Shown here: positions 1 to 64,000 of the stretch, piece by piece | Numbering within the stretch: position 1 is the stretch's first letter | Layout of the letters: every line of letters begins with the position of its first letter | Origin: an uncultured Verrucomicrobiae bacterium | GTDB taxonomy: Bacteria; Verrucomicrobiota; Verrucomicrobiia; Chthoniobacterales; JAATET01 | Reading direction: 5' to 3' | NCBI GenBank assembly: GCA_963719495.1 | Contig: CAVRCI010000014.1 | Coordinates: 64,001-128,000 of the forward strand | Length of the DNA stretch: 64,000 bases | Notes under the pieces: generated by a model | The model's input: the letters and a program-made list of their open reading frames with translations, nothing else | Told to the model about the DNA's origin: nothing | The model's database searches: none | Made by a program: the position numbers and the translations under genes

Positions 1-583
1 TCTCCGCCCGCTCGCGGTCCCGAATGCCGCCCGAAGGCTTCACCTTGATCCGGCCCGCCGCGGTATCGAGCATGATCCGGACGGCGTCTTCGGTGGCGCC
101 TTCGCCGTTGAATCCCGTCGAGGTCTTGACGAAATCCGCGCCCGCCTCGACGCAGATTTCGACCATCCGGCCAATCGTGGCCGGGTCGAGCTGGGCGGTT
201 TCGAAAATGACCTTGAGCGCGACACCGGCGGCTTTCGTGACTGCGGCGACACCGGCGATGTCCGCGCGGACGTCGTCCCAAAGCCCGGACTTCGCCCAGC
301 CGTAGTTCGCGACCATGTCGATTTCTCCGACCCCCATCTCGACGTAGCGCCTGGCCTCGTCGGCCTTGGAAGCCGGGAGTCCGACGCCGTGGGGAAATCC
401 CAGAACGACGCAGACGCGGGTGTCGGTGCCTTCGCAGGCCGCCAGAGCCTGCTCGATGTCGCAGGGTCTCACGCAGACGCTGTAGGTCCCGTGATCGACG
501 CAGGTCCGCAGCGCTTCGGTGAGCTCACTCCGGGTGGTCTCGGGTTTCAAAATTGCGGGGTCGAGGTAGCGGGAGAGCGTCAT
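1..583 (-). CDS. deoC: Deoxyribose-phosphate aldolase (3' end runs off the window)
   Basis: Manual translation from ATG 583: MTLSRYLDPAILKP...VLGFPHG...EIDMVAN...LKVIFET...ADFVKTSTGF...KVKPSGGIR; typical DERA motifs. Not in the ORF track because the stop lies outside the window. Confidence 0.93.
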   Translation of the reverse strand, partial: MTLSRYLDPAILKPETTRSELTEALRTCVDHGTYSVCVRPCDIEQALAACEGTDTRVCVVLGFPHGVGLPASKADEARRYVEMGVGEIDMVANYGWAKSGLWDDVRADIAGVAAVTKAAGVALKVIFETAQLDPATIGRMVEICVEAGADFVKTSTGFNGEGATEDAVRIMLDTAAGRIKVKPSGGIRDRERAE

Positions 584-636
584 ACCTTCTCGTTTTACGG
601 GAAGGGTTCAGGTCGGTGGAGTCAATTCAACCCTTA

Positions 637-650
637 TGCAACCAAAAGCA
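637..650. promoter_or_regulatory. Candidate LacI-family operator (tgcaaccaaaagca) between divergent deoC and the cassette
   Basis: Resembles the 14-bp TGCAAYCARTTRCA motif at 14311, 14469 and 15597. Confidence 0.35.
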
Positions 651-709
651 CGATGCACGATTTGAGGGGCGTCTGCCCGCGGATAGGTTGTTGCCACCCC
701 TTAGCAGTC

Positions 710-1207
710 ATGAATCGTCCCCCTCTCCGCCCCGCCACCAGCGGCTTCAGCCTCATCGAAGTCACCTTGGCCATCGGCATCATCGCCTTCGCACTCACCG
801 CCGTCGTGGGCCTGCTTCCCGTTGGTTTGACCTCGTTTCGCCAAGCCATCGACGTCTCGACCGAGAACCGGATCGTTCAGCGGTTTGCGGCCGAGGCGCG
901 ACAGACGGAGTTCGCCACCCTGGTCGGCACGGGAAGCACCGAGTATCCGATCCGCCATTTCGACGATCAGGGAACGGAAGTCTCCAGCGGTGCCGATGGC
1001 ATCTACAGTGCCAAAATGGTCGCCACCGCGCCCGCCAATCTGCCCGGCGGCACCACGACAGACCTCGCCCGCCTCGTCATCGACATCGTTCGCAATCCCG
1101 GGAACAAGACTCTCGGCCGGGACCCGGCTACGGGCGGCATCAAAGACGAGCCCGCCGAGGGACTTTCCGTCTCGCGTCATTCGACACTGATTACCCGGCG
1201 CCAGTGA
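710..1207 (+). CDS. Verru_Chthon cassette protein B (pilin-like)
   Basis: G^FSLIEVTLAIGIIAFAL prepilin cleavage motif, GLLPVGL and FDDQG motifs; first gene of a B-C-A-D cluster. Start taken at ATG 710. Confidence 0.85.
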   Translation: MNRPPLRPATSGFSLIEVTLAIGIIAFALTAVVGLLPVGLTSFRQAIDVSTENRIVQRFAAEARQTEFATLVGTGSTEYPIRHFDDQGTEVSSGADGIYSAKMVATAPANLPGGTTTDLARLVIDIVRNPGNKTLGRDPATGGIKDEPAEGLSVSRHSTLITRRQ

Positions 1208-2238
1208 TGAGGGGCCTGTCCGCGCGGGTCGGTCACGGGTTCACCTTGATCGAGGTGCTCGTCGCCACGACCGTTCTGGTCGTCATCATGGGAATTCTGC
1301 TCGGGATCACGAGTCAGGTGAGCGACACGTGGCGGCGGACGACCGGCGAGATCGAGCAATTCCGCGAGGCGCGGGATGGATTCGAATCAATGACCCGCCG
1401 TCTGCGGCAGGCCACGCTGAATACCTTCTGGGACTACAACGACGTGTCGGCTCCGACCGACTACGTGCGCCAGTCCGAGCTGCGATTCATCTCGGGTCCA
1501 GCCTCGACTCTGGTCAGCGGCGGGGGCGATCTCGTGACTCAAGCGATTTTCTTCCAGGCTCCGCTCGGAATGGTCGTCGACGCTCCCGACGCCGAGGGAC
1601 TCGAGGAATTGCTCAACACCTGGGGCTACTTCGTCGAGTTCGGCGACGATCTCGCCAGTCGTCCGAGCATCATCACGACCGCCATCAGTCCGCCGCAATA
1701 TCGCTACCGGCTCTACGAACTCATGGAGCCGGCGAACGAACTTTCGATCTACACCCACACCTCCGGCGTGACGGGATCCGTGCCCAACAATCTCACCTAC
1801 AACGGTCGACAATGGTTCAACGACTCAATGGCCCAACCCTCGGCCACGCGGCCCGCCCGGCCCCTGGCGAACAACATCATCGCCCTCGTGATCCTGCCCA
1901 AGCTGTCGGCGCAGGAGGATCCGACCGAGAGCCGACTCGCGCCAAACTACCTTTACGACTCCACGGTCGAAATCTCCGATCCTGAGGTCAATCCGAAGAA
2001 CCAACTTCCGCCCGTGTTGCAGGTCACCATGGTCGCCATCGACGAAGTCTCCGCCAAGCGCCTGGCTTCCGGCAGCACCCCGCCGGACCTCGGACTCGGC
2101 TCGCTTTTCCAATCGGCGTCCGCTTACGAGAGCGATCTGGCGACCCTCGAAGCCACCCTCAATCAGAACAAGGTCAGTTACCGGGTCTTCACCAGCGCCA
2201 TCGCCATCCAAGGTGCCAAGTGGAGCACGGAACAGTAG
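1207..2238 (+). CDS. Verru_Chthon cassette protein C (pilin-like)
   Basis: G^FTLIEVLV; LRQATLNTFWDY, RQSELRF, IFFQAPLG, LNTWGYFVEFG and QLPPVLQVTMVAIDE motifs; TGATG overlap with B. Confidence 0.88.
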   Translation: MRGLSARVGHGFTLIEVLVATTVLVVIMGILLGITSQVSDTWRRTTGEIEQFREARDGFESMTRRLRQATLNTFWDYNDVSAPTDYVRQSELRFISGPASTLVSGGGDLVTQAIFFQAPLGMVVDAPDAEGLEELLNTWGYFVEFGDDLASRPSIITTAISPPQYRYRLYELMEPANELSIYTHTSGVTGSVPNNLTYNGRQWFNDSMAQPSATRPARPLANNIIALVILPKLSAQEDPTESRLAPNYLYDSTVEISDPEVNPKNQLPPVLQVTMVAIDEVSAKRLASGSTPPDLGLGSLFQSASAYESDLATLEATLNQNKVSYRVFTSAIAIQGAKWSTEQ

Positions 2239-2262
2239 CCGCTTTTTTAAAAACCCTCCGCA

Positions 2263-5200
2263 ATGAACCCGCCATCTCCCCGCACCCCACCGCCCACCTC
2301 CGTCCGTCGCCGTCCGCTCCATCGAGCGGGTTCCCGCGGCGTCGCGCTCGTCATCGTGCTCGCCTGCCTGGTGCTGATGGTCGCACTCGTGATCGGATTC
2401 TTTTCCAGCGTGACGACCGAGTTGGTGGCGTCGAAGAGCCAGGCGGACAGCAGCTCCGCGCAGCGGGATGGCGAGGTGGCCGTGGAGATTGCGATGGCGC
2501 AGATCCGGGCGGGGACTTTTGGGCACACGGACCCGGCGGATCCCGCCAGCGCCCGCGTGGCCTGGGCGTCGCAGCCGGGGATGATCCGCACCTGGGACGC
2601 GGCGGGTGCCCCGGGGAATTTTTACAAATTGTATTCCGATCTCGAAATGATCCGCCCCGGCACCGGCTTCACCGCAGCGGCCGCCGCGCCTCCGGCGGAT
2701 TGGGACGGGAGTCCCGGCGTTTTCACCGATCTCAACAGCCCGGTCGTCCGAGGGACCAAGGTGGATTTCCCCATCCTCGATCCCCGGGCCAGGACATCCA
2801 GTCCCGCGACGAGTATCGAGGGATTCGACTATTCGGCGGGAGTCAATGGCGTCGCGTTGCCGGGCGGGAATCCCGCCGATCAGCGTCTGCCGATGCCGGT
2901 GCGGTGGCTGTATCTGCTGGAAGACGGGACCGTCTCCGCGCCGACCGGCCAAGCGGGCGCGGACGTGTCGATGACCCCAGCTCCGACCGCCGCCAATCCC
3001 ATCGTCGGCCGGGTGGCATTCTGGACGGATGACGATACCAGCAAGGTGAACGTCAACACGGCTTCGGAGGGTGTCTACTACGACATCCCGCGCTTCTACT
3101 CGCGTGATGAGAACAACCTGGCGATGTCTCCGCCCGTCATCGGCGAGTATCAGCGCTATCCCGGCCACCCGGCGACGACCTCGCTTTCCACGGTTTTCGG
3201 TCCTTGGTTACCCAGCGTCCAGACCACACTCAAGGTTGCAAATTATGCCGACACGAAAAAATACTTCGATCTGGCACCCCGGGTCGCCAGTAACGGCGGC
3301 ACAATGGGTGGAACGGTGACGAGCTCTGTTGGGTTGCCAGAAGATCCCGAACGAGGTCGCTCGTCTCTATGCCTCCCTCGATGAGATGCTCTACAAGCCG
3401 GATCGCACCCGGAACCTGACGGAGATCGACAAAGACGTCCTCGAAAAGACCAAGTTCTTCCTCACGGAATCCAGCCGCGCGCCGGACCTCAATCTTTTCG
3501 GAACTCCGCGTGTCACGATCTGGCCCTTGCCAGCGCAGACCGGGGACTTCCGCACCTCCCAGGATAAATTAATCGCTTTCTGCTCCACCGTCGGCGGCAA
3601 TCTGTTCGGTTTTCAGCGAAATAATCCGAAGAGCCAGACGGACGACTTCGAGCTACTCGACAGAAACAAGCAGATCTTCTCGTATTTGCAGGATCTGACC
3701 GCGCTCGACGTTCCCGGGTTTGGAAGCAGTCTGCTCGGCGCGTTCGGCACGCCTGCCGAGCGTAATCAAATCCTCGTGGAAATCTTCGATTACATCCGCG
3801 TGAGCAATTTGAACGACCCGAATTTCTCTGACGATAAAATGCGGGTTACACGAACTCCTTCCGGCAATGATACGAGGATACTTCGCGGCTTACGACCAAA
3901 ACAAGTCGCCGGGGCAGGTCCTGCCGATCGAAATCGACACGGGTGGCCAGACCTACCGGGGCGCCGGTCGGTTTCCGCTCATCGATCAAGTAGCTATGGT
4001 CTTCTACATAAAGGATCAGCCGACGGTGACCGGTGGCACGATCACGGCGAGATTCGGTGTCCTATGTGCTCATGAATCTGCATCACCCCATGCTGGGTTC
4101 GATGAACTCCATCGATAACTTCAAGGTTCGGGGGAGCGTCTCGGCCGGGGATTTGCGATGACGTTCAAGTCCATCGATTCCACCGTGACGGTGTCGCCAA
4201 CGGCCCCTCAGAGTCTCCAAATGCTGGGAGGGAGCGGGAGTTCGCGGATATTGTGGGCTAATGCTCCGGCGCGTTACGCGGAAAAGGGTGCCAGCTGGGG
4301 TGGAAATCACACCGCCTATCCTTTTTTTGCCAAGCACGGCGTAGGGAAGGGTGGCAAAAAAGAATATACCTTCCGCTCCGACGCCAACGTGACGATCTCC
4401 GTCACCAGCACCACGGCACCGTCGGGTTCGCCCCATCAATTTTTGCGGGACAAGGTCCGGTGGGATTTCTCGGGAGGGACGTTCGATATCCAGATCCTGA
4501 GCGCTGACAGTCCCGACAATCCCGGGGATGGCTTTGATGAGATTCAGAGACTACACCTTCGAGTTTCCAGCGGTCGTGGGAACGGCGAACACCGGCCTGA
4601 ATTGCCCGACCGGCTATAGTTTCAACGGAAGCCCAATTCTACACCTTCGACACCAACACGCGCTTTTTTGATAAGCCACTTGCTGAACGGATACCGTTCC
4701 TTGGATACGACATCGTCCGAGCCTTGCAGGTCGATCATCTTCGCGTCGGCGCGAAGGCGGACAATCGGTTGATCGCTTACACCGGGGAGATTCCGAAGGA
4801 GTGGTTTTCTCCCCACAAGAACTACGCGGACTTGAACGTCGATTACGCTCACACGATGCGCAAATCCATCGGCGACAATGGTGGAGCGCTTCGGCCACAG
4901 GACTCGCCGGGACCCTGGTCGCCGGCCAGGGATCTTCTGCCCAGACCAAATTGCCCTTCATTCGTTCCGAGATCAACGGCGTGAAACACGTGAACAATGG
5001 CCAGGGCGATTGGGACAACGGGTTCGGAGCTGTCCCGGATGGTCCTTATCTGAACCGCGCTGACGAAGGAATTGCTCCCAGCGGCAATGAACTCGCTTAC
5101 TTCGAATACGACGGTCGTCCTCAGGACAAAAATCTCACTTCTCCGAATCGACAGCTGCCCTCTGCGGCGATGTTCAGTTCACTGCCCACCGGCGTGCAGC

Positions 5201-5995
5201 GGGGACTTCCGTGGCAAACGCTGCTTTTCCGACCTGACTCGGGGAATCATCCCGGCTTGGGCACACCGGCCAATGGGCCTCCGTTCACCAAAGTCCCGGA
5301 CTACCTGCTGCTCGATCTCTTTCAGATGCCGATCGTCGAGCCTTATGCGATCAGCGAGCCGCTCTCGACTGCAGGCCGGGTGAACATGAATTTCGCGATG
5401 GTCCCGTTCGACTACATCACCCGGGAGACGGCAGTTCGCGCGGTCATGAAGAATGAATACGTTACCGCGATTCCAAATGGCTATACGTTGTACAAGTCGT
5501 TGGTGTCGGGCAATAATACCGGGACGTTACCGTCACCCCGTCAATCTCGACGAAACTTTGGAAGGCTTTTACGAGCGATTCAATCAAAACGAGATCTTCC
5601 GCAGTCCCACCGAGATTTGCTCCATTGCCGTCGTGCCGACGAAGGGGAGTGCGAGTTATGACAATATGAATGCGTTCTGGAATACTCACCAGCTCACTGG
5701 CGACAATGTCCGCGAGCGCCCCTACACCACCATCTACCCGCGCCTGACCACACAGTCCAATACCTACACCGTTCACGTCCGGGCCCAGGCGCTCAAGAAG
5801 GTCCCGGGGACGAGTGCGAACCAATGGGAAGAGGGGCGCGACCAGGTGCTTTCGGAATACCGGGGGCACAGCACCATCGAGCGCTACGTCGACCCGAGCG
5901 ATCCGGCGCTTCCCGACTTCGCCACCGAGCCCAGCGAAACGCTCGGCCCCTACTATCGGTTCCGCACCCTCACCACGAAGAAGTTTTCCCCATGA
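2263..5995 (+). pseudogene. Verru_Chthon cassette protein A (large, PilX-like N-terminus), broken by many frameshifts (pseudogene or sequencing error)
   Basis: G^VALVIVL N-terminus and family motifs (WASQPGMIR, GRVAFWTDD, EYQRYPGHPATT, RLYASLDE, GDWDNG..DGPYLN, PWQTLLFRP, EPYAISEPLSTAG, RERPY..IYPRLTT, ERYVDP) spread over ORFs 2263-3384, 3329-4075, 3867-4118, 4158-4619, 4724-4984, 4801-5661 and 5453-5995. Confidence 0.85.
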
Positions 5996-6618
5996 GGCGC
6001 GCGGCATTTTCCCTCGTCGAGCTGCTGGTCGTGATCGCGGTGATCGCCTTGATCGCCACGTTCGCCGCTCCCGCGCTCAATACCGTGCTCCAAGGCACGC
6101 AACTCTCCCGCGCATCGCAGTTGCTGCAGAACGAACTGGCGCTGGCGCGGCAGAAGGCGCTCGCGAGCAATCAAGACGTCGAAGTGCGATTCTATCGATT
6201 CGGCGACGCGGGTGTGCCCGGCGAGAACGCGTCCGATCCGTCATCGGGAAAGTATCGCGCCTTCCAGGCGTTTTCCTACGACGACGACGGAATGGCGCGC
6301 CCGATCGGGAAAGTGCAGCGCCTTCCCGAGTCCATCGTGTTCGACCGCGGAGCTCTTTCGAGCCTGTTGGAGTCTTCGCGTTCGAAATCGTGGGGCAGCG
6401 AAGTCAAGCCGCCTCTGGCCGACGTCGGAACCTCCTACGAGACGAGGGCGTTTCAGTTCCGACCCGACGGGTCCACCGATCTCGCGCCCGTCGGGCCCCA
6501 TTGGTTCATCACGCTCCACGCTGAGAAAGATGGGGACAACCTGGCGGCGCTGCCCAAAAATTTCGCCACGATCCGCGTCGACGCGGTGAACGGGCAAAAC
6601 CGCCTCTACCGACCCTGA
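5992..6618 (+). CDS. Verru_Chthon cassette protein D (FimU/GspH-like pilin)
   Basis: A^FSLVELLVVIAVI, LALARQ.A, VEVRFY and FQFRPDGST motifs; ATGA overlap with the end of A. Confidence 0.88.
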   Translation: MRRAAFSLVELLVVIAVIALIATFAAPALNTVLQGTQLSRASQLLQNELALARQKALASNQDVEVRFYRFGDAGVPGENASDPSSGKYRAFQAFSYDDDGMARPIGKVQRLPESIVFDRGALSSLLESSRSKSWGSEVKPPLADVGTSYETRAFQFRPDGSTDLAPVGPHWFITLHAEKDGDNLAALPKNFATIRVDAVNGQNRLYRP

Positions 6619-6793
6619 GTGGGGGCGTCGCAAGCGGAACTCGATGATACGCGGCGATCATCCCGCCGGATGCGCATCGAATAGCATTTCGCCGAGATTG
6701 CGAACCGCGTTGCGACCGGGAAATTTCTACATGCAAGCCTTCCGAATTCGGAGTGGGCTTGCAAAACAACAAAATAAAAATACCCCACCCCTT

Positions 6794-7699
6794 ATGAAAC
6801 CCTCCCGTTACCTCCCTCTCCTCGCGTCCGCGATCGCCGTTGCGATCCCGGTCGCTTCCTCGCAAGCCCAAGTGATCGTGAACTCCGCGGGCAGCCCGCA
6901 AGTGATCACGTTTGATTCAAACTTTGCCGGGGTTGTCAGCACCGGCACGAAGCTTGGAACCGAAAGCTTGGCGGAGCCTAATTCCTACCCCGTCACTCCG
7001 GCAAACCCTGCGGACCGACAAAACGTCCTCATCACGACAGGAGCTTCGATTAGGGCGCAGTTTTCAAATAGCGGAAACCCATTTGCGTTTGGGGCCGATG
7101 CGAATAACAACACGACGACGAATAATGTAGTCTTTTACAAGAACGTGGTAGGGATTTATCGCCCTACTGATACTGGGACAACTCCGTCATCTGGTTGGGC
7201 AGCGAGTGCAGTTGGTGATCTGACGCAACTCACGTCGAATGCCTTCGCGTTGAACCAAGCCGGCACATTCCAGAATGGTGGTTTGTATCTCAGGATCCAG
7301 AATAACACCGGCGCGGCCGTCAGCCAGTGGAGCTTCGGGTCGGATGTTTTTTACGCTGATGATAATACGAATTATTCGACTTTCACGTGGGGGTTCTCCG
7401 CCACGAACTCAACTAACGTTGCGGCGATGACCTTCACGAGTCTTGGAGCGACTCCAGCGATTTCGAATACCGACACGTTGGCAGATGCTAAGTCTTTGAG
7501 CGCAATGAACGTCGTCACCCCTTCCGTCGCTAACGGCGATTACATCGTCTTGCGTTTCCTATCGAGTGGTGGCAATGACGGGTCCACGATCTTTCTCGAC
7601 AACATCAGCATCGCCGCCGTGCCGGAGCCCGGCACATGGGCCCTGTTGGGACTTGGTATTCTGGCCATCGTGATCAAGCGGCGCCGTCGTCTCGCCTGA
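6794..7699 (+). CDS. PEP-CTERM sorting domain surface protein
   Basis: Signal peptide; C-terminal VPEP + hydrophobic helix + KRRRR. Confidence 0.9.
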   Translation: MKPSRYLPLLASAIAVAIPVASSQAQVIVNSAGSPQVITFDSNFAGVVSTGTKLGTESLAEPNSYPVTPANPADRQNVLITTGASIRAQFSNSGNPFAFGADANNNTTTNNVVFYKNVVGIYRPTDTGTTPSSGWAASAVGDLTQLTSNAFALNQAGTFQNGGLYLRIQNNTGAAVSQWSFGSDVFYADDNTNYSTFTWGFSATNSTNVAAMTFTSLGATPAISNTDTLADAKSLSAMNVVTPSVANGDYIVLRFLSSGGNDGSTIFLDNISIAAVPEPGTWALLGLGILAIVIKRRRRLA

Positions 7700-7726
7700 T
7701 TGACTTAGGCATCGATCTCTCATCGC

Positions 7727-7765
7727 AAACCGCCCGTCTCGTCCCGAGACGGGCGGTTTCTTTTT
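7727..7765 (+). terminator. Rho-independent terminator
   Basis: 15-bp perfect stem aaaccgcccgtctcg / cgagacgggcggttt followed by a T-rich tail. Confidence 0.85.
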
Positions 7766-8123
7766 GAGGGCCTGACACTTCCGGCACCGCGACGGTTAGC
7801 GTTAGCTTCGGGACGCGAGGCGATCCTTCGGCGGCCCCGGATCGGACTTAGCATTGTGCATCCAATCGCACGGAGCGGGCATTGCCATGGGCGGAGGAAA
7901 TTCTATTTCTGAACTCTCCCTCATGCACGACTTCACCCAGTCCAGCCCGGTCCTTCCGACGAAGGCGCTAATGCTTTCATCTCGACCCTCGAGCCGTCAC
8001 GCAAACGGTGGCGTCCGCATCGTTCCACCAACGATCCTGATGGGCGGGAAACGTCCGCCGGGTGAGTCCATCCCGCTGATTTCAATTTACCCGCGTCACC
8101 CAACCAAGCCCCCATCCCCCTAA

Positions 8124-10370
8124 ATGAAACACACCAAATACCGTCACTTCATCGGAAAGCTCCTTTCCACGGCCGCATTCGCGGTCGCCGTCTCGCTCGC
8201 GTCTCACGACGCGTCCGCCGCTGATCTCCGGAGTCAATACACGTTCAAGCCGATCAAGATCGGCGGCGGCGGCTGGGTGACCGGGATGGCGATCCACCCG
8301 TATTCGGCGAACGTCGTCTATTGCCGCACCGACGTCGGCGGGGCCTACCGCTGGAACAACTCCACCCGATCGTGGAAGCAGCTCATCACGGCGAGCAGCA
8401 TGCCCGCCGCTTTGATGAATCTCAACGAAGGCAACCCGGGCGTCATCCGGAAGCAGGCTTACAACGTGGAATCCATCGGCCTGGCGCCCTCGGGTTCCAG
8501 CACGATTTACCTCGCGGCTGGGGATACGGCCAGCGGGGAAGCGGGCGGGTTTTTGTTCAAGAGCACGGACTACGGCAACACCTTCAGCCTGCTCCCGCTG
8601 CGCGTCTTCATGAAGGGCAATAGCGCCTTCCGGACGACGGGCGAGAGGATTGCCGTGAAGCCCAACAATAACGATATCGTGCTGTTCGGCACCCGTCGCG
8701 ACGGCCTCCAGCGGTCGACGAACGGGGGTGCCTCGTGGACGCGGGTGACGAGTCTGCCCGGCGGCGTGAAGATCAGCGGCATGGACGTGGGCGTGTGCGC
8801 CGTGCAGTTCGACCTCGGGGTTGCGGACCGGGCGTATGCTTCAGTCGCCGGCCAGGGAATCTACCGCTCCGACAACGCCGGGGCGAGTTGGTATCCCATC
8901 CTGAGCACCACCTGGGCGGAGGACATGCAGTGGAGCAATGGCGACCTGTTCATCTGCTCGCGTTCGCAGGGACTCGGCGTGCGCAAGTATGCTTCGGCCA
9001 CCGGGACGTGGAGCAACATCACTCCGAACGGGGTCACCGGCATCGAGGACATCGCCGTCGCTCCCTGGAACAAGAACCGCGTCTACGCGGTCACCGAAGG
9101 CGTGAGCCGAAGCTTCCGCTCCACGAATGGCGGCACGAGCTGGACGGAACTCGCCACGAACAACACGCCGACGGGGCGGACGAAGTTTCAGTCGGCTGAT
9201 TTCCCGTGGGCGGAGAGCAGCACCCTGCGGGAGTTCTTCTCCGTCGGGGCGATCGAACTCGATCCCCAGAATTCCAGTCGTCTCTGGTTTGCGGAAGGCA
9301 TGGGCATGTGGCTCTCGGAGAACATCTCCGACACGAACAACGCCCCGATCCTCAACAACATCTCTTCCGGAATCGAAGAAATGGTGGCCACCGACATCGT
9401 CGCGTTGCCCGGCGGCAAGACGATCAAGACGACGTGGGACCGCATCGGATTCACCCACACGAATCCGGACGTGTCTCCGTCCGACCAGCTTGGACTCAGC
9501 AACGCCTTCTCGTCGGGTTGGTCGGTAGCGACCACGCCGGCGTGGTCGGGTTACGCCGTGGCCAACGTCGTCAATCACCTCAATCGAGATCGAAACTACA
9601 CCGGTCGGACCTACGACGGCGGGGTCAATTGGTATCCCTTCAGTTCGATCGTCAACGGCTTCAACAACCCGGTGGCGCTGAGGTTTGGAGAAATCGTGGT
9701 CTCGGCCACCAGCTTGGATAACCTGGTGTGGCATCCTCGCAACGACAACGACGCCGTTTACTACACCACCAACGGCGGATCGACCTGGAACCTCTCGTCC
9801 CTGGTCGTCAACGACTGGGATTCCTTTTTCTTCGGTGACCGTCGTCGGCTCGCGGTCGACGGAAGCGTGGGCGGGAGGTTTTACTTCTACACTTGGAACG
9901 ACGGCGTCCTCCGCCGCAGCGACAACCAGGGAGCCAGCTTCTACGACGGTGGCGGCCGACTGCCGACCACGACGTATTGGTCGAAACTCGAAGGCGTCTT
10001 CGGAAAGGCGGGCCACCTCTGGTTCACCACCGGTTGGGACCACTACAATCCGTCGCAGTCCGGTCTCTATCGCTCCACCAACTCGGGCGGGCTCTTCACG
10101 AAGCTCCCGAACGTCCAGGACGCCTGGGCGATCGGCTTCGGGAAAGCCGCGTCGGGTGCGACCTATCCGACCATCTTCCTCTACGGTCGGATCAATAATC
10201 AGTGGGGACTCTACCGCTCGACGAACGAGGGAAGCACGTGGGACCTCTGCGCGGACTATCCGCTCGGATTGTTCGACCGCGTGACGGTCGTCACCGGAGA
10301 TCCTGACGTCTTCGGCAAGGTCTACCTCGGCTGGGCTGGCAACAGCTTTGGCTACGGCACCTTCAACTGA
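8124..10370 (+). CDS. Secreted GH74 xyloglucanase-like double beta-propeller hydrolase
   Basis: Signal peptide; IGGGGWVTG, RTDVGGAYRW (catalytic Asp), GERIAV, multiple BNR/Asp-box SxDxG repeats, WDRIGF, GDPDVFGKVYLG. Confidence 0.85.
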   Translation: MKHTKYRHFIGKLLSTAAFAVAVSLASHDASAADLRSQYTFKPIKIGGGGWVTGMAIHPYSANVVYCRTDVGGAYRWNNSTRSWKQLITASSMPAALMNLNEGNPGVIRKQAYNVESIGLAPSGSSTIYLAAGDTASGEAGGFLFKSTDYGNTFSLLPLRVFMKGNSAFRTTGERIAVKPNNNDIVLFGTRRDGLQRSTNGGASWTRVTSLPGGVKISGMDVGVCAVQFDLGVADRAYASVAGQGIYRSDNAGASWYPILSTTWAEDMQWSNGDLFICSRSQGLGVRKYASATGTWSNITPNGVTGIEDIAVAPWNKNRVYAVTEGVSRSFRSTNGGTSWTELATNNTPTGRTKFQSADFPWAESSTLREFFSVGAIELDPQNSSRLWFAEGMGMWLSENISDTNNAPILNNISSGIEEMVATDIVALPGGKTIKTTWDRIGFTHTNPDVSPSDQLGLSNAFSSGWSVATTPAWSGYAVANVVNHLNRDRNYTGRTYDGGVNWYPFSSIVNGFNNPVALRFGEIVVSATSLDNLVWHPRNDNDAVYYTTNGGSTWNLSSLVVNDWDSFFFGDRRRLAVDGSVGGRFYFYTWNDGVLRRSDNQGASFYDGGGRLPTTTYWSKLEGVFGKAGHLWFTTGWDHYNPSQSGLYRSTNSGGLFTKLPNVQDAWAIGFGKAASGATYPTIFLYGRINNQWGLYRSTNEGSTWDLCADYPLGLFDRVTVVTGDPDVFGKVYLGWAGNSFGYGTFN

Positions 10371-10490
10371 TGAGCCTTGGGGTCGAGGGATTCAACGTGA
10401 TCACTCGACATCGCAGCCAACGGCTCCAGTCCGAATCGGGACTGGAAGCCGTTCGCTGATTTTTTTCCAACATCCTGATTCAGTATCCAA

Positions 10491-11960
10491 ATGTCCTTTC
10501 GCATTACCTTCATCGGGGCCGGTTCCATCGGCTTCACGCGCAAACTCGTCGCTGACCTGCTGTCGATTCCGGAATTCAACGACGTCGAGTTTGCCTTCAC
10601 CGACATCGACCGGGAGTATCTCGCGATGGTCACCGACCTTTGTCGGCGGGACATCGAGCACAACGGGTGCGCGGCACGGATCGTTTCGACGACGGATCGT
10701 CGGGAGGCCCTCCGGGGGGCGCGCTACGTTTTCTGCGTGGTTCGAATCGGGGGCCTCGAGGCGTTCCGGAGCGATATCGAGATTCCGCTGCGTTACGGAG
10801 TGGATCAATGCGTGGGGGATACCCTGTGCGCGGGCGGCCTGATGTATGCGCAGCGGGGAATCCCGGCGATTCTGGATTTCTGTCGGGACATTCGCGAGCT
10901 GGCGGAACCGGGATGCCTGCTGCTCAATTATTCGAATCCCATGGCGATGCTGACCTGGGCGGCCAACGTCTACGGCGGGGTTCGCTGCGTGGGGCTCTGT
11001 CACGGCATCCAGCACGGCGGCGTGCAAATCGCGAAGGTGCTCGGAGTCGAACCCGGCGAGGTCAGCTACGTCTGCGCGGGGATCAATCACCAGACCTGGT
11101 ACGTCGACGTGCGGGTGGGCGCGCGGCGGATCTCCGGCGATCAACTGCTGGCCGCGTTCCGGAAACATCCCGAATTCTCGCGGACGGAGAAGTGTCGCAT
11201 CGACATGCTCGAGCGGTTCGGAGTCTACAGCACGGAAAGCAACGGACACCTGAGCGAATACCTCATGTGGTATCGCAAGCGCCCGTCGGAGATCGGAAAA
11301 TGGTGCGATCTGGAGCTGTGGATCAATGGCGAGACCGGCGGGTATTTGCGCATCTGCAACGAATCGCGGGATTGGTTTGCCCGGGAGTTCGCGCGCGGAG
11401 CGGAGGGGCATCCGCCGCTCGTCTACGCGGAGGAAAACCGCTCCGAGGAACACGGTGCGTTCATCCTGGAAGCGCTCGAGACGGGTCGCGTCTACCGCGG
11501 ACACTTCAATCTCCCGAACGGCGGAGCCATCAGCAATCTCCCGGAGGATGCGCTGATCGAAGGGCCGGGCTTCGTGGATCGACATGGAATCCAGATGGTG
11601 CCGGTCGGCGATCTGCCCCTCGGCTGCGCGGCGGTGTGCGCGCAATCGGTCTCCGTGCAGCGGCTGGGTGTCGAGGCGGCGGTCCACGGCGATCCGTTGC
11701 TGCTGAAGCAGGCCATGCTGCTCGATCCGCTGGTCGGGGCGGTGTGCGATCCGCCGGAGGTCTGGCAAATGACGGACGAACTGCTCGTCGCTCAAGCCAA
11801 GTGGCTGCCGCAATATCGGACCGCCATTGCGGCTGCCAAGCGGCGGCTCAAAAAGGGTGAATTGATCGAACCCGTCGCCTCGCCGGGATACCGACCGGCG
11901 AAGAAGGAACTGGCTCGTCGCGCGAAATCGCGCGTGTCGAAGGATCGAGCGACTCGTTGA
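10491..11960 (+). CDS. GH4 NAD-dependent alpha-galactosidase/alpha-glucosidase
   Basis: ITFIGAGSIGF, IPLRYGVDQCVGDT, LLNYSNPM, GLCHG, GINHQTW, TESNGHLSEY. Confidence 0.92.
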   Translation: MSFRITFIGAGSIGFTRKLVADLLSIPEFNDVEFAFTDIDREYLAMVTDLCRRDIEHNGCAARIVSTTDRREALRGARYVFCVVRIGGLEAFRSDIEIPLRYGVDQCVGDTLCAGGLMYAQRGIPAILDFCRDIRELAEPGCLLLNYSNPMAMLTWAANVYGGVRCVGLCHGIQHGGVQIAKVLGVEPGEVSYVCAGINHQTWYVDVRVGARRISGDQLLAAFRKHPEFSRTEKCRIDMLERFGVYSTESNGHLSEYLMWYRKRPSEIGKWCDLELWINGETGGYLRICNESRDWFAREFARGAEGHPPLVYAEENRSEEHGAFILEALETGRVYRGHFNLPNGGAISNLPEDALIEGPGFVDRHGIQMVPVGDLPLGCAAVCAQSVSVQRLGVEAAVHGDPLLLKQAMLLDPLVGAVCDPPEVWQMTDELLVAQAKWLPQYRTAIAAAKRRLKKGELIEPVASPGYRPAKKELARRAKSRVSKDRATR

Positions 11961-11961
11961 G

Positions 11962-13740
11962 TCAGGGCGCGGCGCGGCGGGGTGCGTCGGGTCGAGTCTG
12001 CATCGTCTCGACCGCGGTCGCGAAGACGGCGAGGACGCGACCCAGCTCCGACTCCTTGTTGCGCGCTCTCCAGACGTGGGTCAGGCCGTCGCGCAGCTCA
12101 CCGGCGTGCCGGGCCACCGTGGCGACAGGGACGGGCGGCTCCGGGGAGCGTCCGGCCCGGTGCAGGAGAACGAGAAGGATTTCCTCCATGACCCGCTGCC
12201 CGAGCAGACCCACCCGGATCTCCGCTTTCAAGAGCGCGTCCACGTCCGGGGCACCTTCCAGCACCGCTTCGATGCGGGCGTGCAACTCGTGCAGTCGGCT
12301 CGAGGCGCGTTGGTGCACGGTCGCGGGCTGCTCGAAACAGCCGTTGAAGATCCCGGTCGCGGCGTCGAACCACGACTCCGGCACGTTGCGGGAGCGGGGT
12401 TGAAAGGTCCGCGCCAGATCGGTCCACCGGGCGGCCTGCGCCTCGGAACTCTCGGCGAGCAGCCCCCAGAGCGTGCCGGTGGCATCCCCGAAAACCACGC
12501 GGGACGCCATCGCTGGGAAGTGGTCGGTCGCGAGCGCGGGCGCGTGACAATTCCAAGCGGCGGCGGCTCCGAGTGCCAGAAGGGGCAGGGTCGGCCCAAG
12601 GGAATTGATGTGCCCGCAATCGCCCCAATCGGTGAGCAGAAACCCGGACGCGCGGTGGGCGAGTCCGAGCCGGGCGTAGCCCACGATGTTTTCGCGGGCG
12701 TGGGTGTAGGCGGGGATCCAGCGGTCCCACGTCTGCGCGCCCGAACAGACGTAGAATGAGCGTCCCGACCGGTCCAAGGATTCGCAATTGGTCTCACCAA
12801 GTTCCGCGGAGTAGTCCCAATCCAGCAGGATCGCCGATTCGGGGATTTCCGGGAGGAGTTCCGGGTGGTGACGCATGACGTCGCCCCAGAAGAGCGGGGT
12901 CGCGTCCGCTTGCTCGACGAGACGGATGACTTTTTTCAGAAAGTTCACGTAGAGACGCCCCTTGCCGACGGCGGCCGCGACTTGCCGGTTTCGACCGTTC
13001 CCGAGATCGAATGTCTCGTCGCAACAGATGTTGAAATACCGCGAGCGAAACAACGGTCGAACTTCGCGAATGATCGCTGCCACCAGCGCGAGACTCTCGG
13101 GATTCTCGCAATCCAGCGTGTAATGCATCATCCGATCCCACCAATTGAAGTCGTCCTTCGAGGCGTCTCGCTCCAGCTCGTTGAGGTGGGGAAATTTCCG
13201 CTGAATCCAGGTGCAGAAATGTCCGAACGTGCTGAACGACGGAACCAGGTCGATGTGCAACTCGGCGCACCGCGCGTCCAGGGCGCGGATCTCGTCGGCA
13301 GTGAGTGGGTCGGCGCCAGCCCACACCTCGGGATGTTCCCGGAAGGCGTAGGTGTGCTCGACGTAGAGTTCGAGGTGATTGAGTTTGAATGCCGCGCAGG
13401 TCTCCGCCAGGTCCAGCAGCGTCGCCAGGGTCGGGACCTTCCCCCGGGTCACGTCGTGGTAAAAGCCGCGAACGGGGAAGTCGGGCCAATCGACGATCTC
13501 CAGACACGGCAGCCGGGTTGGAAAGGCTCGCCGCAATTGCCGGAGCGTCTCGTCGGCGAATTGCAGCCCCGCCGCGGTCGGGGATTCCAACGCGATCTCT
13601 GCGGGTGAGATCACGATCCGATACGCCTCGGTCTCCGGTCGCTCGATGGACGTGATTCGCCGGGTCGGGTCGGTGACCGCGGGGCAGTCGCCGTCGCGTT
13701 CGCGGAGGACCTTCGGAGGCGGGATCAGGTCGGCTACCAA
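11962..13740 (-). CDS. GH20 family beta-N-acetylhexosaminidase-like protein (start approximate, TTG)
   Basis: IVDWPDFPVRG, LYVEHT, TFGH, NICCDET catalytic DE pair, LLTDWGD.GH. Confidence 0.85.
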   Translation of the reverse strand: MVADLIPPPKVLRERDGDCPAVTDPTRRITSIERPETEAYRIVISPAEIALESPTAAGLQFADETLRQLRRAFPTRLPCLEIVDWPDFPVRGFYHDVTRGKVPTLATLLDLAETCAAFKLNHLELYVEHTYAFREHPEVWAGADPLTADEIRALDARCAELHIDLVPSFSTFGHFCTWIQRKFPHLNELERDASKDDFNWWDRMMHYTLDCENPESLALVAAIIREVRPLFRSRYFNICCDETFDLGNGRNRQVAAAVGKGRLYVNFLKKVIRLVEQADATPLFWGDVMRHHPELLPEIPESAILLDWDYSAELGETNCESLDRSGRSFYVCSGAQTWDRWIPAYTHARENIVGYARLGLAHRASGFLLTDWGDCGHINSLGPTLPLLALGAAAAWNCHAPALATDHFPAMASRVVFGDATGTLWGLLAESSEAQAARWTDLARTFQPRSRNVPESWFDAATGIFNGCFEQPATVHQRASSRLHELHARIEAVLEGAPDVDALLKAEIRVGLLGQRVMEEILLVLLHRAGRSPEPPVPVATVARHAGELRDGLTHVWRARNKESELGRVLAVFATAVETMQTRPDAPRRAAP

Positions 13741-14264
13741 CGCACCGAGTCGATCAAGACGCTCCCGCTGAAGCCGGGCGCGATCAGAAACTGAACGCCG
13801 ACACTTTTCACCCGTGCCGCGTCGCCCGGCAGCTCGAATGCGATCGGCGTCCAGCTTTCCCTCCGCGGATTTTCTTCCCATTGGTTCTTCATGACGTCGC
13901 CGTCCATCGTCACGTAAGGCGCGACCACGGACACTCCGGGGTCCCCCGGCAACCAGTATGATAGCTGCACGACGTCGCCGGGTTGGAGGTCGGGCGGGTC
14001 CTTCAACTCGACGTTGCAGAGTTGCGGCTCGTCGGTCGTATTGTTCAGGACGATGCACAAGCTCGACTCGCCGGTCACCGCCTCGTCCACGCTGGTGGTG
14101 ACCGACTCGATGGAGGGATTTTCCCAGGCGCTCATCCAACCTTCCGTGCCCGTCTCGAAATCGGACCGATCCGTCGTCTCGCCGTCCTCCGCCCGGACCG
14201 AGCCAGGTGCCGCCATGGCGGCGGAGATTGCCCAGAGAATCAGCGGGAGGAGGGAGGGTTTCAT
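13734..14264 (-). CDS. Secreted small protein, probable carbohydrate-binding (jelly-roll) module
   Basis: Signal peptide; DFETGTEGW N-terminal motif and ID.VRW C-terminal end typical of CBM-like beta-sandwiches. Confidence 0.6.
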   Translation of the reverse strand: MKPSLLPLILWAISAAMAAPGSVRAEDGETTDRSDFETGTEGWMSAWENPSIESVTTSVDEAVTGESSLCIVLNNTTDEPQLCNVELKDPPDLQPGDVVQLSYWLPGDPGVSVVAPYVTMDGDVMKNQWEENPRRESWTPIAFELPGDAARVKSVGVQFLIAPGFSGSVLIDSVRW

Positions 14265-14310
14265 GGCGTCACCTTGCCGACTTCCGAGCTCCCACTCAAA
14301 CCATCCTGGA

Positions 14311-14324
14311 TGCAATCAGTTACA
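14311..14324. promoter_or_regulatory. Candidate LacI operator tgcaatcagttaca
   Basis: Near-palindrome 47 bp upstream of the 14264 start; 13/14 match to the reverse complement of 15597-15610. Confidence 0.55.
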
Positions 14325-14477
14325 ATGGGTGTGATAGCGAAAAGGTCAAAGGGGCGAGACGAAGAAAGCGCCGCGGAAATTGAAGACGGCTGGCGCGGCG
14401 CGACCAGCCCCACCCAGTCGGGTAGGGAACGTCGCGCCGCGCGTTCCCTTGCTCTCTCTGCCCACTTTCGCAACCAG

Positions 14478-15566
14478 TTACAATTCCCGCGGACTCGGCG
14501 TGGCGCGCACCTCGGGAGCCGTTCGACCGGGCTGCCACACGCCGGTGAGCAGGGTTTGAAAGGGGAAATCCGGCTGGCCGCGCTCGCCCTTGCGAACAAG
14601 CTTGTCGAGGATCTCGATGGCGCGCGGGCCGAAGTCTTCAATTCGCTCGTTGGTCGACGCGACGCTTGGGCGCTGGTTGGTCCCGTCGACGCCGATGTTG
14701 ATGTAGGCCACGTCGTCGGGGACTTTCTTTTTGATCAACTCGAGCCACCACAGGGGCGACGCGTTATCGGAGATGATGACGTCGGGTTTTTGCTCGCGGA
14801 GCCACTTGCGAAACGCGGGCAGGTAGCTCGGGTGGTCGACGCGGCTGGGGTTTTCGCTCTCCCACGTGTGAATTTCCGGCTGGGGACCGTGGGCGCGGAC
14901 GAGCTTCTCTCGCTCCCACCAGAGGAGTCCCGTGCGGCTGGGATCGATGAACGAGGTGAGGTGCAGGAATCCAATCCGGCGATAGCCCAGCGCCACCGCG
15001 TTCTCCACGGCGAGCCGCGTGAGCTGCCCCCAATTGGGCCCGAGGTTGTGGTAGCGCAGGCTGTGCGCGTTGAGGCCGAAGACGATCACCGGGAACCGCT
15101 GGAGAAACGGGCAGTCGAGGATCTCGCGTTGGAGGGCCAGGACGAAGATGCCCAGCACGCCCCGCGCGTAAAGCTGGCGGAAGAGGGTCTCCGGCGGCAG
15201 CTCCGCGCCGCATTGGTAAAAGTCCAGGTGGTAGCCCATCTCCTCCGCGCGTTGCCTCGCAAAATTCGCGACGGCCCGGTGATAGTCGAAGGCCGGCTCG
15301 GCAAGAGGAGTCAATTCAATGATGTCGCCGACCAGGGCGAGCGATTGCCAGGTCTGCGCGCCGCCCCTCGTGCGCCGGTAGGCCGAGAAGGCGCTCATCA
15401 TCGGATCAGGCCGATAGCCCACGGCTGCCGCCGCGTCCCGCACCCGCTGCCGCGTCGCCGCCTTCACGCATTTGAGTCCCTGTAACGCGCGGGACGCCGT
15501 CGCGGTGCTGACGCCCGCCCGCCGGGCAACTTCCGATAAGGGGACCCGGGGGTTTGGCGGCGGCAT
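14478..15566 (-). CDS. LacI-family transcriptional regulator
   Basis: N-terminal HTH LSEVARRAGVSTATASRAL..VGYRPDP; periplasmic-binding-like C-domain (GYRRIG, KPDVII, VPDDVA). Start taken at ATG 15566. Confidence 0.9.
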   Translation of the reverse strand: MPPPNPRVPLSEVARRAGVSTATASRALQGLKCVKAATRQRVRDAAAAVGYRPDPMMSAFSAYRRTRGGAQTWQSLALVGDIIELTPLAEPAFDYHRAVANFARQRAEEMGYHLDFYQCGAELPPETLFRQLYARGVLGIFVLALQREILDCPFLQRFPVIVFGLNAHSLRYHNLGPNWGQLTRLAVENAVALGYRRIGFLHLTSFIDPSRTGLLWWEREKLVRAHGPQPEIHTWESENPSRVDHPSYLPAFRKWLREQKPDVIISDNASPLWWLELIKKKVPDDVAYINIGVDGTNQRPSVASTNERIEDFGPRAIEILDKLVRKGERGQPDFPFQTLLTGVWQPGRTAPEVRATPSPREL

Positions 15567-15596
15567 GACTCCAATGAAGCGGGGCCGGAGGGTTTG

Positions 15597-15610
15597 TGCA
15601 ACTGATTGCA
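15597..15610. promoter_or_regulatory. Candidate LacI operator tgcaactgattgca
   Basis: Near-perfect palindrome in the divergent lacI / PEP-CTERM intergenic region. Confidence 0.6.
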
Positions 15611-15695
15611 TGTTTTCCGACTTTCCTTCGCTTGGGGTCGTTCTAAATTTAGCCTCCAACTCCAGTGACAATTCCCAACCCCACCTAATCCACCC

Positions 15696-16400
15696 ATGAA
15701 ACGTATCCTCCTCCCCCTGTTGACCATCAGCGCCCTTGCCCTCTCCAGTGCCAGTGCTCAGACCATTCTCGAAATTAACTTCGACTCCGCCCCGGCTGGG
15801 TTCACGCAGACCAATGCGTTCACGAACGGCACCCCGGACCCGACGAAATCCTACAGCGTTGTGAACACCGCGGGAGTCGGCGGAACGAACGGTGGCGTTG
15901 CGACGATGGACTCGACCGGTCTGACGGGCGCGACCTTCCTAGACTTTCAGAATCAGACGTACACCAACGCGCGCGTCAATACCGCGACCAGCACGAATCA
16001 GGCGGACTACACCCTCACGTTCGACGTCCGGGCGGTGGGCCTCACCGGTGCCTCGGCCTTTGGTGGCGCCGAGTTGTTCTTCGAGGATGGCTCCATTCAG
16101 CGGAACTTCACGGGCTCCTTCAATATCACGTCATCGTATACGCCGGTTTCCTTCTCGTTGTCCGAGTTGGGCGGTGGATCTGGAACCATCACGGACTTTG
16201 CGTCGACCCTCAATACTGGGACCTTCTCGTTGAGGGTCGCGGCCCCTGGCGCGTTGAACGATTTCGCCCTCGCGAGCGGGAACCAGATCATCGTCGACAA
16301 CATCTCGATCCAAGCCGTCCCCGAGCCCGCCACGCTCGTTTTGGTGATTGGGTCGCTGGGATTCGTGATGATCGCTATGCGCCGCCATCGGCGCGCGTAG
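15696..16400 (+). CDS. PEP-CTERM sorting domain surface protein
   Basis: Signal peptide; VDNISIQAVPEP + TM + RRHRR. Confidence 0.9.
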   Translation: MKRILLPLLTISALALSSASAQTILEINFDSAPAGFTQTNAFTNGTPDPTKSYSVVNTAGVGGTNGGVATMDSTGLTGATFLDFQNQTYTNARVNTATSTNQADYTLTFDVRAVGLTGASAFGGAELFFEDGSIQRNFTGSFNITSSYTPVSFSLSELGGGSGTITDFASTLNTGTFSLRVAAPGALNDFALASGNQIIVDNISIQAVPEPATLVLVIGSLGFVMIAMRRHRRA

Positions 16401-16484
16401 CTCGTCGGGGCGACTCGTCGAGCATGTCGCGCGCGGAGCAATCCGCGCGCGTTTCTCATCCCTCCATCCCTCATTGCATAATTA

Positions 16485-18851
16485 ATGAAACCATTCCGAA
16501 GCTCGTTCCTTCTTTCGATTTTTCTCACCGCGTTGGTCGCTCGGGCCGATCCGGCTGGCGGGGATTTGTCGAATGCTTATGAATTCAAGCCCATCAAAAT
16601 CGGCGGCGGCGGATTCGTCACCGGTCTACAGATTCATCCGCGGGAGGGCGGTCCGATTTACGCCCGCACGGATGTGGGTGGTGTTTACCGCTGGGATCCG
16701 GTCGGTGCGGTCTGGAAGCAGTTGATCGTCGCGGGGGGGCTGCCGGAGACGGTGTTGGGGGCGGAGGCGGTGGACTCGGGTGACGGCACGCCCGGCCCGG
16801 GTTATCGCCGGGTCAGTCTTTACCAAACGGAGAGCATTGCCATCGACCCGAGCGACCCCGAGGTCCTGTTCGTCGCCGCCGGGAACACGACGGGCCAACC
16901 CGGCACCCTGCTCAAGAGCACGGACCGCGGAGTGAGTTTCGAAGAAATGAACCTCACCGTCCCGATGGCCGGCAACGCGGACTACCGGTTTTTCAACGAG
17001 CGGCTGGCGGTGAAGCCGGATGATTCGAGCGTCGTGCTCTTCGGTTCGCGAACGGAGGGGCTCCAGCGGAGTGCCGATGGCGGCATGAATTGGTCGCGGG
17101 CGGAGACCGTGCCGGTCGGAGAGCCGATCGACGGCACGGCGGTGGGCGTGGGCCCCGTGGTCTTCGATCCCTCGTCGCCGGAGCGGGCGTATTGCTCGGT
17201 CGCGCGGACGGGAATCTTCCGATCCGACGACGCCGGGGCGACCTGGGAGAAGATCAGCGATCAATGGGCCGACCGGATGAGCTGCGCGCAGGGGGTGCTC
17301 TACGTGGCCCGCGTCGGGCAGGGCGTGAGCAAATACACGGGCGACGGGGAGTGGACGAGTATCGATCCCCGTGGCGACAAGAGCATCGTCGACGTGGCGG
17401 TGGACCCCGCGGATGCGGCGCACCTTTACGCGATCCGATCCGGCGGGCAGAGCCTCTACCGCTCGACGGACGGGGGCGAGAATTGGACCAAGCTGAAGCC
17501 CGATTCGCTCAGCCCCGAGGGGCGCGCGTTGTTTCAATCGACGAACATCCCGTGGGTCGAAAATACGGACGTCCGCGACTGGCTCTCGGTGGGAACGCTG
17601 ATGTTCGATCCGAGGGAGCCCGGCACGCTCTGGTTCTCCGAAGGGATGGGCGTCTGGAAGTCGACCGACGCGACTCCAGAAAACGATGCGCCGGTCTTCG
17701 TCAACACGTCCCAGGGCATCGAAGAACTCGTGGCCGGTGACATCCTCGCCAGCCCCGGCGGGAAGGTGACGTTGGTCACGCGGGACCGGGTGGGCTTCCA
17801 ACGGTCGCACGAGACTTTGGACGAATTCCCGGAAGAGCAGATCGGCCTGTCCCAGGAATTTGGCATGGGCATCACGCTGGCCTCCTCTGCGGGCACGCCG
17901 GACTTCCTTGTGGCCTCGGTCGCCGACTCGCGCACCCCTCCCGTGATGGGTGGCTACGACGGGTGGGGCGTGAGCAGCGGATTCTCCGAGGATGGTGGTG
18001 AGACTTGGGAGGTTTTTGGTTCCGTCGATCAATCCAGCGAATCCAACGATCCCGAGACGCTCATGTTCGGCGAGATCGTGGTGAGTGCCGAGGACACCGA
18101 CCGGCTCGTCTGGCTGCCGCGTCTCCCGCACTGGTTCATCAAGGACGGAAAGGCCGCCTACAACGAGGCGGGGAAGCCGGAGGACGCGCAGGCGATCCAT
18201 TATTCCAAAGACCGGGGCGCGACCTGGCAGCGGGCCGAAATCGGCGATTACGAGGATCTTCGGCAGGAGTATCTGACGGTCAAGCGGTCGCTTGCCGCCG
18301 ACTCGGTCGATGGCGATACCTTCTACGCCTACGACACGGGCGGGAGGATCTTTGCTTCGGAGGACGGGGGCGCGACGTGGGCCGAGCGTTTTGCCGGAGG
18401 CAGTCTGCCATCCCATGCCTTCGCGAACGTCCTGCGTGCCGCTCCGGGGAAGGCGGGGCACCTCTGGTTTGCCTCGGGATGGGACTACCGGGGTGGTGCC
18501 GATTACGAGGGGCTTTATCGCAGCACGGATGGCGGGTCGAGCTGGAACAAAGCGGAGGGATTTTCGACGACCTGGCAGTTTGGCTTCGGCAAACCGAAGA
18601 CCGAGGGAGGTTATCCGACGCTGTTCGTCTACGGTCGCTACCACGACGAGTGGGGGCTCTACCGATCCACCGACGAAGGATCGTCCTGGAAGTTGATCAG
18701 CCAGTGGCCGCTGGGGATCGCGGATCACGTCCTCACCGTCGCGGGCGATCCGGACATCTTCGGCCGGGTGTATCTGGGCTGGGCGGGAAATGGATTTGCC
18801 TACGGGACACCCATCGATGGACCAGCCAACGACGAGGAAAAAAGCGAATGA
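16485..18851 (+). CDS. Secreted GH74 xyloglucanase-like hydrolase (paralog of 8124-10370)
   Basis: YEFKPIKIGGGGFVTG, RTDVGGVYRW, NERLAVKP, Asp-box repeats, RDRVGF, GDPDIFGRVYLGWAGNG. Confidence 0.85.
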   Translation: MKPFRSSFLLSIFLTALVARADPAGGDLSNAYEFKPIKIGGGGFVTGLQIHPREGGPIYARTDVGGVYRWDPVGAVWKQLIVAGGLPETVLGAEAVDSGDGTPGPGYRRVSLYQTESIAIDPSDPEVLFVAAGNTTGQPGTLLKSTDRGVSFEEMNLTVPMAGNADYRFFNERLAVKPDDSSVVLFGSRTEGLQRSADGGMNWSRAETVPVGEPIDGTAVGVGPVVFDPSSPERAYCSVARTGIFRSDDAGATWEKISDQWADRMSCAQGVLYVARVGQGVSKYTGDGEWTSIDPRGDKSIVDVAVDPADAAHLYAIRSGGQSLYRSTDGGENWTKLKPDSLSPEGRALFQSTNIPWVENTDVRDWLSVGTLMFDPREPGTLWFSEGMGVWKSTDATPENDAPVFVNTSQGIEELVAGDILASPGGKVTLVTRDRVGFQRSHETLDEFPEEQIGLSQEFGMGITLASSAGTPDFLVASVADSRTPPVMGGYDGWGVSSGFSEDGGETWEVFGSVDQSSESNDPETLMFGEIVVSAEDTDRLVWLPRLPHWFIKDGKAAYNEAGKPEDAQAIHYSKDRGATWQRAEIGDYEDLRQEYLTVKRSLAADSVDGDTFYAYDTGGRIFASEDGGATWAERFAGGSLPSHAFANVLRAAPGKAGHLWFASGWDYRGGADYEGLYRSTDGGSSWNKAEGFSTTWQFGFGKPKTEGGYPTLFVYGRYHDEWGLYRSTDEGSSWKLISQWPLGIADHVLTVAGDPDIFGRVYLGWAGNGFAYGTPIDGPANDEEKSE

Positions 18852-18969
18852 CGACGCCATCGATTTGCTTATCCGACGTGAGCCGCGGACTGGCAAAACA
18901 ATGCCGTCGGCTTTAGTTTTCACCTGAAACGTTCAATCCCCAGAACCCCCATACCCCCCCAAAACCCCC

Positions 18970-19671
18970 ATGAAACCCCCAAAAACAGACAACGCCGCGG
19001 CGTTCACCCTCATTGAACTTCTCGTGACGATCGGGATCATCGCCACCCTCCTCGCACTGATCGTCCCCGCGGTCCGGGGAGGAATGGATCAGGCAAAAAT
19101 CGCCGAGACGGTTTCCAATCTCAGGCAGGTGGGGATCCTGATGAATCGATACGCCAGCGAGAACAACAACCGCTACCCGGCGGGGGAGGACACTTCGAAG
19201 AGCGGTGGCGAGAGGTATTGGATTCGTCGGCTGGTGGATGAGACCGGAGTGAGTCGGGGAGACGAGGCTCACAAGCTCTTCAACGCGCCGATCGCGCCGA
19301 AGCAGCCGATCCTTCAGGACAGCCAATACATTTCGTCGGCCTTCACCGGCAACGTCGCGATCCTGGGGACATTGCCAAATGCCGAGGGATATTCCACCGC
19401 CAAGTCTCGCGTCCAACTCGACCACCCGAGTCGGACGATTCTTGCCATGACCGGTGAGCAATCACTCTGGAGTAACGGCACGACTTCCTTCTTCTACAGT
19501 CCCTGGCCGTTCTCGGGGACGAAACCGGTCGATTCCCGTCTGCCGGTGACCGAGGGGGCCGGTGCAATCGGCTACTACGTCCGGGGCAAGGCCGCGGTCC
19601 TGATGGCATCGGGACACGTCGAGCTCATCGAAAAAGGCGAGATCACGTGGGGTAACATTCAGGGCTACTAG
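18970..19671 (+). CDS. Prepilin-type N-terminal cleavage/methylation protein with an H-X9-DG-like C-terminus
   Basis: A^FTLIELLVTIGIIA, SNLRQVG...YA.EN, C-terminal KAAVLMASGHVE. Confidence 0.85.
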   Translation: MKPPKTDNAAAFTLIELLVTIGIIATLLALIVPAVRGGMDQAKIAETVSNLRQVGILMNRYASENNNRYPAGEDTSKSGGERYWIRRLVDETGVSRGDEAHKLFNAPIAPKQPILQDSQYISSAFTGNVAILGTLPNAEGYSTAKSRVQLDHPSRTILAMTGEQSLWSNGTTSFFYSPWPFSGTKPVDSRLPVTEGAGAIGYYVRGKAAVLMASGHVELIEKGEITWGNIQGY

Positions 19672-19702
19672 TGGGCTGACCGCGCGTCCGGCAGCTGATT
19701 TC

Positions 19703-21064
19703 ATGACGACGGCCCCACGATTTTCTTCCGAATACCCCCGCTCCGAAATCTACCGCGTCTTTGTCAACGGGACGGAGGTCCCGACGCTCTCCTGCGACGG
19801 CGCTGATTTCGCCGAGTGGACCGCGGATCCTGACGAGGAAATCCGGGTCGAAATCTGGGTATCCAAAACGTTGGGGGAAGGCGGCAAACCCTTCACGGTG
19901 CGGCCCCGCCGACTGACGACTCCCGTCACCCAGACGGGGGATCGGCTGGAATTCACTCTCGAAGGACCCGGGCGAAGATTGCTCGAACCCGCGTCTCAAA
20001 AGATTCGAGGTCTCGCGCTTTTCGTGGGCCCGCCGATGGAGCGAAGCGAACCGCCATCACCGAAAGATGGCGGGCGGCTGCATCGCTTCGCGGCTGGACA
20101 GATTCACGACGTCGGCTGCTTCACGCTCGGCGCCGGTGACGTGCTTTGGATCGAGCGGGGCGCGATTCTGCGCGGGTGTCTGATCGCGGAGGGCGACGAT
20201 GTGTTCATCGGAGGTGGGGGCATTCTCGACGTGGACCGACGGGCGTGGGGAACGAAACACGGTCGCGGGCTACTCGCCCGCTATTGCAGCCGGTTGCGGA
20301 TCGATGGTTTGACGGTCATCAATCCAGGCTGCTGGATGGTGATGATCGGAGGATCGACGGATTCCCGGCTTTCCAATCTGCGCCTGCTCGGTTCCGGTCC
20401 CGCGACGGACGGCGTGGATGTGGTGGGTAGCTCGCGGATCGTCGTCGAGGATGTGTTCTGCGTGAACGGGGACGACTGCCTCGTGGTCAAGGCCTTCGCC
20501 GGCTACGAAGATAGCCTCGGCGACGGTGGGCCGGATTGGCTGGGATTCAGTCGAAACGTCGAGGACGTCGTTTTTCAACGGTGCACCGTGGGGTGTTTCC
20601 TCGGCGGGTCGGCGATGGAAATCGGTCACGAACTCACGGCTCCGCGGGTTCGTGGGGTGACCTTCCGGGAGATTGACGTGCTCTTCGTGCACGATTTTGG
20701 CGCGGTTTTCAGCATTCACGTGGCTGACTCCGCGGAGGTGTCGCGCGTGCGTTACGACGACATTCGGATCGAGCATTGTTTCGATAAGCTGATCGACCTT
20801 CGGGTGCTCCGATCCCGGTGGAGCGAGGCCGCCGAGCGAGGTCGCATCCGGGACGTGCGGTTTGAAAATGTCGACTGGTGGACGCATCCCTACAACGCTG
20901 GGTACACGATGAGTGTGCTCGGCGGATGGGATGAAACCCATCTCGTCGAGGAGATAGCTTTTTCCGATTTCCGGATCGACGGCGAGCGGATCGAGAATAT
21001 CGACCGACTGGACATCCATTCCCGCTACGCTTCGGTTCCCACGCTCGAAGCGCCGCCGAGATGA
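19703..21064 (+). CDS. Pectin-lyase-fold glycoside hydrolase (GH28-like)
   Basis: GGGILD, TDGVD, NGDDCLVVKA and MEIGHE motifs; beta-helix character. Confidence 0.7.
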   Translation: MTTAPRFSSEYPRSEIYRVFVNGTEVPTLSCDGADFAEWTADPDEEIRVEIWVSKTLGEGGKPFTVRPRRLTTPVTQTGDRLEFTLEGPGRRLLEPASQKIRGLALFVGPPMERSEPPSPKDGGRLHRFAAGQIHDVGCFTLGAGDVLWIERGAILRGCLIAEGDDVFIGGGGILDVDRRAWGTKHGRGLLARYCSRLRIDGLTVINPGCWMVMIGGSTDSRLSNLRLLGSGPATDGVDVVGSSRIVVEDVFCVNGDDCLVVKAFAGYEDSLGDGGPDWLGFSRNVEDVVFQRCTVGCFLGGSAMEIGHELTAPRVRGVTFREIDVLFVHDFGAVFSIHVADSAEVSRVRYDDIRIEHCFDKLIDLRVLRSRWSEAAERGRIRDVRFENVDWWTHPYNAGYTMSVLGGWDETHLVEEIAFSDFRIDGERIENIDRLDIHSRYASVPTLEAPPR

Positions 21065-22602
21065 CGCCGATTCAGCCCTGGCGTGAGCATGAGATCGTGC
21101 TGGAAGCGGAGGAATTTGAGGGTGATCCGTATCTCGACGTCGAGGCGTGGATCGACTTCGAACACGAGTGCGGGACAGCTCTGCGCCGTCCGGCCTTCTG
21201 GGACGGCGGGGGCACGTGGCGGGTGCGGTTTGCGTCGCCATTACGCGATGGAATCTGGCGGTGGCGGAGTGGTGGAAACGTAACGGCGTTGGACGGGCGC
21301 GAGGGGACGCTGGAGGTCGTGCCCGGCGAGACCGTCGGTCGATTTGAAGCGCACGGGTTCTGGCACATTCCCGAGGGCGGGCGAAATCTCCTGCATCGCG
21401 ACGGGACGCCCGCGTTGCTGGTGGCGGACACCGCGTGGGCGCTGCCGTGGCGGGCGACGCTCGAGGATTGCGAAGCCTACGCCAAGCGCAGGGCGGAGCA
21501 GGGTTTTAACGCGGCACTGCTGATGACGCTGCAGCCGGATCGGAGGGCGGAGGGGCCGGAGGATCGCGAGGCCGACGGTGGGTTCGCGCGGGCGTTCGAC
21601 GATCTGCCGACGGGAACCCTCCGGCGGTTGCGTCCGCAGTATTTTCGGGAGTTTGATCGACTGGTCGGCGTCCTCGTCGCGCACGGGATCGTGCCGGTCT
21701 ATCAGCCCGTGTTTCACGGGTTCGGCTGGAAGGGACTGGGGACGGCGGGCAACGATGTCTCGCCGGAAGATTACGCCCGCTATTGCCGCTACCTCGTGGC
21801 GCGCTACGGGGCGCGGCCTGCGATTTATCTCGTGCTGGGTGACGGCGATGGCGAGTCCGAGGCGGTGCGTCGGGGCGGCGAGGAGATCGAGCGTTCGGAC
21901 GCCTACGGCCAGCCGACGGGCCTGCACTACGGTCCGCACGGAACGAATCGAAGTTTTCAGGAAGCCGGGTGGGTCGATTTCCAATGGTGCCAGACCGGGC
22001 ACAACGGCGAGCACCTGCCCGAGCGGACGGCGGACTTGTGGCGGAACGAGCCGGTGAAGGCGGTGGCAAATGGCGAGCCGACCTACGAGCGAATCGGCCG
22101 CCCGGACCGGGCGGTCGGTTGGTGGCAGGGGCACGAGGCGTGGTGCAACCTGTGCGCGGGCGGGACGATGGGGGTGGTCTACGGAGCGGGGAGTCTTTGG
22201 CAATGGAAGCTGCACCGCGACGAGCCGGGGCACCCGGAGTGGGCGATGGCTGCGAAAGCGGATTGGCGCGACGCGCTGGAATTCGAAGGCGCGAATTACG
22301 TCGGGCACGTGGGGCGGATCCTCGCCGGGATGGAATTCGACGGCATGGCACCAACTTGGAGTTTCACGTATGGCGGGAGGGCGCTGGCGGTCTCGGGGAA
22401 GTTCTTTCTCATCTACCTCGAACGGGGGGGCGATTGCACGATCCGCAGCGAAGCGGTCCCGCGGAGCTACCGGATATTTGACCCCCGGACGGGCGTCGTC
22501 GTCGCAACGGGCGAATTGGGAGCGGAGCGTCCCGCGCCGGTCTCAACGGGTTCGGAGGATGCGAGAGTCATCGTTTTTGGCGCCCCTCGAAGCGGCGGGT
22601 AG
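21061..22602 (+). CDS. DUF5060/DUF4038 domain protein (apiosidase/GH140-like hydrolase)
   Basis: PAFWDGGGTWRVRF, ADTAW, QGFNA, YLVARYGA, QTGH, NGEPTYE, YGAGSLWQW. Confidence 0.75.
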   Translation: MTPIQPWREHEIVLEAEEFEGDPYLDVEAWIDFEHECGTALRRPAFWDGGGTWRVRFASPLRDGIWRWRSGGNVTALDGREGTLEVVPGETVGRFEAHGFWHIPEGGRNLLHRDGTPALLVADTAWALPWRATLEDCEAYAKRRAEQGFNAALLMTLQPDRRAEGPEDREADGGFARAFDDLPTGTLRRLRPQYFREFDRLVGVLVAHGIVPVYQPVFHGFGWKGLGTAGNDVSPEDYARYCRYLVARYGARPAIYLVLGDGDGESEAVRRGGEEIERSDAYGQPTGLHYGPHGTNRSFQEAGWVDFQWCQTGHNGEHLPERTADLWRNEPVKAVANGEPTYERIGRPDRAVGWWQGHEAWCNLCAGGTMGVVYGAGSLWQWKLHRDEPGHPEWAMAAKADWRDALEFEGANYVGHVGRILAGMEFDGMAPTWSFTYGGRALAVSGKFFLIYLERGGDCTIRSEAVPRSYRIFDPRTGVVVATGELGAERPAPVSTGSEDARVIVFGAPRSGG

Positions 22603-22636
22603 GGAAAGATTTGGCTGATGAGGCGGCGGTCGTTGA

Positions 22637-22777
22637 TCATTCCGCCTCCCACGAATCCGTGCGGAAAGGTTCGGCGGGGAGAAACGAACTCCCGACAAGG
22701 TTGGCGATCGGGTTCTTCGCCCACGCGTAGCGAACGGCGACCGGACGCGGGATCCCGGGATGCGAGACGAACACCTC
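22637..22777 (-). pseudogene. 3' remnant of a sialate O-acetylesterase-family gene
   Basis: Translates [46 protein letters not shown], the characteristic [12 protein letters not shown]....LPA.PFRTD C-terminus; cut off exactly at the repeat array. Confidence 0.75.
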
Positions 22778-22837
22778 GAAGAGGGGTCGAAGAGGGGTCG
22801 TCGAAGGGGGGTCGGTCATTCATATGGACCTATTTAG
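22778..22837 (+). repeat. Truncated left-end copies of the 126-bp element (gaagaggggtc x2 and a 35-bp partial copy)
   Basis: gaagaggggtc at 22778 and 22789; gaaggggggtcggtcattcatatggacctatttag at 22803-22837. Confidence 0.9.
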
Positions 22838-22838
22838 T

Positions 22839-22964
22839 GAAGAGGGGTCGGTCATTCATATGGACCTATTTAGGATTCTGAGGATGTTCGATTCAAGGGG
22901 TTCGAAATACTTCAGCCGACCGGCGCAATTTGCAAATGTGTCAATATGAATGACCGACCCCTTC
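22839..22964. mobile_element. 126-bp MITE/REPIN-like element, copy 1 (intact)
   Basis: 19-bp perfect terminal inverted repeat aggggtcggtcattcatat / atatgaatgaccgacccct; near-identical to copies at 23114, 25101 and 26865. Confidence 0.85.
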
Positions 22965-22988
22965 GCCGGTGACTCGTTTTTCCAAGGG

Positions 22989-23113
22989 TATGAACGGGAA
23001 CATGGGTTACTGATAAACCGACCACATGGGTAACACTTAGAGGGTTAGCTTTCATGGCTTGCGGGAGCAAGCTTTGACTCCCAACGCTCGGCGTAGGCCG
23101 GAGGCCGAAGCCG
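22989..23113. mobile_element. Possible IS terminal fragment (IS481-like end) between array units
   Basis: Direct repeats acatgggttac (23000-23010) and acatgggtaac (23024-23034) at 24-bp spacing resemble iterated transposase-binding sites; family call from memory only. Confidence 0.35.
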
Positions 23114-23230
23114 GAAGAGGGGTCGGTCATTCATATGGACCTATTTAGGATTCTGAGGATGTTCGATTCAAGGGGTTCGAAATACTTCAGCCGACCGGCG
23201 CAATTTGCAAATGTGCCAATATGAATGACC
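23114..23230. mobile_element. 126-bp element copy 2, interrupted by IS110; its last 9 bp lie at 24825-24833
   Basis: First 117 bp match copy 1 (one substitution); gaccccttc resumes after the IS. Confidence 0.85.
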
Positions 23231-23529
23231 TCTCTGAAAAAAGGGTCGAAGGGCTGTCAAGGGTCTAATTTAGAGGGTTCTTGGCCCGAGTGGGGCGGGG
23301 AACGCAGAAGAAAGCGCCCAATGGGTGACCATCAGGGCAGGGAAAAGCGCGGGCTCTTACATCGAGGGAAGGAGCCTGTAAACTTGGGACGATAGCGATG
23401 CTGGAATCACACTTCTCTGCGGGGCGGGCACTTCTGGCCCCCATCCATTGTGGCGATCAGATCCCCAGCCCTCCATCCTGACCCAAGGTGCGCCGACTAA
23501 GTGCTAAGACTTAGCGACCAACCAGTCGT
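23231..23529 (-). ncRNA. Putative bridge/seek RNA region of IS110 copy 1
   Basis: Non-coding 3' end containing cctgaccc (target match, 23477-23484) and cttctctg (donor-end match, 23412-23419). Confidence 0.6.
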
Positions 23530-24741
23530 TCATTGGAGCGGCTGGGGAAATTGTTTTCGAGAAGATCGACGTTTGCGTCCCTGGCGTGTTTTCGGGGTTT
23601 TCATGTCTTCAATTTTTTCCTTGGCCAGGCCGGATCGGGAAGGCGTTTGCCCGTCCGCGTCACGGCGCTGGCTTCGGAGCTTTTGGGATTCAGGAAAGTT
23701 CGTGTAGGAACGCCCCTGGGTCAAGAGGCTCCAGGTGATTCGGGCCATCCGGCGGGCGGTGGCCAGAATGGCGGTGTTGGCTTTCTTGCCGTGAGCGCGT
23801 TTGTTTTTGTAGTAGTCGCCGAAGTAGGGCGAGCAGCCAACGGCTACCCAGGCGGCCTCGACGAAGGCCCAACGCAGCCACTTGTTGCACTGGGGCAGCA
23901 GGCGTCCGTGGTAGGTCTTACCGCCGCTGCTGCTCGTCGCCGGGCAGAGTCCCGCGTAGCCGCAGAGCTTCTGCGCGGAGGCAAAGCGCGAGATGTCGTC
24001 GATCTCGGCGACGACAACCGCGGCGAGGATGGGTCCCATCCCGGGGAGACTGCAGACGTGGGTGAGCTCGGGGCTTTGGCTCATGAGATCTTTGAGCGCT
24101 GCCTCGTCTTGGCGGATGCGAGCGACCAACTCGTTGTGGAGGGCGAGTTGCTGGGTCAGGAGCATGCCTGCTGGTTCGGGCAACTCGAGCTTCTCCAGAA
24201 AACTCAGTCCCTTCTTGCCGAAGAGGTCGCTGCAGACAGGAAGTTTAAGTTCGTGCTGCCCACCAAGTAACCGGTGGATGCGGTTGCGCAGCATCGTGCG
24301 TTGGCGCACGAAGAAACAGCGCTGGCGCAGCACGTTCTTGATGTCGCGGGTCTCGCGACTGGGGATGTGGACGCTCGAAATCAAATTGGCCCGCAACAGA
24401 TTGGCCAACGCTCGGGCGTCGATCTTATCGGTCTTGATTTGGGCCTCGGCGATGATCCGCGTCTTAAACGGGTTGGCCAACACGATGTTCTCGGCGGGCA
24501 TCACCTGCTCGAGAATCTCGTAGAGCCAGTGCCAGTTCATGCTCGCTTCGAAGACGATCCGGCACCCCGGCCACCGCTCGACGAGCCGCCCAAAATCTCC
24601 GCTGATCGCGTGCTCGATGCGCCCTTGGCCGAGCACCTCGCCGTGGCCATCAACCACGCAATAGACGCTGTATCGCTTGTGATAATCGATGCCAATGAAG
24701 CTCGATTCCGTCGGTAGGCTTTTTGGTTGGGTTTTCATCAC
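23530..24741 (-). CDS. IS110-family transposase/recombinase
   Basis: DEDD RuvC residues in IGIDYHK, VFEAS and KTDKIDA; Tnp20 domain LPGMGPILA, YAGLCP..SSSGG, LRWAFVEAA. Confidence 0.95.
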   Translation of the reverse strand: MMKTQPKSLPTESSFIGIDYHKRYSVYCVVDGHGEVLGQGRIEHAISGDFGRLVERWPGCRIVFEASMNWHWLYEILEQVMPAENIVLANPFKTRIIAEAQIKTDKIDARALANLLRANLISSVHIPSRETRDIKNVLRQRCFFVRQRTMLRNRIHRLLGGQHELKLPVCSDLFGKKGLSFLEKLELPEPAGMLLTQQLALHNELVARIRQDEAALKDLMSQSPELTHVCSLPGMGPILAAVVVAEIDDISRFASAQKLCGYAGLCPATSSSGGKTYHGRLLPQCNKWLRWAFVEAAWVAVGCSPYFGDYYKNKRAHGKKANTAILATARRMARITWSLLTQGRSYTNFPESQKLRSQRRDADGQTPSRSGLAKEKIEDMKTPKTRQGRKRRSSRKQFPQPLQ

Positions 24742-24833
24742 CCCAACCTACACCATTCATTTTATCAGGCTCTCCGGGCCCCACTTCCCAGCAACGCTCT
24801 ATTCATCAGCCTTTCATGCCGCCTGACCCCTTC

Positions 24834-25099
24834 GCCGGTGACTCGTTTTTCCAAGGGGCCCCCATTGATTTGAACGCGAGGACGAGACGTCCTCCCCCCG
24901 TTTTCGGCAACTCTCCAGGCGCTTCGAAGATGCGCTACGCGGTCACGGTAAGCGACGCCGACAGCGTGGCCGTCGAATCCTCGCCGCACCAGACCGTGAA
25001 CTCGCCCGGCTCGAGCAGCCATTTGCTGGTAGGCGAGAAATAGCCGAGCTCTTCCGCGCCCAATTCGAACGTCACCTCGCGTGCCTCGCCCGGCTGAAG
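24834..25099. repeat. 266-bp duplicate of 26991-27256, including the last ~55 codons of the GH3 gene
   Basis: Aligned by eye; about 5 substitutions. Confidence 0.92.
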
Positions 25100-25100
25100 T

Positions 25101-25217
25101 GAAGAGGGGTCGGTCATTCATATGGACCTATTTAGGATTCTGAGGATGTTCGATTCAAGGGGTTCGAAATACTTCAGCCGACCGGCGCAATTTGCAAATG
25201 TGTCAATATGAATGACC
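25101..25217. mobile_element. 126-bp element copy 3, interrupted by IS110; its last 9 bp lie at 26812-26820
   Basis: Identical to the first 117 bp of copy 1. Confidence 0.85.
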
Positions 25218-25516
25218 TCTCTGAAAAAAGGGTCGAAGGGCTGTCAAGGGTCTAATTTAGAGGGTTCTTGGACCGAGTGGGGCATGGGACGCAGAAGAAA
25301 GCGCCCAATGGGTGACCATCAGGGCAGGGAAAAGCGCGGGCTCTTACATTAAGGGAAGGAGCCTGTAAACTTGGGACGATAGCGATGCTGGAATCACACT
25401 TCTCTGCGGGGCGGGCACTTCTGGCCCCCATCCATTGTGGCGATCAGATCCCCAGCCCTCCATCCTGACCCAAGGTGCGCCGACTAAGTGCTAAGACTTA
25501 GCGACCAACCAGTCGT
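25218..25516 (-). ncRNA. Putative bridge/seek RNA region of IS110 copy 2
   Basis: Same as copy 1 apart from six substitutions. Confidence 0.6.
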
Positions 25517-26728
25517 TCATTGGAGCGGCTGGGGAAATTGTTTTCGAGAAGATCGACGTTTGCGTCCCTGGCGTGTTTTCGGGGTTTTCATGTCTTCAAT
25601 TTTTTCCTTGGCCAGGCCGGATCGGGAAGGCGTTTGCCCGTCCGCGTCACGGCGCTGGCTTCGGAGCTTTTGGGATTCAGGAAAGTTCGTGTAGGAACGC
25701 CCCTGGGTCAAGAGGCTCCAGGTGATTCGGGCCATCCGGCGGGCGGTGGCCAGAATGGCGGTGTTGGCTTTCTTGCCGTGAGCGCGTTTGTTTTTGTAGT
25801 AGTCGCCGAAGTAGGGCGAGCAGCCAACGGCTACCCAGGCGGCCTCGACGAAGGCCCAACGCAGCCACTTGTTGCACTGGGGCAGCAGGCGTCCGTGGTA
25901 GGTCTTACCGCCGCTGCTGCTCGTCGCCGGGCAGAGTCCCGCGTAGCCGCAGAGCTTCTGCGCGGAGGCAAAGCGCGAGATGTCGTCGATCTCGGCGACG
26001 ACAACCGCGGCGAGGATGGGTCCCATCCCGGGGAGACTGCAGACGTGGGTGAGCTCGGGGCTTTGGCTCATGAGATCTTTGAGCGCTGCCTCGTCTTGGC
26101 GGATGCGAGCGACCAACTCGTTGTGGAGGGCGAGTTGCTGGGTCAGGAGCATGCCTGCTGGTTCGGGCAACTCGAGCTTCTCCAGAAAACTCAGTCCCTT
26201 CTTGCCGAAGAGGTCGCTGCAGACAGGAAGTTTAAGTTCGTGCTGCCCACCAAGTAACCGGTGGATGCGGTTGCGCAGCATCGTGCGTTGGCGCACGAAG
26301 AAACAGCGCTGGCGCAGCACGTTCTTGATGTCGCGGGTCTCGCGACTGGGGATGTGGACGCTCGAAATCAAATTGGCCCGCAACAGATTGGCCAACGCTC
26401 GGGCGTCGATCTTATCGGTCTTGATTTGGGCCTCGGCGATGATCCGCGTCTTAAACGGGTTGGCCAACACGATGTTCTCGGCGGGCATCACCTGCTCGAG
26501 AATCTCGTAGAGCCAGTGCCAGTTCATGCTCGCTTCGAAGACGATCCGGCACCCCGGCCACCGCTCGACGAGCCGCCCAAAATCTCCGCTGATCGCGTGC
26601 TCGATGCGCCCTTGGCCGAGCACCTCGCCGTGGCCATCAACCACGCAATAGACGCTGTATCGCTTGTGATAATCGATGCCAATGAAGCTCGATTCCGTCG
26701 GTAGGCTTTTTGGTTGGGTTTTCATCAC
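25517..26728 (-). CDS. IS110-family transposase/recombinase
   Basis: Protein identical to 23530-24741. Confidence 0.95.
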   Translation of the reverse strand: MMKTQPKSLPTESSFIGIDYHKRYSVYCVVDGHGEVLGQGRIEHAISGDFGRLVERWPGCRIVFEASMNWHWLYEILEQVMPAENIVLANPFKTRIIAEAQIKTDKIDARALANLLRANLISSVHIPSRETRDIKNVLRQRCFFVRQRTMLRNRIHRLLGGQHELKLPVCSDLFGKKGLSFLEKLELPEPAGMLLTQQLALHNELVARIRQDEAALKDLMSQSPELTHVCSLPGMGPILAAVVVAEIDDISRFASAQKLCGYAGLCPATSSSGGKTYHGRLLPQCNKWLRWAFVEAAWVAVGCSPYFGDYYKNKRAHGKKANTAILATARRMARITWSLLTQGRSYTNFPESQKLRSQRRDADGQTPSRSGLAKEKIEDMKTPKTRQGRKRRSSRKQFPQPLQ

Positions 26729-26864
26729 CCCAACCTACACCATTCATTTTATCAGGCTCTCCGGGCCCCACTTCCCAGCAACGCTCTATTCATCAGCCTT
26801 TCATGCCGCCTGACCCCTTCGTGTGTCCGGAGCCTCTGGTGGCGGGGGAAGTGGGGGAGTTTTC

Positions 26865-26990
26865 GAAGAGGGGTCGGTCATTCATATGGACCTATTTAGG
26901 ATTCTGAGGATGTTCGATTCAAGGGGTTCGAAATACTTCAGCCGACCGGCGCAATTTGCAAATGTGTCAATATGAATGACCGACCCCTTC
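26865..26990. mobile_element. 126-bp element copy 4 (intact)
   Basis: Identical to 22839-22964. Confidence 0.85.
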
Positions 26991-27091
26991 GCCGGTGACT
27001 CGTTTTTCCAAGGGGCCCCCATTGATTTGAGTGCGTGGACGAGACGTCCTCCCCCCGTTTTCGGCAACTCTCCAGGCGCTTCGAAGATGCG

Positions 27092-29236
27092 CTACGCGGT
27101 CACGGTAAGCGACGCCGACAGCGTGGCCGTCGAATCCTCGCCGCACCAGACCGTGAACTCGCCCGGCTCGACCAGCCATTTGCCGGTAGGCGAGAAATAG
27201 CCGAGCTCTTCCGCGCCCAATTCGAACGTCACCTCGCGTGCCTCGCCCGGCTGAAGCGAGATCCGCTCGAAGCCACGGAGTTCGCGGACTGGACGGGTGT
27301 GGGCCGAGAACTCGTCGCGGACGTAACATTGGACGACCGTCTCGCCGACGAGCGTTCCGGTGTTTCGCACCGCGACGCGGACCGTCGCCGTCCCACCGAC
27401 CGGAATGGTCTCGGGCGTGACGATCACGTTTCGCAATTCGAACGTCGTGTAGCTGCGCCCGAATCCGAAGGGATAGCGCGGGTCGTCGAGGTTGTCGCGG
27501 TAGCGCCGGTCCGAGTACCGGTCCGTGATGTCGGTCGGACGCCCGGTCGAGAGTTGGGCGTAATATTGCGGGACGTGGCCGACCGAGCGCGGCAGCGTGA
27601 TCGGGAGTTTGCCCGACGGGTTCTCGTCGCCGAAGAGAACGTCAGCCACGCAGCGACCGCCCGAGATGCCGGGATGCCAGCAGTAAACGACCGCATCCAC
27701 GCCGCTCAACGCGCTCAAATCCAGCGGCCGTCCGGCGAATACAACCGCGACGATCGGGATGCCCACACTGCGCAGGGAATCGACGAGCGCCGACTGCCCG
27801 GCGGGCAACTCGAGGGTCGCCAGGCTGTTCGCCTCGCCGCTGCGGGCGTCGGATTCTCCGAGGAAAAGGACGACCGCTTCGCAGAAGCGCGCGTGGGGGA
27901 GGAGTTCGTCCACGAGTTCGGACGTCATCGCATTCCGCGGATCGGCGAGCTTTTCTCGGAAGGCGGTCAGTGGCGTGACGACGTCCTCGGTCCGACCGTC
28001 CAGGCACCACGTCCCGAGCATCGCCCGGGCTGCGTTCGCGAGTGGACCGCCGACCAGATAGCGGACTCCCGTCTTCCGCAGCGGCAGGACGTTGTGGTTG
28101 TTTTCCAGAAGAACGACGGACTTCCGCGCGATTTCGAGCGCCGTTTCGACGTGATCGACCCGCAGGTGGTCGCGAGCCGCCGCCGCCTCGTCCGGGTAGG
28201 GATCGTCGAACAACCCGAAACGTTCCTTCACCGCGAGGATGCGCCCCACGGCCTCGTCGAGCCGCGCCTCCGGCACGAATCCGGACTCGACCAGCTTGGG
28301 CAGGAACTCGACGAACGCACCGGTCACCATGTCCATGTCGGCCCCGGCGTTGGCCGCGAGCGCGGTGGCGGCCTCGCGGGTTTCCGCGACCCGGTGCGCG
28401 ACCAGCTCGCCGACCGCGTTCCAGTCGGTGACGACGACTCCGTCGAAGCCCAATTTCTCGCGCAAGATTTCCGTGAGCAGACGACGGTTCCCGGCGGCGG
28501 GCATTCCGCCGAACGATTGAAACGCCGACATCATCGAGGCGACGCCCGCCCGGATCGCCGCGATGAAGGTCGGCAAATAAACGTTCCAAAGCGCGTATTC
28601 ACTGATCTCGGAGACGTGGTAATCGCGCCCGCCCTCGGCAGCGCCGTAGCCGACGAAATGCTTTGCGCAAGCCGCCATCGCCGTGCCGTCACCGTCGTCT
28701 TCCTGGATCCCCCGCACGGCGGCCTCGGTCAGCCGCGACGCCAGCCACGGATCCTCGCCGAAGCCTTCCGCCACGCGTCCCCAGCGCGGATCGCGCCCGA
28801 TGTCGACCATGGGCGTGAAAGTCCACCGGATCCCGTCCGCCACCGCCTCCCGAGCCATGGCCCGCGCCATCCGGCGGACCAACTCCGGCGACCACGCCGC
28901 GGCCTGACCCAGCGGAATCGGGCCGACCGCGCGATGACCATGAATCACGTCCCGCCCGGCGGTGAACGGAATGCCCAGCCGCGACCGTTCGACGGCAATG
29001 CGCTGGAGGTCGTTCAGCCACTGCGAGGACGGACGATCCTGCTCCTCGTTCCCCGCGAAAGCCGTGCTTGCGCAGATCAGTGAGCCGACGCCGCCCGCGG
29101 CGATCAGCTCCTCGATTCCGTCGTCCCCGATCCGCGCCTGATTCATCTGGCCGGCCTTCTCGGCGATCGTCATGGAGGCCAGAAGATCCCGGACTCGGGG
29201 CGTGAGCGGGTGGAGCGGGGATGGGGTGGTCGTCAC
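27092..29236 (-). CDS. GH3 beta-glucosidase (BglX-like); start approximate
   Basis: DVIHGH, RDPRWGRVAEGFGEDP, KHFVGYG, VVTDW nucleophile, NPSGKLP, YPFGFG, C-terminal Fn3-like domain. Confidence 0.93.
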   Translation of the reverse strand: MTTTPSPLHPLTPRVRDLLASMTIAEKAGQMNQARIGDDGIEELIAAGGVGSLICASTAFAGNEEQDRPSSQWLNDLQRIAVERSRLGIPFTAGRDVIHGHRAVGPIPLGQAAAWSPELVRRMARAMAREAVADGIRWTFTPMVDIGRDPRWGRVAEGFGEDPWLASRLTEAAVRGIQEDDGDGTAMAACAKHFVGYGAAEGGRDYHVSEISEYALWNVYLPTFIAAIRAGVASMMSAFQSFGGMPAAGNRRLLTEILREKLGFDGVVVTDWNAVGELVAHRVAETREAATALAANAGADMDMVTGAFVEFLPKLVESGFVPEARLDEAVGRILAVKERFGLFDDPYPDEAAAARDHLRVDHVETALEIARKSVVLLENNHNVLPLRKTGVRYLVGGPLANAARAMLGTWCLDGRTEDVVTPLTAFREKLADPRNAMTSELVDELLPHARFCEAVVLFLGESDARSGEANSLATLELPAGQSALVDSLRSVGIPIVAVVFAGRPLDLSALSGVDAVVYCWHPGISGGRCVADVLFGDENPSGKLPITLPRSVGHVPQYYAQLSTGRPTDITDRYSDRRYRDNLDDPRYPFGFGRSYTTFELRNVIVTPETIPVGGTATVRVAVRNTGTLVGETVVQCYVRDEFSAHTRPVRELRGFERISLQPGEAREVTFELGAEELGYFSPTGKWLVEPGEFTVWCGEDSTATLSASLTVTA

Positions 29237-29488
29237 GTTTTGAATAGGAAAGTTGGTTTCGCGGATTGGATGATCGGCTTCCGCAAACTTACCCATTTGT
29301 CAGCATGAAAACAACGGTCCCCTCGCGCTCTCGTCCCTTGTTTTGGCCTTGTTCCCGACTGCCCCCGCCCTCGCCGAACCCATCGCCTACGAGGGTCTCG
29401 AGTCCGGCTCGACCTCCGGGGCGAGGGTTTTGCTCTGTTTTTCCGTCTCCCTTGCGTGGGGGTGGGGGTTTTTGCGATAGGTATCGGT

Positions 29489-31420
29489 ATGCTGTCAATT
29501 TCTGGGGTTTCGAAGGCTTTTTCGGGACGGGTGCTATTTGAAAACGCTTCGGTGCAGATCAATCGGTCGGATCGCGTGGGGCTCGTTGGGGCCAATGGCG
29601 CGGGGAAGACGACGTTGTTTTCGCTGATTCTGAGCGAGGATCAGCCGGACGATGGGGTGGTGAGTTTTCAGCGTGGGGTGCAGGTGGGGTTTCTGCCGCA
29701 GGAGAGTGCGCCGGTGGGCGAGGAGACGGTGCTGGGGTTGGCGACGGGTCGGGTGACGGCGGCGGCGGGGCCGGAGGAAGCGGATGACTTCGAGGTGGAC
29801 TACGGGGCGGAGGTGGAGGCGCTGTCGCGGGAGCCGAAGGCGAAGCGGATCTTGTCGGGGTTGGGCTTTCGGGAATCGGATTTCGACAAGGCGGCGAAGA
29901 CGCTGAGTGGTGGGTGGGTGATGCGGGCGCATTTGGCGCGGTTGCTGGTCGTGGAGCCGGACATTCTCTTGCTGGATGAGCCGACGAACCATTTGGACCT
30001 TGAGGCGTTGATGTGGTTTCAGGCCTACCTGCGGACCTACAGCGGGGCATTCATCGTGATCTCGCATGATCGCGAGTTTTTGAACGTGTTGGTGAATACG
30101 GTGATCGAGATTCGCAATTCGCGGCTTTGGCGTTACGTCGGGAACTACGACAAATTTCTCTCGTCCCGCGCCGAAGCCATCGAGCAGCAGCGGGCGGCCT
30201 ACGAGAATCAGCAGAAGGAGATCGCGCACATTCAGTCGTTCATCGACCGGTTCCGGGCGAAGGCGAGCAAGGCGGCGCAGGCGCAGGCGCGGATGAAGCA
30301 GCTGGACCGGATGGAGCGGTTGCCGCCGCCGGAGGAATTGGCGGCCGGGATTCATTTTAAGTTCCCGCAGCCGGGGCGGGCGGGTCAGCGCATGATGACG
30401 CTCAAGGACGTGGATCAGGCTTACGGCGACAAGCGGGTTTACGAGGATCTCAATTTCGAGATCGAGCGGGGCGACCGGATTGTGCTCGTCGGGCCGAACG
30501 GGGCGGGGAAGTCGACTTTGCTGAAAATTCTGGCCGACGTGTTGCCGATCTGCGGCGGTGAGCGGGTGGTGGGGCACAACGTGAAGGTGGGTTACTACGC
30601 GCAGTATCGCGTGGACATGCTGGACGAGAGCCGGACGGTGCTCGATGAAGCGCGGGCGGGGGCGACGGGGGGATCGGAAGAGTTCACGCGGACGGTGCTG
30701 GGGGCGTTTCTCTTTAGTGGTGAGTCGGTTTTCAAGCCGGTCGGCGTGTTGAGCGGTGGGGAGAAGAGCCGGTTGGCGCTGGTGAAGTTGCTGCTGGATC
30801 CGCCGAATTTGTTGCTGATGGACGAGCCGACGACGCACCTGGACATTCCGAGCATCGACGCGCTGATCGGGGCGCTGAAGCAGTTCGAGGGGACGGTCGT
30901 GTTCATTAGTCACGACGTGTATTTCATTCGCTCGATTGCCGAGCAGGTGCTGCACGTGCAGGCGGGGCAGATCACGCGTTACGCGGGGGATTATCAGTAT
31001 TTTCTGGATAAGACGCAGGCGACGTCGGAGCGGGAGGCGATCACTTCGTCGGACCCGAAGTTGGCGAATTTTCAGCCGAGCGAGGTGGCGGTTGAAGCGC
31101 CGAAACGGGAGCGGGTTTTCAAGACGAAGCAGCAGAAGCGGGCGGAGGCCGAGGCGCGTCAGGCGAAGTCGCGGGCGAAGAAGGAATTGCAGGACGAGGT
31201 GCGGCGGCTCGAGCAGGAGGTCTTCCGGCTGGAGGCGGAGGAGAAGGCGCTCGCCGGCAAATTGGAGGATCCGGCGACTTACGACGATCCTTCGTTGGCG
31301 ATGAATTTGAACCGCGAGATGATGGGCGTGGCGGAGACCTTGGGTCGGATGACGGCGGATTGGGAGGCGGCGGCTGGAAGAATGGCGGAGCTGGAGAGTG
31401 GGGAGTTGGTGGAGGCGTGA
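29489..31420 (+). CDS. ABC-F family ATP-binding protein
   Basis: Two ABC domains (GANGAGKTT/LSGGW/DEPTNHLD; GPNGAGKST/LSGGE/DEPTTHLD), no TM segments, C-terminal coiled coil. Confidence 0.93.
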   Translation: MLSISGVSKAFSGRVLFENASVQINRSDRVGLVGANGAGKTTLFSLILSEDQPDDGVVSFQRGVQVGFLPQESAPVGEETVLGLATGRVTAAAGPEEADDFEVDYGAEVEALSREPKAKRILSGLGFRESDFDKAAKTLSGGWVMRAHLARLLVVEPDILLLDEPTNHLDLEALMWFQAYLRTYSGAFIVISHDREFLNVLVNTVIEIRNSRLWRYVGNYDKFLSSRAEAIEQQRAAYENQQKEIAHIQSFIDRFRAKASKAAQAQARMKQLDRMERLPPPEELAAGIHFKFPQPGRAGQRMMTLKDVDQAYGDKRVYEDLNFEIERGDRIVLVGPNGAGKSTLLKILADVLPICGGERVVGHNVKVGYYAQYRVDMLDESRTVLDEARAGATGGSEEFTRTVLGAFLFSGESVFKPVGVLSGGEKSRLALVKLLLDPPNLLLMDEPTTHLDIPSIDALIGALKQFEGTVVFISHDVYFIRSIAEQVLHVQAGQITRYAGDYQYFLDKTQATSEREAITSSDPKLANFQPSEVAVEAPKRERVFKTKQQKRAEAEARQAKSRAKKELQDEVRRLEQEVFRLEAEEKALAGKLEDPATYDDPSLAMNLNREMMGVAETLGRMTADWEAAAGRMAELESGELVEA

Positions 31421-31497
31421 GAGGGAATGCTTTGGGAGCCGCTAATGGACGCGAATGAACGCGAATGGATTTTCGTGGGAGGAGTGATGCGAAATCG

Positions 31498-31556
31498 GGG
31501 GGAGGACGTCTCGTCCTCGCGTTTAGAGCATCGTGAGGGCGGGACGCCCTCACCCC
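31498..31556. repeat. REP-like palindromes
   Basis: ggggaggacgtctcgtcctcgcg (reverse copies near 24876-24899 and 27033-27056) and gtgagggcgggacgccctcac. Confidence 0.6.
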
Positions 31557-31601
31557 GTTTGTTGGCACGGCGGATCGCCCGTTTTTCCTGAAGACGCGCC
31601 G

Positions 31602-32333
31602 ATGACTGAGAATAGGAGCGCTGGATTCTCGGAGCCGGTTTTTGTGGGGCGGGGGTTGACGAAGGTCTATGCCTCGGGGGAGGTGGAGGTGCGGGCGCTC
31701 GATGGGGTGGATCTGGATCTTTTTGCGGGGGAGCTGGTGATTCTTTTGGGGGCTTCGGGGAGTGGGAAGTCGACCCTGCTCAATAATCTGGGTGGGTTGG
31801 ACGTGCCGACGGATGGGACGCTGACCTATCGGGGGCGGGATCTCGGCGGGGCGGATGATGATGAGCTGACGCTGTTTCGGCGGGACGCGGTGGGGTTCGT
31901 TTTTCAGTTCTACAATTTGATCCCGAGTCTAACGGCGCGGGAGAACGTGGCGCTCATCACCGAGATCGCTCGCGATCCGATGACGCCGGAGGAGGCGCTC
32001 GAGATGGTGGACCTACAGGACCGGATGGATCATTTTCCGTCGCAGATGTCGGGGGGGCAGCAGCAGCGGGTCGCGATCGCAAGGGCGATTGCGAAGCGGC
32101 CGGAGGTGTTGTTGTGCGATGAGCCGACGGGTGCGCTGGACGTGAAGACGGGGATCACGGTGCTGGAGGCGATCGAGCGGGTGAACCGGGATCTGGGGAC
32201 GCTGACCGTTCTCATTACTCACAACGCGGTGCTGTCGGAGATGGCGGACCGGGTGATTCACCTTTCGGATGGGCGGATTTCGCACATCGACTCGGTGGCG
32301 GAGAAGCGGCCGGTGCGGACGTTGGAGTGGTGA
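31602..32333 (+). CDS. ABC transporter ATP-binding protein (LolD/MacB-like)
   Basis: [41 protein letters not shown]. Confidence 0.93.
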
Positions 32334-32350
32334 TGGGATTCCTCCCGATC

Positions 32351-32563
32351 TGTCATCTTGAGCGGAGCGAAAGATCTCTGGCTTCTTCAGCCTCTCCGTG
32401 CGTTCGAATGCAGTGTAAGCCAGAGATTCTTCGCTTTGCTCAGAATGACAGGTTTAGGGAGGGGAGCGCGCTCTCAGGCTTGATTCTGTTCAAGCCAAAG
32501 ATTGCCTTTCTGGTTTGGAGAAGAAGTGTAAGCCAGAGATTCTTCGCTTTGCTCAGAATGACA
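32351..32563. repeat. Palindromic repeat tgtcat(c/t)tgag...gattcttcgctttgctcagaatgaca, 1.5 copies
   Basis: Inverted arms at 32351-32450 and a second right arm at 32525-32563; related sequence at 59569-59780. Confidence 0.7.
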
Positions 32564-32603
32564 GGGTTTGGGGGGATGTGGCCCTGGCGGGCTTGAGTTA
32601 GCT

Positions 32604-34967
32604 ATGCATCCGCTTGACCTGAAACTCGTTCGCGACCTGCTCAAGATGAAGGGGCAGGTGGTCGCCGTGGGGCTGGTGATGGCCTGCGGGCTGGCGATGA
32701 TGATTATGGCCCGGAGTCTGATTCTGTCGCTGAACACGACCCGGGCGGCCTACTACTCGGAGAACCGGTTCGCGGACGTGTTCGCGGATCTGAAGCGGGC
32801 TCCGAATTCGTTGCGGAGTCGGTTGGCGGAGATTCCGGGGGTGGCGGCGGTGGAGACTCGGGTGGTGGGGGGGATGCGGCTGGATCTGCCGGGGTTGGCG
32901 GAGCCGGCGGATGGGACGATCCTTTCGATCCCGGAGGATCGACCGATGCAGTTGAACCGATTGACGCTGCGGGCCGGGCGGATGCCGGAGGCGGGAAAGG
33001 CGGACGAGGTGGTGCTCGGGGAGTCGTTCGCGCAGGCGCACGGGTTCACGCCGGGGGACTCGGTGGACGTGCTGCTGCGGGGGGCGCGCGAGCGACTCGA
33101 GATCGTGGGGATCGCGTTGTCGCCGGAATTTGTGTTCGAGGCGAGGCCGGGCGAGACGTTGCCCGATCCCGAGCGGTTCGGGGTGTTTTGGATGAACGAG
33201 CGGGACTTGGCGACGGCCTACGATCTGGACGGCGCGTTCAATAACGTGGTGATCGACGTGGCTCCGGGGGAGGGGACGGCGGGGGTGCTGGCGGCGGTGG
33301 ATCGGATTCTGGAGCCTTACGGCGGGTTGGTCGCTTACGACCGGACGGACCACGCTTCGGCGCGGCAGCTCGACGACGAGATCGGGGTGCTCAATGGGTT
33401 GTCGGTGGCGTTTCCGATCGTGTTTCTGAGCATCGCGACGTTCCTGACGAGCGCGGTACTCGCGCGGTTGATCCGGATGCAGCGGGAGCAGATCGCGCAG
33501 TTGAAGGCGTTCGGGTATTCGTCGCGGGCGGTGGGTTGGCACTACCTCAAGTTCGCGCTGGTGATCGTGGTGATCGGGACGGTGGCGGGCGCGGGGATGG
33601 GGATGTGGCTGGGGTCGCACGTGGTCGAGCTCTACCAGAAGTTCTTCAAATTCCCGGAGCTGGCGTTTCACCCGGATTTCAACGCGATGGTGTTGGCGCT
33701 CGGGGTGAGCGCGGGGGCGACGTTTCTGGGGGTGATCGGGGCGGTGCGGCAGGCAGTGCGGCTGCCGCCGGCGGAGGCGATGCGGCCGGAGGCACCGGCG
33801 GAGTTTCGGCCTTCGGTGGTGGAGCGGTTGGGCTTGCAGAAGTTGCTGAGTCCGTCGCTGCGGATGGCGTTTCGCAATCTGGAGCGGCGGCCCTGGAGTT
33901 CGTTTTTCACGGCGTTCGGGTTGGCGCTGGCGACGGGGATTCCCATCGTGCCGGGGGCGATGCGGGACGGGATCGGGTATTTGTTGGATTTCCAGTGGGA
34001 CCTGGCGCAGCGGCAGGACGCGACGGTGGCGTTGATCGAGCCGACTTCGGCGTCGGTGGCGAGCGACATCGCGCGGTTGCCGGGCGTGATCGCGGCGGAG
34101 CCGTTTCGGAGCGTGCCGACGCGGTTGCGGTTTGGGAATCGGTCGTGGCGGACGGGGGTGGTGGGGTTGTCGCCGGGGAGCCGGCTCAACCGGGCGCTGG
34201 ACGCGGCGGGCGAGCCGTTGCCGATCCCGCCGGATGGGGTGATCATGTCGGCGAAGCTGGCGGAGATTCTGGGGGTGCGGCCGGGGGAGAGCGTGACGAT
34301 GGAGGTGCAGGAGGGTCGACGACCCAAGCGGGACGTGGTGGTGCAGGGGTTGATCACGGATTACTCGGGGCTGCAGGTTTACATGGACCGGGACGCGCTG
34401 CATCGGCTGATGCAGGAGGGGGACTCGGTGAGCGGGGCGCACGTGGCCGTGGACGGGGCGCGGTGGGACGAATTCTACGCCGCCGTGAAGGAGGCTCCGC
34501 GGGTGGCGAATCTGGGGATCAAGGCGGCGGTGCGGGACAGTTTTCGGAAGACGACGGCGGAATCGATCAATCTGATTCAGGGCGTGTATTTTCTATTTTC
34601 GATCATCGTGTCGTTCGGGGTGGTCTACAACAGCGCGCGGATTTCGTTGTCGGAGAGTGCGCGGGACCTGGCGACGTTGCGGGTGGTGGGGTTCACGAAT
34701 CGGGAGGTGGCGGGGGTGATGATCGGGGAGTTGTCGATGCTGACGCTCATCGCGCTGCCGGTCGGGTTGTGGATTGGCGGGGGGCTGGCGGGTCTCATCG
34801 TGGCGAGCGCGAGCACGGAGTCGATCCGGCTGCCGCTGGTTCTCACGAGTCGGAGTTACGCGACGGCGGTGCTAATCGTGTTGCTTTCGGCGGGGATCTC
34901 GTTTGCGGTGGTGAGTCGACAAATTCGCAACCTCGACCTGCTGGGGGTGCTGAAGGCGCGGGATTGA
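32604..34967 (+). CDS. FtsX/MacB-like ABC transporter permease
   Basis: Two permease repeats with multiple TM helices; QIAQLKAFGY and LATLRVVGF motifs. Confidence 0.9.
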   Translation: MHPLDLKLVRDLLKMKGQVVAVGLVMACGLAMMIMARSLILSLNTTRAAYYSENRFADVFADLKRAPNSLRSRLAEIPGVAAVETRVVGGMRLDLPGLAEPADGTILSIPEDRPMQLNRLTLRAGRMPEAGKADEVVLGESFAQAHGFTPGDSVDVLLRGARERLEIVGIALSPEFVFEARPGETLPDPERFGVFWMNERDLATAYDLDGAFNNVVIDVAPGEGTAGVLAAVDRILEPYGGLVAYDRTDHASARQLDDEIGVLNGLSVAFPIVFLSIATFLTSAVLARLIRMQREQIAQLKAFGYSSRAVGWHYLKFALVIVVIGTVAGAGMGMWLGSHVVELYQKFFKFPELAFHPDFNAMVLALGVSAGATFLGVIGAVRQAVRLPPAEAMRPEAPAEFRPSVVERLGLQKLLSPSLRMAFRNLERRPWSSFFTAFGLALATGIPIVPGAMRDGIGYLLDFQWDLAQRQDATVALIEPTSASVASDIARLPGVIAAEPFRSVPTRLRFGNRSWRTGVVGLSPGSRLNRALDAAGEPLPIPPDGVIMSAKLAEILGVRPGESVTMEVQEGRRPKRDVVVQGLITDYSGLQVYMDRDALHRLMQEGDSVSGAHVAVDGARWDEFYAAVKEAPRVANLGIKAAVRDSFRKTTAESINLIQGVYFLFSIIVSFGVVYNSARISLSESARDLATLRVVGFTNREVAGVMIGELSMLTLIALPVGLWIGGGLAGLIVASASTESIRLPLVLTSRSYATAVLIVLLSAGISFAVVSRQIRNLDLLGVLKARD

Positions 34968-34968
34968 T

Positions 34969-36183
34969 ATGGCGGACAAAGCGAAGAACGGAAAACGGAA
35001 GAAGGGGGCTTGGCGGAAGTTTGTGCCGTGGGTGCTGGGACTGGGACTGTTGGCGTTCATCGTCGTCGGGTTGTTGCCGAAGCCGGTGGTCGTGGACGCG
35101 GCGGAGGTGACGCGCGGGCCGCTGCGGGTGTCGGTGCTCGAGGAGGGGAAGACGCGGATTCGGAATCGCTACGTGGTGTCGCCGCCGGTGTCGGGGTATC
35201 TGCGGCGGGTGCCGGTGCGGGCGGGGGATCCGATCGTGGAGGGCGAGACGGTGCTGGCGGAGGTGGTGTCGATGGGGTCGGGGTTTTTGGATCCGCGGGC
35301 ACGGGCGCAGGCGGAGGCGGCCGTGCAGTCGGCGGAGGCTGGGCGGATGCAGCGGAACGAGCAGATCAACAGCGCGACGTCGGAGCTAACGCTGGCGCGG
35401 AAGGAATTGGCGCGGACGAAGACGCTGCGCGACAAGGGCGCGGTGTCGGGGCGGGAATACGACGCGGCTTCGAGCCGGGTGGACGTGCTGGTGAATCAGG
35501 TGGACTCGGCGAAGTTCGGGTTGAAGGTCGCGGAGTTCGAGTTGGCGCAGGCGCAGGCGGCGCTCATGCAGTCGGATTCGCCGGAGGACGCGACGCCGAT
35601 TGCGATCACGGCCCCGGTGAGCGGCGCGGTGCTCAACGTTTTCGAGGAGAACGCGCGGGCGGCGGCGGCGGGGTTGCCGATCATGGAAGTGGGCGACCCG
35701 GCGGACTTGGAAATGGAGATCGAGCTGCTGTCGAGCGACGCGGTGAACGTGCGGCCGGGCGCGGACGTGTCGGTGGAGCAGTGGGGCGGCGGCGAGCCGT
35801 TGGCGGGCAAGGTGACGGTGGTGGAGCCGGGAGGGTTTACGAAGATTTCGGCACTGGGCGTGGAGGAGCAGCGGGTGAAGGTGCGGGCGGACTTTGTCGA
35901 GTTACCGGACGGGGTTTTTGGGGACCGTTATCGGGTTGAAGCGCGGATCACGACGTGGTCCGGGGACGATGTCTTGCGGGTGCCGGTGGGGGCTTTGTTT
36001 CGGAAGGGGAACGAGTGGAAGACGTTCGTGATCGATGGCGGGGTGGCTGGGCTGGTGTCGGTCGAAATCGGGCACAATGATGGGATTTTGGCGGAGGTAG
36101 TCGGCGGGTTGAGCGCGGGGGAACGGGTGATCCAGCATCCGCCGGATTCGGTGGCGGACGGGAAGCGCGTGGAGGTGCGGTGA
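34969..36183 (+). CDS. Efflux periplasmic adaptor subunit (HlyD/RND MFP)
   Basis: N-terminal TM, lipoyl-like halves, coiled coil, FTKISALGVEEQRV. Confidence 0.9.
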   Translation: MADKAKNGKRKKGAWRKFVPWVLGLGLLAFIVVGLLPKPVVVDAAEVTRGPLRVSVLEEGKTRIRNRYVVSPPVSGYLRRVPVRAGDPIVEGETVLAEVVSMGSGFLDPRARAQAEAAVQSAEAGRMQRNEQINSATSELTLARKELARTKTLRDKGAVSGREYDAASSRVDVLVNQVDSAKFGLKVAEFELAQAQAALMQSDSPEDATPIAITAPVSGAVLNVFEENARAAAAGLPIMEVGDPADLEMEIELLSSDAVNVRPGADVSVEQWGGGEPLAGKVTVVEPGGFTKISALGVEEQRVKVRADFVELPDGVFGDRYRVEARITTWSGDDVLRVPVGALFRKGNEWKTFVIDGGVAGLVSVEIGHNDGILAEVVGGLSAGERVIQHPPDSVADGKRVEVR

Positions 36184-36464
36184 AGCGGCGGCCGCCTCCG
36201 GAGGTTTGCCCGGTTTGTGGGGAGGACGTGCCGCGGAACGCGGCGGCTTGCCGGGAATGTGGCGCGGATTACCGGTCGGGGTGGCGGGAGGACGCGGACC
36301 TGGATGGACTGGGGATCGAGGACGAGGATGACTTCGATTATGAGGATTTTGTGGCGCGGGAGTTTGGGGGTGGGGCACCGCCGAAGGGAATTGGGTGGGT
36401 CTGGTGGACTGCGGGGGTTGTCGTTTTGGTCGCATTCTTTCTGTTTATGGTTCTGAGGTTTTGA
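36180..36464 (+). CDS. Zinc-ribbon membrane protein
   Basis: CPVCG..CRECG, acidic linker, C-terminal TM. Confidence 0.75.
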   Translation: MKRRPPPEVCPVCGEDVPRNAAACRECGADYRSGWREDADLDGLGIEDEDDFDYEDFVAREFGGGAPPKGIGWVWWTAGVVVLVAFFLFMVLRF

Positions 36465-36564
36465 CCGCGGATTATGCGGATAGAGCGGATGATACAGATA
36501 CGGAGTGGTTGGAATTCAGAGTTTCCGCACCATCCGCGTTCATCCGCGTAATCCGCGGTTAAAA
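36459..36564. repeat. Inverted repeat between convergent genes (possible bidirectional terminator)
   Basis: ttttgaccgcggattatgcggat ... atccgcgtaatccgcggttaaaa. Confidence 0.65.
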
Positions 36565-36565
36565 T

Positions 36566-39301
36566 TCACCCGGATAGCGCTCTCAGCTTTTTCTGATGGG
36601 CGGTGAGCCAGGTCTTTAGCTTGGCGTGGGCGGGGTCCTCGAGTTGCGGGTCGGTTTCGAAGATCGCTCTCGCTTGGTCGCGGGCTTGGAGCATTTCGGC
36701 TTGGTCGCGGTGGAGGTCGCCGAGGCGGAGGGGGGGGAGGCCGGTTTGGGCGGTGCCGATGAGGTCGCCGGGGCCGCGGAGGGCGAGGTCGGCTTCGGCG
36801 ACCCGGAAGCCGTCGGTGGTTTGCTCGAGGACGCTGAGCTTTTCGCGGGCTTCGGGAGTGTCTTTGCCGGGGACGAGGATGCAGTAGCTGGTGTGGGTGC
36901 CGCGGCCGATGCGGCCGCGGAGTTGGTGGAGCTGCGCCAAGCCGAAGCGCTCGGCATTTTCGATGAGCATGACGGTGGCGTTGGGGACGTCGACGCCGAC
37001 TTCGATGACGGTCGTGCTGACGAGGACCTTGGTCTCGGCGGTGCGGAAGGCGGTCATGGCCGCTTCCTTTTCGTCGGGCTTGAGGCGGCCGTGGAGGAGG
37101 CCGCAGGGGTGGGGGGACAGGAGTTCGCTCCAACGGGTGAACTCTTCGGTGGCGGCTTTGGCGGCGAGTTTTTCCGATTCTTCGATGAGGGGGTAGACGA
37201 TGTAAATCTGGCGTCCGGCTTCGATCTGGTCGCGGAGGAATTTTGCGGCTTCGGGGAGTTTGCTGGTGGGGCGGATGCCGGTGATGATTCTGCCGCGGCC
37301 GGGGGGGAGTTCGTTCAGCGTGGTGACGTCGAGGTCGCCGTAGGCGGTCTGCGCGAGGGTGCGGGGGATGGGGGTGGCGGTCATGACGAGGACGTCGGGG
37401 GTGCCGGGTCCGTCGATGAGCTTGGCGCGCTGGAGGACGCCGAATTTGTGCTGCTCGTCGATGATGACGAGGCCGGGATCGGCGAGTTCGGCGGGGTCGT
37501 GCAGGAGGGCGTGCGTGCCGATGAGGAGTTGGGGAGCGCGCCCGTCCCGGGTGCGGGCTTCGGCGTTCCGCCGAAGCGCGGGCGGCGGGGACGCCGCCCG
37601 CTCGCACGCGGGGACGCGTGCGCTCCCCAGAGCGATGCGGGCGGATTCCATTTCTTTTTCCGGCCACCAGACGTGGGGGTAGTCGCTGTTTTCGTCCGCC
37701 AGGTTGGCGGTCCATGGGTTGCGGCAGATGTAGTGGAATTTTTCCTGGAGGTCGGCCTCGAAGCGGATGATTCGGTCGAAGCTCTCTTTTTCCCAGAGCG
37801 GACCCTTTTTTTGTTCGCGGTGGTTGATCTCGTGGACGGTGTAGGATTTGAGGCTGTGGAGGAGGGTGGCCAGGCGATGGAAAACGGGGCGGCCTTCGGC
37901 GTCTTCGCTTTCGACTTGTGGCTCGACGAGGATGTGGACGTGGTCGGGCATGACGCAAGCGGCGTAGAGGTGCCACTTGGACGCGTCGCGGATGTGGAGG
38001 ATGGCGTCGAGGACGATCTGGCGGGCCGCCGGAGTGAGGTGGCGGCGGGCAATCGTCGTGAAGGTGATCATGTATTTGGCCCAGGGGCGCTCGAAGTGGG
38101 GGAGGTTGCGTTTCGAGTAGCGGGTTTCGGTGGGCGGGGCGGGGGTCTCTCGTGGAATGCGCGGCGGCGGGACGCCGCCGCTCGCACCCGGGACGGGTGC
38201 GTTCCCCATGCGGAGCTTGACTTCGACTCCGAGGGGTTCGCAGAGGTGTTTTAGGTTTTTGTAATGCTGGTTTGCGAGGATCTGAGTCGGGGCCATGAGG
38301 ATGGCTTGGTGGCCGGCTTCGATGCCGGTGAGGGCGGCGGCCAGGGCTACCAGGGTTTTTCCGCTGCCGACGTCGCCTTGGAGGAGGCGGGTCATGCGGG
38401 TGGGCTTGGCGAGGTCCTTTTTGATCTCGGCGATGGCCTGGGCTTGGGCGTCGGTGAGGAGGAAGGGAAGGGTGGCGAGGAGTTCGCGGAGGAGGGTGCC
38501 TTCGGGGGCTTTGGGGGAGCCGGGGAGGGTGGCGACGTGGGCTCGGCGGGAGGCGATGAGGGCCTGCATGGCAAAGAATTCTTCGCCGACGAGGGCGCGG
38601 CGGGCGGTTTCGTAGGCTTCGAAGGTGGGTGGGAAATGGAGGGGGCGGAGGTGATCGGTGAATGGGGAATGGTGAATGGTGGGTCTGAGGGTAGGGATCT
38701 GGCTTAGGTCGGTGGCCTCGAGGGCTTCGTGGATGAGTTCGCGGAGCTTTCTTGGGGTGATGCCTTCTCCGGCGGGGTGGACGGGGACGATGCGGTTGAG
38801 GTGAACGAAATCGGTGGGATCGCCTTCTTCGAGGATCTCGAATTCGGGGAAGTCGATGATCGTTCGTTTTCCGCGGAGTTTGGTGCGGCCGTAGACGACG
38901 AGCTGCTGGCCGACGGCGAGCTGTTTGCCGATGTAGGGCATGTTGAACCATCGGCAGGTGACGCGGGCGCCGAAGCCGCTGGGTTCTTCGAGGGTGGCCT
39001 CGTAGCCCTTTTTCCATCCGCCGTAGGGGAGGAAGCGGGCCGAGACGAGGGTGCCGCTGAGGAGGACGGGGTCGACGCTTTCGCCGTCGGGGTAGGGGGC
39101 GAAGTGGCGGCGGTCTTCGTGCCGTCGCGGGTAGTGGGTGACGAGGTCGGCGAGGGTCTCGAGGCCGACTTTGCGGAGGCTGGTGGCCTGTTTGCGGGTG
39201 ATGAAGGGGGCGTCGCTGAGGGGGGTGGTGGGGGGGAGGAGGGGGGGGGCGTGATTGGTGAATGGTGAATGGTGAATGGTGGGGGGGTGCTCGTGGCTCA
39301 T
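36566..39301 (-). CDS. recG: ATP-dependent DNA helicase RecG with an in-frame RAYT transposase insertion
   Basis: HYPRRHED wedge domain, LLQGDVGSGKT, MAPTQILA, GTHAL, IIDEQHKFG, MTATPIPRTL, TTVIEVGVDVPNA, QLHQLRGRIGRG, DGF.VAEADL.LRGPG. Confidence 0.95.
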   Translation of the reverse strand: MSHEHPPTIHHSPFTNHAPPLLPPTTPLSDAPFITRKQATSLRKVGLETLADLVTHYPRRHEDRRHFAPYPDGESVDPVLLSGTLVSARFLPYGGWKKGYEATLEEPSGFGARVTCRWFNMPYIGKQLAVGQQLVVYGRTKLRGKRTIIDFPEFEILEEGDPTDFVHLNRIVPVHPAGEGITPRKLRELIHEALEATDLSQIPTLRPTIHHSPFTDHLRPLHFPPTFEAYETARRALVGEEFFAMQALIASRRAHVATLPGSPKAPEGTLLRELLATLPFLLTDAQAQAIAEIKKDLAKPTRMTRLLQGDVGSGKTLVALAAALTGIEAGHQAILMAPTQILANQHYKNLKHLCEPLGVEVKLRMGNAPVPGASGGVPPPRIPRETPAPPTETRYSKRNLPHFERPWAKYMITFTTIARRHLTPAARQIVLDAILHIRDASKWHLYAACVMPDHVHILVEPQVESEDAEGRPVFHRLATLLHSLKSYTVHEINHREQKKGPLWEKESFDRIIRFEADLQEKFHYICRNPWTANLADENSDYPHVWWPEKEMESARIALGSARVPACERAASPPPALRRNAEARTRDGRAPQLLIGTHALLHDPAELADPGLVIIDEQHKFGVLQRAKLIDGPGTPDVLVMTATPIPRTLAQTAYGDLDVTTLNELPPGRGRIITGIRPTSKLPEAAKFLRDQIEAGRQIYIVYPLIEESEKLAAKAATEEFTRWSELLSPHPCGLLHGRLKPDEKEAAMTAFRTAETKVLVSTTVIEVGVDVPNATVMLIENAERFGLAQLHQLRGRIGRGTHTSYCILVPGKDTPEAREKLSVLEQTTDGFRVAEADLALRGPGDLIGTAQTGLPPLRLGDLHRDQAEMLQARDQARAIFETDPQLEDPAHAKLKTWLTAHQKKLRALSG
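37530..38208 (-). mobile_element. REP-flanked RAYT (Y1/HUH tyrosine transposase) module inserted in frame in recG
   Basis: RNLPHF, YMITFTT, CVMPDHVHIL (HUH), LKSYT, LWEKESFDRIIR, YICRNP (catalytic Tyr); REP doublet at 37530-37629 and REP at 38161-38208. Confidence 0.9.
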
Positions 39302-39346
39302 CGACCAATAACCAAAAATTAATAACCAACAACCGGCGCGCAGCGC

Positions 39347-41038
39347 CTACGCGGCTGCCCGGATGTCGAGGATCTGGAGTTGGGCGCTGACCCGGCCGTT
39401 CCATTCGTTGCGTTCGAGATGGAACGCGAGGTCCCAGGGGGGGCTGGGGAGGTCGTCGGTGGCTCCGTTGAAGAAGATGGCGGAGAGGGAGCGGCGACCG
39501 ACGGGGAGGTCGAAGCGGAGGTGCTTCTCTTTGAGGACGCGGGGTTCGGCGGTGGGGGTGACTCGGCGGACGAGGAGGACGGGCTGGGGATTCGCCATGC
39601 CGAAGGGTTCGAGCAGCGACTGGCTCTCGAGGAAGTCTTCGTCGAAGGAGGCGAGGGGAATCTCGGCGTCGAGGCGGAGGGTGGGGACGAGGGGGTCGGT
39701 GCCGAGGAGGGTGCGGGCGGCTTGTTCGAAGGCGGCGCGGAAGGCGGGGAAGTCGTCTTCGTGGACCTGGAGGCCGGCGGCCATGTCGTGGCCGCCGAAG
39801 TTGCCGAGGTGAGTGGCGCATTGGCCGAGGGCTTCGACGAGGGAGAGACCGGCGATGCTGCGGCCGCTACCTTTGCCCTGGCCGGTTTCGTCGAATCCGA
39901 CGACGAGGGTGGGGCGGTGGTGGCGGCGCATGACGCGGGAGGCGACGATGCCGAGGACGCCGGTGTGCCAGTCGCGTTGGCCGGCGACGATGGTGGTGTC
40001 GCGGGTGGGGTCGAAATTTTCCGCGATCCAGGCGTCGACTTCGGTGGCGACGGCGCGCTCGATGGATTGGCGTTCGCGGTTCTGCTCGTCGAGGCTGGTG
40101 GCGAGGGTGGCGGCTTCCTGCGGGTCGTTGGTGAGGAGGAGGGAGAGGGAATCCTGGGCGGTGCCGAGGCGGCCGGTGGCGTTGATGCGGGGGCCGAGGC
40201 GGAAGCCGACGTCGGAGGCGCGGATGGGGGCGGAGACGGCGGCGACGCTCATGAGGGCGGCGAGGCCGGGCCAGCGGGTGGTGGCCATCTGGCGGAGGCC
40301 GTGGCGGACGAAGACGCGGTTTTCGCCTTCGAGGGGGACGAGGTCGCAGAGGGTGGCGAGGGCGACGAGGTCGAGGAGATCGCGGAGCTCGAAGCCGGGG
40401 AGGGGGGTGCTTTTGAGGAGAGCGTGGGCGGTCTTGAAGGCGATGCCGGCGCTGCAGAGGGTGTGGAAATCGGTGCCGCCGCACTTGGGGTTGACGCGGG
40501 CGACGCAGTCGGGGCGGTCGCCGTCGGGTTCGTGGTGGTCGAGGACGATGACGTCGATGCCGCGAGCGCGGAGGCTGGCGATTTCGGCGGTGGAATTCGT
40601 GCCGCAGTCGACGGCGATGAGGAGGTCGGGAGTGTGGAGTTCGAGGCAGCGCTCGAGGCCGGCGGCGCTGAGGCCGTAACCTTCGTCGACGCGGTGGGGG
40701 AGGAAGCTGTCGACGCGACCGCCGTAGGCGTGGAGGATACGGTGGAGGATGGTGAGGGAGGTGACGCCGTCGACGTCGTAGTCGCCGTAGAGGGCGATGC
40801 GCTCGTTGGCGCGGAGGGCGGCTTCGATGCGGGTGACGGCGGCGGGCATCTCGGGGAGGAGATTCGGGTCGCGGAGGCGGCGGAGACGGGGCTGGAGAAA
40901 ATCCGCAACGGTGTCTTCGTCGGCGAAACCCTTGGCGGCGACGAGGCTGGCGACGAAGGGGGGGAGGCGGAAGGCGTGCGCGAGTTCGCGGATGATGCCG
41001 GGGTCTCCGGCGGTGGGGAGGATCCAACGACGTTGCAT
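39347..41038 (-). CDS. recJ: Single-stranded-DNA-specific exonuclease RecJ
   Basis: YGDYDVDGVT, EGYGL, VDCGT, LDHHE, LGPRINA.GRL, KGSGRS, FGGH.MAAG, LEPFG..NP.P. Confidence 0.96.
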   Translation of the reverse strand: MQRRWILPTAGDPGIIRELAHAFRLPPFVASLVAAKGFADEDTVADFLQPRLRRLRDPNLLPEMPAAVTRIEAALRANERIALYGDYDVDGVTSLTILHRILHAYGGRVDSFLPHRVDEGYGLSAAGLERCLELHTPDLLIAVDCGTNSTAEIASLRARGIDVIVLDHHEPDGDRPDCVARVNPKCGGTDFHTLCSAGIAFKTAHALLKSTPLPGFELRDLLDLVALATLCDLVPLEGENRVFVRHGLRQMATTRWPGLAALMSVAAVSAPIRASDVGFRLGPRINATGRLGTAQDSLSLLLTNDPQEAATLATSLDEQNRERQSIERAVATEVDAWIAENFDPTRDTTIVAGQRDWHTGVLGIVASRVMRRHHRPTLVVGFDETGQGKGSGRSIAGLSLVEALGQCATHLGNFGGHDMAAGLQVHEDDFPAFRAAFEQAARTLLGTDPLVPTLRLDAEIPLASFDEDFLESQSLLEPFGMANPQPVLLVRRVTPTAEPRVLKEKHLRFDLPVGRRSLSAIFFNGATDDLPSPPWDLAFHLERNEWNGRVSAQLQILDIRAAA

Positions 41039-41122
41039 CGGGGGAGTGTAGGGGGTGATTGGTGATTAGTGAATGGTGAATGGTGGGGCTTTGGCTCTCT
41101 CGCTTTGCTCGAGTTGCCTGGC

Positions 41123-41167
41123 GCGGGCGGGACGCCCCGCTCGCACGCGGGGACGCGTGCGTTCCCC
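41123..41167. repeat. REP of the recG-RAYT family
   Basis: gcgggcgggacgccccgc + gcacgcggggacgcgtgcgttcccc, near-identical to the right arm at about 37580-37628. Confidence 0.8.
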
Positions 41168-41211
41168 GGTGAGCTTGATTTTCGGGGGGTGGTTGGCGAT
41201 TCTCGGCTTTC

Positions 41212-41679
41212 ATGGCGATGGAGCGGACTCTTTTGGCGGCGCAGGGCTACGTGGAGCTGTCGATGACGGATGACGCTCTCGCGGAGCTGGATGGGCTTTC
41301 CGCTGAGGAGAACGATTTGCAGGAAGTGCTGCAGGTGCGGCTTTTTGTGCTGATGCGGGGGCGGCGGTGGGCGGATGCGTTCGACGTGTGCGAGCGCTTG
41401 GTGGAACTTTTTTCTTCGGAGACGACGGGGTTCATTCACGGGGCGTTTTGTTTGCACGAGCTGGACCGGACCCGGGAGGCGAAGGACCTTCTATTACGGG
41501 GACCGGCGAGTTTGCTGCGGGAGGCGACGTATTATTACAACATGGGTTGCTACGAGGCTGTGCTGGGGAACATCGAGGATGCGCAGCACGCGCTGGAGAT
41601 CAGCTTTCGGATGGATGATAAATTTCGGCAGATCGCGAAGATCGATCCGGATCTGAAGGTGATGCCGAATTTGATATGA
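41212..41679 (+). CDS. TPR-like helical repeat protein
   Basis: AAQGYVEL.M..DAL.EL and YYNMGCYEA.LG TPR-like pattern. Confidence 0.7.
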   Translation: MAMERTLLAAQGYVELSMTDDALAELDGLSAEENDLQEVLQVRLFVLMRGRRWADAFDVCERLVELFSSETTGFIHGAFCLHELDRTREAKDLLLRGPASLLREATYYYNMGCYEAVLGNIEDAQHALEISFRMDDKFRQIAKIDPDLKVMPNLI

Positions 41680-42827
41680 GTGAGTTGGCGGATCGGGTGG
41701 GCGCGGCGTTCGAGGAGAACTTCGAACGGCACGGGGAGGTGGGGGCGGCGGTGGCCGTGTGGGACGCGGACGGGGTGGTCGCGGAGACTTGCGGGGGGTT
41801 TCGGGATCTGGCGCTGACGCAAGCTTGGAAGGACGATACGCTGGTGCTGATCTGGTCGGCGACGAAGGGGCTGGCGGCCTCGTGCGTGCTGCACGCGATG
41901 GCGGAGCGGGGGATTCCGATCGAGGCGCGGGTCGCGGAATTTTGGCCGGAATTCGGGCAGTGCGGGAAGGAGGCGATCACGGTGGGGCAGGTGCTTTCGC
42001 ACCGGGCGGGGTTGAGCGCGTTGGACGCGAGGGATCTCTCGGTGCTGAACCACGATGGGGTGGCGCGGGCGGTGGAGCGTCAGGTTCCTTTGTGGGACGA
42101 TGGGGCGCACGGGTATGGGCCGCGGACGTTTGGGTTCGTGGTCGACGAGATGGTTCGGCGGCTGGCTGGCGGGAAAACTTTGGGGGAATATTGGCGGGAG
42201 GTTTTTGCGGAGCCGCTGGGGTTGGATGCGTGGATCGGGTTGCCGGAGGAGCATCATGGCCGGGTGGCGCAGATGATCGCGGCGCGGGGGACGGGGTGCC
42301 TGGATGGGCAGGATGATTTCCTGGAGGCGATGGGAGATCCTTCGTCGTTGTCGCGCAAATCCTTCGGGACGCCGGGGGGCGTGTTGGGGGCGACTTCGAT
42401 GAACAGTCCGGCGATCCGGGGGGCCTCGTTGCCGTCGATGGGCGGGATTGCGACGGCGGGGGCGTTGGCGAAATTCTACGCGATGCTGGCGAACGGCGGG
42501 GTCTGGGGCGGGGCGCGGTTTTTTGGCGAGGAGAGTTTGCGTCACATGACGACGACGCTTTCGCAGGGGCGGGACAAGGTGCTCTTACTGGAGACGGCGT
42601 TTTCGGCTGGGTTCATGCGCGACCCGGTGGGGAACGATGGGGGGAAATTGCGGAAGACGTTCGGGCCTTCGGCGCGGGCGTTCGGGCATCCGGGGGCGGG
42701 GGGGAGTCTGGCTTTCGCGGATCCGGAGCGGGGGATTGGGTTTGCTTACGTGATGAATCAGATGGGCATGGGGGTGCTGCCGCAGGATCGGGCGGCTTCG
42801 CTGGTAAAAGCGGTTTATGCGAATTAG
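41676..42827 (+). CDS. Serine hydrolase, beta-lactamase/EstA family
   Basis: WSATK (SxxK), LSHRAGL, HGYG, FGHPGAGGS..FADPE. Confidence 0.9.
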   Translation: MSELADRVGAAFEENFERHGEVGAAVAVWDADGVVAETCGGFRDLALTQAWKDDTLVLIWSATKGLAASCVLHAMAERGIPIEARVAEFWPEFGQCGKEAITVGQVLSHRAGLSALDARDLSVLNHDGVARAVERQVPLWDDGAHGYGPRTFGFVVDEMVRRLAGGKTLGEYWREVFAEPLGLDAWIGLPEEHHGRVAQMIAARGTGCLDGQDDFLEAMGDPSSLSRKSFGTPGGVLGATSMNSPAIRGASLPSMGGIATAGALAKFYAMLANGGVWGGARFFGEESLRHMTTTLSQGRDKVLLLETAFSAGFMRDPVGNDGGKLRKTFGPSARAFGHPGAGGSLAFADPERGIGFAYVMNQMGMGVLPQDRAASLVKAVYAN

Positions 42828-42890
42828 AAATTGGAAATGCGGAATTAGAAATTGGCTTGGTGGGGCGATTTCACTAGTGCGGGGACTGTG

Positions 42891-43667
42891 ATGGATGCGG
42901 CTGAATTACTAGAGCGGGTCGAGGGGGTTCGGCTGGGCGGGGACGTGGCGTTCGATTTTACGGATCGGCTGGCTTCGGAGAATGGGTGGTCGCGGTCGTT
43001 CGCGGAGGAGGTGGTCGCGGAGTATCGGAAGTTCGTGGTGATGGGCGCGGTTTCGCCGGTGCCAGTGACGCCGTCGGACGCGGTGGATCAGGCGTGGCAC
43101 CTGCACCTGGTTTACACGCGGTCGTATTGGGAGGACTTGTGCCGCGACGTGCTCGGTAAGCCTTTGCACCATGGGCCGACGGAGGGCGGCGGGGCGGAAC
43201 GGGCGAAGTTTTTCGATTGGTATTCGCGGACGCTCGCGTTTTACGAGGAGACGTTCGGGACGCGGCCGCCGGTGGCGGTTTGGCCGGAGCCGGAGGCCCG
43301 GTTTAGCGGGCGGTTCCGGCGGGTCGACGTGGGGCGGAGTTGGGTGGTGCCGAAGCCGGGTTGGACGGTCGCTGGCGCGGTGGGGTTGGCCGTGGGGTTG
43401 GTGACGGTGGTCGGGTGTGAGGCTGGTGGGAAGGGGGATGATTCGAAATTCGTCGTGCTGGGAGTGGTGCTGGTGCTGTTTTTCCTAATTGGGACCGCGA
43501 TGTCCCGCGTGGTGAATCGAGGCAGGGGGTCCGGTAAGCGGCGACGGAACGGGGGTGACGCCGGATCGTCGTGGTGGGGTGGAACCGGCTGCGGGGGTGG
43601 CGGGAACGACCATCATGGAGATGGTGGTGGGTGCGGGGGTGGAGGTGGTGGGTGCGGTGGGGATTGA
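42891..43667 (+). CDS. Glycine-rich domain membrane protein (TIGR04222/DUF1399-like)
   Basis: EYRKF, TPSDAVDQAWHLHL.YTRSYW, two TM segments, GCGGGGGGCGG tail. Confidence 0.8.
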   Translation: MDAAELLERVEGVRLGGDVAFDFTDRLASENGWSRSFAEEVVAEYRKFVVMGAVSPVPVTPSDAVDQAWHLHLVYTRSYWEDLCRDVLGKPLHHGPTEGGGAERAKFFDWYSRTLAFYEETFGTRPPVAVWPEPEARFSGRFRRVDVGRSWVVPKPGWTVAGAVGLAVGLVTVVGCEAGGKGDDSKFVVLGVVLVLFFLIGTAMSRVVNRGRGSGKRRRNGGDAGSSWWGGTGCGGGGNDHHGDGGGCGGGGGGCGGD

Positions 43668-43708
43668 GGCCGCGGAATGAGCCTGACCTTATCTCGAGCG
43701 ATACACGT

Positions 43709-43764
43709 GACGGCGGGCGACCGGCAGGGATGCCGGTCGTGACAGGCAGGATGCCTGTTTTCCC
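43709..43764. repeat. REP-like palindromes (gacaggcaggatgcctgttttccc family)
   Basis: Related copies near 44587-44611, 47677-47700 and 49196-49220. Confidence 0.7.
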
Positions 43765-43772
43765 TTAGCGAC

Positions 43773-44462
43773 CTACACCAATTGGTGGGATTCAGGTTGG
43801 AGGACGTATTCCGATAGGACGAGGTGCGGGGGGGCGTCGATGGCGGATAGGAGCGCGTCGGCGGCGACTTCGGGGGTGATGACTTTTGACGGGTCGAGCT
43901 TGAGGGCGAGGTCGTCCCAGAAGGGGGTGGCGACTCCGCCGAAGAAGAAGAGGCTGAAGTGGATGTTGGCGCGGCGGTATTCTTCGGCGAAGCTTTTGAT
44001 CAGGCCGGTGACGGCATACTTGCTGGAGATGTAGGCGGAGGCGTTTTTCATGACGGCTTTGCCGAGGATGCCGGGGGGGACGATGATGAGGCCGGATTTC
44101 TGCTCGGCCATGATCTTGCAGGCGGCTTGGGCGACGAGGAAGGTGGTGCGGAGGTTGACGTTGACGATGCGGGCGAACTCGGCGTCGGTGGTGTCGGCGA
44201 TGGGCTTGATGAGGCCGGCTCCGCAGAGGTGGACGACGCAGTCGAGACCTTCCATGGCGGCGGCGGCATCTTCGACGACTTTGGCGGCGGCTCCGGGGGT
44301 CATGAGGTCGGCGGGGAGTTTGGCGGCGGAGTCCGGGAGCTCGGCGAGGCCGGATTCGGAGCGACCGGTGAGGGCGAGGGTGACGTCCTCGCGGTCGGTG
44401 AGTTTGGTGACGAGGGCGCGGCCGATGCCGCCGGTGGCTCCGGTGATGAGAATCTTTTTCAT
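43773..44462 (-). CDS. SDR family oxidoreductase
   Basis: ITGATGGIG and YISSK (YxxxK). Confidence 0.9.
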   Translation of the reverse strand: MKKILITGATGGIGRALVTKLTDREDVTLALTGRSESGLAELPDSAAKLPADLMTPGAAAKVVEDAAAAMEGLDCVVHLCGAGLIKPIADTTDAEFARIVNVNLRTTFLVAQAACKIMAEQKSGLIIVPPGILGKAVMKNASAYISSKYAVTGLIKSFAEEYRRANIHFSLFFFGGVATPFWDDLALKLDPSKVITPEVAADALLSAIDAPPHLVLSEYVLQPESHQLV

Positions 44463-44647
44463 GTGGTGGTGGTTACGTTTTTGGGGCGGGGGGTGGATTG
44501 TTCTTTGGAGCGTGGGGTGATGAGGAGTGCCCGCTGCGCGGGGTTGGTTACGTGGCGTTGGGTCCGGCAGCCGCCGGACCCGACGCGACCGGCAGAATGC
44601 CTGTTTTCCCCGGGTGGTGGGGGTCGTTTGGTGTTAGGTCTCTTCTT

Positions 44648-47605
44648 ATGAAGATCCTGATTCCCCTCGTTTACCTGGTTTGGACATTTGGTTTCGCGGG
44701 TTTTGCCGTCGCCGATTACGTGGGGGCGGAGGAGGTTCTCGAGCGGGCGGCGGCGCTGGCGGACGCGGAGGACGAGGGTGGGAAGCCGACTTCGCTGGGT
44801 GAGATTCGGGCTGAGATCGCGGCTTTGCGGGAGGTCGAGGGGGCACCGACCGATCTGGCGAAGCGGTGGATCGCGCTGAACGATGGGGCGTTGACGCTGC
44901 TGCAGTCGGGGGTGGGGAACAGTTACGAATTGCAATTCAGCGAGATCCTCGGGGCGCTGCCCGGACCGGCGGCTTGGCCGGAACTTCGTGACCTGGCGGG
45001 ACCATCCGACGAGATGAAGTTTCCGGCGAGGTTGGAGCGATTGCACCTCACGTGGCTGGCGGATCGATTACTGGGTGACTCGGCGGCGGTGGTGGCGGAC
45101 TACCGGGCTATTCTGGCGGAAGTCGAGCAATTCGGATCAAGCACGCCGATGTTCAGTCGTTATTTCGGTGACCTGGCGGAGGCGACGATGAAGGTCGCGG
45201 GGGATCCGCGGGTGGTGGCGGAGATTCTCAACGCACGGCTGGACCTCGAGATCAGGGACGCCGAGAAGGCTCCGTCGAGCTACGGATCGCGCAGCTACCG
45301 ATTGCCGCGGGATCTGGGGTTGCTGGGGGAGGCGGGGCAGCGGGCTTTTTTGGTGAAGGCTTTGACGACGTTTTCGGGGGAGTTGCAATTCGTGGGTGAC
45401 CTGACTCTTGCGCGGGAGGTGGCGCTGGAGCGGGTGGATGAATTGGCCTCGCCGCCGTGGGCGTTGGCGGTGTCGCTGCGGAGCGGTGAACTCTTCGACC
45501 AACTGATGGAGCGTTTTCCGGATTCGAGGGACGGGCGGGGTTTTTCCGAGGCTCTTGCTTACGCGATTGGGCGGGCTTTGGTGGCGGATAACGTCGAGCG
45601 GGCCTTGGAGCTGGCTAAAAATTTCGACCTCGCGGATGCGAGTTACGACCTGTGGTCGGACGTCGCGAATGCGGGTGGGGCCGGGGTGGCGTGCGAGTTT
45701 TGGAATCAGATTTTGGCGGCGGATCCGGGGGTCGATGGGTGGGATTCGTATCTGGAGGTGGCGCTGCGGGCGAACCGGACGGATGAGTTGATGACGCTGC
45801 TGGGTGCGACTCTGGCGAAGGAGGATTTGGCGGCGGACGTGCGGGCGAAGTTGGTGAAAACAGAGTTGGGGGTGACGTTGGGCGCGGACCGGGTGGAGGA
45901 TGGTGTCGAGCTGATCCGGGGGCGGCTGGCGGCGGATGGCGCGGGTCTGGAGGCGGCCAATCTCAGGGTGAAGCTGGCAACGATTGGGCGGTTGGAGGAT
46001 CGGGCGGATTGGTTCGAGGAAGGGATCGCGGCGGCGCGGGCGGCGGTCGCGGGGTTTGTCGGCGGGCCGGGGCAGTCGGAGTCGGCGGCGAGCGTGACGG
46101 CGGACATTTCGAGATTGCTGCTGGCGGCGGGTCGGGGTGAGGAGGCGGAGGCGCTGTGGATCGACGTGCTGGGTGCGACGATGGCGGGCGAGACGCAGGG
46201 GATGCTTTCCCGGTATTCGGCGCGGGGATCGGCGGAGGCGTTGGTCAATCTGGTGGGAATCTACTCCGCGGCGGGGCGTTTTGCGGACGTGATGACGCTG
46301 GTGAATTCGGCCGAGGGGTGGAACGCGCGGGACCTCGTGGAGATCGCGGATTTCGACGTTCCGACGGGCGCGCGGACTTCCGAGCCGCTGGCGGTGAGCG
46401 TGGCGCGGGCGTTGGCGGAGACGGGCCGCGAGGAGGATGCGGTGCGGGCGCTGGAGGCGCTTTTGCCGGAGTTGTCGGGGGAGGATTCGGCTTACGCGTT
46501 GTATGTGAGGTTGCGGGGGGCGGAGGCGGTGCCTTTATTGGACCGGATCGCCTCGGTGCAGGCTTACGAGGAGCGGCCTTTGATCTGGAAGGCACGAATT
46601 TTTTTGGACGAAGGGAAATTGGACGAGGCGAAGGCGGTGGCGGAAGCGGCGATTCGGATCGACCCGTCGGATGGTGAACAGGGATCGGGGGATCGGATGC
46701 GGGTGTATTCGGTGCTGGCGGACGTGGTGGCGGCGCGGGGGGACGCGGAGCGGGCGGAGTTTTTTCGCGATGTCGTGCGGAGTATTCGGTTGTCGGAGCG
46801 GGGGGATGCGTTCTGGGCGGCGGGTTTGCTGGCGACGGCGATTGGGATTTACGAGGAGTCGCTGGGCTACTTTTCCGACGCGTATTGCGTGCAGTCGCGG
46901 CTGGCGCTGCGGCTGACCGAGCAGGGCAAGTGGGAGGAGGCGGAGGAGCATTACCGGCGGGCGTATGAGCTGATGCCGGAGAGCTTCGGGCGGGTGGAGA
47001 GTCATTGCTTCGGGTGCGAGCGGGCGTTTGCGGGCGAGCGGCAGCAGACGATTGCGGAGCGGGTATTCCGCAAGCTGGCGGTCGAGCAGCCTGAGAATCC
47101 GCGGGTGCATTACCTGCTGGGATATTTGCTGCAGGAGCGGGGACTGGACGCGGAGGCGGTGAAGGAATTTCGCCGGGCCGTGGAGTTGGATCCGGAGTAT
47201 CTGAACGCGTGGAAGAAGCTCGCGGGCTCGCCGCTGTCGGCGCTCACGCCAGAGGATCGGAACGTGGTCGCGGCGAAATTGATCGAGCTGGATCCGGCGG
47301 GGACGCGTCGGCGGTTGGATCTGAGTGGGGTGACGGATCTGGCGACGGTGTGGGGATTGCTGGAGGAGGCGGAGAAGCTGGTGCCGGTGGTGCCGGAGGA
47401 ATTGCTGCCGCTGCGGGCTTCGGCCGATTCGGTGGACCGGCGGGCGGCGGAGTCGGAGGAAGTGGCGAGAGAGCTGGCGCGGCTCGAGGAGCGAGAAGAG
47501 CGGGATTTGAGTCCGGCGGGAGTTTTCGCGGATCAATCGTTTCTGGAAGCGGCCGGGGTTTGGATGCAGATGGCGGGGATGGCGAATCGTGGGGTGGTGT
47601 TCTGA
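44648..47605 (+). CDS. Large secreted tetratricopeptide repeat protein
   Basis: Signal peptide; C-terminal TPRs (PENPRVHYLLGY, AVELDPEY); ESHCFGCE motif. Confidence 0.75.
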   Translation: MKILIPLVYLVWTFGFAGFAVADYVGAEEVLERAAALADAEDEGGKPTSLGEIRAEIAALREVEGAPTDLAKRWIALNDGALTLLQSGVGNSYELQFSEILGALPGPAAWPELRDLAGPSDEMKFPARLERLHLTWLADRLLGDSAAVVADYRAILAEVEQFGSSTPMFSRYFGDLAEATMKVAGDPRVVAEILNARLDLEIRDAEKAPSSYGSRSYRLPRDLGLLGEAGQRAFLVKALTTFSGELQFVGDLTLAREVALERVDELASPPWALAVSLRSGELFDQLMERFPDSRDGRGFSEALAYAIGRALVADNVERALELAKNFDLADASYDLWSDVANAGGAGVACEFWNQILAADPGVDGWDSYLEVALRANRTDELMTLLGATLAKEDLAADVRAKLVKTELGVTLGADRVEDGVELIRGRLAADGAGLEAANLRVKLATIGRLEDRADWFEEGIAAARAAVAGFVGGPGQSESAASVTADISRLLLAAGRGEEAEALWIDVLGATMAGETQGMLSRYSARGSAEALVNLVGIYSAAGRFADVMTLVNSAEGWNARDLVEIADFDVPTGARTSEPLAVSVARALAETGREEDAVRALEALLPELSGEDSAYALYVRLRGAEAVPLLDRIASVQAYEERPLIWKARIFLDEGKLDEAKAVAEAAIRIDPSDGEQGSGDRMRVYSVLADVVAARGDAERAEFFRDVVRSIRLSERGDAFWAAGLLATAIGIYEESLGYFSDAYCVQSRLALRLTEQGKWEEAEEHYRRAYELMPESFGRVESHCFGCERAFAGERQQTIAERVFRKLAVEQPENPRVHYLLGYLLQERGLDAEAVKEFRRAVELDPEYLNAWKKLAGSPLSALTPEDRNVVAAKLIELDPAGTRRRLDLSGVTDLATVWGLLEEAEKLVPVVPEELLPLRASADSVDRRAAESEEVARELARLEEREERDLSPAGVFADQSFLEAAGVWMQMAGMANRGVVF

Positions 47606-47711
47606 TGCGGGCGGGGCGGTGGGGAGTGTCCGCTTCGCGGATTGGATGCGAGGAGCCGGGCAGGATGCCCGGCTCGACAGGCAGGATGCCTGTTTTCCCC
47701 GGGGAGGAGCG

Positions 47712-49139
47712 ATGAGGGCATTTCGGTTTTGGCTGGCGGTGGGGGCGGCGGTTTTAGTGCTCGGGGGATTGGGGTATGCGTTCGTGGATTGGTGGGGGGC
47801 GCGCGAGTGGGACCGGGTGGCGGCGAAGATGAAGGGATTGGGTGAGCCGCTGACTGTCGGAGAGATCGAGGCGGCGGCGGTCCCTGATGACGAGAATTTC
47901 GCGGCGGCACCGATCTTTGCGGAGATTTTCTCGAAGCCGGAGCAGGATTGGCGAATCTCCAAGATCGCCCGTTTCTCAGGGTCGGGGGTGGGAAAGGCAG
48001 GCGACTCGCCAATGGTGCGGGCGGCGCGGAGGGTCGACTCCGTTTTTCGAGGGACCGATGAGGAGGCGGCAAGGCTGGTCTTGGCCACAATTGATCGGGA
48101 ACGTGAAGTGTGGCGAGAGGTGCGTGAAGCCTCGCTTAGGCCGGGATTGCGCTGGCCGAACGACTACTCCGAAGGACCTGCGATGCAGTTTCCGCAGCTC
48201 GGTCCGATGCTTTCGCTAGGTCAGTCGCTGAGTGCTCGAATTAGGGCAAACTTGATTCTCAAACGATCTTCCACGGCGTTGGACGACTTACTTCTCTTGA
48301 TCGATCTAGCAGAGCGAAACCGGGAACCGCGGATCATCATCACGCATTTGGTGCAGCTTTCGATGCTCAAGATGGCACTCGATCTCGTTCGATTTGGAAT
48401 CGCCGATCGGGTCTGGTCGGCGGAGCAGTTGGGCAAAATTGCGGCGACCCTCCGGAAAATCGATCTACGACCGGACTTGCAGATGGCGTTACGGGGAGAT
48501 CGGGTGACGTTCATCGTCTTGGCAGACCGCATGGAAGGCCACGCTGCACCGGGTTCGTCGAAAAAGCTTTTCGGACGCTTGGTGACCGAAAATCACACGC
48601 TGCCAAGTCTGCTATCAAACCTCGTTCCAACGGGATTTTTTCTAAACGACAGCGCTCGCTACGTTGAGATGTATCAGGGCGTGATCGACTCTCTGGCTGC
48701 TCCTTCAAGTGTTCCGGACATCGTTGACTCCAACAAAGCAAAGTATGGTGGGGCGTCTGGGTTGGCGGCATTGGGGAAACCCATGACTGCTTCTGCGACG
48801 GAACTTCTGGAAAGGATCGCTCGGCGAATGCTTCACGTGCAAGCGACAATCGAAATGGCGGCGATTGCCTGTGACATCGAACGATTCCGAATTGGGTATG
48901 GGCGGCTGCCGCAGGGTTTGAATGAATTGGTGCCGGAATTTTTCGCAGTAGTGCCGGTGGATTCTTTGGTGGAGGAAGTCTTCCGTTTCCGGGTCGTCGA
49001 TGGCGTCGATGGAGTCGACGGCGAGGGCTATCTGCTCTACAGCGTGGGGTGGAATCAGGTGGACGATGGGGGGAGTTCGGTGCGGCCGAAGGAGCGGGCG
49101 TTCGACGAGGCGGAGGATTGGGTGTGGGGGGTGGAGTGA
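47712..49139 (+). CDS. Membrane-anchored hypothetical protein, paralog 1
   Basis: N-terminal TM, GEPL..PDDENFAAAP, C-terminal ACDIERFR..G.LP..L.ELVP...LYSVGWN..DDGG...DWVW. Confidence 0.8.
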   Translation: MRAFRFWLAVGAAVLVLGGLGYAFVDWWGAREWDRVAAKMKGLGEPLTVGEIEAAAVPDDENFAAAPIFAEIFSKPEQDWRISKIARFSGSGVGKAGDSPMVRAARRVDSVFRGTDEEAARLVLATIDREREVWREVREASLRPGLRWPNDYSEGPAMQFPQLGPMLSLGQSLSARIRANLILKRSSTALDDLLLLIDLAERNREPRIIITHLVQLSMLKMALDLVRFGIADRVWSAEQLGKIAATLRKIDLRPDLQMALRGDRVTFIVLADRMEGHAAPGSSKKLFGRLVTENHTLPSLLSNLVPTGFFLNDSARYVEMYQGVIDSLAAPSSVPDIVDSNKAKYGGASGLAALGKPMTASATELLERIARRMLHVQATIEMAAIACDIERFRIGYGRLPQGLNELVPEFFAVVPVDSLVEEVFRFRVVDGVDGVDGEGYLLYSVGWNQVDDGGSSVRPKERAFDEAEDWVWGVE

Positions 49140-49227
49140 GGGGTTTGTCCGCTTCGCGGGTTGGTGACGAGGCACCGGGCAAGGATGCCCGGCGCGACAG
49201 GCAGGAGGCCTGTTTTACCTTGGATTC

Positions 49228-50655
49228 ATGAGAAAGGTTTTTGCGGTTGGGGTCGTTTTATTGGGGCTGGGACTCGTCTCGATCGCGGGGGCTTACCTGT
49301 ACCTGGACTTCGTCGGGAAGCGGTCCTGGCGGGAATTGGAAAGTCGGTTGCGGGACCTGGGGGAACCGCTGACGGTGGCTGACATCGATCCCGGTCCGAT
49401 ATCGGACGACGAGAATCTGGCGGCGGCTCCGATTTTCGCTGAAGCGTTCGAGAAACCGTTGGGGGAGTCGCGGCTGGCGAAGATTGAAAATTTTCGCGGA
49501 GTTCGGACCGGCGGAGTTTCCGCGGTGGCCAAGCTGGCTTTGGAGATCGATCCCGCGTTCGAGGGGACGGCTCGTGAAGCGGCGGATATCGTGCTCGAGA
49601 CCGCGGCAAGTGAGGGACCGATTTGGGGGGAAGTTCGCGAAGCGGCGCGACGGCCGAGGGTTCGGTGGCCGGTTGATTTCGCGAAGGGGACCGCGATGGA
49701 CGTGCCACAGCTGGTTCCGATGCTCAAGCTGGGCCAATCGCTGAATGCGCAAGCGCGAAGTCATCTGGCGCGTGGCGAGGCGGGCCTCGCTTGGGCAGAT
49801 CTCGATTTGCTGCTGAATTTGGCGGATCGAAACCTTCATCCGCCGATTTTGATCAGCCACTTGGTTCGGATTTCGATGGTTTCGCTGGCGGTCGACGCGG
49901 TGGCGGACGGGATCGAGTTGGCGGCGTGGTCGGACGGGGAATTGGCCGCTATTACCGAGCGATTGGGGGCGTTCGATCTTGTCGGTGACCTCGTTGAAAC
50001 TCTGCGGGGCGAGCGGGTGCTTTCCCTCGTCGCAACGGACCGTCCACGAGCGGACAAACTGAGGGAGGCTGCCGCGATCCTTTTCGACGATCCGGAAATG
50101 CTACGGGCGGCGGCGGTTTTGGATTGGAATTGGGCGCGTCCGGAAGGGTTCGACTTCGAGGAGCGGGCAAGTTGGGCTGCGTTTCTTCAGGAAATGATCG
50201 AAGGGGTCGCGACCCCGTCTGACTGGCCCGAGCGGGCATCGGATTTGGAGTCGAAAATTGGCATCCGGATGGCGGATCCGATTCAGTTCTTCAGGACTCC
50301 GATCAGTCTCATCGGATCTCGGACGGGATTACCGATCGCGAAGCGGACGATGTTTTCTCAGAATCAGATCGGACTGGCGATTGTGGCTTGTGAAATCGAG
50401 CGGTATCGGCTGCGGGAGGGGCGGTTGCCGATGGAGTTGGGTGGGTTAGTGCCACGGTTTATTGCGAAGATGCCGATGGATCTGATGTCGGGAGAGGTTT
50501 TTCGGTATCGGGCCGTGGATGGCGGCGAGGGTTATCTGCTTTATGGGATCGGTTGGAATCAGCGTGACGACGGCGGGAGTGCGATGAGGCCCGCTGGGGT
50601 GGCGGCGGGCGACGGGGAAGATTGGGTGTGGGGGGTGACGGTAGAGCTTCGTTGA
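49228..50655 (+). CDS. Membrane-anchored hypothetical protein, paralog 2
   Basis: Same motifs as 47712-49139. Confidence 0.8.
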   Translation: MRKVFAVGVVLLGLGLVSIAGAYLYLDFVGKRSWRELESRLRDLGEPLTVADIDPGPISDDENLAAAPIFAEAFEKPLGESRLAKIENFRGVRTGGVSAVAKLALEIDPAFEGTAREAADIVLETAASEGPIWGEVREAARRPRVRWPVDFAKGTAMDVPQLVPMLKLGQSLNAQARSHLARGEAGLAWADLDLLLNLADRNLHPPILISHLVRISMVSLAVDAVADGIELAAWSDGELAAITERLGAFDLVGDLVETLRGERVLSLVATDRPRADKLREAAAILFDDPEMLRAAAVLDWNWARPEGFDFEERASWAAFLQEMIEGVATPSDWPERASDLESKIGIRMADPIQFFRTPISLIGSRTGLPIAKRTMFSQNQIGLAIVACEIERYRLREGRLPMELGGLVPRFIAKMPMDLMSGEVFRYRAVDGGEGYLLYGIGWNQRDDGGSAMRPAGVAAGDGEDWVWGVTVELR

Positions 50656-50663
50656 CGCGGATG

Positions 50664-50745
50664 GGGGAAGTGCCCGCTTCGCGGGTTGGGTTGGTGGTTT
50701 CGGCGGGACGCCGAAACCTGCACGCAGGGACGCGTGCGTTCCCCC
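50664..50745. repeat. Composite REP element (recG-RAYT family arm)
   Basis: gcccgcttcgcgggttgg + ttcggcgggacgccgaa + gcacgcagggacgcgtgcgttcccc. Confidence 0.75.
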
Positions 50746-50806
50746 GTTTGATAGACAAATGTTGGTCATTTTTCGTCTGGGTTGTTGAGTCCGATTCTTC
50801 TTCCCC

Positions 50807-51303
50807 GTGAATTCCCGCCAGCTTGAACGCCTTTACGATGACCACGCTTCGCGGGTCTTTGCATTTTTGGTGAACTTGACGCGGTCGGAGGCCGACGCGG
50901 CGGATCTCGTGCAGGAGGTTTTTGCGAAGGTGGCTCGGCGTCCGTTTTTTTGGTGCGGGAGCCTCGGCGGTATCTGCTGCGGGCGGCGCACAATGCGTTC
51001 GTGGATCTGGTGCGGCGCGAGAGTCGGCGGCGGGGGGCGGTGGAGGAGTTTCGGCTGGCGGGGGATTCGTTTTGGATTTGTGCGGATGAATCGGAGGATG
51101 TCGAGCGGTTGATGGAGGAGTTGGCGGGATTGCCGGAGGAGCAGCGGGCGGTGGCCCATCTCAAGATTTGGGAGGAGCTGACGTTTCGCGAGATTGCGGG
51201 GACGCTGGGGATTCCGGCGAACACGGCGGCGAGCCGGTATCGCTACGCGATAGACAAATTGCGGGGGGCGGCGCGTCTCCATTCTGAAAATGAATCCGCC
51301 TGA
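50807..51303 (+). pseudogene. ECF sigma-70 factor, frameshifted at T7 (50945-50951)
   Basis: Region 2 (LYDDHA..VF..L..DAADLVQEVF) in one frame; AHNAFVD and region 4 (LPEEQR.V..L..WEELTFREIA..LGIPANT..SRYRYA) in another. Confidence 0.85.
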
Positions 51304-51637
51304 TCCCGAGCCCGAAAAAATTATGCGCTCGGTGCGGCTGCGCGAGGCGCCGGGTAGGCTGAAGCGGCGGGTGCTGGCTGGGCGTTCGCGGGGCGGGACG
51401 GTGTTGCGGCGGGTCGAGCGGTCGGTTTGGGGGGCGGTCGGCGTGGCTTGGTTGGTGATTGTGGCTCTGAAATGGACCACGCCGGAGATGCCGCGGGTGG
51501 AGGGCGGGAGAGTCGACGTCGCGGCGACGATCCGGGGTTGGGAGGCGACGCGGCGGTTTGCGCTGACGGGGGAACTGGCACCCGAGCCACGGCGGATCGA
51601 GTTGGAAAGCTTCATTATCGTGAAACCAAAATCGTAG
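51290..51637 (+). CDS. Putative single-TM anti-sigma factor
   Basis: Overlaps the sigma stop; short basic N-terminus plus one TM (WGAVGVAWLVIVAL). Confidence 0.6.
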   Translation: MNPPDPEPEKIMRSVRLREAPGRLKRRVLAGRSRGGTVLRRVERSVWGAVGVAWLVIVALKWTTPEMPRVEGGRVDVAATIRGWEATRRFALTGELAPEPRRIELESFIIVKPKS

Positions 51638-51641
51638 AATT

Positions 51642-53030
51642 ATGAAAAAGAAATCGGTCCGAATTGGGTTGGCGCTGGTGGCGTTAGTTGTCACGGCAGT
51701 GGTGCTGGGCTACGCGGCGATCAACTGGTGGGGGGCGCGGGTGTGGGCGGAGACGGAGGCCCGGTTGACGGCGCTGGGGGAGCCGTTGACGATTGCGGAG
51801 ATCGAGGCGGAGCCGATTCCGGATGAGCTGAATTTTGCGGCGGCTCCGGTGTTTACGGAGTTGTTTGTGAAGCCGAAGGGGGATGCGCGGCTATCTAAAA
51901 TCTCGAGTTATGCCGGAGGTGGGAAGGTAGGAGATCCGCCGATGATTCGCGGTGCCAGAAGCGTTGACCCGGAGTTTTCTGGAAGCGACGGGGAGGCGGC
52001 CCGGTTGGTTCTCGATGACGCGGAATCCGTAAAATTGATTTGGGATGAGATCCGTTCGGCGTGCGAGCGACCGGGAACGGCTTGGCCCTTTGATCTGGCT
52101 GCCGGTTTTCCAATCGAATCGAGTGCCCTCAATGGCATGCTGACACTGGGGCAGTCGTTGGGCATGCAGATTCGGGCGCATTTGATCGTCGGGGACTCCG
52201 CCTCCGCGGCTCGCGATTTGGAGTTGTTGATGAATTTATCGGAGCGGGTGCGGGAGCCGAAGGTGCTCATCAATCATCTCGTCCGACTTTCAATGGTTTC
52301 GATGGTGCTTTCCGGGATTGAATCCGGGATCGAGCTGTCGGCGTGGCGTCCCGAAGACTTGGAGCGGATGGCGGCGTTGCTTGATTCGGTCGACTTGATC
52401 CATGAATTGCAAACCACATTGCGAGGGGAACGAGTTCTCATTCAGAACATTCTTTCGCAGGTCGCAGAAGACGGCTTTGGTGCCCTTCCAGGTCCGGGCG
52501 AGGGGGGGGAAGCCATCTCCGCCATGATGCGTTTTGTTCCGAAGGGGTTGATCCTTAGTGCTCGGAGGGACTCGGCGGAAGATCTGCAAGGCTTGATCGA
52601 GGCGTTGGGTGATCGCACGGCATTGGTTTCGAGCGTGAATCGGATTGAAGACCAATGGGCTCGGGAGAAGGACTCGCCGGTGAGGTTCGCCCGCCTTCCG
52701 CTTCCCGACGCTTCGCGGCCAGCCTTGGATTCAACGCTGCGTCGGTCGGTTTATTTTCAGAGTCAGGTCGAGATGACGGTTGTGGCGTGCGCCATTGAGC
52801 TGTTTCGTCTGCGAAATGGGCGCTTGCCGACGGCGTTGGATGAGCTGGCGACGGAGGTGCCGGTGGATTTTATTTCGGGGGAGGCTTTGCGGTATCGGGT
52901 CGACGGTCGGGGCGTGGGGTTCCTGCTCTACGGGGTCGGGTGGAATCTGGTGGATGACGGGGGGAGTGATGCGCGGCCTTCGCCGAAGGCTTTCGCGAAG
53001 GCCGAGGATTGGGTTTTGGGGGCGTGGTGA
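51642..53030 (+). CDS. Membrane-anchored hypothetical protein, paralog 3
   Basis: Same motifs as 47712-49139. Confidence 0.8.
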   Translation: MKKKSVRIGLALVALVVTAVVLGYAAINWWGARVWAETEARLTALGEPLTIAEIEAEPIPDELNFAAAPVFTELFVKPKGDARLSKISSYAGGGKVGDPPMIRGARSVDPEFSGSDGEAARLVLDDAESVKLIWDEIRSACERPGTAWPFDLAAGFPIESSALNGMLTLGQSLGMQIRAHLIVGDSASAARDLELLMNLSERVREPKVLINHLVRLSMVSMVLSGIESGIELSAWRPEDLERMAALLDSVDLIHELQTTLRGERVLIQNILSQVAEDGFGALPGPGEGGEAISAMMRFVPKGLILSARRDSAEDLQGLIEALGDRTALVSSVNRIEDQWAREKDSPVRFARLPLPDASRPALDSTLRRSVYFQSQVEMTVVACAIELFRLRNGRLPTALDELATEVPVDFISGEALRYRVDGRGVGFLLYGVGWNLVDDGGSDARPSPKAFAKAEDWVLGAW

Positions 53031-53033
53031 ATT

Positions 53034-53167
53034 TTCGGAGGGACGCCGAAACTCGCACGCGAGGACGCGTGCGATCCCCGATGCAATGCGGTTTGTCCGC
53101 TTCGCGGGTTTGTTGCGAGCGTCCGAGCTGGAAGCTCGGACGGGCGGGCTGGAAGCCCGCGGTCCCC
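53034..53167. repeat. REP cluster between convergent genes
   Basis: gcacgcgaggacgcgtgcgatcccc (53055-53079), gtccgcttcgcgggttt, ccgagctggaagctcgg, gcgggctggaagcccgc. Confidence 0.75.
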
Positions 53168-53176
53168 GACCGGCTT

Positions 53177-55984
53177 TTAGCCGGTGGTTCTTAGGCCGCT
53201 GGCTATGGCGTTGATGCTTAGGAGGACCCTCGGGAGGATTTCGTTGGCGGACTCGCCTTCGGCGTTGCGCCACTCTTTTAGCAATTCGATTTGGCGGCGA
53301 TGGAGGACCAGGAGGGCGTCGGCTCGTAGCTCCAACGTTTTGATCATCCTCGGGCGGCGCTTTTCGACGGCTCCCTGGAAGATTTCGTCGAGCATCTTCT
53401 TGGTTAAGTCGAACTCGGCTTGGATTCTGCCCAGGAAGTGGTCTCTGATTTTTTCGTCGGGGACGAGGGCGGCGTATTCGGTCATGATGGCCGGGTCGGC
53501 GCTGGCTACGTTGGTTTCGACGTTGGTTAGGACGTAGTAAAGGACGGGGCGGCTGCGGATGTCTTCGCGGACTTTGGCGAAGAGGTCGGGCTTTTCGTTG
53601 GCGAGGGCTTGGAGGCCGGAGCCGACTCCGAACCAGCCGGGGAGGTAGGTGCGGCTTTGGTTCCAACTGAAGACCCAGGGGATGGCTCGGAGGTCGGCGA
53701 GGGATCTTTTTCCCGTGCGGCGGGCGGGGCGGGAGCCGATGCGGGTGTTTTCCAACGCGTCGATGGGGGTGGCGTGACTGTAGAAGTCGATGAAGCCTTC
53801 GGCGTGGATGAAGTCCTGATAGGTCTTGGTGCTGGCTCGGTCGAGGATGGTCCAGATGGCGTCGACCTCGGGACGGGGGGGGATTTTTCCGCCGGCTTGT
53901 TCCAAGGAGACGGCGGTGACTCCGCCGACGAGGAGTTCGAGATTGTGGGCGGCGATGGGGACGGTGCCGTATTTTTGGGCGATGGTCTCGCCTTGCTCGG
54001 TGAGGCGGAAGTCGGCCTGGATGGTGCCGTCGGGGAGGGCGTCGAGGAAGCGGTGGGTCGGGCCGGCGCCGCGGCTGATGGTGCCGCCGCGGCCGTGGAA
54101 GAAGCGGATCTGCACGCCGCTGTCGTCGCCGGCGGCGGTGAGTTCGCGCTGGGCGCGGTAGAGGGTCCACTGGCTGGCGAGGATGCCGCAGTCTTTGTTG
54201 GAGTCGGAGTATCCGATCATGACCTGCTGGACGGGGCGGGTGGCGGTGCGGCTCTGGGTGCGGTGGTGCTCGATGGAGGCCTTGGTCACGGGGTGTGCGA
54301 GGAAGGCGCGCATGAGGTCGGGGCTGCGTCGGAGGTCGTCCTGGGTCTCGAAGAGGGGGACGACGGGGAATTCGCAGACGAGGGTGCCGTCGATCCATTG
54401 GGTGAGGCCGGCTTCGCGGGCGAGGACGTAGACGACGAGGAGGTCGGAGAGGGATCGGGTCATCGAGATGATGAGGGAGCCGATGCCCTTGGGGCCGTAG
54501 TCGCGGAGGTGGCAGCGGAGGGTGCCGTAGCAGGCGAGGACGGCGTCGGCTTCGGTGCCGATGCCGGTGTCGCCGTAGAGGAACGGGCGGGGAGATTGCA
54601 GTTCGGCGGTGAGGAATTCGAGGCGTTGGTCTTCGGTCCAGTCGGCAAAGTCGGTGCCGGGGAGGTCGGCGGCGGCGAGGATCTGGCCGAGGGCTTTGTC
54701 GTGGAACGTGCTGTTTTGGCGGACGTCGAGGGCGGCGAGGTGGAATCCGAAGACGTCGACGGCGCGGCGGACGGGCCAGACGGAGGCGGCGTCGAGGCGG
54801 TGGGCTCCGATGGCGGTGAGCGAGTCGTGGAGGAGGGTGAGGTCGCCGTCGAGCTCGTGGGCGTGGCGGTAGGCGTGGGGGGCGTCGAGGAGCTCGGCAT
54901 TGGTGTCGCGGTGGTCCGCGAGGGGGAGGCGGGCGCGGAGGAGGTGGACGAATTGCCGCCAGGGTTCGTCGGGTTGCTGGGTGGCGATGACGTCGGCGCG
55001 GGGGCCGAGGAGGGTGGTGTATTCGTCGATGCGGGCGGTGAGGTTGGCGCTCGGGGCCTGGACGCTGCTGGAGAGGGGGAGGGCGTCGGCGAGGTCGCGG
55101 AGGTCCTGATCGAGGACGACGAGGGCGTTGCGGCGGAGTTCCTGGAGGGTCTCGCGGGTGACGTCGGCGGTGACGAGGGCGTGGCCGTCGCGGTCGCCGC
55201 CGACCCAGGTGCCGAAGCGGAGGCGGGGCCAGGTGTGGGGATTGGCGAGGAGCTGGCGATCGAAGCCGGCGGCGTCCCAGGCGTCGATGAGGCGTTGGTC
55301 GACGACGGGGAGGGAGCGGGGGAAGACTTCGCGGAGGTGGAAGAGGATGCCGGTGCGTTCGGCGGCGATCTGGGGTTTATCGAGGAGGATTTCGCCGGAG
55401 CGCCAGAGGCGTTCGAGCGCGACTTCGAGGGTCTCGTGGAGTCGGGCTCGCTCGGACTTGGACAGGGCGGCGTTGTCGATTTTTTCCAGGAGGCCGTGGA
55501 GGACGCGGTGCTGGGCGAGGACGGCGGGGCGCTTGGATTCGGTGGGGTGCGCGGTGAGGACGGGCTCGACGCGGACGTGGGGGAGGAACTCGGCGATGGC
55601 TTCGCCGGTGAAGCCGCCTTCCTTGAGGCGGGCCAGGTAGTAGGGCCAGGTGCCGCGGTTGCGGGCGGCGTCGTCGCTCTGCTCGCGGAGGCGGCGGGTG
55701 CGGCCGGCGGCGTTTTCCTCGACCATGTTGAGGAGCTGGAAGGCGATGGAGTAGGCCTGCTCGGTGGCGGTGGATGGGTCGAGGGTCGAGGGTCGAGGGT
55801 CGAGGGCTGGTGAGTCGCCGGTGCGCCAGGGGAGGGCGGCGGCGGTGTCGGGTTCGCCGAGGTCGACGAGGATGCCGCGGAGGCTGTCGATGAGCGTCCG
55901 GATGTCGGCGTCGATGCGGGCAATGCCCGTGGCGATGTAGTCGGATGTCGTGGTCTGAGTGGTTGGCGCCTCCTTGGTCTGCAT
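53177..55984 (-). CDS. ppc: Phosphoenolpyruvate carboxylase
   Basis: VLTAHPTE, WVGGDRDG, VVPLFET, QQVMIGYSDSNKD, FFHGRGGTISRG, LRAIPWVFSW.Q.R, GLRTTG C-terminus. Confidence 0.97.
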   Translation of the reverse strand: MQTKEAPTTQTTTSDYIATGIARIDADIRTLIDSLRGILVDLGEPDTAAALPWRTGDSPALDPRPSTLDPSTATEQAYSIAFQLLNMVEENAAGRTRRLREQSDDAARNRGTWPYYLARLKEGGFTGEAIAEFLPHVRVEPVLTAHPTESKRPAVLAQHRVLHGLLEKIDNAALSKSERARLHETLEVALERLWRSGEILLDKPQIAAERTGILFHLREVFPRSLPVVDQRLIDAWDAAGFDRQLLANPHTWPRLRFGTWVGGDRDGHALVTADVTRETLQELRRNALVVLDQDLRDLADALPLSSSVQAPSANLTARIDEYTTLLGPRADVIATQQPDEPWRQFVHLLRARLPLADHRDTNAELLDAPHAYRHAHELDGDLTLLHDSLTAIGAHRLDAASVWPVRRAVDVFGFHLAALDVRQNSTFHDKALGQILAAADLPGTDFADWTEDQRLEFLTAELQSPRPFLYGDTGIGTEADAVLACYGTLRCHLRDYGPKGIGSLIISMTRSLSDLLVVYVLAREAGLTQWIDGTLVCEFPVVPLFETQDDLRRSPDLMRAFLAHPVTKASIEHHRTQSRTATRPVQQVMIGYSDSNKDCGILASQWTLYRAQRELTAAGDDSGVQIRFFHGRGGTISRGAGPTHRFLDALPDGTIQADFRLTEQGETIAQKYGTVPIAAHNLELLVGGVTAVSLEQAGGKIPPRPEVDAIWTILDRASTKTYQDFIHAEGFIDFYSHATPIDALENTRIGSRPARRTGKRSLADLRAIPWVFSWNQSRTYLPGWFGVGSGLQALANEKPDLFAKVREDIRSRPVLYYVLTNVETNVASADPAIMTEYAALVPDEKIRDHFLGRIQAEFDLTKKMLDEIFQGAVEKRRPRMIKTLELRADALLVLHRRQIELLKEWRNAEGESANEILPRVLLSINAIASGLRTTG

Positions 55985-56118
55985 TTTTCAGACGGTAATT
56001 AGAAATTTGAAATGGGGAATGAGAAATGGGGCGTCTTGCGGGAGAGGATTTCTTTGGCCGCGAAAAGGCGCAGAAGGCACAAAGAGGAAGGATGCGGATT
56101 GGCCTGAATCCTGAAGGG

Positions 56119-56237
56119 GACAGGATTTACAGGATGGACAGGATTTGTTTCAGCTTCTGATTCGGAAGGGGCCTTCCTGAAATCGGTGGGAGATTCATTT
56201 CAGCTCAGGCCATCCTGTAAATCTTGTTAATCATGTC
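56119..56237. repeat. Inverted 9-mer-type repeat (acaggattt / aaatcttgt arms)
   Basis: gacaggatttacaggatggacaggattt ... catcctgtaaatcttgttaatcatgtc. Confidence 0.6.
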
Positions 56238-56252
56238 TGAACTTTCCGAGAT

Positions 56253-57677
56253 TTACCTCGCCTCGATTTGGTCGGCGAGGTCTTCGGCTGGGTAGGTCCA
56301 GATTTCGCTTAAAGTTGGGTGGTAGTGGGGGATGGCGGCGAGTTGGGCGGCGGTGGAGTGGAAGGCCATGGCGACGACGATCTCGTGGATGAGGTCGGTG
56401 GCGTGGGGGCCAACGCAGGCTCCTCCTAGAATTTCGCCGGTCTGGGGGTCGGCGATGAGCTTCACCATTCCGTGAAGCTCGCCCATGACCATGCTTTTCC
56501 CGTGGTCGTCGAAGGGGTAGCTGGCGGTGAGGATGGGGATGTTTTTTTGTTTAGCCTGGGTCTCGGTGAGGCCGACGGCGGCGACCTGGGGCTCGGTGAA
56601 GACCCCGAAGAGGGCGAGGCGGTAGTCCATTTTCTCGAAGGTGTCGGCGGGTTCGTCGCGGAGGAGGCGGCCGGCGTTGCGGGCGGCGATTTCGCCCTGG
56701 GTGACGGCGAGGTGGACGATTTCGAACGGGCCGCAAACGTCTCCGGCGGCGAAGATGTGGTCGGCGCTGACGCTTTGCATCGTGGGGTGGACGGCGACTT
56801 TACCGTGATCGGCGTCGACATTGGCGGCGGAGAGGTCAAGTGGTTCGGCGTTGGGTTTGCGACCGAGGCCGTTGAGGATGGCGGCGGTTTCGATCGTGGA
56901 GGTGGCTCCGTCCTTTTCGAAATGGACGCGGTAGCCAGTGGCGGTGGGTTCGATGCGGGTAACTTGGGCGCCGAGGTGGACGGTCATCCCGCGCTCCCGG
57001 TAGGCGTCGGTGACGGGGCCCGCGACCTCTGGGTCGAACCAACTGAGGACCTGGTCGCTGCGCTGAATGATGGTGACGGTGGTGCCGAGGGCGTGGAGGT
57101 AGTGGGCGAGCTCGAGAGCAACGGGGCCGCCGCCGAGGACGGTGATGGTGGGTGGAAGCTCGGTGAGGTCGAGGATGTCGTCGCTGGTGAGGATGCCGGG
57201 ATGATCAAGGCCGGGGATCGGAATGGTCTTGATGACCGAGCCGGTCGCGATGAGGAAGGCGCGGGCGGTGATCCGGCGGGTGGTGCCATCGGCGTGGTTG
57301 GTGAGTTCGAGCGTGTGGGGGTCGACGAAGGTGGCGCGGGCGCGGATGAACGCGAAGTCGCCGGTCTCGAGTTGGTCGCGGCGGTAGTCGGCGAACTCGG
57401 TGATGAGCCGGCGCTTGCGGGCGACGATGGCGGCAGGGTCGGCGGAGAAATTCTCGGCGTGGAGACCGAACTCGGCGGCGTCTTTGATCACGTTGGCGCG
57501 GTTGGCGGATTCGAGGAGGGTCTTGCTGGGCATGCAGCCGCGGAGGATGCAGAGGCCGGCGACCTCGTCACCGCCTTCGATGACGGCGGTGCGGAGTCCG
57601 GCGGAAGTGGCGGTGCGGGCGGCGGCGTATCCGGCGCTGCCGCCTCCGATGATGGCGTAGTCGTAGTCGTAGTTCAT
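56253..57677 (-). CDS. Class I pyridine nucleotide-disulfide oxidoreductase (dihydrolipoamide dehydrogenase family)
   Basis: IIGGGSAG, CILRGCMPSK redox disulfide, AAGDV, FTEPQ, HYHPTLSE. Confidence 0.9.
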   Translation of the reverse strand: MNYDYDYAIIGGGSAGYAAARTATSAGLRTAVIEGGDEVAGLCILRGCMPSKTLLESANRANVIKDAAEFGLHAENFSADPAAIVARKRRLITEFADYRRDQLETGDFAFIRARATFVDPHTLELTNHADGTTRRITARAFLIATGSVIKTIPIPGLDHPGILTSDDILDLTELPPTITVLGGGPVALELAHYLHALGTTVTIIQRSDQVLSWFDPEVAGPVTDAYRERGMTVHLGAQVTRIEPTATGYRVHFEKDGATSTIETAAILNGLGRKPNAEPLDLSAANVDADHGKVAVHPTMQSVSADHIFAAGDVCGPFEIVHLAVTQGEIAARNAGRLLRDEPADTFEKMDYRLALFGVFTEPQVAAVGLTETQAKQKNIPILTASYPFDDHGKSMVMGELHGMVKLIADPQTGEILGGACVGPHATDLIHEIVVAMAFHSTAAQLAAIPHYHPTLSEIWTYPAEDLADQIEAR

Positions 57678-57779
57678 GGGAATGAATGCTGAGGCTTTGT
57701 CCGCAGATTAGACAGAGTGACGCGGATTTTATTTCAATCCAGGAAGTATAGATCTGCGAAATTTGGCGACCATTGCCGT

Positions 57780-58357
57780 CCGGAGAAGGAGGATTGCAAG
57801 AAATACGACGGTAAAGAATGGCCGCCACCAGCAACGGAGGCAGATGTGTCAAGTCGAAAGTCTCATTAGCCAAGTCGAAAAATCAGCCATCCGGCGCGGC
57901 GTGCCGAACGGAGTGGCCGTTTCGAAGACAATTCCCACCATTTTCCCGTCAGCGTCGAAAGCTCCCGCATCGGTGCGCGCCGCTTTGTATTCGCCGCACT
58001 GGCGCTCGTCTTTCTCACTGTATCGCAACAGGTCACGATGCATCTGTTTCAGATCGTTCTCGGTGACGGGAATGTCTCATCTCGCCATGCCTGAAACACG
58101 GTTTCCATGATTAGGCATAGCCCGCGACTTCCTACTCGTCGCGGGTCTCGGAATTGCAGATCTCCAGTTTGCCCAAATGCCGCTTAACCTCGCGGTCGCT
58201 CGGCTTGCTGTCTTCGATGCGGGTCGAAGATCCAATGCTCTCGATGGTCGCCACTCGGCGTAGCGCGCCCAAGGCGCGCCAAGCCCTTGAACTCGTCGAC
58301 TTCAGACGGCATCGCCAATAATTCGGGCGTGATCTGGCCGGTGTCCGTTCGAATCAT
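57780..58357 (-). pseudogene. Degraded Fic-family gene (N-terminal part; left boundary approximate)
   Basis: Fragments across frames: MIRTDT..ITPELL...EVDEFKG, ATIESIGSSTRIE, HRDLLRYSEKDE..GEYK, IVFETATPF.TPRRM. Confidence 0.7.
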
Positions 58358-58583
58358 ACCTGATGAAATACCGGAGTATACCGAAGTATTTACCTGACTG
58401 ATTGCCGGATTATGCCGGATAGCTCCTTCTCCATCGACACCCTCGGGCGCTGCTCCCGGAGTTGCGGAACGACGGTGAGGTGAAGCCGTTGGCCTCGACA
58501 CCAGCAGGGATATGCTTATGGGGCATCGCCCTCTGGGCAAAGCGGCCTCAGTGAGACCAGCTAAACAGAACCCGCCGGAGTCC

Positions 58584-59027
58584 CTACGACGAAGCGGCGT
58601 TAATGACGTTCATCTCCTGCAATCCGAAGTATGACGCAGCGGCGAGAAAGTGACGATCGTTGGAAAAGACTTCGTTGAAGCCATGCTCGGCGGCACAGGC
58701 GAGATGCAGGGCGTCGGCGGCACGGAGAAAGGTGGTGGCAGGTGCCGCGGCGAGAATGGCATCGAGACGGCTCAAAGTTGGTTCCGTGACAGGCAGCCAA
58801 GTGAACAAGGAGGCCGATTGGTCACTGGAAAACTGGCTGCGTTGGGCCTGGTAGGCCTCCTTGTCCAGTCGGCCCTCACGGAAGGCACGGTGAAAGGTGC
58901 AGAGAAGCTCCGCTTGTGCATGCCAGGAAGCGGCAATAGGCGCAGTTTCCGCGAGGCTCCGAACCGCAGCGGAACCGTTTTCGTCCAGGTAAAGCCGGAC
59001 GAGATAGGTGGTGTCGAAAAAGATCAT
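58584..59027 (-). CDS. PIN-domain toxin (VapC family)
   Basis: MIFFDTTYLV..Y..E, LRAADALHLA.A, F.NDR. Confidence 0.88.
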   Translation of the reverse strand: MIFFDTTYLVRLYLDENGSAAVRSLAETAPIAASWHAQAELLCTFHRAFREGRLDKEAYQAQRSQFSSDQSASLFTWLPVTEPTLSRLDAILAAAPATTFLRAADALHLACAAEHGFNEVFSNDRHFLAAASYFGLQEMNVINAASS

Positions 59028-59302
59028 AACGGACAATCCGCCCGATCTTCCGAAATGAGATCCGTGATATCGCGATCTCCGGGCCTGGGGCGAAAGGCAC
59101 CTGCGGCCTGGAGTCTGGCAAACTCGGGCAGAACCTTGCGATTCGCCCACGGGCCGGTGCCGGCCAACCCAGTGCCCGCCGCCGGATTCAGCTCTTTTTC
59201 CAAAGAAGTCAGGACGAGTTGCCTGAGCGTTTGGTGACGTTCTATGGAACGGATTTTTGCCTTCTTGTAGAGGGACTCCGGAATGTCGATGGTCGTTTTT
59301 AT
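59024..59302 (-). CDS. RHH-type antitoxin (VapB-like); apparent start codon ATA
   Basis: Manual translation (I/M)KTTIDIPESLYKKAKIRSIERHQTLRQLV...; stop overlaps the toxin ATG (ATGA). Confidence 0.75.
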   Translation of the reverse strand: MKTTIDIPESLYKKAKIRSIERHQTLRQLVLTSLEKELNPAAGTGLAGTGPWANRKVLPEFARLQAAGAFRPRPGDRDITDLISEDRADCPL

Positions 59303-59568
59303 GGCGCAACCATACGGAAAAACAGTTTGCCGTCAATCCGTCTCTTTGCGCATGATTTAGGCTAAGCCACTTCGTGTTGTCAGTCATCGCCCCGCCCAAC
59401 GCTTCCTCTCTGCATGGGAATCGAGAAGCCAGCAGCCTGTCGGACTGACCCGAATGGCGCTGCTTTGAGCGGGAGTTCGGGAAGCAAGATGGAGGGATGT
59501 CCGACGGATGGGCTTGAGCCCAAACTGACGTGTCTGGTGTCACTGGGCAACGGCGCGCGTCGTGCAAG

Positions 59569-59780
59569 AAGTCAGAGATTGCCTTTTTAGAAGAGCTTTG
59601 AAGTGAAGGCTGTCTCGCTGCGCTCGATTCTTCATTGCATTCAGGATGACAGGCTTGAACGACGGCGTTGCTTCGAAACGAGAATGAACCGTGGTGCCCT
59701 TATGTCATTCTGAGGTCATCCGAAGAGCGATCGACCGCCTTTCACTTCTTTACTGTTCATCAAAAGGCAATCTCTGACTT
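59569..59780. repeat. About 210-bp imperfect palindrome (MITE-like)
   Basis: aagtcagagattgcctttt / aaaaggcaatctctgactt outer arms; inner caggatgaca / tgtcattctg arms. Confidence 0.65.
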
Positions 59781-59880
59781 TTCAGGACGAGAACGGCCGA
59801 AAACCCCCTTAAAGCAGCGCCATTCCGCCCCGACACCAAATTCACTCTGTCCCGCCCCCCTCCGCAAACGCCACGGCAAA

Positions 59881-60624
59881 CTAATCCCCCGCGCCTCCGA
59901 GCGAACGTCCCGCCGCCTCGAAAACCGCACCGCAATTCACTCCCGCCAGCGCCGCAAATTCCCACCCTGCCAACACCCCGCCAGCGTTCCGCGCCGCCCG
60001 GGCCAACCCCGTTGCCTGAGCGGTCAGGTGGCCCCGCCGCTCGTCGGACGCCACCCCCGCGCTCAGCCCGATCCCCACTCCCGGCACCGCCCGCCGCAAC
60101 CCCGTCGCGCCCGCCACCGCCGCCGCCGCAGTCCCGAAAAATACGCGCAAATCCGCGTCCAACTCCACCACGTCGCTCCCGCCCGCCACCGCCGACTCCA
60201 CGGCCTCGCTCCACTCGACACCCGACGCGTGAACGCAAAACCGCGCCATCGTCCGCACCGCACCGCCTTCATTTCCCGTCAGCGAACGCCCGGCCTCGTC
60301 GTCCCTCGGATTCAGCGCCCACATCGGCACCCCGGCCGCCGCCGCCCGCGCCACCAGGTCCGCCGTTCCCCCGGCCCCATCGCCGATCCGCCCGTCCCAC
60401 ACCGCCGCCAAGACCACGTCACCGCCCCATTCCCGTGCCCGTCGCAAGGCCGTTCCCAGAATGATCTCGTTGCCAAATCCCCACAGCGCCCCGCACGCCG
60501 CCTCCTCCCGTTGCGGCGATTCCCACACCGTTACAGCCGCCTCGCACGCTGCGTCGAATCGCTCCCGCCAATCCTCCCCGACACTCACCGCGGCGTAGCG
60601 CTCCCGCTCCATCGGCAGCACCAA
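59881..60624 (-). pseudogene. Fragment of a SLOG-like/cyclase-associated domain gene
   Basis: VLP..RE.Y...SV..DW..RFD and LAAVWDG..GDG.GGTAD.V motifs; no proper N-terminus, abuts the DUF4062 fragment. Confidence 0.45.
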
Positions 60625-61174
60625 CGTCGTGTCGACACCACCAGCGTCAGCCGCCGCCGCGCCCGTTCCTTGGCCAGTTCCTTCCGCAGCGACTCGACGC
60701 TAAGCTGCAGCTCCCGCGTCCGCGAATTCAGATCCTCCCGCGAATCGAACTCGGAATACAGCTCGTCCCGCTCCAGCCGCCGCCCCCGGTGCGCCAATTG
60801 CAGCGCCCGCTTGTCCTCCGGCTCCGGCTCGTGCTCGTCGAACGGATAACCCTTCCCGCACAAAAACACGTAGCACGGCAACCCCATCTCCACCGCGATC
60901 TCGTATTCCATCTGCGTGAAACTCCGCCGCTCCGGCGAGCCCTCCAGCACCGGCTGCGGCTCCGCCCCGTAGAAAAACCCCGCCAGATGCACCACCGCGT
61001 TAAAGATCTCCCGCTTCGTCCGCAGCATCTCCCGCACGCTTTTGTAATCCGGCGGGAAATCGTCCGCACGATCGGCAGACATTCCATCCGTCTGAGTCCC
61101 TCACTCACCAGCGTCCGAGCGGTCCGAAGATCCCGACGCGTCGCACTCACAAAAATCCTTGGCACCGGTTGCAT
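60585..61174 (-). pseudogene. DUF4062-domain gene, frameshifted and truncated
   Basis: RIFVSAT.RDL...R in one frame; FPPDY, VVHLAG..YG.EP and SFTQMEY..A..G.P in another (shift near 61070). Confidence 0.7.
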
Positions 61175-61318
61175 CGGGGCACCCGAGGGAAAACCCAATG
61201 CCCGGCAACAATTCTGACCCTTGCAATCTGCTTGCACGGTCAGTCGACGCCGATTTTGTCGTAAATCGGCTGCGACCGCGTGATCGAATTCTCCACCCCC
61301 GCGGAGCCCTTCAACCGC

Positions 61319-61762
61319 TCAGCCGCCATCGCGCCAGCCTGCCGACTCGCCGCGGCTCATCCGCCCCCCCGGCAGCCCCTCGCTCACCGACATCCGGGCC
61401 GTCCGCGGGTCCCGACTCGTCGCACTCACAAAGATCCTTGGCACTGCCAGCTCGGATTTGCATGGACCCAGCTGACACAGGTCCTTGGGATTCTCCCGGA
61501 GGGCGAGGTATCGGGGATGACGCAGGATGTATTCGACGTGGCCGAAGCACTGTTGAAGCGGGATGACGTCGAGGCCCAGCTTTTCACAATGCCGGAGGAA
61601 CGCGGTGATTTCCTCGTCGGTGTAAGCGAACCGATTCGGGATGATCGGATGCACGCGGATGGGAAACGTGCCTTCCCACTCGATCAAGAGCGTGTTCAAA
61701 CCCGCCGTAGCCGCTTGATCCGCGCGTTTCAGCAGCGATCGGATCTGCGGACAACAGCTCAC
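61319..61762 (-). pseudogene. GH20 (HEXDC-like) fragment fused to a second copy of the DUF4062 N-terminus
   Basis: NTLLIEWEGTFP, AYT.EEI, VIPLQQCFGHVEYILRH, then VPRIFVSATSRD. Confidence 0.7.
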
Positions 61763-62084
61763 TGAGACTGAATTGGAGTCAGGATTCGGAAGTAGGGGTT
61801 GGTGTGGACGAGGGTGAAATCGGGGAGCGAGTTTGGTCGTTGGAAGAGGGGGGTGGCCAGGACGTTGGGCGTTGGGGTTTCGCCGAGGAGGACGCTGAAG
61901 GTCGAGATGAGGCGGTCGGGTTCGTAGGCGATGACGTAGCGGACCTCGCGGTGCTGCAAATCAGACGGACCCGGTCGTCGACGGCGCACGGCGCAATTCC
62001 TTTCAGAAGGGATCGGATCCGAGAGATGAGTTTTCATGCTGAAGGGTTCAGTGCAGCGGTCGTTCGAGATTGGCTCGGAAGAGG

Positions 62085-64000
62085 TCAAGAATTTTTCCGA
62101 CGTCGTCGAAGTCGCACCAGAATGAGCGCGGCGGCGAGGGCGGGCGGCAGAAGGGCAAAGAACTTGGGTTCCGGGACGGCTACGGCGACGGCGGCGACGC
62201 GAAAGCCGAAGGAAGAAAGTTCCAAGGCCGGATCGGTTGTGAAGGGTTGCGCCGAATCGAGAAAGAATACCGGGGCGTTCCAGTGTCCGCCGCGCGCGAT
62301 CCGGGTCTCGGTGCCGGAGTCGATGAACCCGTCGGAAGGACTTTCGGTCCACTCGAAGACGTTGCCGATCTGACCGACCGTTCCGTAGAAGCTTTGCCCG
62401 CCGGCGTTGTCGACGGCAGCGGGACCGGCGAAGTTGCCGCGTTGATACACCGCGGTGTTTGCCAGGGTGCCGCCGCTGACGGACGTCGGCGCGGTATCAC
62501 TCCCGGTGGCGTAGTCGAAGTAAGTGTCCCCGCTTCCGCTGTAGAACGCCGCCTTATACCACTCGTTCTCGGTCGGCAGGAAATACACCGCGTTGCTGTT
62601 CCGGAAGGGATTGCTCGGATTGTAGCCCGGGTCGGCGGAGGTCCAGAGGAGGTTGCTGGCGTTGGCGTCGTAGCCGGAATCGCCGGACTGAAGGTCGAAC
62701 TTGTAGGCCGCGGAGTGGCCGTGACTGGTGTTGAGCCAGTTGACGAATCGGGCCGCCTCGAACCAGGAGATTCCCGACGCGGGTCGGTTGTCGCCGTTGC
62801 CCCGACCGACGTTGTTGCGGTCGTAATCGAAGACCGTGATCCCGAGGCCACCTCCACCGGAGGCGACTGGGGCGTTGGCGGCGAGGACGTTCGCCCGGCT
62901 GACCTCGAAGGTGCCCATCCGGAAAGGATTCGTCACCGCACCGGACGGAGCGAAAAAGCTGCCGGTCGTGCCACGATCGGCGGGATTCCCCGGATTGCCG
63001 ACCGTCACGAATTCCAGCGTGAACTCGTTCGTACCGCTCCCGAAGACGTCGGCCCGAAGCGCCGTCGGGGTCGACAGCGTCAAGCAACCGGTGAGTGCCA
63101 ACGCGACGACCGACCCGTTTGGGCTCACGGACTTCGCGCTTCTCCCGCGAAGTCGCCGAGCCATTAGCAACGTGCCACCGAGGGCAAGCAGGACGAGCGT
63201 GCCGGGTTCGGGGACGGCGACTACGGCGAGGGTGCCGGTCGCGGCGAAGGCGGACGTGTCCCAGGCAAGGCCGGCACCCAACGTGGGCAGTAGGAACTCG
63301 GCGTTCGCTCCGACGAGGATCGCGCCAGCGTCCACAAGGTCGTAGCGATCCCCAGCCGTGGGTCGGTAGTCGCCGAAGAGCGAGACTTCGAGGTCGCCCG
63401 AAAGCGTCAGGACGCCGTCGATCGTCAGGCGATCGAAGTTGTCGAGATCGAACAGGTCGAAAACGATGGTTCCGGCCAGATCGATCTCGACGTTGCCGGT
63501 GAAGGCGATCGTCGCCGTCCCGAGATCGTCGCCGGGGGCGAGGGTTCCGGAGAAGACGGCATCGCCGGTCCCGGTGAAACGGCCGCGGCCGGAAACGTCG
63601 CCGGTCAGGCGGGATTCGCCCGTCACGTCCACCGACGAGTTTCCGAAGGTGCGGAGCGTGCCGTCGATCGTGCCGTCATCGAGGGTGATGCGGGTGAAGT
63701 TGTCGATCCCGCCGACTCCGCCGTCGATGGAGCCGCCGAAGACCTGGAGGGTGCCGATATTCGTGATTCCCTCTTGCGCGACGAGCCGGCCGAGGACGAA
63801 CAGATCGTCCTGGTGGGTCAGCGCTCCCTCGTAGGTGAGCGACCCGTTGGTCGGCACGAACTCGTCGTTGCCGAAGAGGCCGGGGGAGCCGATGAAGTCG
63901 GTTTGCCCGGCGTTGCGGATGGTCACGTCGGTGTCGAACCACCGGAGATTGCCAACACCGCGGGTGACCTGGATGCTCTCGGCGCTGAAGGTGCCCCCCA
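62085..64000 (-). CDS. Surface protein ORF (5' end outside window): beta-helix/passenger-like domain + PEP-CTERM, in frame with an FGE-sulfatase (SUMF1) domain + second PEP-CTERM
   Basis: VPEP at 63204-63215 and 62166-62177; FVTVGNPGN, AARFVNWL, LPTENEWYKAA, GNVFEW, RGG.W, GFRVA; frame open to the window end. Confidence 0.85.
   Translation of the reverse strand, partial: GGTFSAESIQVTRGVGNLRWFDTDVTIRNAGQTDFIGSPGLFGNDEFVPTNGSLTYEGALTHQDDLFVLGRLVAQEGITNIGTLQVFGGSIDGGVGGIDNFTRITLDDGTIDGTLRTFGNSSVDVTGESRLTGDVSGRGRFTGTGDAVFSGTLAPGDDLGTATIAFTGNVEIDLAGTIVFDLFDLDNFDRLTIDGVLTLSGDLEVSLFGDYRPTAGDRYDLVDAGAILVGANAEFLLPTLGAGLAWDTSAFAATGTLAVVAVPEPGTLVLLALGGTLLMARRLRGRSAKSVSPNGSVVALALTGCLTLSTPTALRADVFGSGTNEFTLEFVTVGNPGNPADRGTTGSFFAPSGAVTNPFRMGTFEVSRANVLAANAPVASGGGGLGITVFDYDRNNVGRGNGDNRPASGISWFEAARFVNWLNTSHGHSAAYKFDLQSGDSGYDANASNLLWTSADPGYNPSNPFRNSNAVYFLPTENEWYKAAFYSGSGDTYFDYATGSDTAPTSVSGGTLANTAVYQRGNFAGPAAVDNAGGQSFYGTVGQIGNVFEWTESPSDGFIDSGTETRIARGGHWNAPVFFLDSAQPFTTDPALELSSFGFRVAAVAVAVPEPKFFALLPPALAAALILVRLRRRRKNS

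Follow-up and report, generated by a model that had tools for sequence, protein, structure and literature searches.

The locus analyzed here raises the question of how seven same-orientation copies of one DNA end, reaching for very different distances, came to lie side by side. All coordinates refer to the window, the whole 64,000-nt stretch of DNA that was analyzed. The array sits between an apiosidase-like/DUF5060 gene (21061..22602, plus strand) and a convergent GH3 glycoside hydrolase gene (27092..29296, minus strand). The seven starts listed in an earlier note on this DNA (22778, 22789, 22803, 22839, 23114, 25101, and 26865) are exact, and the first six units measure 11, 14, 36, 275, 1987, and 1764 nt. 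Unit 7 is the native, complete 126-bp element (26865..26990, plus strand), whose terminal inverted repeats (TIRs) of 28 to 29 nt are ~90% complementary and which folds into a long stem (z -5.1; 0 of 200 shuffles). Its native right flank (26991..27256, plus strand) includes the GH3 gene's 3' end and is the template for the flank copies in units 4 and 5.

The remaining units, all on the plus strand, repeat this end to different extents. Unit 1 (22778..22788) consists of a 5-nt leader and the initial 6 nt of the TIR, and unit 2 (22789..22802) of the leader, 7 nt of the TIR, and 2 nt matching outer-flank positions -7/-6, so that the copy after it likely starts at -7; this short form also occurs at C9:183974 of the same genome and in genome G013. 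Unit 3 (22803..22838) has the leader with one of its 5 nt changed, ~30 nt of the left TIR, and a T; an extra T precedes units 4 and 6. Unit 4 begins with a full element (22839..22964) identical to unit 7. It had been divided into 126 bp of element, 24 bp of flank, and 125 bp of foreign DNA; the element is as described, and the rest is really 22 bp of copied native right flank (22965..22986) and 127 bp from the right end of an IS481-like element (22987..23113, minus strand) that stops where unit 5 starts. In units 5 and 6 an IS110-family element splits the 126-bp sequence into 117 + 1594 + 9 bp. Unit 5 carries the initial 117 bp with 1 substitution (23114..23230), the IS110 element within the right TIR at GACC^GACCCC (23231..24824, minus strand; transposase gene at 23530-24741, minus strand), and then the TIR remainder, a 266-bp copy of the native flank, and a T (24825..25100); this flank copy contains a REP-like repeat and the GH3 3' end, with 5 differences. 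Unit 6 has the initial 117 bp (25101..25217), another IS110 copy, again at this TIR site (25218..26811, minus strand), and the TIR remainder followed by 44 unplaced bp between the outer sides of two ends (26812..26864). The flank beyond the right end of the element thus occurs three times, as had been claimed.

The passenger DNA bears on whether the array gathered its contents by copying. The piece in unit 4 that had been called foreign matches the exact right end of an IS481-like element present in four full copies on contig C13 of the same genome, with 7 differences from these and 1 from a contig of sequencing run X3. The full copies, two of four with a 3-bp duplication, encode a 403-aa ORF whose best model is IS481, at 110 bits (cut-off 224) over a 271-aa part. 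Most simply, this end was inserted in the copied flank and truncated afterwards. Three of four IS481 fragments, together with the one long IS110 fragment, end at a TIR start.

The IS110 copies had been read as captured DNA and turn out to be site-specific insertions into the TIR, at one TIR site in five of five full copies. The encoded protein is a DEDD plus Transposase_20 recombinase (NF033542, 237 bits, cut-off 140, and Pfam). Like IS1111-type elements, as far as the available parts of their descriptions go, this one has a non-coding region (~300 bp) downstream of the gene and a single site; it differs in using a TIRYT TIR (see below) as target and in its weak sub-terminal inverted repeats (best inverted match 8-9/12, against 11-13 bp in the IS1111 group). 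Two short TIR-site matches in the non-coding region are too few to call guide segments. Comparable preferences are on record for IS4321/IS5075, which target Tn21 TIRs (cited in PMC11187229), and for ISPa11, which inserts in REPs. Because the TIR is its target, IS110 likely arrived after the array had been copied. We rejected the idea that it was read-through cargo: the unit 6 copy is identical to one on C9, and the unit 5 copy differs from both only in one patch of 6 clustered changes, whereas the element and flank of unit 5 have drifted. Gene conversion may lie behind this identity. Since the IS481-like piece is an inserted end and IS110 a site-specific insertion, neither shows read-through capture. 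This leaves the 44 bp at 26821-26864 as the only sourceless DNA in the array; a 23-nt probe from it had no exact match in metagenome contigs, and its own genome gave fuzzy matches at chance level only. The suggestion that the array accumulates fragments is not borne out in the form of gene cargo, none of which has gathered at this locus, and no adaptive cargo is evident.

It is also important to consider whether the array could be an assembly artifact built around repeated insertion sequences, a reading we regard as extremely improbable. No contig spans the array among the low-depth contigs of the four runs searched (X1, X2, X3, and X5), and an identical 50-bp right flank recurs, suspiciously, on three of the C13 IS481-like copies. 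The zero cover of X1 contigs at 22600-22921 proves nothing. Against an artifact, each unit has its own natural haplotype, the unit 6 IS110 being the C9 copy and the unit 5 patch matching copies on C4 and C7; the genome has seven occurrences of the REP variant of unit 5; a contig from another study matches the IS481 piece with 1 difference; joints of three other duplication loci (on C3, C7, and C9) are present in contigs of X1, which may be the source sample; and the pattern is seen again in isolates and other assemblies. Assembly of the array is therefore supported only indirectly. A comparison with relatives gave no pre-insertion site: a close GH3 orthologue was found only in G001 (2 of 60 relatives matched at 1e-100), where the element is absent and the neighbor differs. 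The full 126-bp element was absent from 16 relatives searched, 7 of which had matches of TIR length only.

What kind of element is this? The earlier note did not recognize a described one and proposed looking for a Y1/RAYT-type HUH partner. An intact gene with the same 30-bp end is present at G000:C13:309608-310555, the same TIR lying on both sides of it (C13:309596-310595) and matching the right TIR of the 126-bp element over 29-30 nt at 100%. Its 311-aa product scores 43.6 bits with Pfam Y1_Tnp (cut-off 23) and 49 with NCBIfam REP_Tyr_transpos, below the cut-off of 80; H60, H62, and Y121 are invariant in 38 sequences, and the top Foldseek match of its model is TnpA-REP (4er8). Where the class has a C-terminal helix-turn-helix extension, the model of this protein has three short helices (residues 268-305), with no Pfam HTH match at E 0.01. 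The same TIR type surrounds proteins 62-72% identical in G002, G004, G007, and G013. These features belong to a known class, the TIRtrons/TIRYTs and their TIR repeat families (Di Nocera et al. 2013, PMC3733652), equivalent to TnpA-Y1 subclass 2.1 (Quentin et al. 2018, PMC6006769) and, according to bioRxiv 2020.03.09.984088, to RAYT group 1 (Bertels et al. 2017, PMC5581495). Published members, in the portions of those texts available to us, have a Y1 HUH protein of ~310-350 aa between TIRs starting GGGGTC, no REP hairpin, and free TIR copies that are single, dimeric, or clustered. Most published TIRs, not all, carry GGGGWSAS; here 7 of 8 positions agree (GGGGTCGG), with G in place of the consensus A, and that A is present in the orthologous ends of G002 and G004 and in the other TIRYT families of this genome.

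By its sequence, then, the 126-bp unit belongs, as a non-autonomous member, to the TIRtron/TIRYT class, in which a Y1-HUH transposase gene lies between TIRs, and the predicted partner likely acts on it in trans. Three other memberships were considered and rejected. At each end a REPtron/REPIN would have a REP hairpin with a GTAG-type foot, a foot absent from the 126-bp sequence, whose ends are linear TIRs; in IS91/ISCR elements the two ends would not both duplicate outward, nor would the outer bases vary by locus; and a classical MITE mobilized by a DDE enzyme would have a target site duplication, which this element lacks. Among 54 two-ended TIRYT elements, 3 such duplications were observed against 3.05 on permutation (offsets 0-8), in agreement with the earlier expectation.

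That other genomic copies would show the same polarity was borne out. Clean outward duplications occur at 54 of 123 TIR ends in this genome, compared with 42 of 3000 random positions (1.4%) and 14 of 1440 non-TIR GGGGTC sites (1.0%); on the inner side, used as a further control, the count was 17 of 230. The genome's other repeat families mostly score 0-2%, and some non-TIR repeats score too, namely simple tandem repeats (8-32% in four tested families) and one REP end (13 of 77). In other genomes, clean outward duplications are carried by 28 of 105 ends, which come from 55 of the 80 TIRYT loci retrieved. G005 has a nested set, and G013 a run-through copy of 349 bp that is 100% identical. The pattern extends to other phyla and to the named isolates L066, L067, and L081. 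Of the 42 genomes with a TIRYT, 15 have it as a doublet, as do 2 of the 38 without one; these genomes are related and not independent. Junctions that are not clean single duplications number 22 of 86 in this genome and 23 of 55 outside it.

The array had been described as having a fixed start and a variable end. The variable end stands; the start is tight, yet lies 4-12 nt outside GGGGTC (mode 5), with offsets 4-6 accounting for ~43 of 76 unique junctions and no clear dinucleotide rule among them. End positions are bimodal: the units mostly end 0-2 or 6-8 nt into the TIR, with discrete peaks at +7, +12, and +24, and the commonest unit length is 11-13 nt. We rejected a detection threshold as the source of the +7 peak, since a dip at +4/+5 appeared when shorter units were allowed. 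Units of 11-13 nt are what staggered cuts, at -5 on one strand and +7 on the other, would leave after fill-in and end-joining: a ~12-bp duplication resembling a target duplication without an insert. This we consider very unlikely, as a Ku gene was not found in the genome (98.6% complete), copies of hundreds of bases would be impossible, and target duplications are absent at two-ended elements.

Alternatively, the host fork might stall at a protein-bound or hairpin TIR, and the nascent strand re-prime through microhomology by slippage or template switching, the transposase only binding or being unneeded. The strong stem of the element and the 4-12 nt range of starts agree with this, as does a modest excess of microhomology over the null (zero in 38% of junctions against 56% expected; at least 3 nt in 12% against 6%). 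Even so, microhomology is absent from 29 of 76 junctions and does not exceed 1 nt in 51 of 76; such duplications are lacking in the majority of the other families of palindromic repeats, and solitary, stemless ends carry them too. Stalling also leaves unexplained the outer bases common to different loci: of 36 pairs of related ends from different loci, themselves not independent, 14 have 4-5 outer nt in common, against 56 of 1820 unrelated pairs, and the same outer nt (at least 4) stand on both ends of 10 of 54 elements, against 1.3 expected. We therefore judge this account improbable.

We think it probable that the array consists of partial and run-through copies of one non-autonomous TIRYT end, formed by nicking near -5, strand-displacement copying, and HUH re-joining, with one-ended joins truncating neighbors. 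The trans-acting transposase would nick ~5 nt outside GGGGTC and stay on the 5' end through a phosphotyrosine. The free 3'-OH would be extended by host polymerase with strand displacement, and the enzyme would re-ligate the 5' end to a 3' end, either newly copied or foreign. Copying would halt 0-2 or 6-8 nt into the TIR, where the polymerase meets bound protein or a second cut is made, and would sometimes continue for hundreds of bases, past the far TIR and into the flank, because the far TIR is proposed not to be a terminator on this strand. Joining of the 5' end to an unrelated 3'-OH would delete adjacent DNA, which may be how the IS481 end came to be truncated and the 44 bp orphaned; IS110 likely inserted into the TIR afterwards. 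Units 4 and 6 contain DNA missing from the native flank, which a simple cis series would not supply, so that extra IS insertion and deletion steps have to be assumed. The rolling-circle or one-ended chemistry suggested earlier would fit the junctions, which do not reveal the nicked strand.

A related scheme dispenses with displacement synthesis. Here the TIRYT would cut the two sister single strands of a fork near -5 and at a loosely specified second site, and their unequal exchange would yield one duplication and one deletion. TnpA-REP transfers strands between cleavage sites in vitro (PMC3333891), the end peaks are discrete, no microhomology is needed, and slightly more ends carry GGGG on the C-rich strand (53 versus 32, p 0.03). 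Still, ends at 0-2 nt and inside unrelated insertion sequences would demand cut sites almost anywhere, and no replication-strand bias is seen in which ends duplicate (Fisher p 0.65); we consider exchange of this kind unlikely.

Nicking with displacement copying, the reading we favor, has a close precedent. For BIMEs, a nick-extend-re-ligate route was proposed from in vitro data. In model B of Ton-Hoang et al. (2012, PMC3333891), the host extends the 3'-OH at a nick, which then attacks the 5'-phosphotyrosine, and one further tandem unit is added, as in our scheme. According to the parts of that work available, BIMEs differ in their REP hairpin anchor, C^T cleavage, and regular units, whereas here the anchor is a TIR, the dinucleotide is not fixed, and unit length ranges from 5 bp to kilobases. 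For TIRtrons themselves, the accessible published text (PMC3733652) has TIR clusters, and we did not find there the nested outward polarity, the -5 start, the common outer bases, run-through copies, or a mechanism. The TIR family is thus already in print, and the nesting is what we could not find in these descriptions.

The IS91 enzyme is of the Y2 type. One-ended rolling circle of IS91/ISCR resembles the array in its one fixed and one variable end, mobilized flank, and lack of target duplication, and differs, in the portion of the account available (PMC13181058), in having distinct oriIS and terIS and a fixed tetranucleotide target; in the present case the two ends are alike and origin-like, and outer bases are locus-specific. 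We tentatively raise the possibility, which we hold with less than even confidence, that TIRYTs represent a third HUH mode, unlike IS200/IS605 peel-and-paste and IS91 rolling circle, in which each TIR would be an origin without a terminator and the enzyme-bound 5' end would join almost any 3' end. If so, a single reaction could duplicate ends, copy through into neighboring DNA, delete adjacent DNA, and splice in foreign fragments, and TIR ends would be a widespread local genome-shuffling device, with all four outcomes recorded at one end in this array.

TIRYTs occur in 42 of 81 related genomes, and ~24,000 matching stretches are estimated in the genome collection. If the favored mechanism is true, TIR ends would commonly give rise to duplications, deletions, and truncated genes in their vicinity, with no target duplication left behind. 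We found no published experimental test of a TIRYT in the literature surveyed; the model is directly testable, since the junctions supply a cognate enzyme, a minimal substrate of 126 bp, and a predicted cut (-5, range -4 to -8). Subclass 2.1 tnpA-REP genes have also been described beside prochlorosin genes (bioRxiv 10.1101/2020.03.09.984088), where the authors found neither inverted repeats nor end-anchored nesting and added a note that there was no strong evidence of a causal link. In that system, as at C15 here, truncated C-terminal gene fragments abound near full copies.

The array at window 22778-27256 is composed of seven same-orientation copies of one end of a 126-bp element, and all seven unit starts proposed in the earlier note (22778, 22789, 22803, 22839, 23114, 25101, and 26865) were found in place. 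Units 1 to 3 are prefixes of the element's left end (11, 14, and 36 nt). In unit 4, the complete 126-bp element is followed by 22 bp of native flank and a further 127 bp; unit 5 consists of the element, an IS110, and 266 bp of flank, and unit 6 of the element, an IS110, and 44 bp. The native element itself is unit 7, with a convergent sugar gene on each side (apiosidase-like and GH3). The element has terminal inverted repeats (TIRs) of 28-29 nt that start with GGGGTC, and no coding capacity. A REP-like repeat in the flank (window 24870-24906 and 27027-27063) is present in unit 5 as the common variant, with seven genomic copies, and in the native copy as a unique variant.

The 13-nt TIR start has 40 exact copies in this genome, and the whole element recurs as a diverged pair on contig C7. 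A Pfam Y1_Tnp search of the genome gave 12 matches, six of which were proteins of 311-351 aa with inverted GGGGTC ends on both sides. One, the intact Y1 gene at C13:309608-310555, carries the TIR of the 126-bp element at both its ends, which bears out the earlier suggestion of an HUH enzyme. In its product, H60, H62, and Y121 are invariant in the alignment, the predicted structure (pLDDT 90) matches TnpA-REP best, and four relatives encode proteins 62-72% identical to it that are flanked by the same TIR type. The 126-bp unit is a real feature and a nonautonomous member of a class that the earlier note did not recognize and that already has a name: Di Nocera et al. (PMC3733652) call it TIRtron/TIRYT, and it equals subclass 2.1 in Quentin et al. 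(PMC6006769). This is RAYT group 1, which PMC5581495 ranks as the most IS-like. The closest TIRYT hits make a verrucomicrobial host probable. A second nonautonomous element of 87 bp with the same TIR is found at C1:175811-175896, C4:333501-333586, C4:336442-336527, and C13:311926-312011. The flanks of the copy at C4:336442 do not join into one continuous gene, which suggests a rearrangement rather than a clean insertion. Also, five solitary TIR ends with a common 70-bp inner tail lie on one strand over 20 kb at C13:679150-698469, separated by unrelated DNA in a cassette-like arrangement.

The proposal that the array captures foreign DNA mostly does not survive. The start of the 127 bp in unit 4 coincides exactly with one end of an IS481-like element, of which C13 holds four full copies; most simply, that element inserted into copied flank and was then truncated at the unit 5 start. 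Three of the four IS481 fragments in the genome end at a TIR start, as does a 121-bp IS110 fragment on C7. The IS110 site is GACY^GACCC in all five full copies and the partial copy. IS110 is likely a targeted passenger later than the copies, because the TIR is its site, the unit 6 IS110 is identical to the C9 copy, and the unit 5 IS110 differs from these by six clustered changes common to C4 (and to C7 in the overlap), while the unit 5 element and flank have diverged from the native ones at one and five places, respectively. It resembles those IS1111-type elements that have Tn21 TIRs or REPs as their targets (PMC11187229). For the 44 bp of unit 6, no source was found by exact-probe search of metagenome contigs or fuzzy search of the genome itself. 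The six clustered sites define two haplotypes of the IS110 noncoding region (window 23285-23364 and 25272-25351), unit 5/C4/C7 versus unit 6/C9/C2, possibly two guide-RNA variants. Within that region, two short segments at window 23478-23498 resemble halves of the TIR target, and a lone 32-bp copy of the stretch lies behind another gene at C13:458272-458303. Three IS481-like copies (C13:309574, 350485, and 502742) have the same ~50-bp right flank, containing two TIR starts, and lose their similarity within the TIR; a 3-bp duplication matches in just one of them, and gene conversion or assembly homogenization may account for the shared flank.

Nesting at TIR ends is general and not peculiar to this array. 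In this genome, 54 of 123 distinct ends carried a clean tandem duplication directly outward of the TIR. A TIR pair was callable in 55 of 80 fetched external TIRYT loci, and 28 of their 105 ends carried such a duplication as well. The control rates were 42 of 3,000 random sites and 14 of 1,440 non-TIR GGGGTC sites; an inner-side control gave 17/230, contaminated by neighboring copies. The external loci came from Verrucomicrobiota, Gammaproteobacteria, Betaproteobacteria, Nitrospirota, and Acidobacteriota, named isolates among them. Most of 46 frequent repeat strands in the genome showed 0-2% outward duplication, the higher ones being simple tandem repeats, one REP end (13/77), a few at 5-11%, and the outer side of this TIR (8/35, versus 2/33 on its inner side). 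A short doublet pattern was present in 15 of 42 TIRYT-positive versus 2 of 38 TIRYT-negative genomes (G016 left out), which are related and so not independent. An intact TIRYT gene at C15:2333-5123 has three of its own 3' fragments behind it (58, 247, and 191 aa, with 92-98% identity), all of which stop at the downstream TIR. Further long nested copies were seen on C7, in the relatives G013 (349 bp, 100%) and G005, and at 7 of 54 external loci.

Junctions were clean, gapped, or inherited in 60, 22, and 4 of 86 cases in this genome and in 28, 23, and 4 of 55 external cases. Of the clean ones, 79 had at most 5 nt of ambiguity, leaving 76 once duplicates were removed. Among these 76, copies start 4-12 nt outside GGGGTC (mode, 5; ~57% at 4-6), with no clear rule for the start dinucleotide. 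Copies most often stop 0-2 or 6-8 nt inside the TIR, with a dip at 4-5 and smaller peaks near 12 and 24. Target duplication in two-ended elements at offsets 0-8 did not exceed chance (3 versus 3.05 expected). Both ends had at least 4 outer bases in common in 10 of 54 two-ended elements (1.3 expected), and related ends at different loci had 4-5 outer bases in common in 14 of 36 pairs (2 within this array and 5 further ones from whole-locus repeats) versus 56 of 1,820 unrelated pairs. These comparisons suggest that a TIR end moves together with its outer 4-5 nt, which would place the cut there.

HUH enzymes leave a 5'-phosphotyrosine and a free 3'-OH. We consider it probable that the TIR is nicked near -5 on the GGGG strand, that host polymerase would extend the 3'-OH, and that attack on the first adduct would add an outward copy; were this 5' end joined instead to a foreign 3'-OH, adjacent deletions and orphan fragments would result. 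Ton-Hoang et al. (PMC3333891) showed that TnpA-REP cleaves and transfers strands, and they proposed such nicking, extension, and attack for BIME unit gain; every catalytic step at TIR ends is our extrapolation. Under this scheme, copies should run outward from a tightly placed start to a variable end without need for homology, and the junctions match. Two cuts with unequal strand exchange would be an unlikely alternative. Host slippage at a protein-bound or folded TIR is more doubtful still: microhomology of 0, 1, 2, and at least 3 nt (29, 22, 16, and 9 of 76 junctions; simulated null, 56, 25, 12, and 6%) exceeds the null only modestly, far below what slippage requires. A staggered break with fill-in is very improbable, as no Ku was found in the genome. 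Misassembly is hardly credible, since natural haplotypes in units 4 to 6 speak against a collapsed-repeat artifact. No contig in the sequencing-run sets X1, X2, X3, and X5 spans the array; X1 matches its unique flanks with 0 differences and contains joints matching the C3, C7, and C9 duplication loci, and it is not independent support, because it is possibly the source sample.

In searches of the openly accessible literature, the name TIRYT turned up in only two works. Their accessible text describes the TIRs, dimers and clusters included, and gives nothing on polarity, nesting, cut position, or mechanism; Fig. 9 of PMC3733652 or its supplements could show such clusters. End-anchored outward copying, as the sequences suggest it for this element, is a behavior that we did not find described. 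The nearest functional analogue is one-ended transposition of IS91 (PMC13181058); the present element falls outside IS91. For this subclass in picocyanobacteria, a preprint (10.1101/2020.03.09.984088) reports many truncated C-terminal fragments and found no inverted repeats.

Across the genome, GC skew is very strong (reaching ±0.3), and several families of repeats have 100-200 copies each. Y1 transposase domains also lie in frame within open reading frames at window 36566-39346 (C14:100566-103346), C10:1249-4539, and C13:378005-381496, which, from reading their translations, we take to be RecG-, LeuRS-, and AlaRS-like.

What the first reader, a model, noticed from the sequence alone, without database searches (positions are those of the whole stretch)
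37530..38208. A complete RAYT transposase with its REPs is translated in frame inside RecG
Seen: about 226 extra codons lie between EVKLRMG (after helicase motif Ia) and LLIGTHAL. They encode an HUH/Y1 domain with intact HVH and YICRNP motifs, and both linkers are translated REP palindromes (GNAPVPGASGGVPPP; GSARVPACERAASPPP...RTRDGRAP). There are no stops and all RecG motifs remain; 911 minus ~226 aa gives a normal RecG length. No intein splice motifs are evident. Known: RAYTs are normally stand-alone REP-flanked genes acting on ssDNA hairpins, and RecG remodels forks and R-loops. Inference: either a mobile element that survives by in-frame insertion into housekeeping proteins using open-frame REPs, or a domesticated helicase-HUH nuclease fusion that could supply its own unwound substrate for REP spread.
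Basis: partly seen in the sequence, partly recalled or inferred. Interest (0 to 1): 0.85.

Follow-up and report, generated by a model that had tools for sequence, protein, structure and literature searches.

The report
Transposase cassette translated inside recG
The only copy of the DNA-repair helicase gene recG in this bacterium carries, in its own reading frame, a complete hairpin-flanked transposase unit with no stop codon of its own, and related units come and go inside several housekeeping genes, a way of hiding that I did not find described in the papers searched.

Summary
Confirmed. recG (36566-39301, minus, 911 aa, single copy) holds a 679-nt REP-RAYT-REPIN cassette in frame in the loop before the GTHAL motif. 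The RAYT passes NCBIfam's cut-off and keeps HVH and YICRNP (84). It is not a RecG-specific fusion: this genome has related inserts in AlaRS and LeuRS (8), and the 80 best relatives sit in AlaRS 42, RecG 15, MetH 10, ThrRS 8, CarB 3, PFL 2. At least 25 of 251 order genomes have the recG insert; presence changes at least 10 times on the RecG tree; recG RAYTs are not one clade (p-AU 0.0017); congeners hold a different cassette at the same junctions; REP-only scars exist. The insert is under purifying selection and is predicted to fold as a separate domain. Best reading: a mobile REPtron variant expressed as an unspliced passenger domain. Expression and activity are untested; no RNA run was listed. 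Nine literature searches found no description. This scan found the same habit before on other DNA (19, 59).

The parts
36566..39301 (-). recG open reading frame, 911 aa, including the cassette; single recG of the genome
38209..39301 (-). RecG N-terminal part: wedge domain, Walker A (GDVGSGKT, aa 309), motif Ia (aa 337), up to the strand ending LRM
37530..38208 (-). REP-RAYT-REPIN cassette, 679 nt, bounded by 50-nt arms 84% complementary; no stop codon; no conserved start
38159..38208 (-). left REP, double hairpin starting GGGGA, translated as N-terminal linker (low pLDDT in the model)
37658..38140 (-). RAYT (TnpA-REP, class 2 Y1 HUH) core, aa 388-548; HVH at 37942-37934, catalytic-position Tyr at 37732-37730 in YICRNP
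37580..37629 (-). inner right REP, direct repeat of the left REP at 579 nt (193 codons), same reading frame
37530..37579 (+). outer right REP, inverted; with the inner copy it forms a REPIN-like doublet, translated as C-terminal linker
36566..37529 (-). RecG C-terminal part: GTHAL, DEQH (aa 615), TATP, domain 2 motifs, RecG domain-3 C-terminus

Best explanation
The insert is a mobile REPtron variant that lives as an unspliced passenger domain. The unit REP-RAYT-inverted REP has no stop codon and its hairpins are open in the frame used, so when it lands in a tolerant surface loop it is made as part of the host protein (shown: frame, junctions, predicted separate folding on disordered linkers; inferred: actual translation of a ~100-kDa product). 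The host supplies promoter, start and stop. The RAYT domain, probably working as a monomer like E. coli TnpA-REP, nicks and strand-transfers its own hairpins on single-stranded DNA at replication forks (inferred), copying REPs around the chromosome and, rarely, moving or replacing the whole cassette at loops that already hold a REP/REPIN. It can also drop out in frame between its direct REP copies, leaving a translated REPIN scar (scars shown in relatives; route inferred). RecG is one of several landlords, not a functional partner.
For: In frame in the only recG. Related inserts in AlaRS and LeuRS of the same genome, each with its own repeat family. Of the 80 best relatives kept from 526, all 80 lie in host reading frames: AlaRS 42, RecG 15, MetH 10, ThrRS 8, CarB 3, PFL 2; 2 MetH cases run into a stop after the RAYT in frameshifted genes. 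1576 proteins of 501-1595 aa match the core. At least 25 of 251 order genomes carry it in recG. RecG tree, 34 full and 33 empty: 12 changes, 10 forced by branches with support >=95. recG RAYT monophyly rejected, p-AU 0.0017. Swap: four congeners have RecG parts 87-88% identical but RAYTs 94% (G000/G003) and 93% (G001/G004) within pairs and 54-57% between, with different REP families at the same junctions; G034/G020 RecG 94%, RAYT 54%. REPIN-only recG loop in G230, sister of full L084; REP-only in-frame copies in carB and thrS of G000. dN/dS of RAYT 0.06-0.22 in the 12 of 20 pairs with computable dS (0.16 for G000/G003). Model pLDDT 81.8, RecG fold Z 32.6 to 1gm5 (rmsd 4.2, 366 aligned), RAYT part confident, linkers <50. 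REPs lie on one replication-defined strand: 122 of 124, and 110 of 111 intergenic pattern hits, while genes split 1782/1724. The recG RAYT is the only one of 12 Y1 genes within 2.5 kb of this REP family. TnpA-REP is a monomer (PMC3479197).
Against: No RNA or protein data; activity untested. G003 has a 94% identical cassette but only 7 pattern hits against 96 in G000, and G001 has 9 although its recG cassette uses another REP; 28 of 124 copies lie next to a REP of the stand-alone C4 RAYT family, so another RAYT may have spread them. 3 of 35 recG RAYTs lack the catalytic Tyr and a fourth has NV for NP. Free-standing members of the clade exist (4 inspected), so nested copies could be sinks fed by free ones. 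Purifying selection could partly reflect the need to stay folded inside RecG. Loci were picked by similarity and open frames, so full/empty counts on the trees are not frequencies.
Confidence: 0.7

Rival explanations
1. Tolerated passenger: cassettes are delivered by free-standing RAYTs, are translated harmlessly, but are inactive while nested; conservation reflects folding and recent arrival.
For: Free members interleave with recG ones in the tree; REP numbers do not track the cassette; 28 of 124 REPs adjoin the C4 family; 3 of 35 lost the Tyr.
Against: HUH kept in 35 of 35 and Tyr in 32 of 35 recG alleles; no free member of this clade found in G000 or G003; each nested RAYT of G000 is flanked by its own multi-copy family; all 80 best relatives are nested.
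Confidence: 0.14
2. Domesticated helicase-nuclease: RecG unwinds forks or R-loops and hands single-stranded hairpins to its own RAYT.
For: recG is a recurrent host (15 of 80; at least 25 of 251 genomes); REP strand bias points to fork-coupled action.
Against: 65 of 80 best relatives sit in non-helicases; polyphyly; at least 10 gains/losses; swaps; the alaS-linked and free-RAYT REP families show the same strand bias without RecG.
Confidence: 0.07
3. The RAYT is released or made separately: internal start at the ATG overlapping the left REP, or proteolysis in the disordered linkers.
For: An ATG overlaps the left end in G000, G003 and G005; linkers are predicted disordered.
Against: The codon is ACG in G001 and G004; no promoter-like site in 37400-39500; with no stop the product would still carry RecG's C-terminal half.
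Confidence: 0.05
4. The cassette is removed from the RNA or protein (IStron- or intein-like splicing), restoring normal RecG.
For: Terminal inverted repeats could pair across the insert in mRNA.
Against: No Rfam match at E<=1; no Hint family at E<=5; no Cys/Ser/Thr...His-Asn ends; all of the insert is REP plus RAYT; frame kept in 35 alleles of 257-325 aa loop length; end-to-end length 679 nt is not a multiple of three.
Confidence: 0.03
5. Assembly artefact.
For: Repeats flank the insert; no public contig bridged the junctions.
Against: Same architecture in other genomes of three families and at least 25 of 251; G003 insert is nearly identical yet differs at synonymous sites.
Confidence: 0.01

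Closest known systems
RAYT / TnpA-REP and REPtrons, REPIN-RAYT systems (E. coli TnpA-REP, PDB 4ER8; PMC3479197, PMC8266576, PMC6006769, bioRxiv 2021.07.10.451892)
   Same: Class 2 Y1 HUH core with YxxxNP; best PDB profile match 4ER8, E 1.5e-13; flanked by its own multi-copy hairpins incl. a head-to-head doublet.
   Different: No stop or conserved start; nested in host frames; REPs begin GGGGA, not GTAG; changes host gene and is swapped between congeners, whereas RAYTs are described as extragenic, non-jumping and vertically inherited.
Intragenic REPs (Di Nocera 2013, PMC3733652, many in Opitutus terrae) and Rickettsia RPEs; REP insertions inside subclass 2.4 tnpA-REP genes (PMC6006769)
   Same: Palindromes translated in frame in repair genes and tRNA synthetases.
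   Different: Those are 20-80 aa non-autonomous repeats; here the whole transposase is inside the host protein.
Inteins with homing endonucleases; IStrons (both recalled, no call)
   Same: Mobile nuclease hidden in conserved housekeeping genes at recurrent sites, with full, reduced and empty alleles.
   Different: No splicing apparatus; sits in a variable loop and stays in the product.
IS200/IS605 TnpA
   Same: HUH/Y1 fold family; strand-specific hairpin ends.
   Different: NF033573 22.5 vs cut-off 55; YxxxNP rather than YxxxQ; those enzymes are obligate dimers.

Membership tests
RAYT/TnpA-REP (class 2 TnpA-Y1) | HUH motif and YxxxNP motif | tested here: met
   HVH aa 454, YICRNP aa 524; signature from PMC6006769
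RAYT/TnpA-REP (class 2 TnpA-Y1) | Family profile above cut-off; closest solved relative TnpA-REP | tested here: met
   NF047646 85.2 vs 80; 4ER8 best of 7 profile hits; single-sequence search found none
REPtron | Flanked by inverted palindromes that are multi-copy in the genome | tested here: met
REPtron (groups 2/3) | GTAG tetranucleotide at the hairpin foot | tested here: not met
   consensus begins GGGGA
REPtron / REPIN-RAYT | Stand-alone extragenic gene with its own start and stop | tested here: not met
REPIN-RAYT | Fixed locus, vertical inheritance congruent with host | tested here: not met
RAYT/TnpA-REP | Monomeric, strand-specific cleavage of cognate ssDNA REP | not testable with these tools
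   needs biochemistry
RAYT/TnpA-REP | Auto-inhibitory C-terminal tail | not tested
   described in PMC3479197
TIRYT / subclass 2.1 | GGGGWSAS motif in the repeats and C-terminal HTH domain | tested here: not met
   ends read GGGGAACG and GGGGAGCG; no HTH family in the insert
IS200/IS605 transposase | NF033573 above cut-off, YxxxQ motif | tested here: not met
   22.5 vs 55
Intein | Hint domain; Cys/Ser/Thr start, His-Asn end | tested here: not met
   no Hint match at E<=5; ends are REP-coded peptides
Group I/II intron or IStron | Ribozyme core | tested here: not met
   0 Rfam matches at E<=1; no sequence left over besides REP and RAYT
RecG | Wedge domain, SF2 motifs, RecG C-terminus, RecG fold | tested here: met
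   (NF008168 735 vs 718)
RecG | Fork-remodelling activity of this protein | not testable with these tools
   host part dN/dS 0.05-0.25 is only indirect

The most novel reading that the evidence does not exclude
A class of autonomous mobile elements that never leaves the host protein: the transposase is catalytically active while tethered inside RecG, AlaRS, LeuRS and other housekeeping enzymes, drives strand-specific spread of its own hairpins, and homes into or displaces rival cassettes at hairpin-marked loops, a splicing-free counterpart of intein homing.
Probability: 0.45. Interest if true: 0.88.

Novelty: new variant of a known kind. Interest (0 to 1): 0.72.

Why it matters
RAYTs are described as non-jumping, extragenic, vertically inherited genes, and no one has shown how they or their REPs move. 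This clade breaks those rules and gives natural full, scar, swapped and empty alleles at defined sites, which makes RAYT mobility directly testable. It adds a third way for a selfish nuclease to hide in housekeeping genes besides introns and inteins, and it was probably missed because long Y1 proteins were discarded as fusions or annotation errors (PMC6006769). It also marks loops of RecG and synthetases that tolerate a 200-aa domain.

Tried and rejected
Sequencing runs: no RNA holder listed; three DNA runs laid gave only short pieces and no contig bridging the junctions; no evidence either way. Single-sequence AlphaFold failed (pLDDT 35); the alignment-based model of aa 271-911 was used. Fold searches were filled by helicases, so the RAYT fold was not tested structurally; the profile search stood in. 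phmmer of the core against PDB found nothing. Rfam and promoter scans were empty. The careful RAYT tree did not finish; quick trees were used. In one search five of 35 alleles were skipped by the parser, only pairs with host dN<0.12 were kept (20 pairs), and 8 of these had saturated RAYT dS. The tempting claim that the nested RAYT made the 124 REPs was not accepted as shown. REP counts in full, scar and empty genomes (19 and 8; 16; 2 and 1) are too few to test. No complex prediction was run: no binding claim is made. Literature searches gave no paper describing nested RAYTs.

Full report
Observation. The window holds a 911-aa ORF at 36566-39301 on the minus strand with no stop. Pfam finds wedge, DEAD, Helicase_C and RecG C-terminal domains plus Y1_Tnp at aa 409-505; NCBIfam names it RecG (735 vs cut-off 718) and, for the core alone, REP-associated tyrosine transposase (85.2 vs 80). 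A profile of 44 relatives matches E. coli TnpA-REP 4ER8 best (E 1.5e-13). 225 codons lie between the named boundaries. recG is single copy: the insert-free protein finds only itself and one 32% paralogue. Against 33 alleles without RAYT (GDVG-GTHA distance 73-120 aa, median 79) this allele has 286, so the cassette replaces a short host loop. Open frames are cheap here (3 of 6 frames of the insert have no stop), so the case rests on comparison.

Anatomy. The cassette is 679 nt: a left double-hairpin REP (38159-38208), the RAYT core, then a direct REP copy 579 nt (193 codons) further on and an inverted copy, together a REPIN-like doublet at 37530-37629. The family has 124 profile hits in the genome; the recG RAYT is the only one of 12 Y1 genes within 2.5 kb of a copy. 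122 of 124 copies lie, read GGGGA-first, on the C-rich strand; with a rough gene caller, genes split 1782/1724 between strands and 110 of 111 intergenic pattern hits keep that strand whatever the direction of their neighbours. This points to replication-coupled single-strand insertion, as reported for IS200/IS605 (PMC6006769 passages); which strand is the substrate is not shown. An alignment-based model of aa 271-911 (68 rows, pLDDT 81.8) keeps the RecG fold (Z 32.6, rmsd 4.2, 366 aligned to 1gm5) and folds the RAYT confidently between two low-confidence linkers.

Not RecG-specific. The same genome has a 47%-identical RAYT inside AlaRS and a more distant one inside LeuRS, and two stand-alone ones; each is flanked by its own repeat family. 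Among 526 relatives in the genome collection the best 80 were kept, nearly all Verrucomicrobiota; all 80 lie in host frames: AlaRS 42, RecG 15, MetH 10, ThrRS 8, CarB 3, PFL 2, two MetH cases being frameshifted genes. A protein search limited to 501-1595 aa returned 1576 matches; JGI's automatic names for some read 'RecG-like helicase/REP element-mobilizing transposase RayT', so databases hold the fusion unremarked. Free-standing members exist; in the four inspected, both REPs are also read in frame between a start upstream and a stop downstream.

Mobility. At least 25 of 251 order genomes carry the recG insert (227 had a match; 322 matches were not listed, so a lower bound). On a quick RecG tree without the loop (34 full, 33 empty; one short allele dropped; sampling not random) the state changes 12 times, 10 forced by branches of support >=95. 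recG RAYTs need 11 changes on the RAYT tree and holding 35 of them together is rejected (p-AU 0.0017; 66 rows, 16 long-branch loci left out, other rows chosen after seeing the first tree). Within the genus, RecG parts are 87-88% identical across four genomes, but RAYTs are 94% and 93% within two pairs and 54-57% between them, with different REP families at the same junctions: a swap. G230 has a REPIN-only loop and is sister to the full allele L084; G000 itself has REP-only in-frame copies in carB and thrS. dN/dS is 0.06-0.22 for RAYT (12 computable of 20 pairs) and 0.05-0.25 for RecG. HUH is kept in 35 of 35 recG alleles, the Tyr in 32.

Against my reading. No expression data. REP abundance does not follow the cassette: 96 pattern hits in G000, 7 in G003 with a near-identical cassette, 9 in G001, and 28 of 124 copies adjoin a REP of the stand-alone C4 family. 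Tyr-less and free copies allow a passenger reading. Splicing finds no support.

Mechanism. Shown: frame, junctions, recurrence, swaps, scars, selection. Inferred: translation as one protein; activity of the tethered domain, made plausible because TnpA-REP is a monomer (PMC3479197 passages); integration at existing REP/REPIN loops and in-frame loss between direct REPs. Confidence 0.7; rivals: inert passenger 0.14, RecG partnership 0.07, separate release 0.05, splicing 0.03, artefact 0.01.

Literature. Seen: PMC6006769 (passages; a two-line section), which discarded long proteins as 'gene fusions or annotation errors'; PMC3733652 (passages; section 15) on intragenic REPs; PMC8266576 (passages); PMC3479197 (passages); bioRxiv 2021.07.10.451892 (passages, 76), which calls RAYTs non-jumping and extragenic. 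Nine searches found no description of nested RAYTs; the library lacks most subscription papers, and I did not read the supplements of PMC6006769 or PMC3733652, which could list such proteins. Inteins, IStrons and helicase motif names are recalled. This scan noted the same habit before in alaS, thrS, leuS, valS and recG of other genomes; these are leads, not support.

Verdict: real; a new variant of the REPtron kind; works like a splicing-free intein allele system but is neither an intein nor a canonical REPtron. Interest 0.72.

Noticed in passing
G000 C13:381496-378005 and C10:4539-1249: RAYT cassettes in frame in AlaRS and LeuRS of the same genome, each with its own repeat family.
   Followed up: partly
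G000 C1:172335 (carB), C10:80522 (thrS): REP-only in-frame inserts in genes that hold whole cassettes in relatives.
   Followed up: partly
G000 genome-wide: Three REP families (recG-, alaS- and C4-linked) lie almost all on the C-rich strand; the C8 family does not show this clearly. Many recG-family copies are followed about 95 nt later by a C4-family copy in the same orientation.
   Followed up: partly
recG loop in relatives, e.g. L018, L019, L201: Most alleles keep an LPLF-like host motif just before the cassette; it resembles the clamp-binding consensus QL[SD]LF quoted in PMC6006769. The window's genus lacks it.
   Followed up: no
L099, L101; P0002-P0012: AlaRS genes with two RAYT domains at two sites (for the P rows inferred from doubled scores).
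   Followed up: no
L055, L056, L054, L058, L062; P0083: RAYTs, mostly of a more distant clade, nested in or fused to ValRS, CarB, a probable restriction-modification protein, a cation transporter and a D-serine-deaminase-like protein (most host names read from motifs).
   Followed up: no
window 39281, 38674, 41085 (minus): A short CACCATT-type tandem repeat, 84 pattern hits in the genome, is translated in RecG's N-terminus and mid-protein.
   Followed up: partly
window 36459-36564: 23-nt inverted repeat just downstream of recG; 5 pattern hits in the genome.
   Followed up: partly
window 39347-41038 (minus); 41166, 50743: recJ lies directly upstream of recG; two more copies of the recG-family REP lie in the window.
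   Followed up: no
L187 (G118): Free-standing cassette whose start overlaps the upstream stop and whose stop overlaps the next start, as if translationally coupled inside an operon.
   Followed up: no
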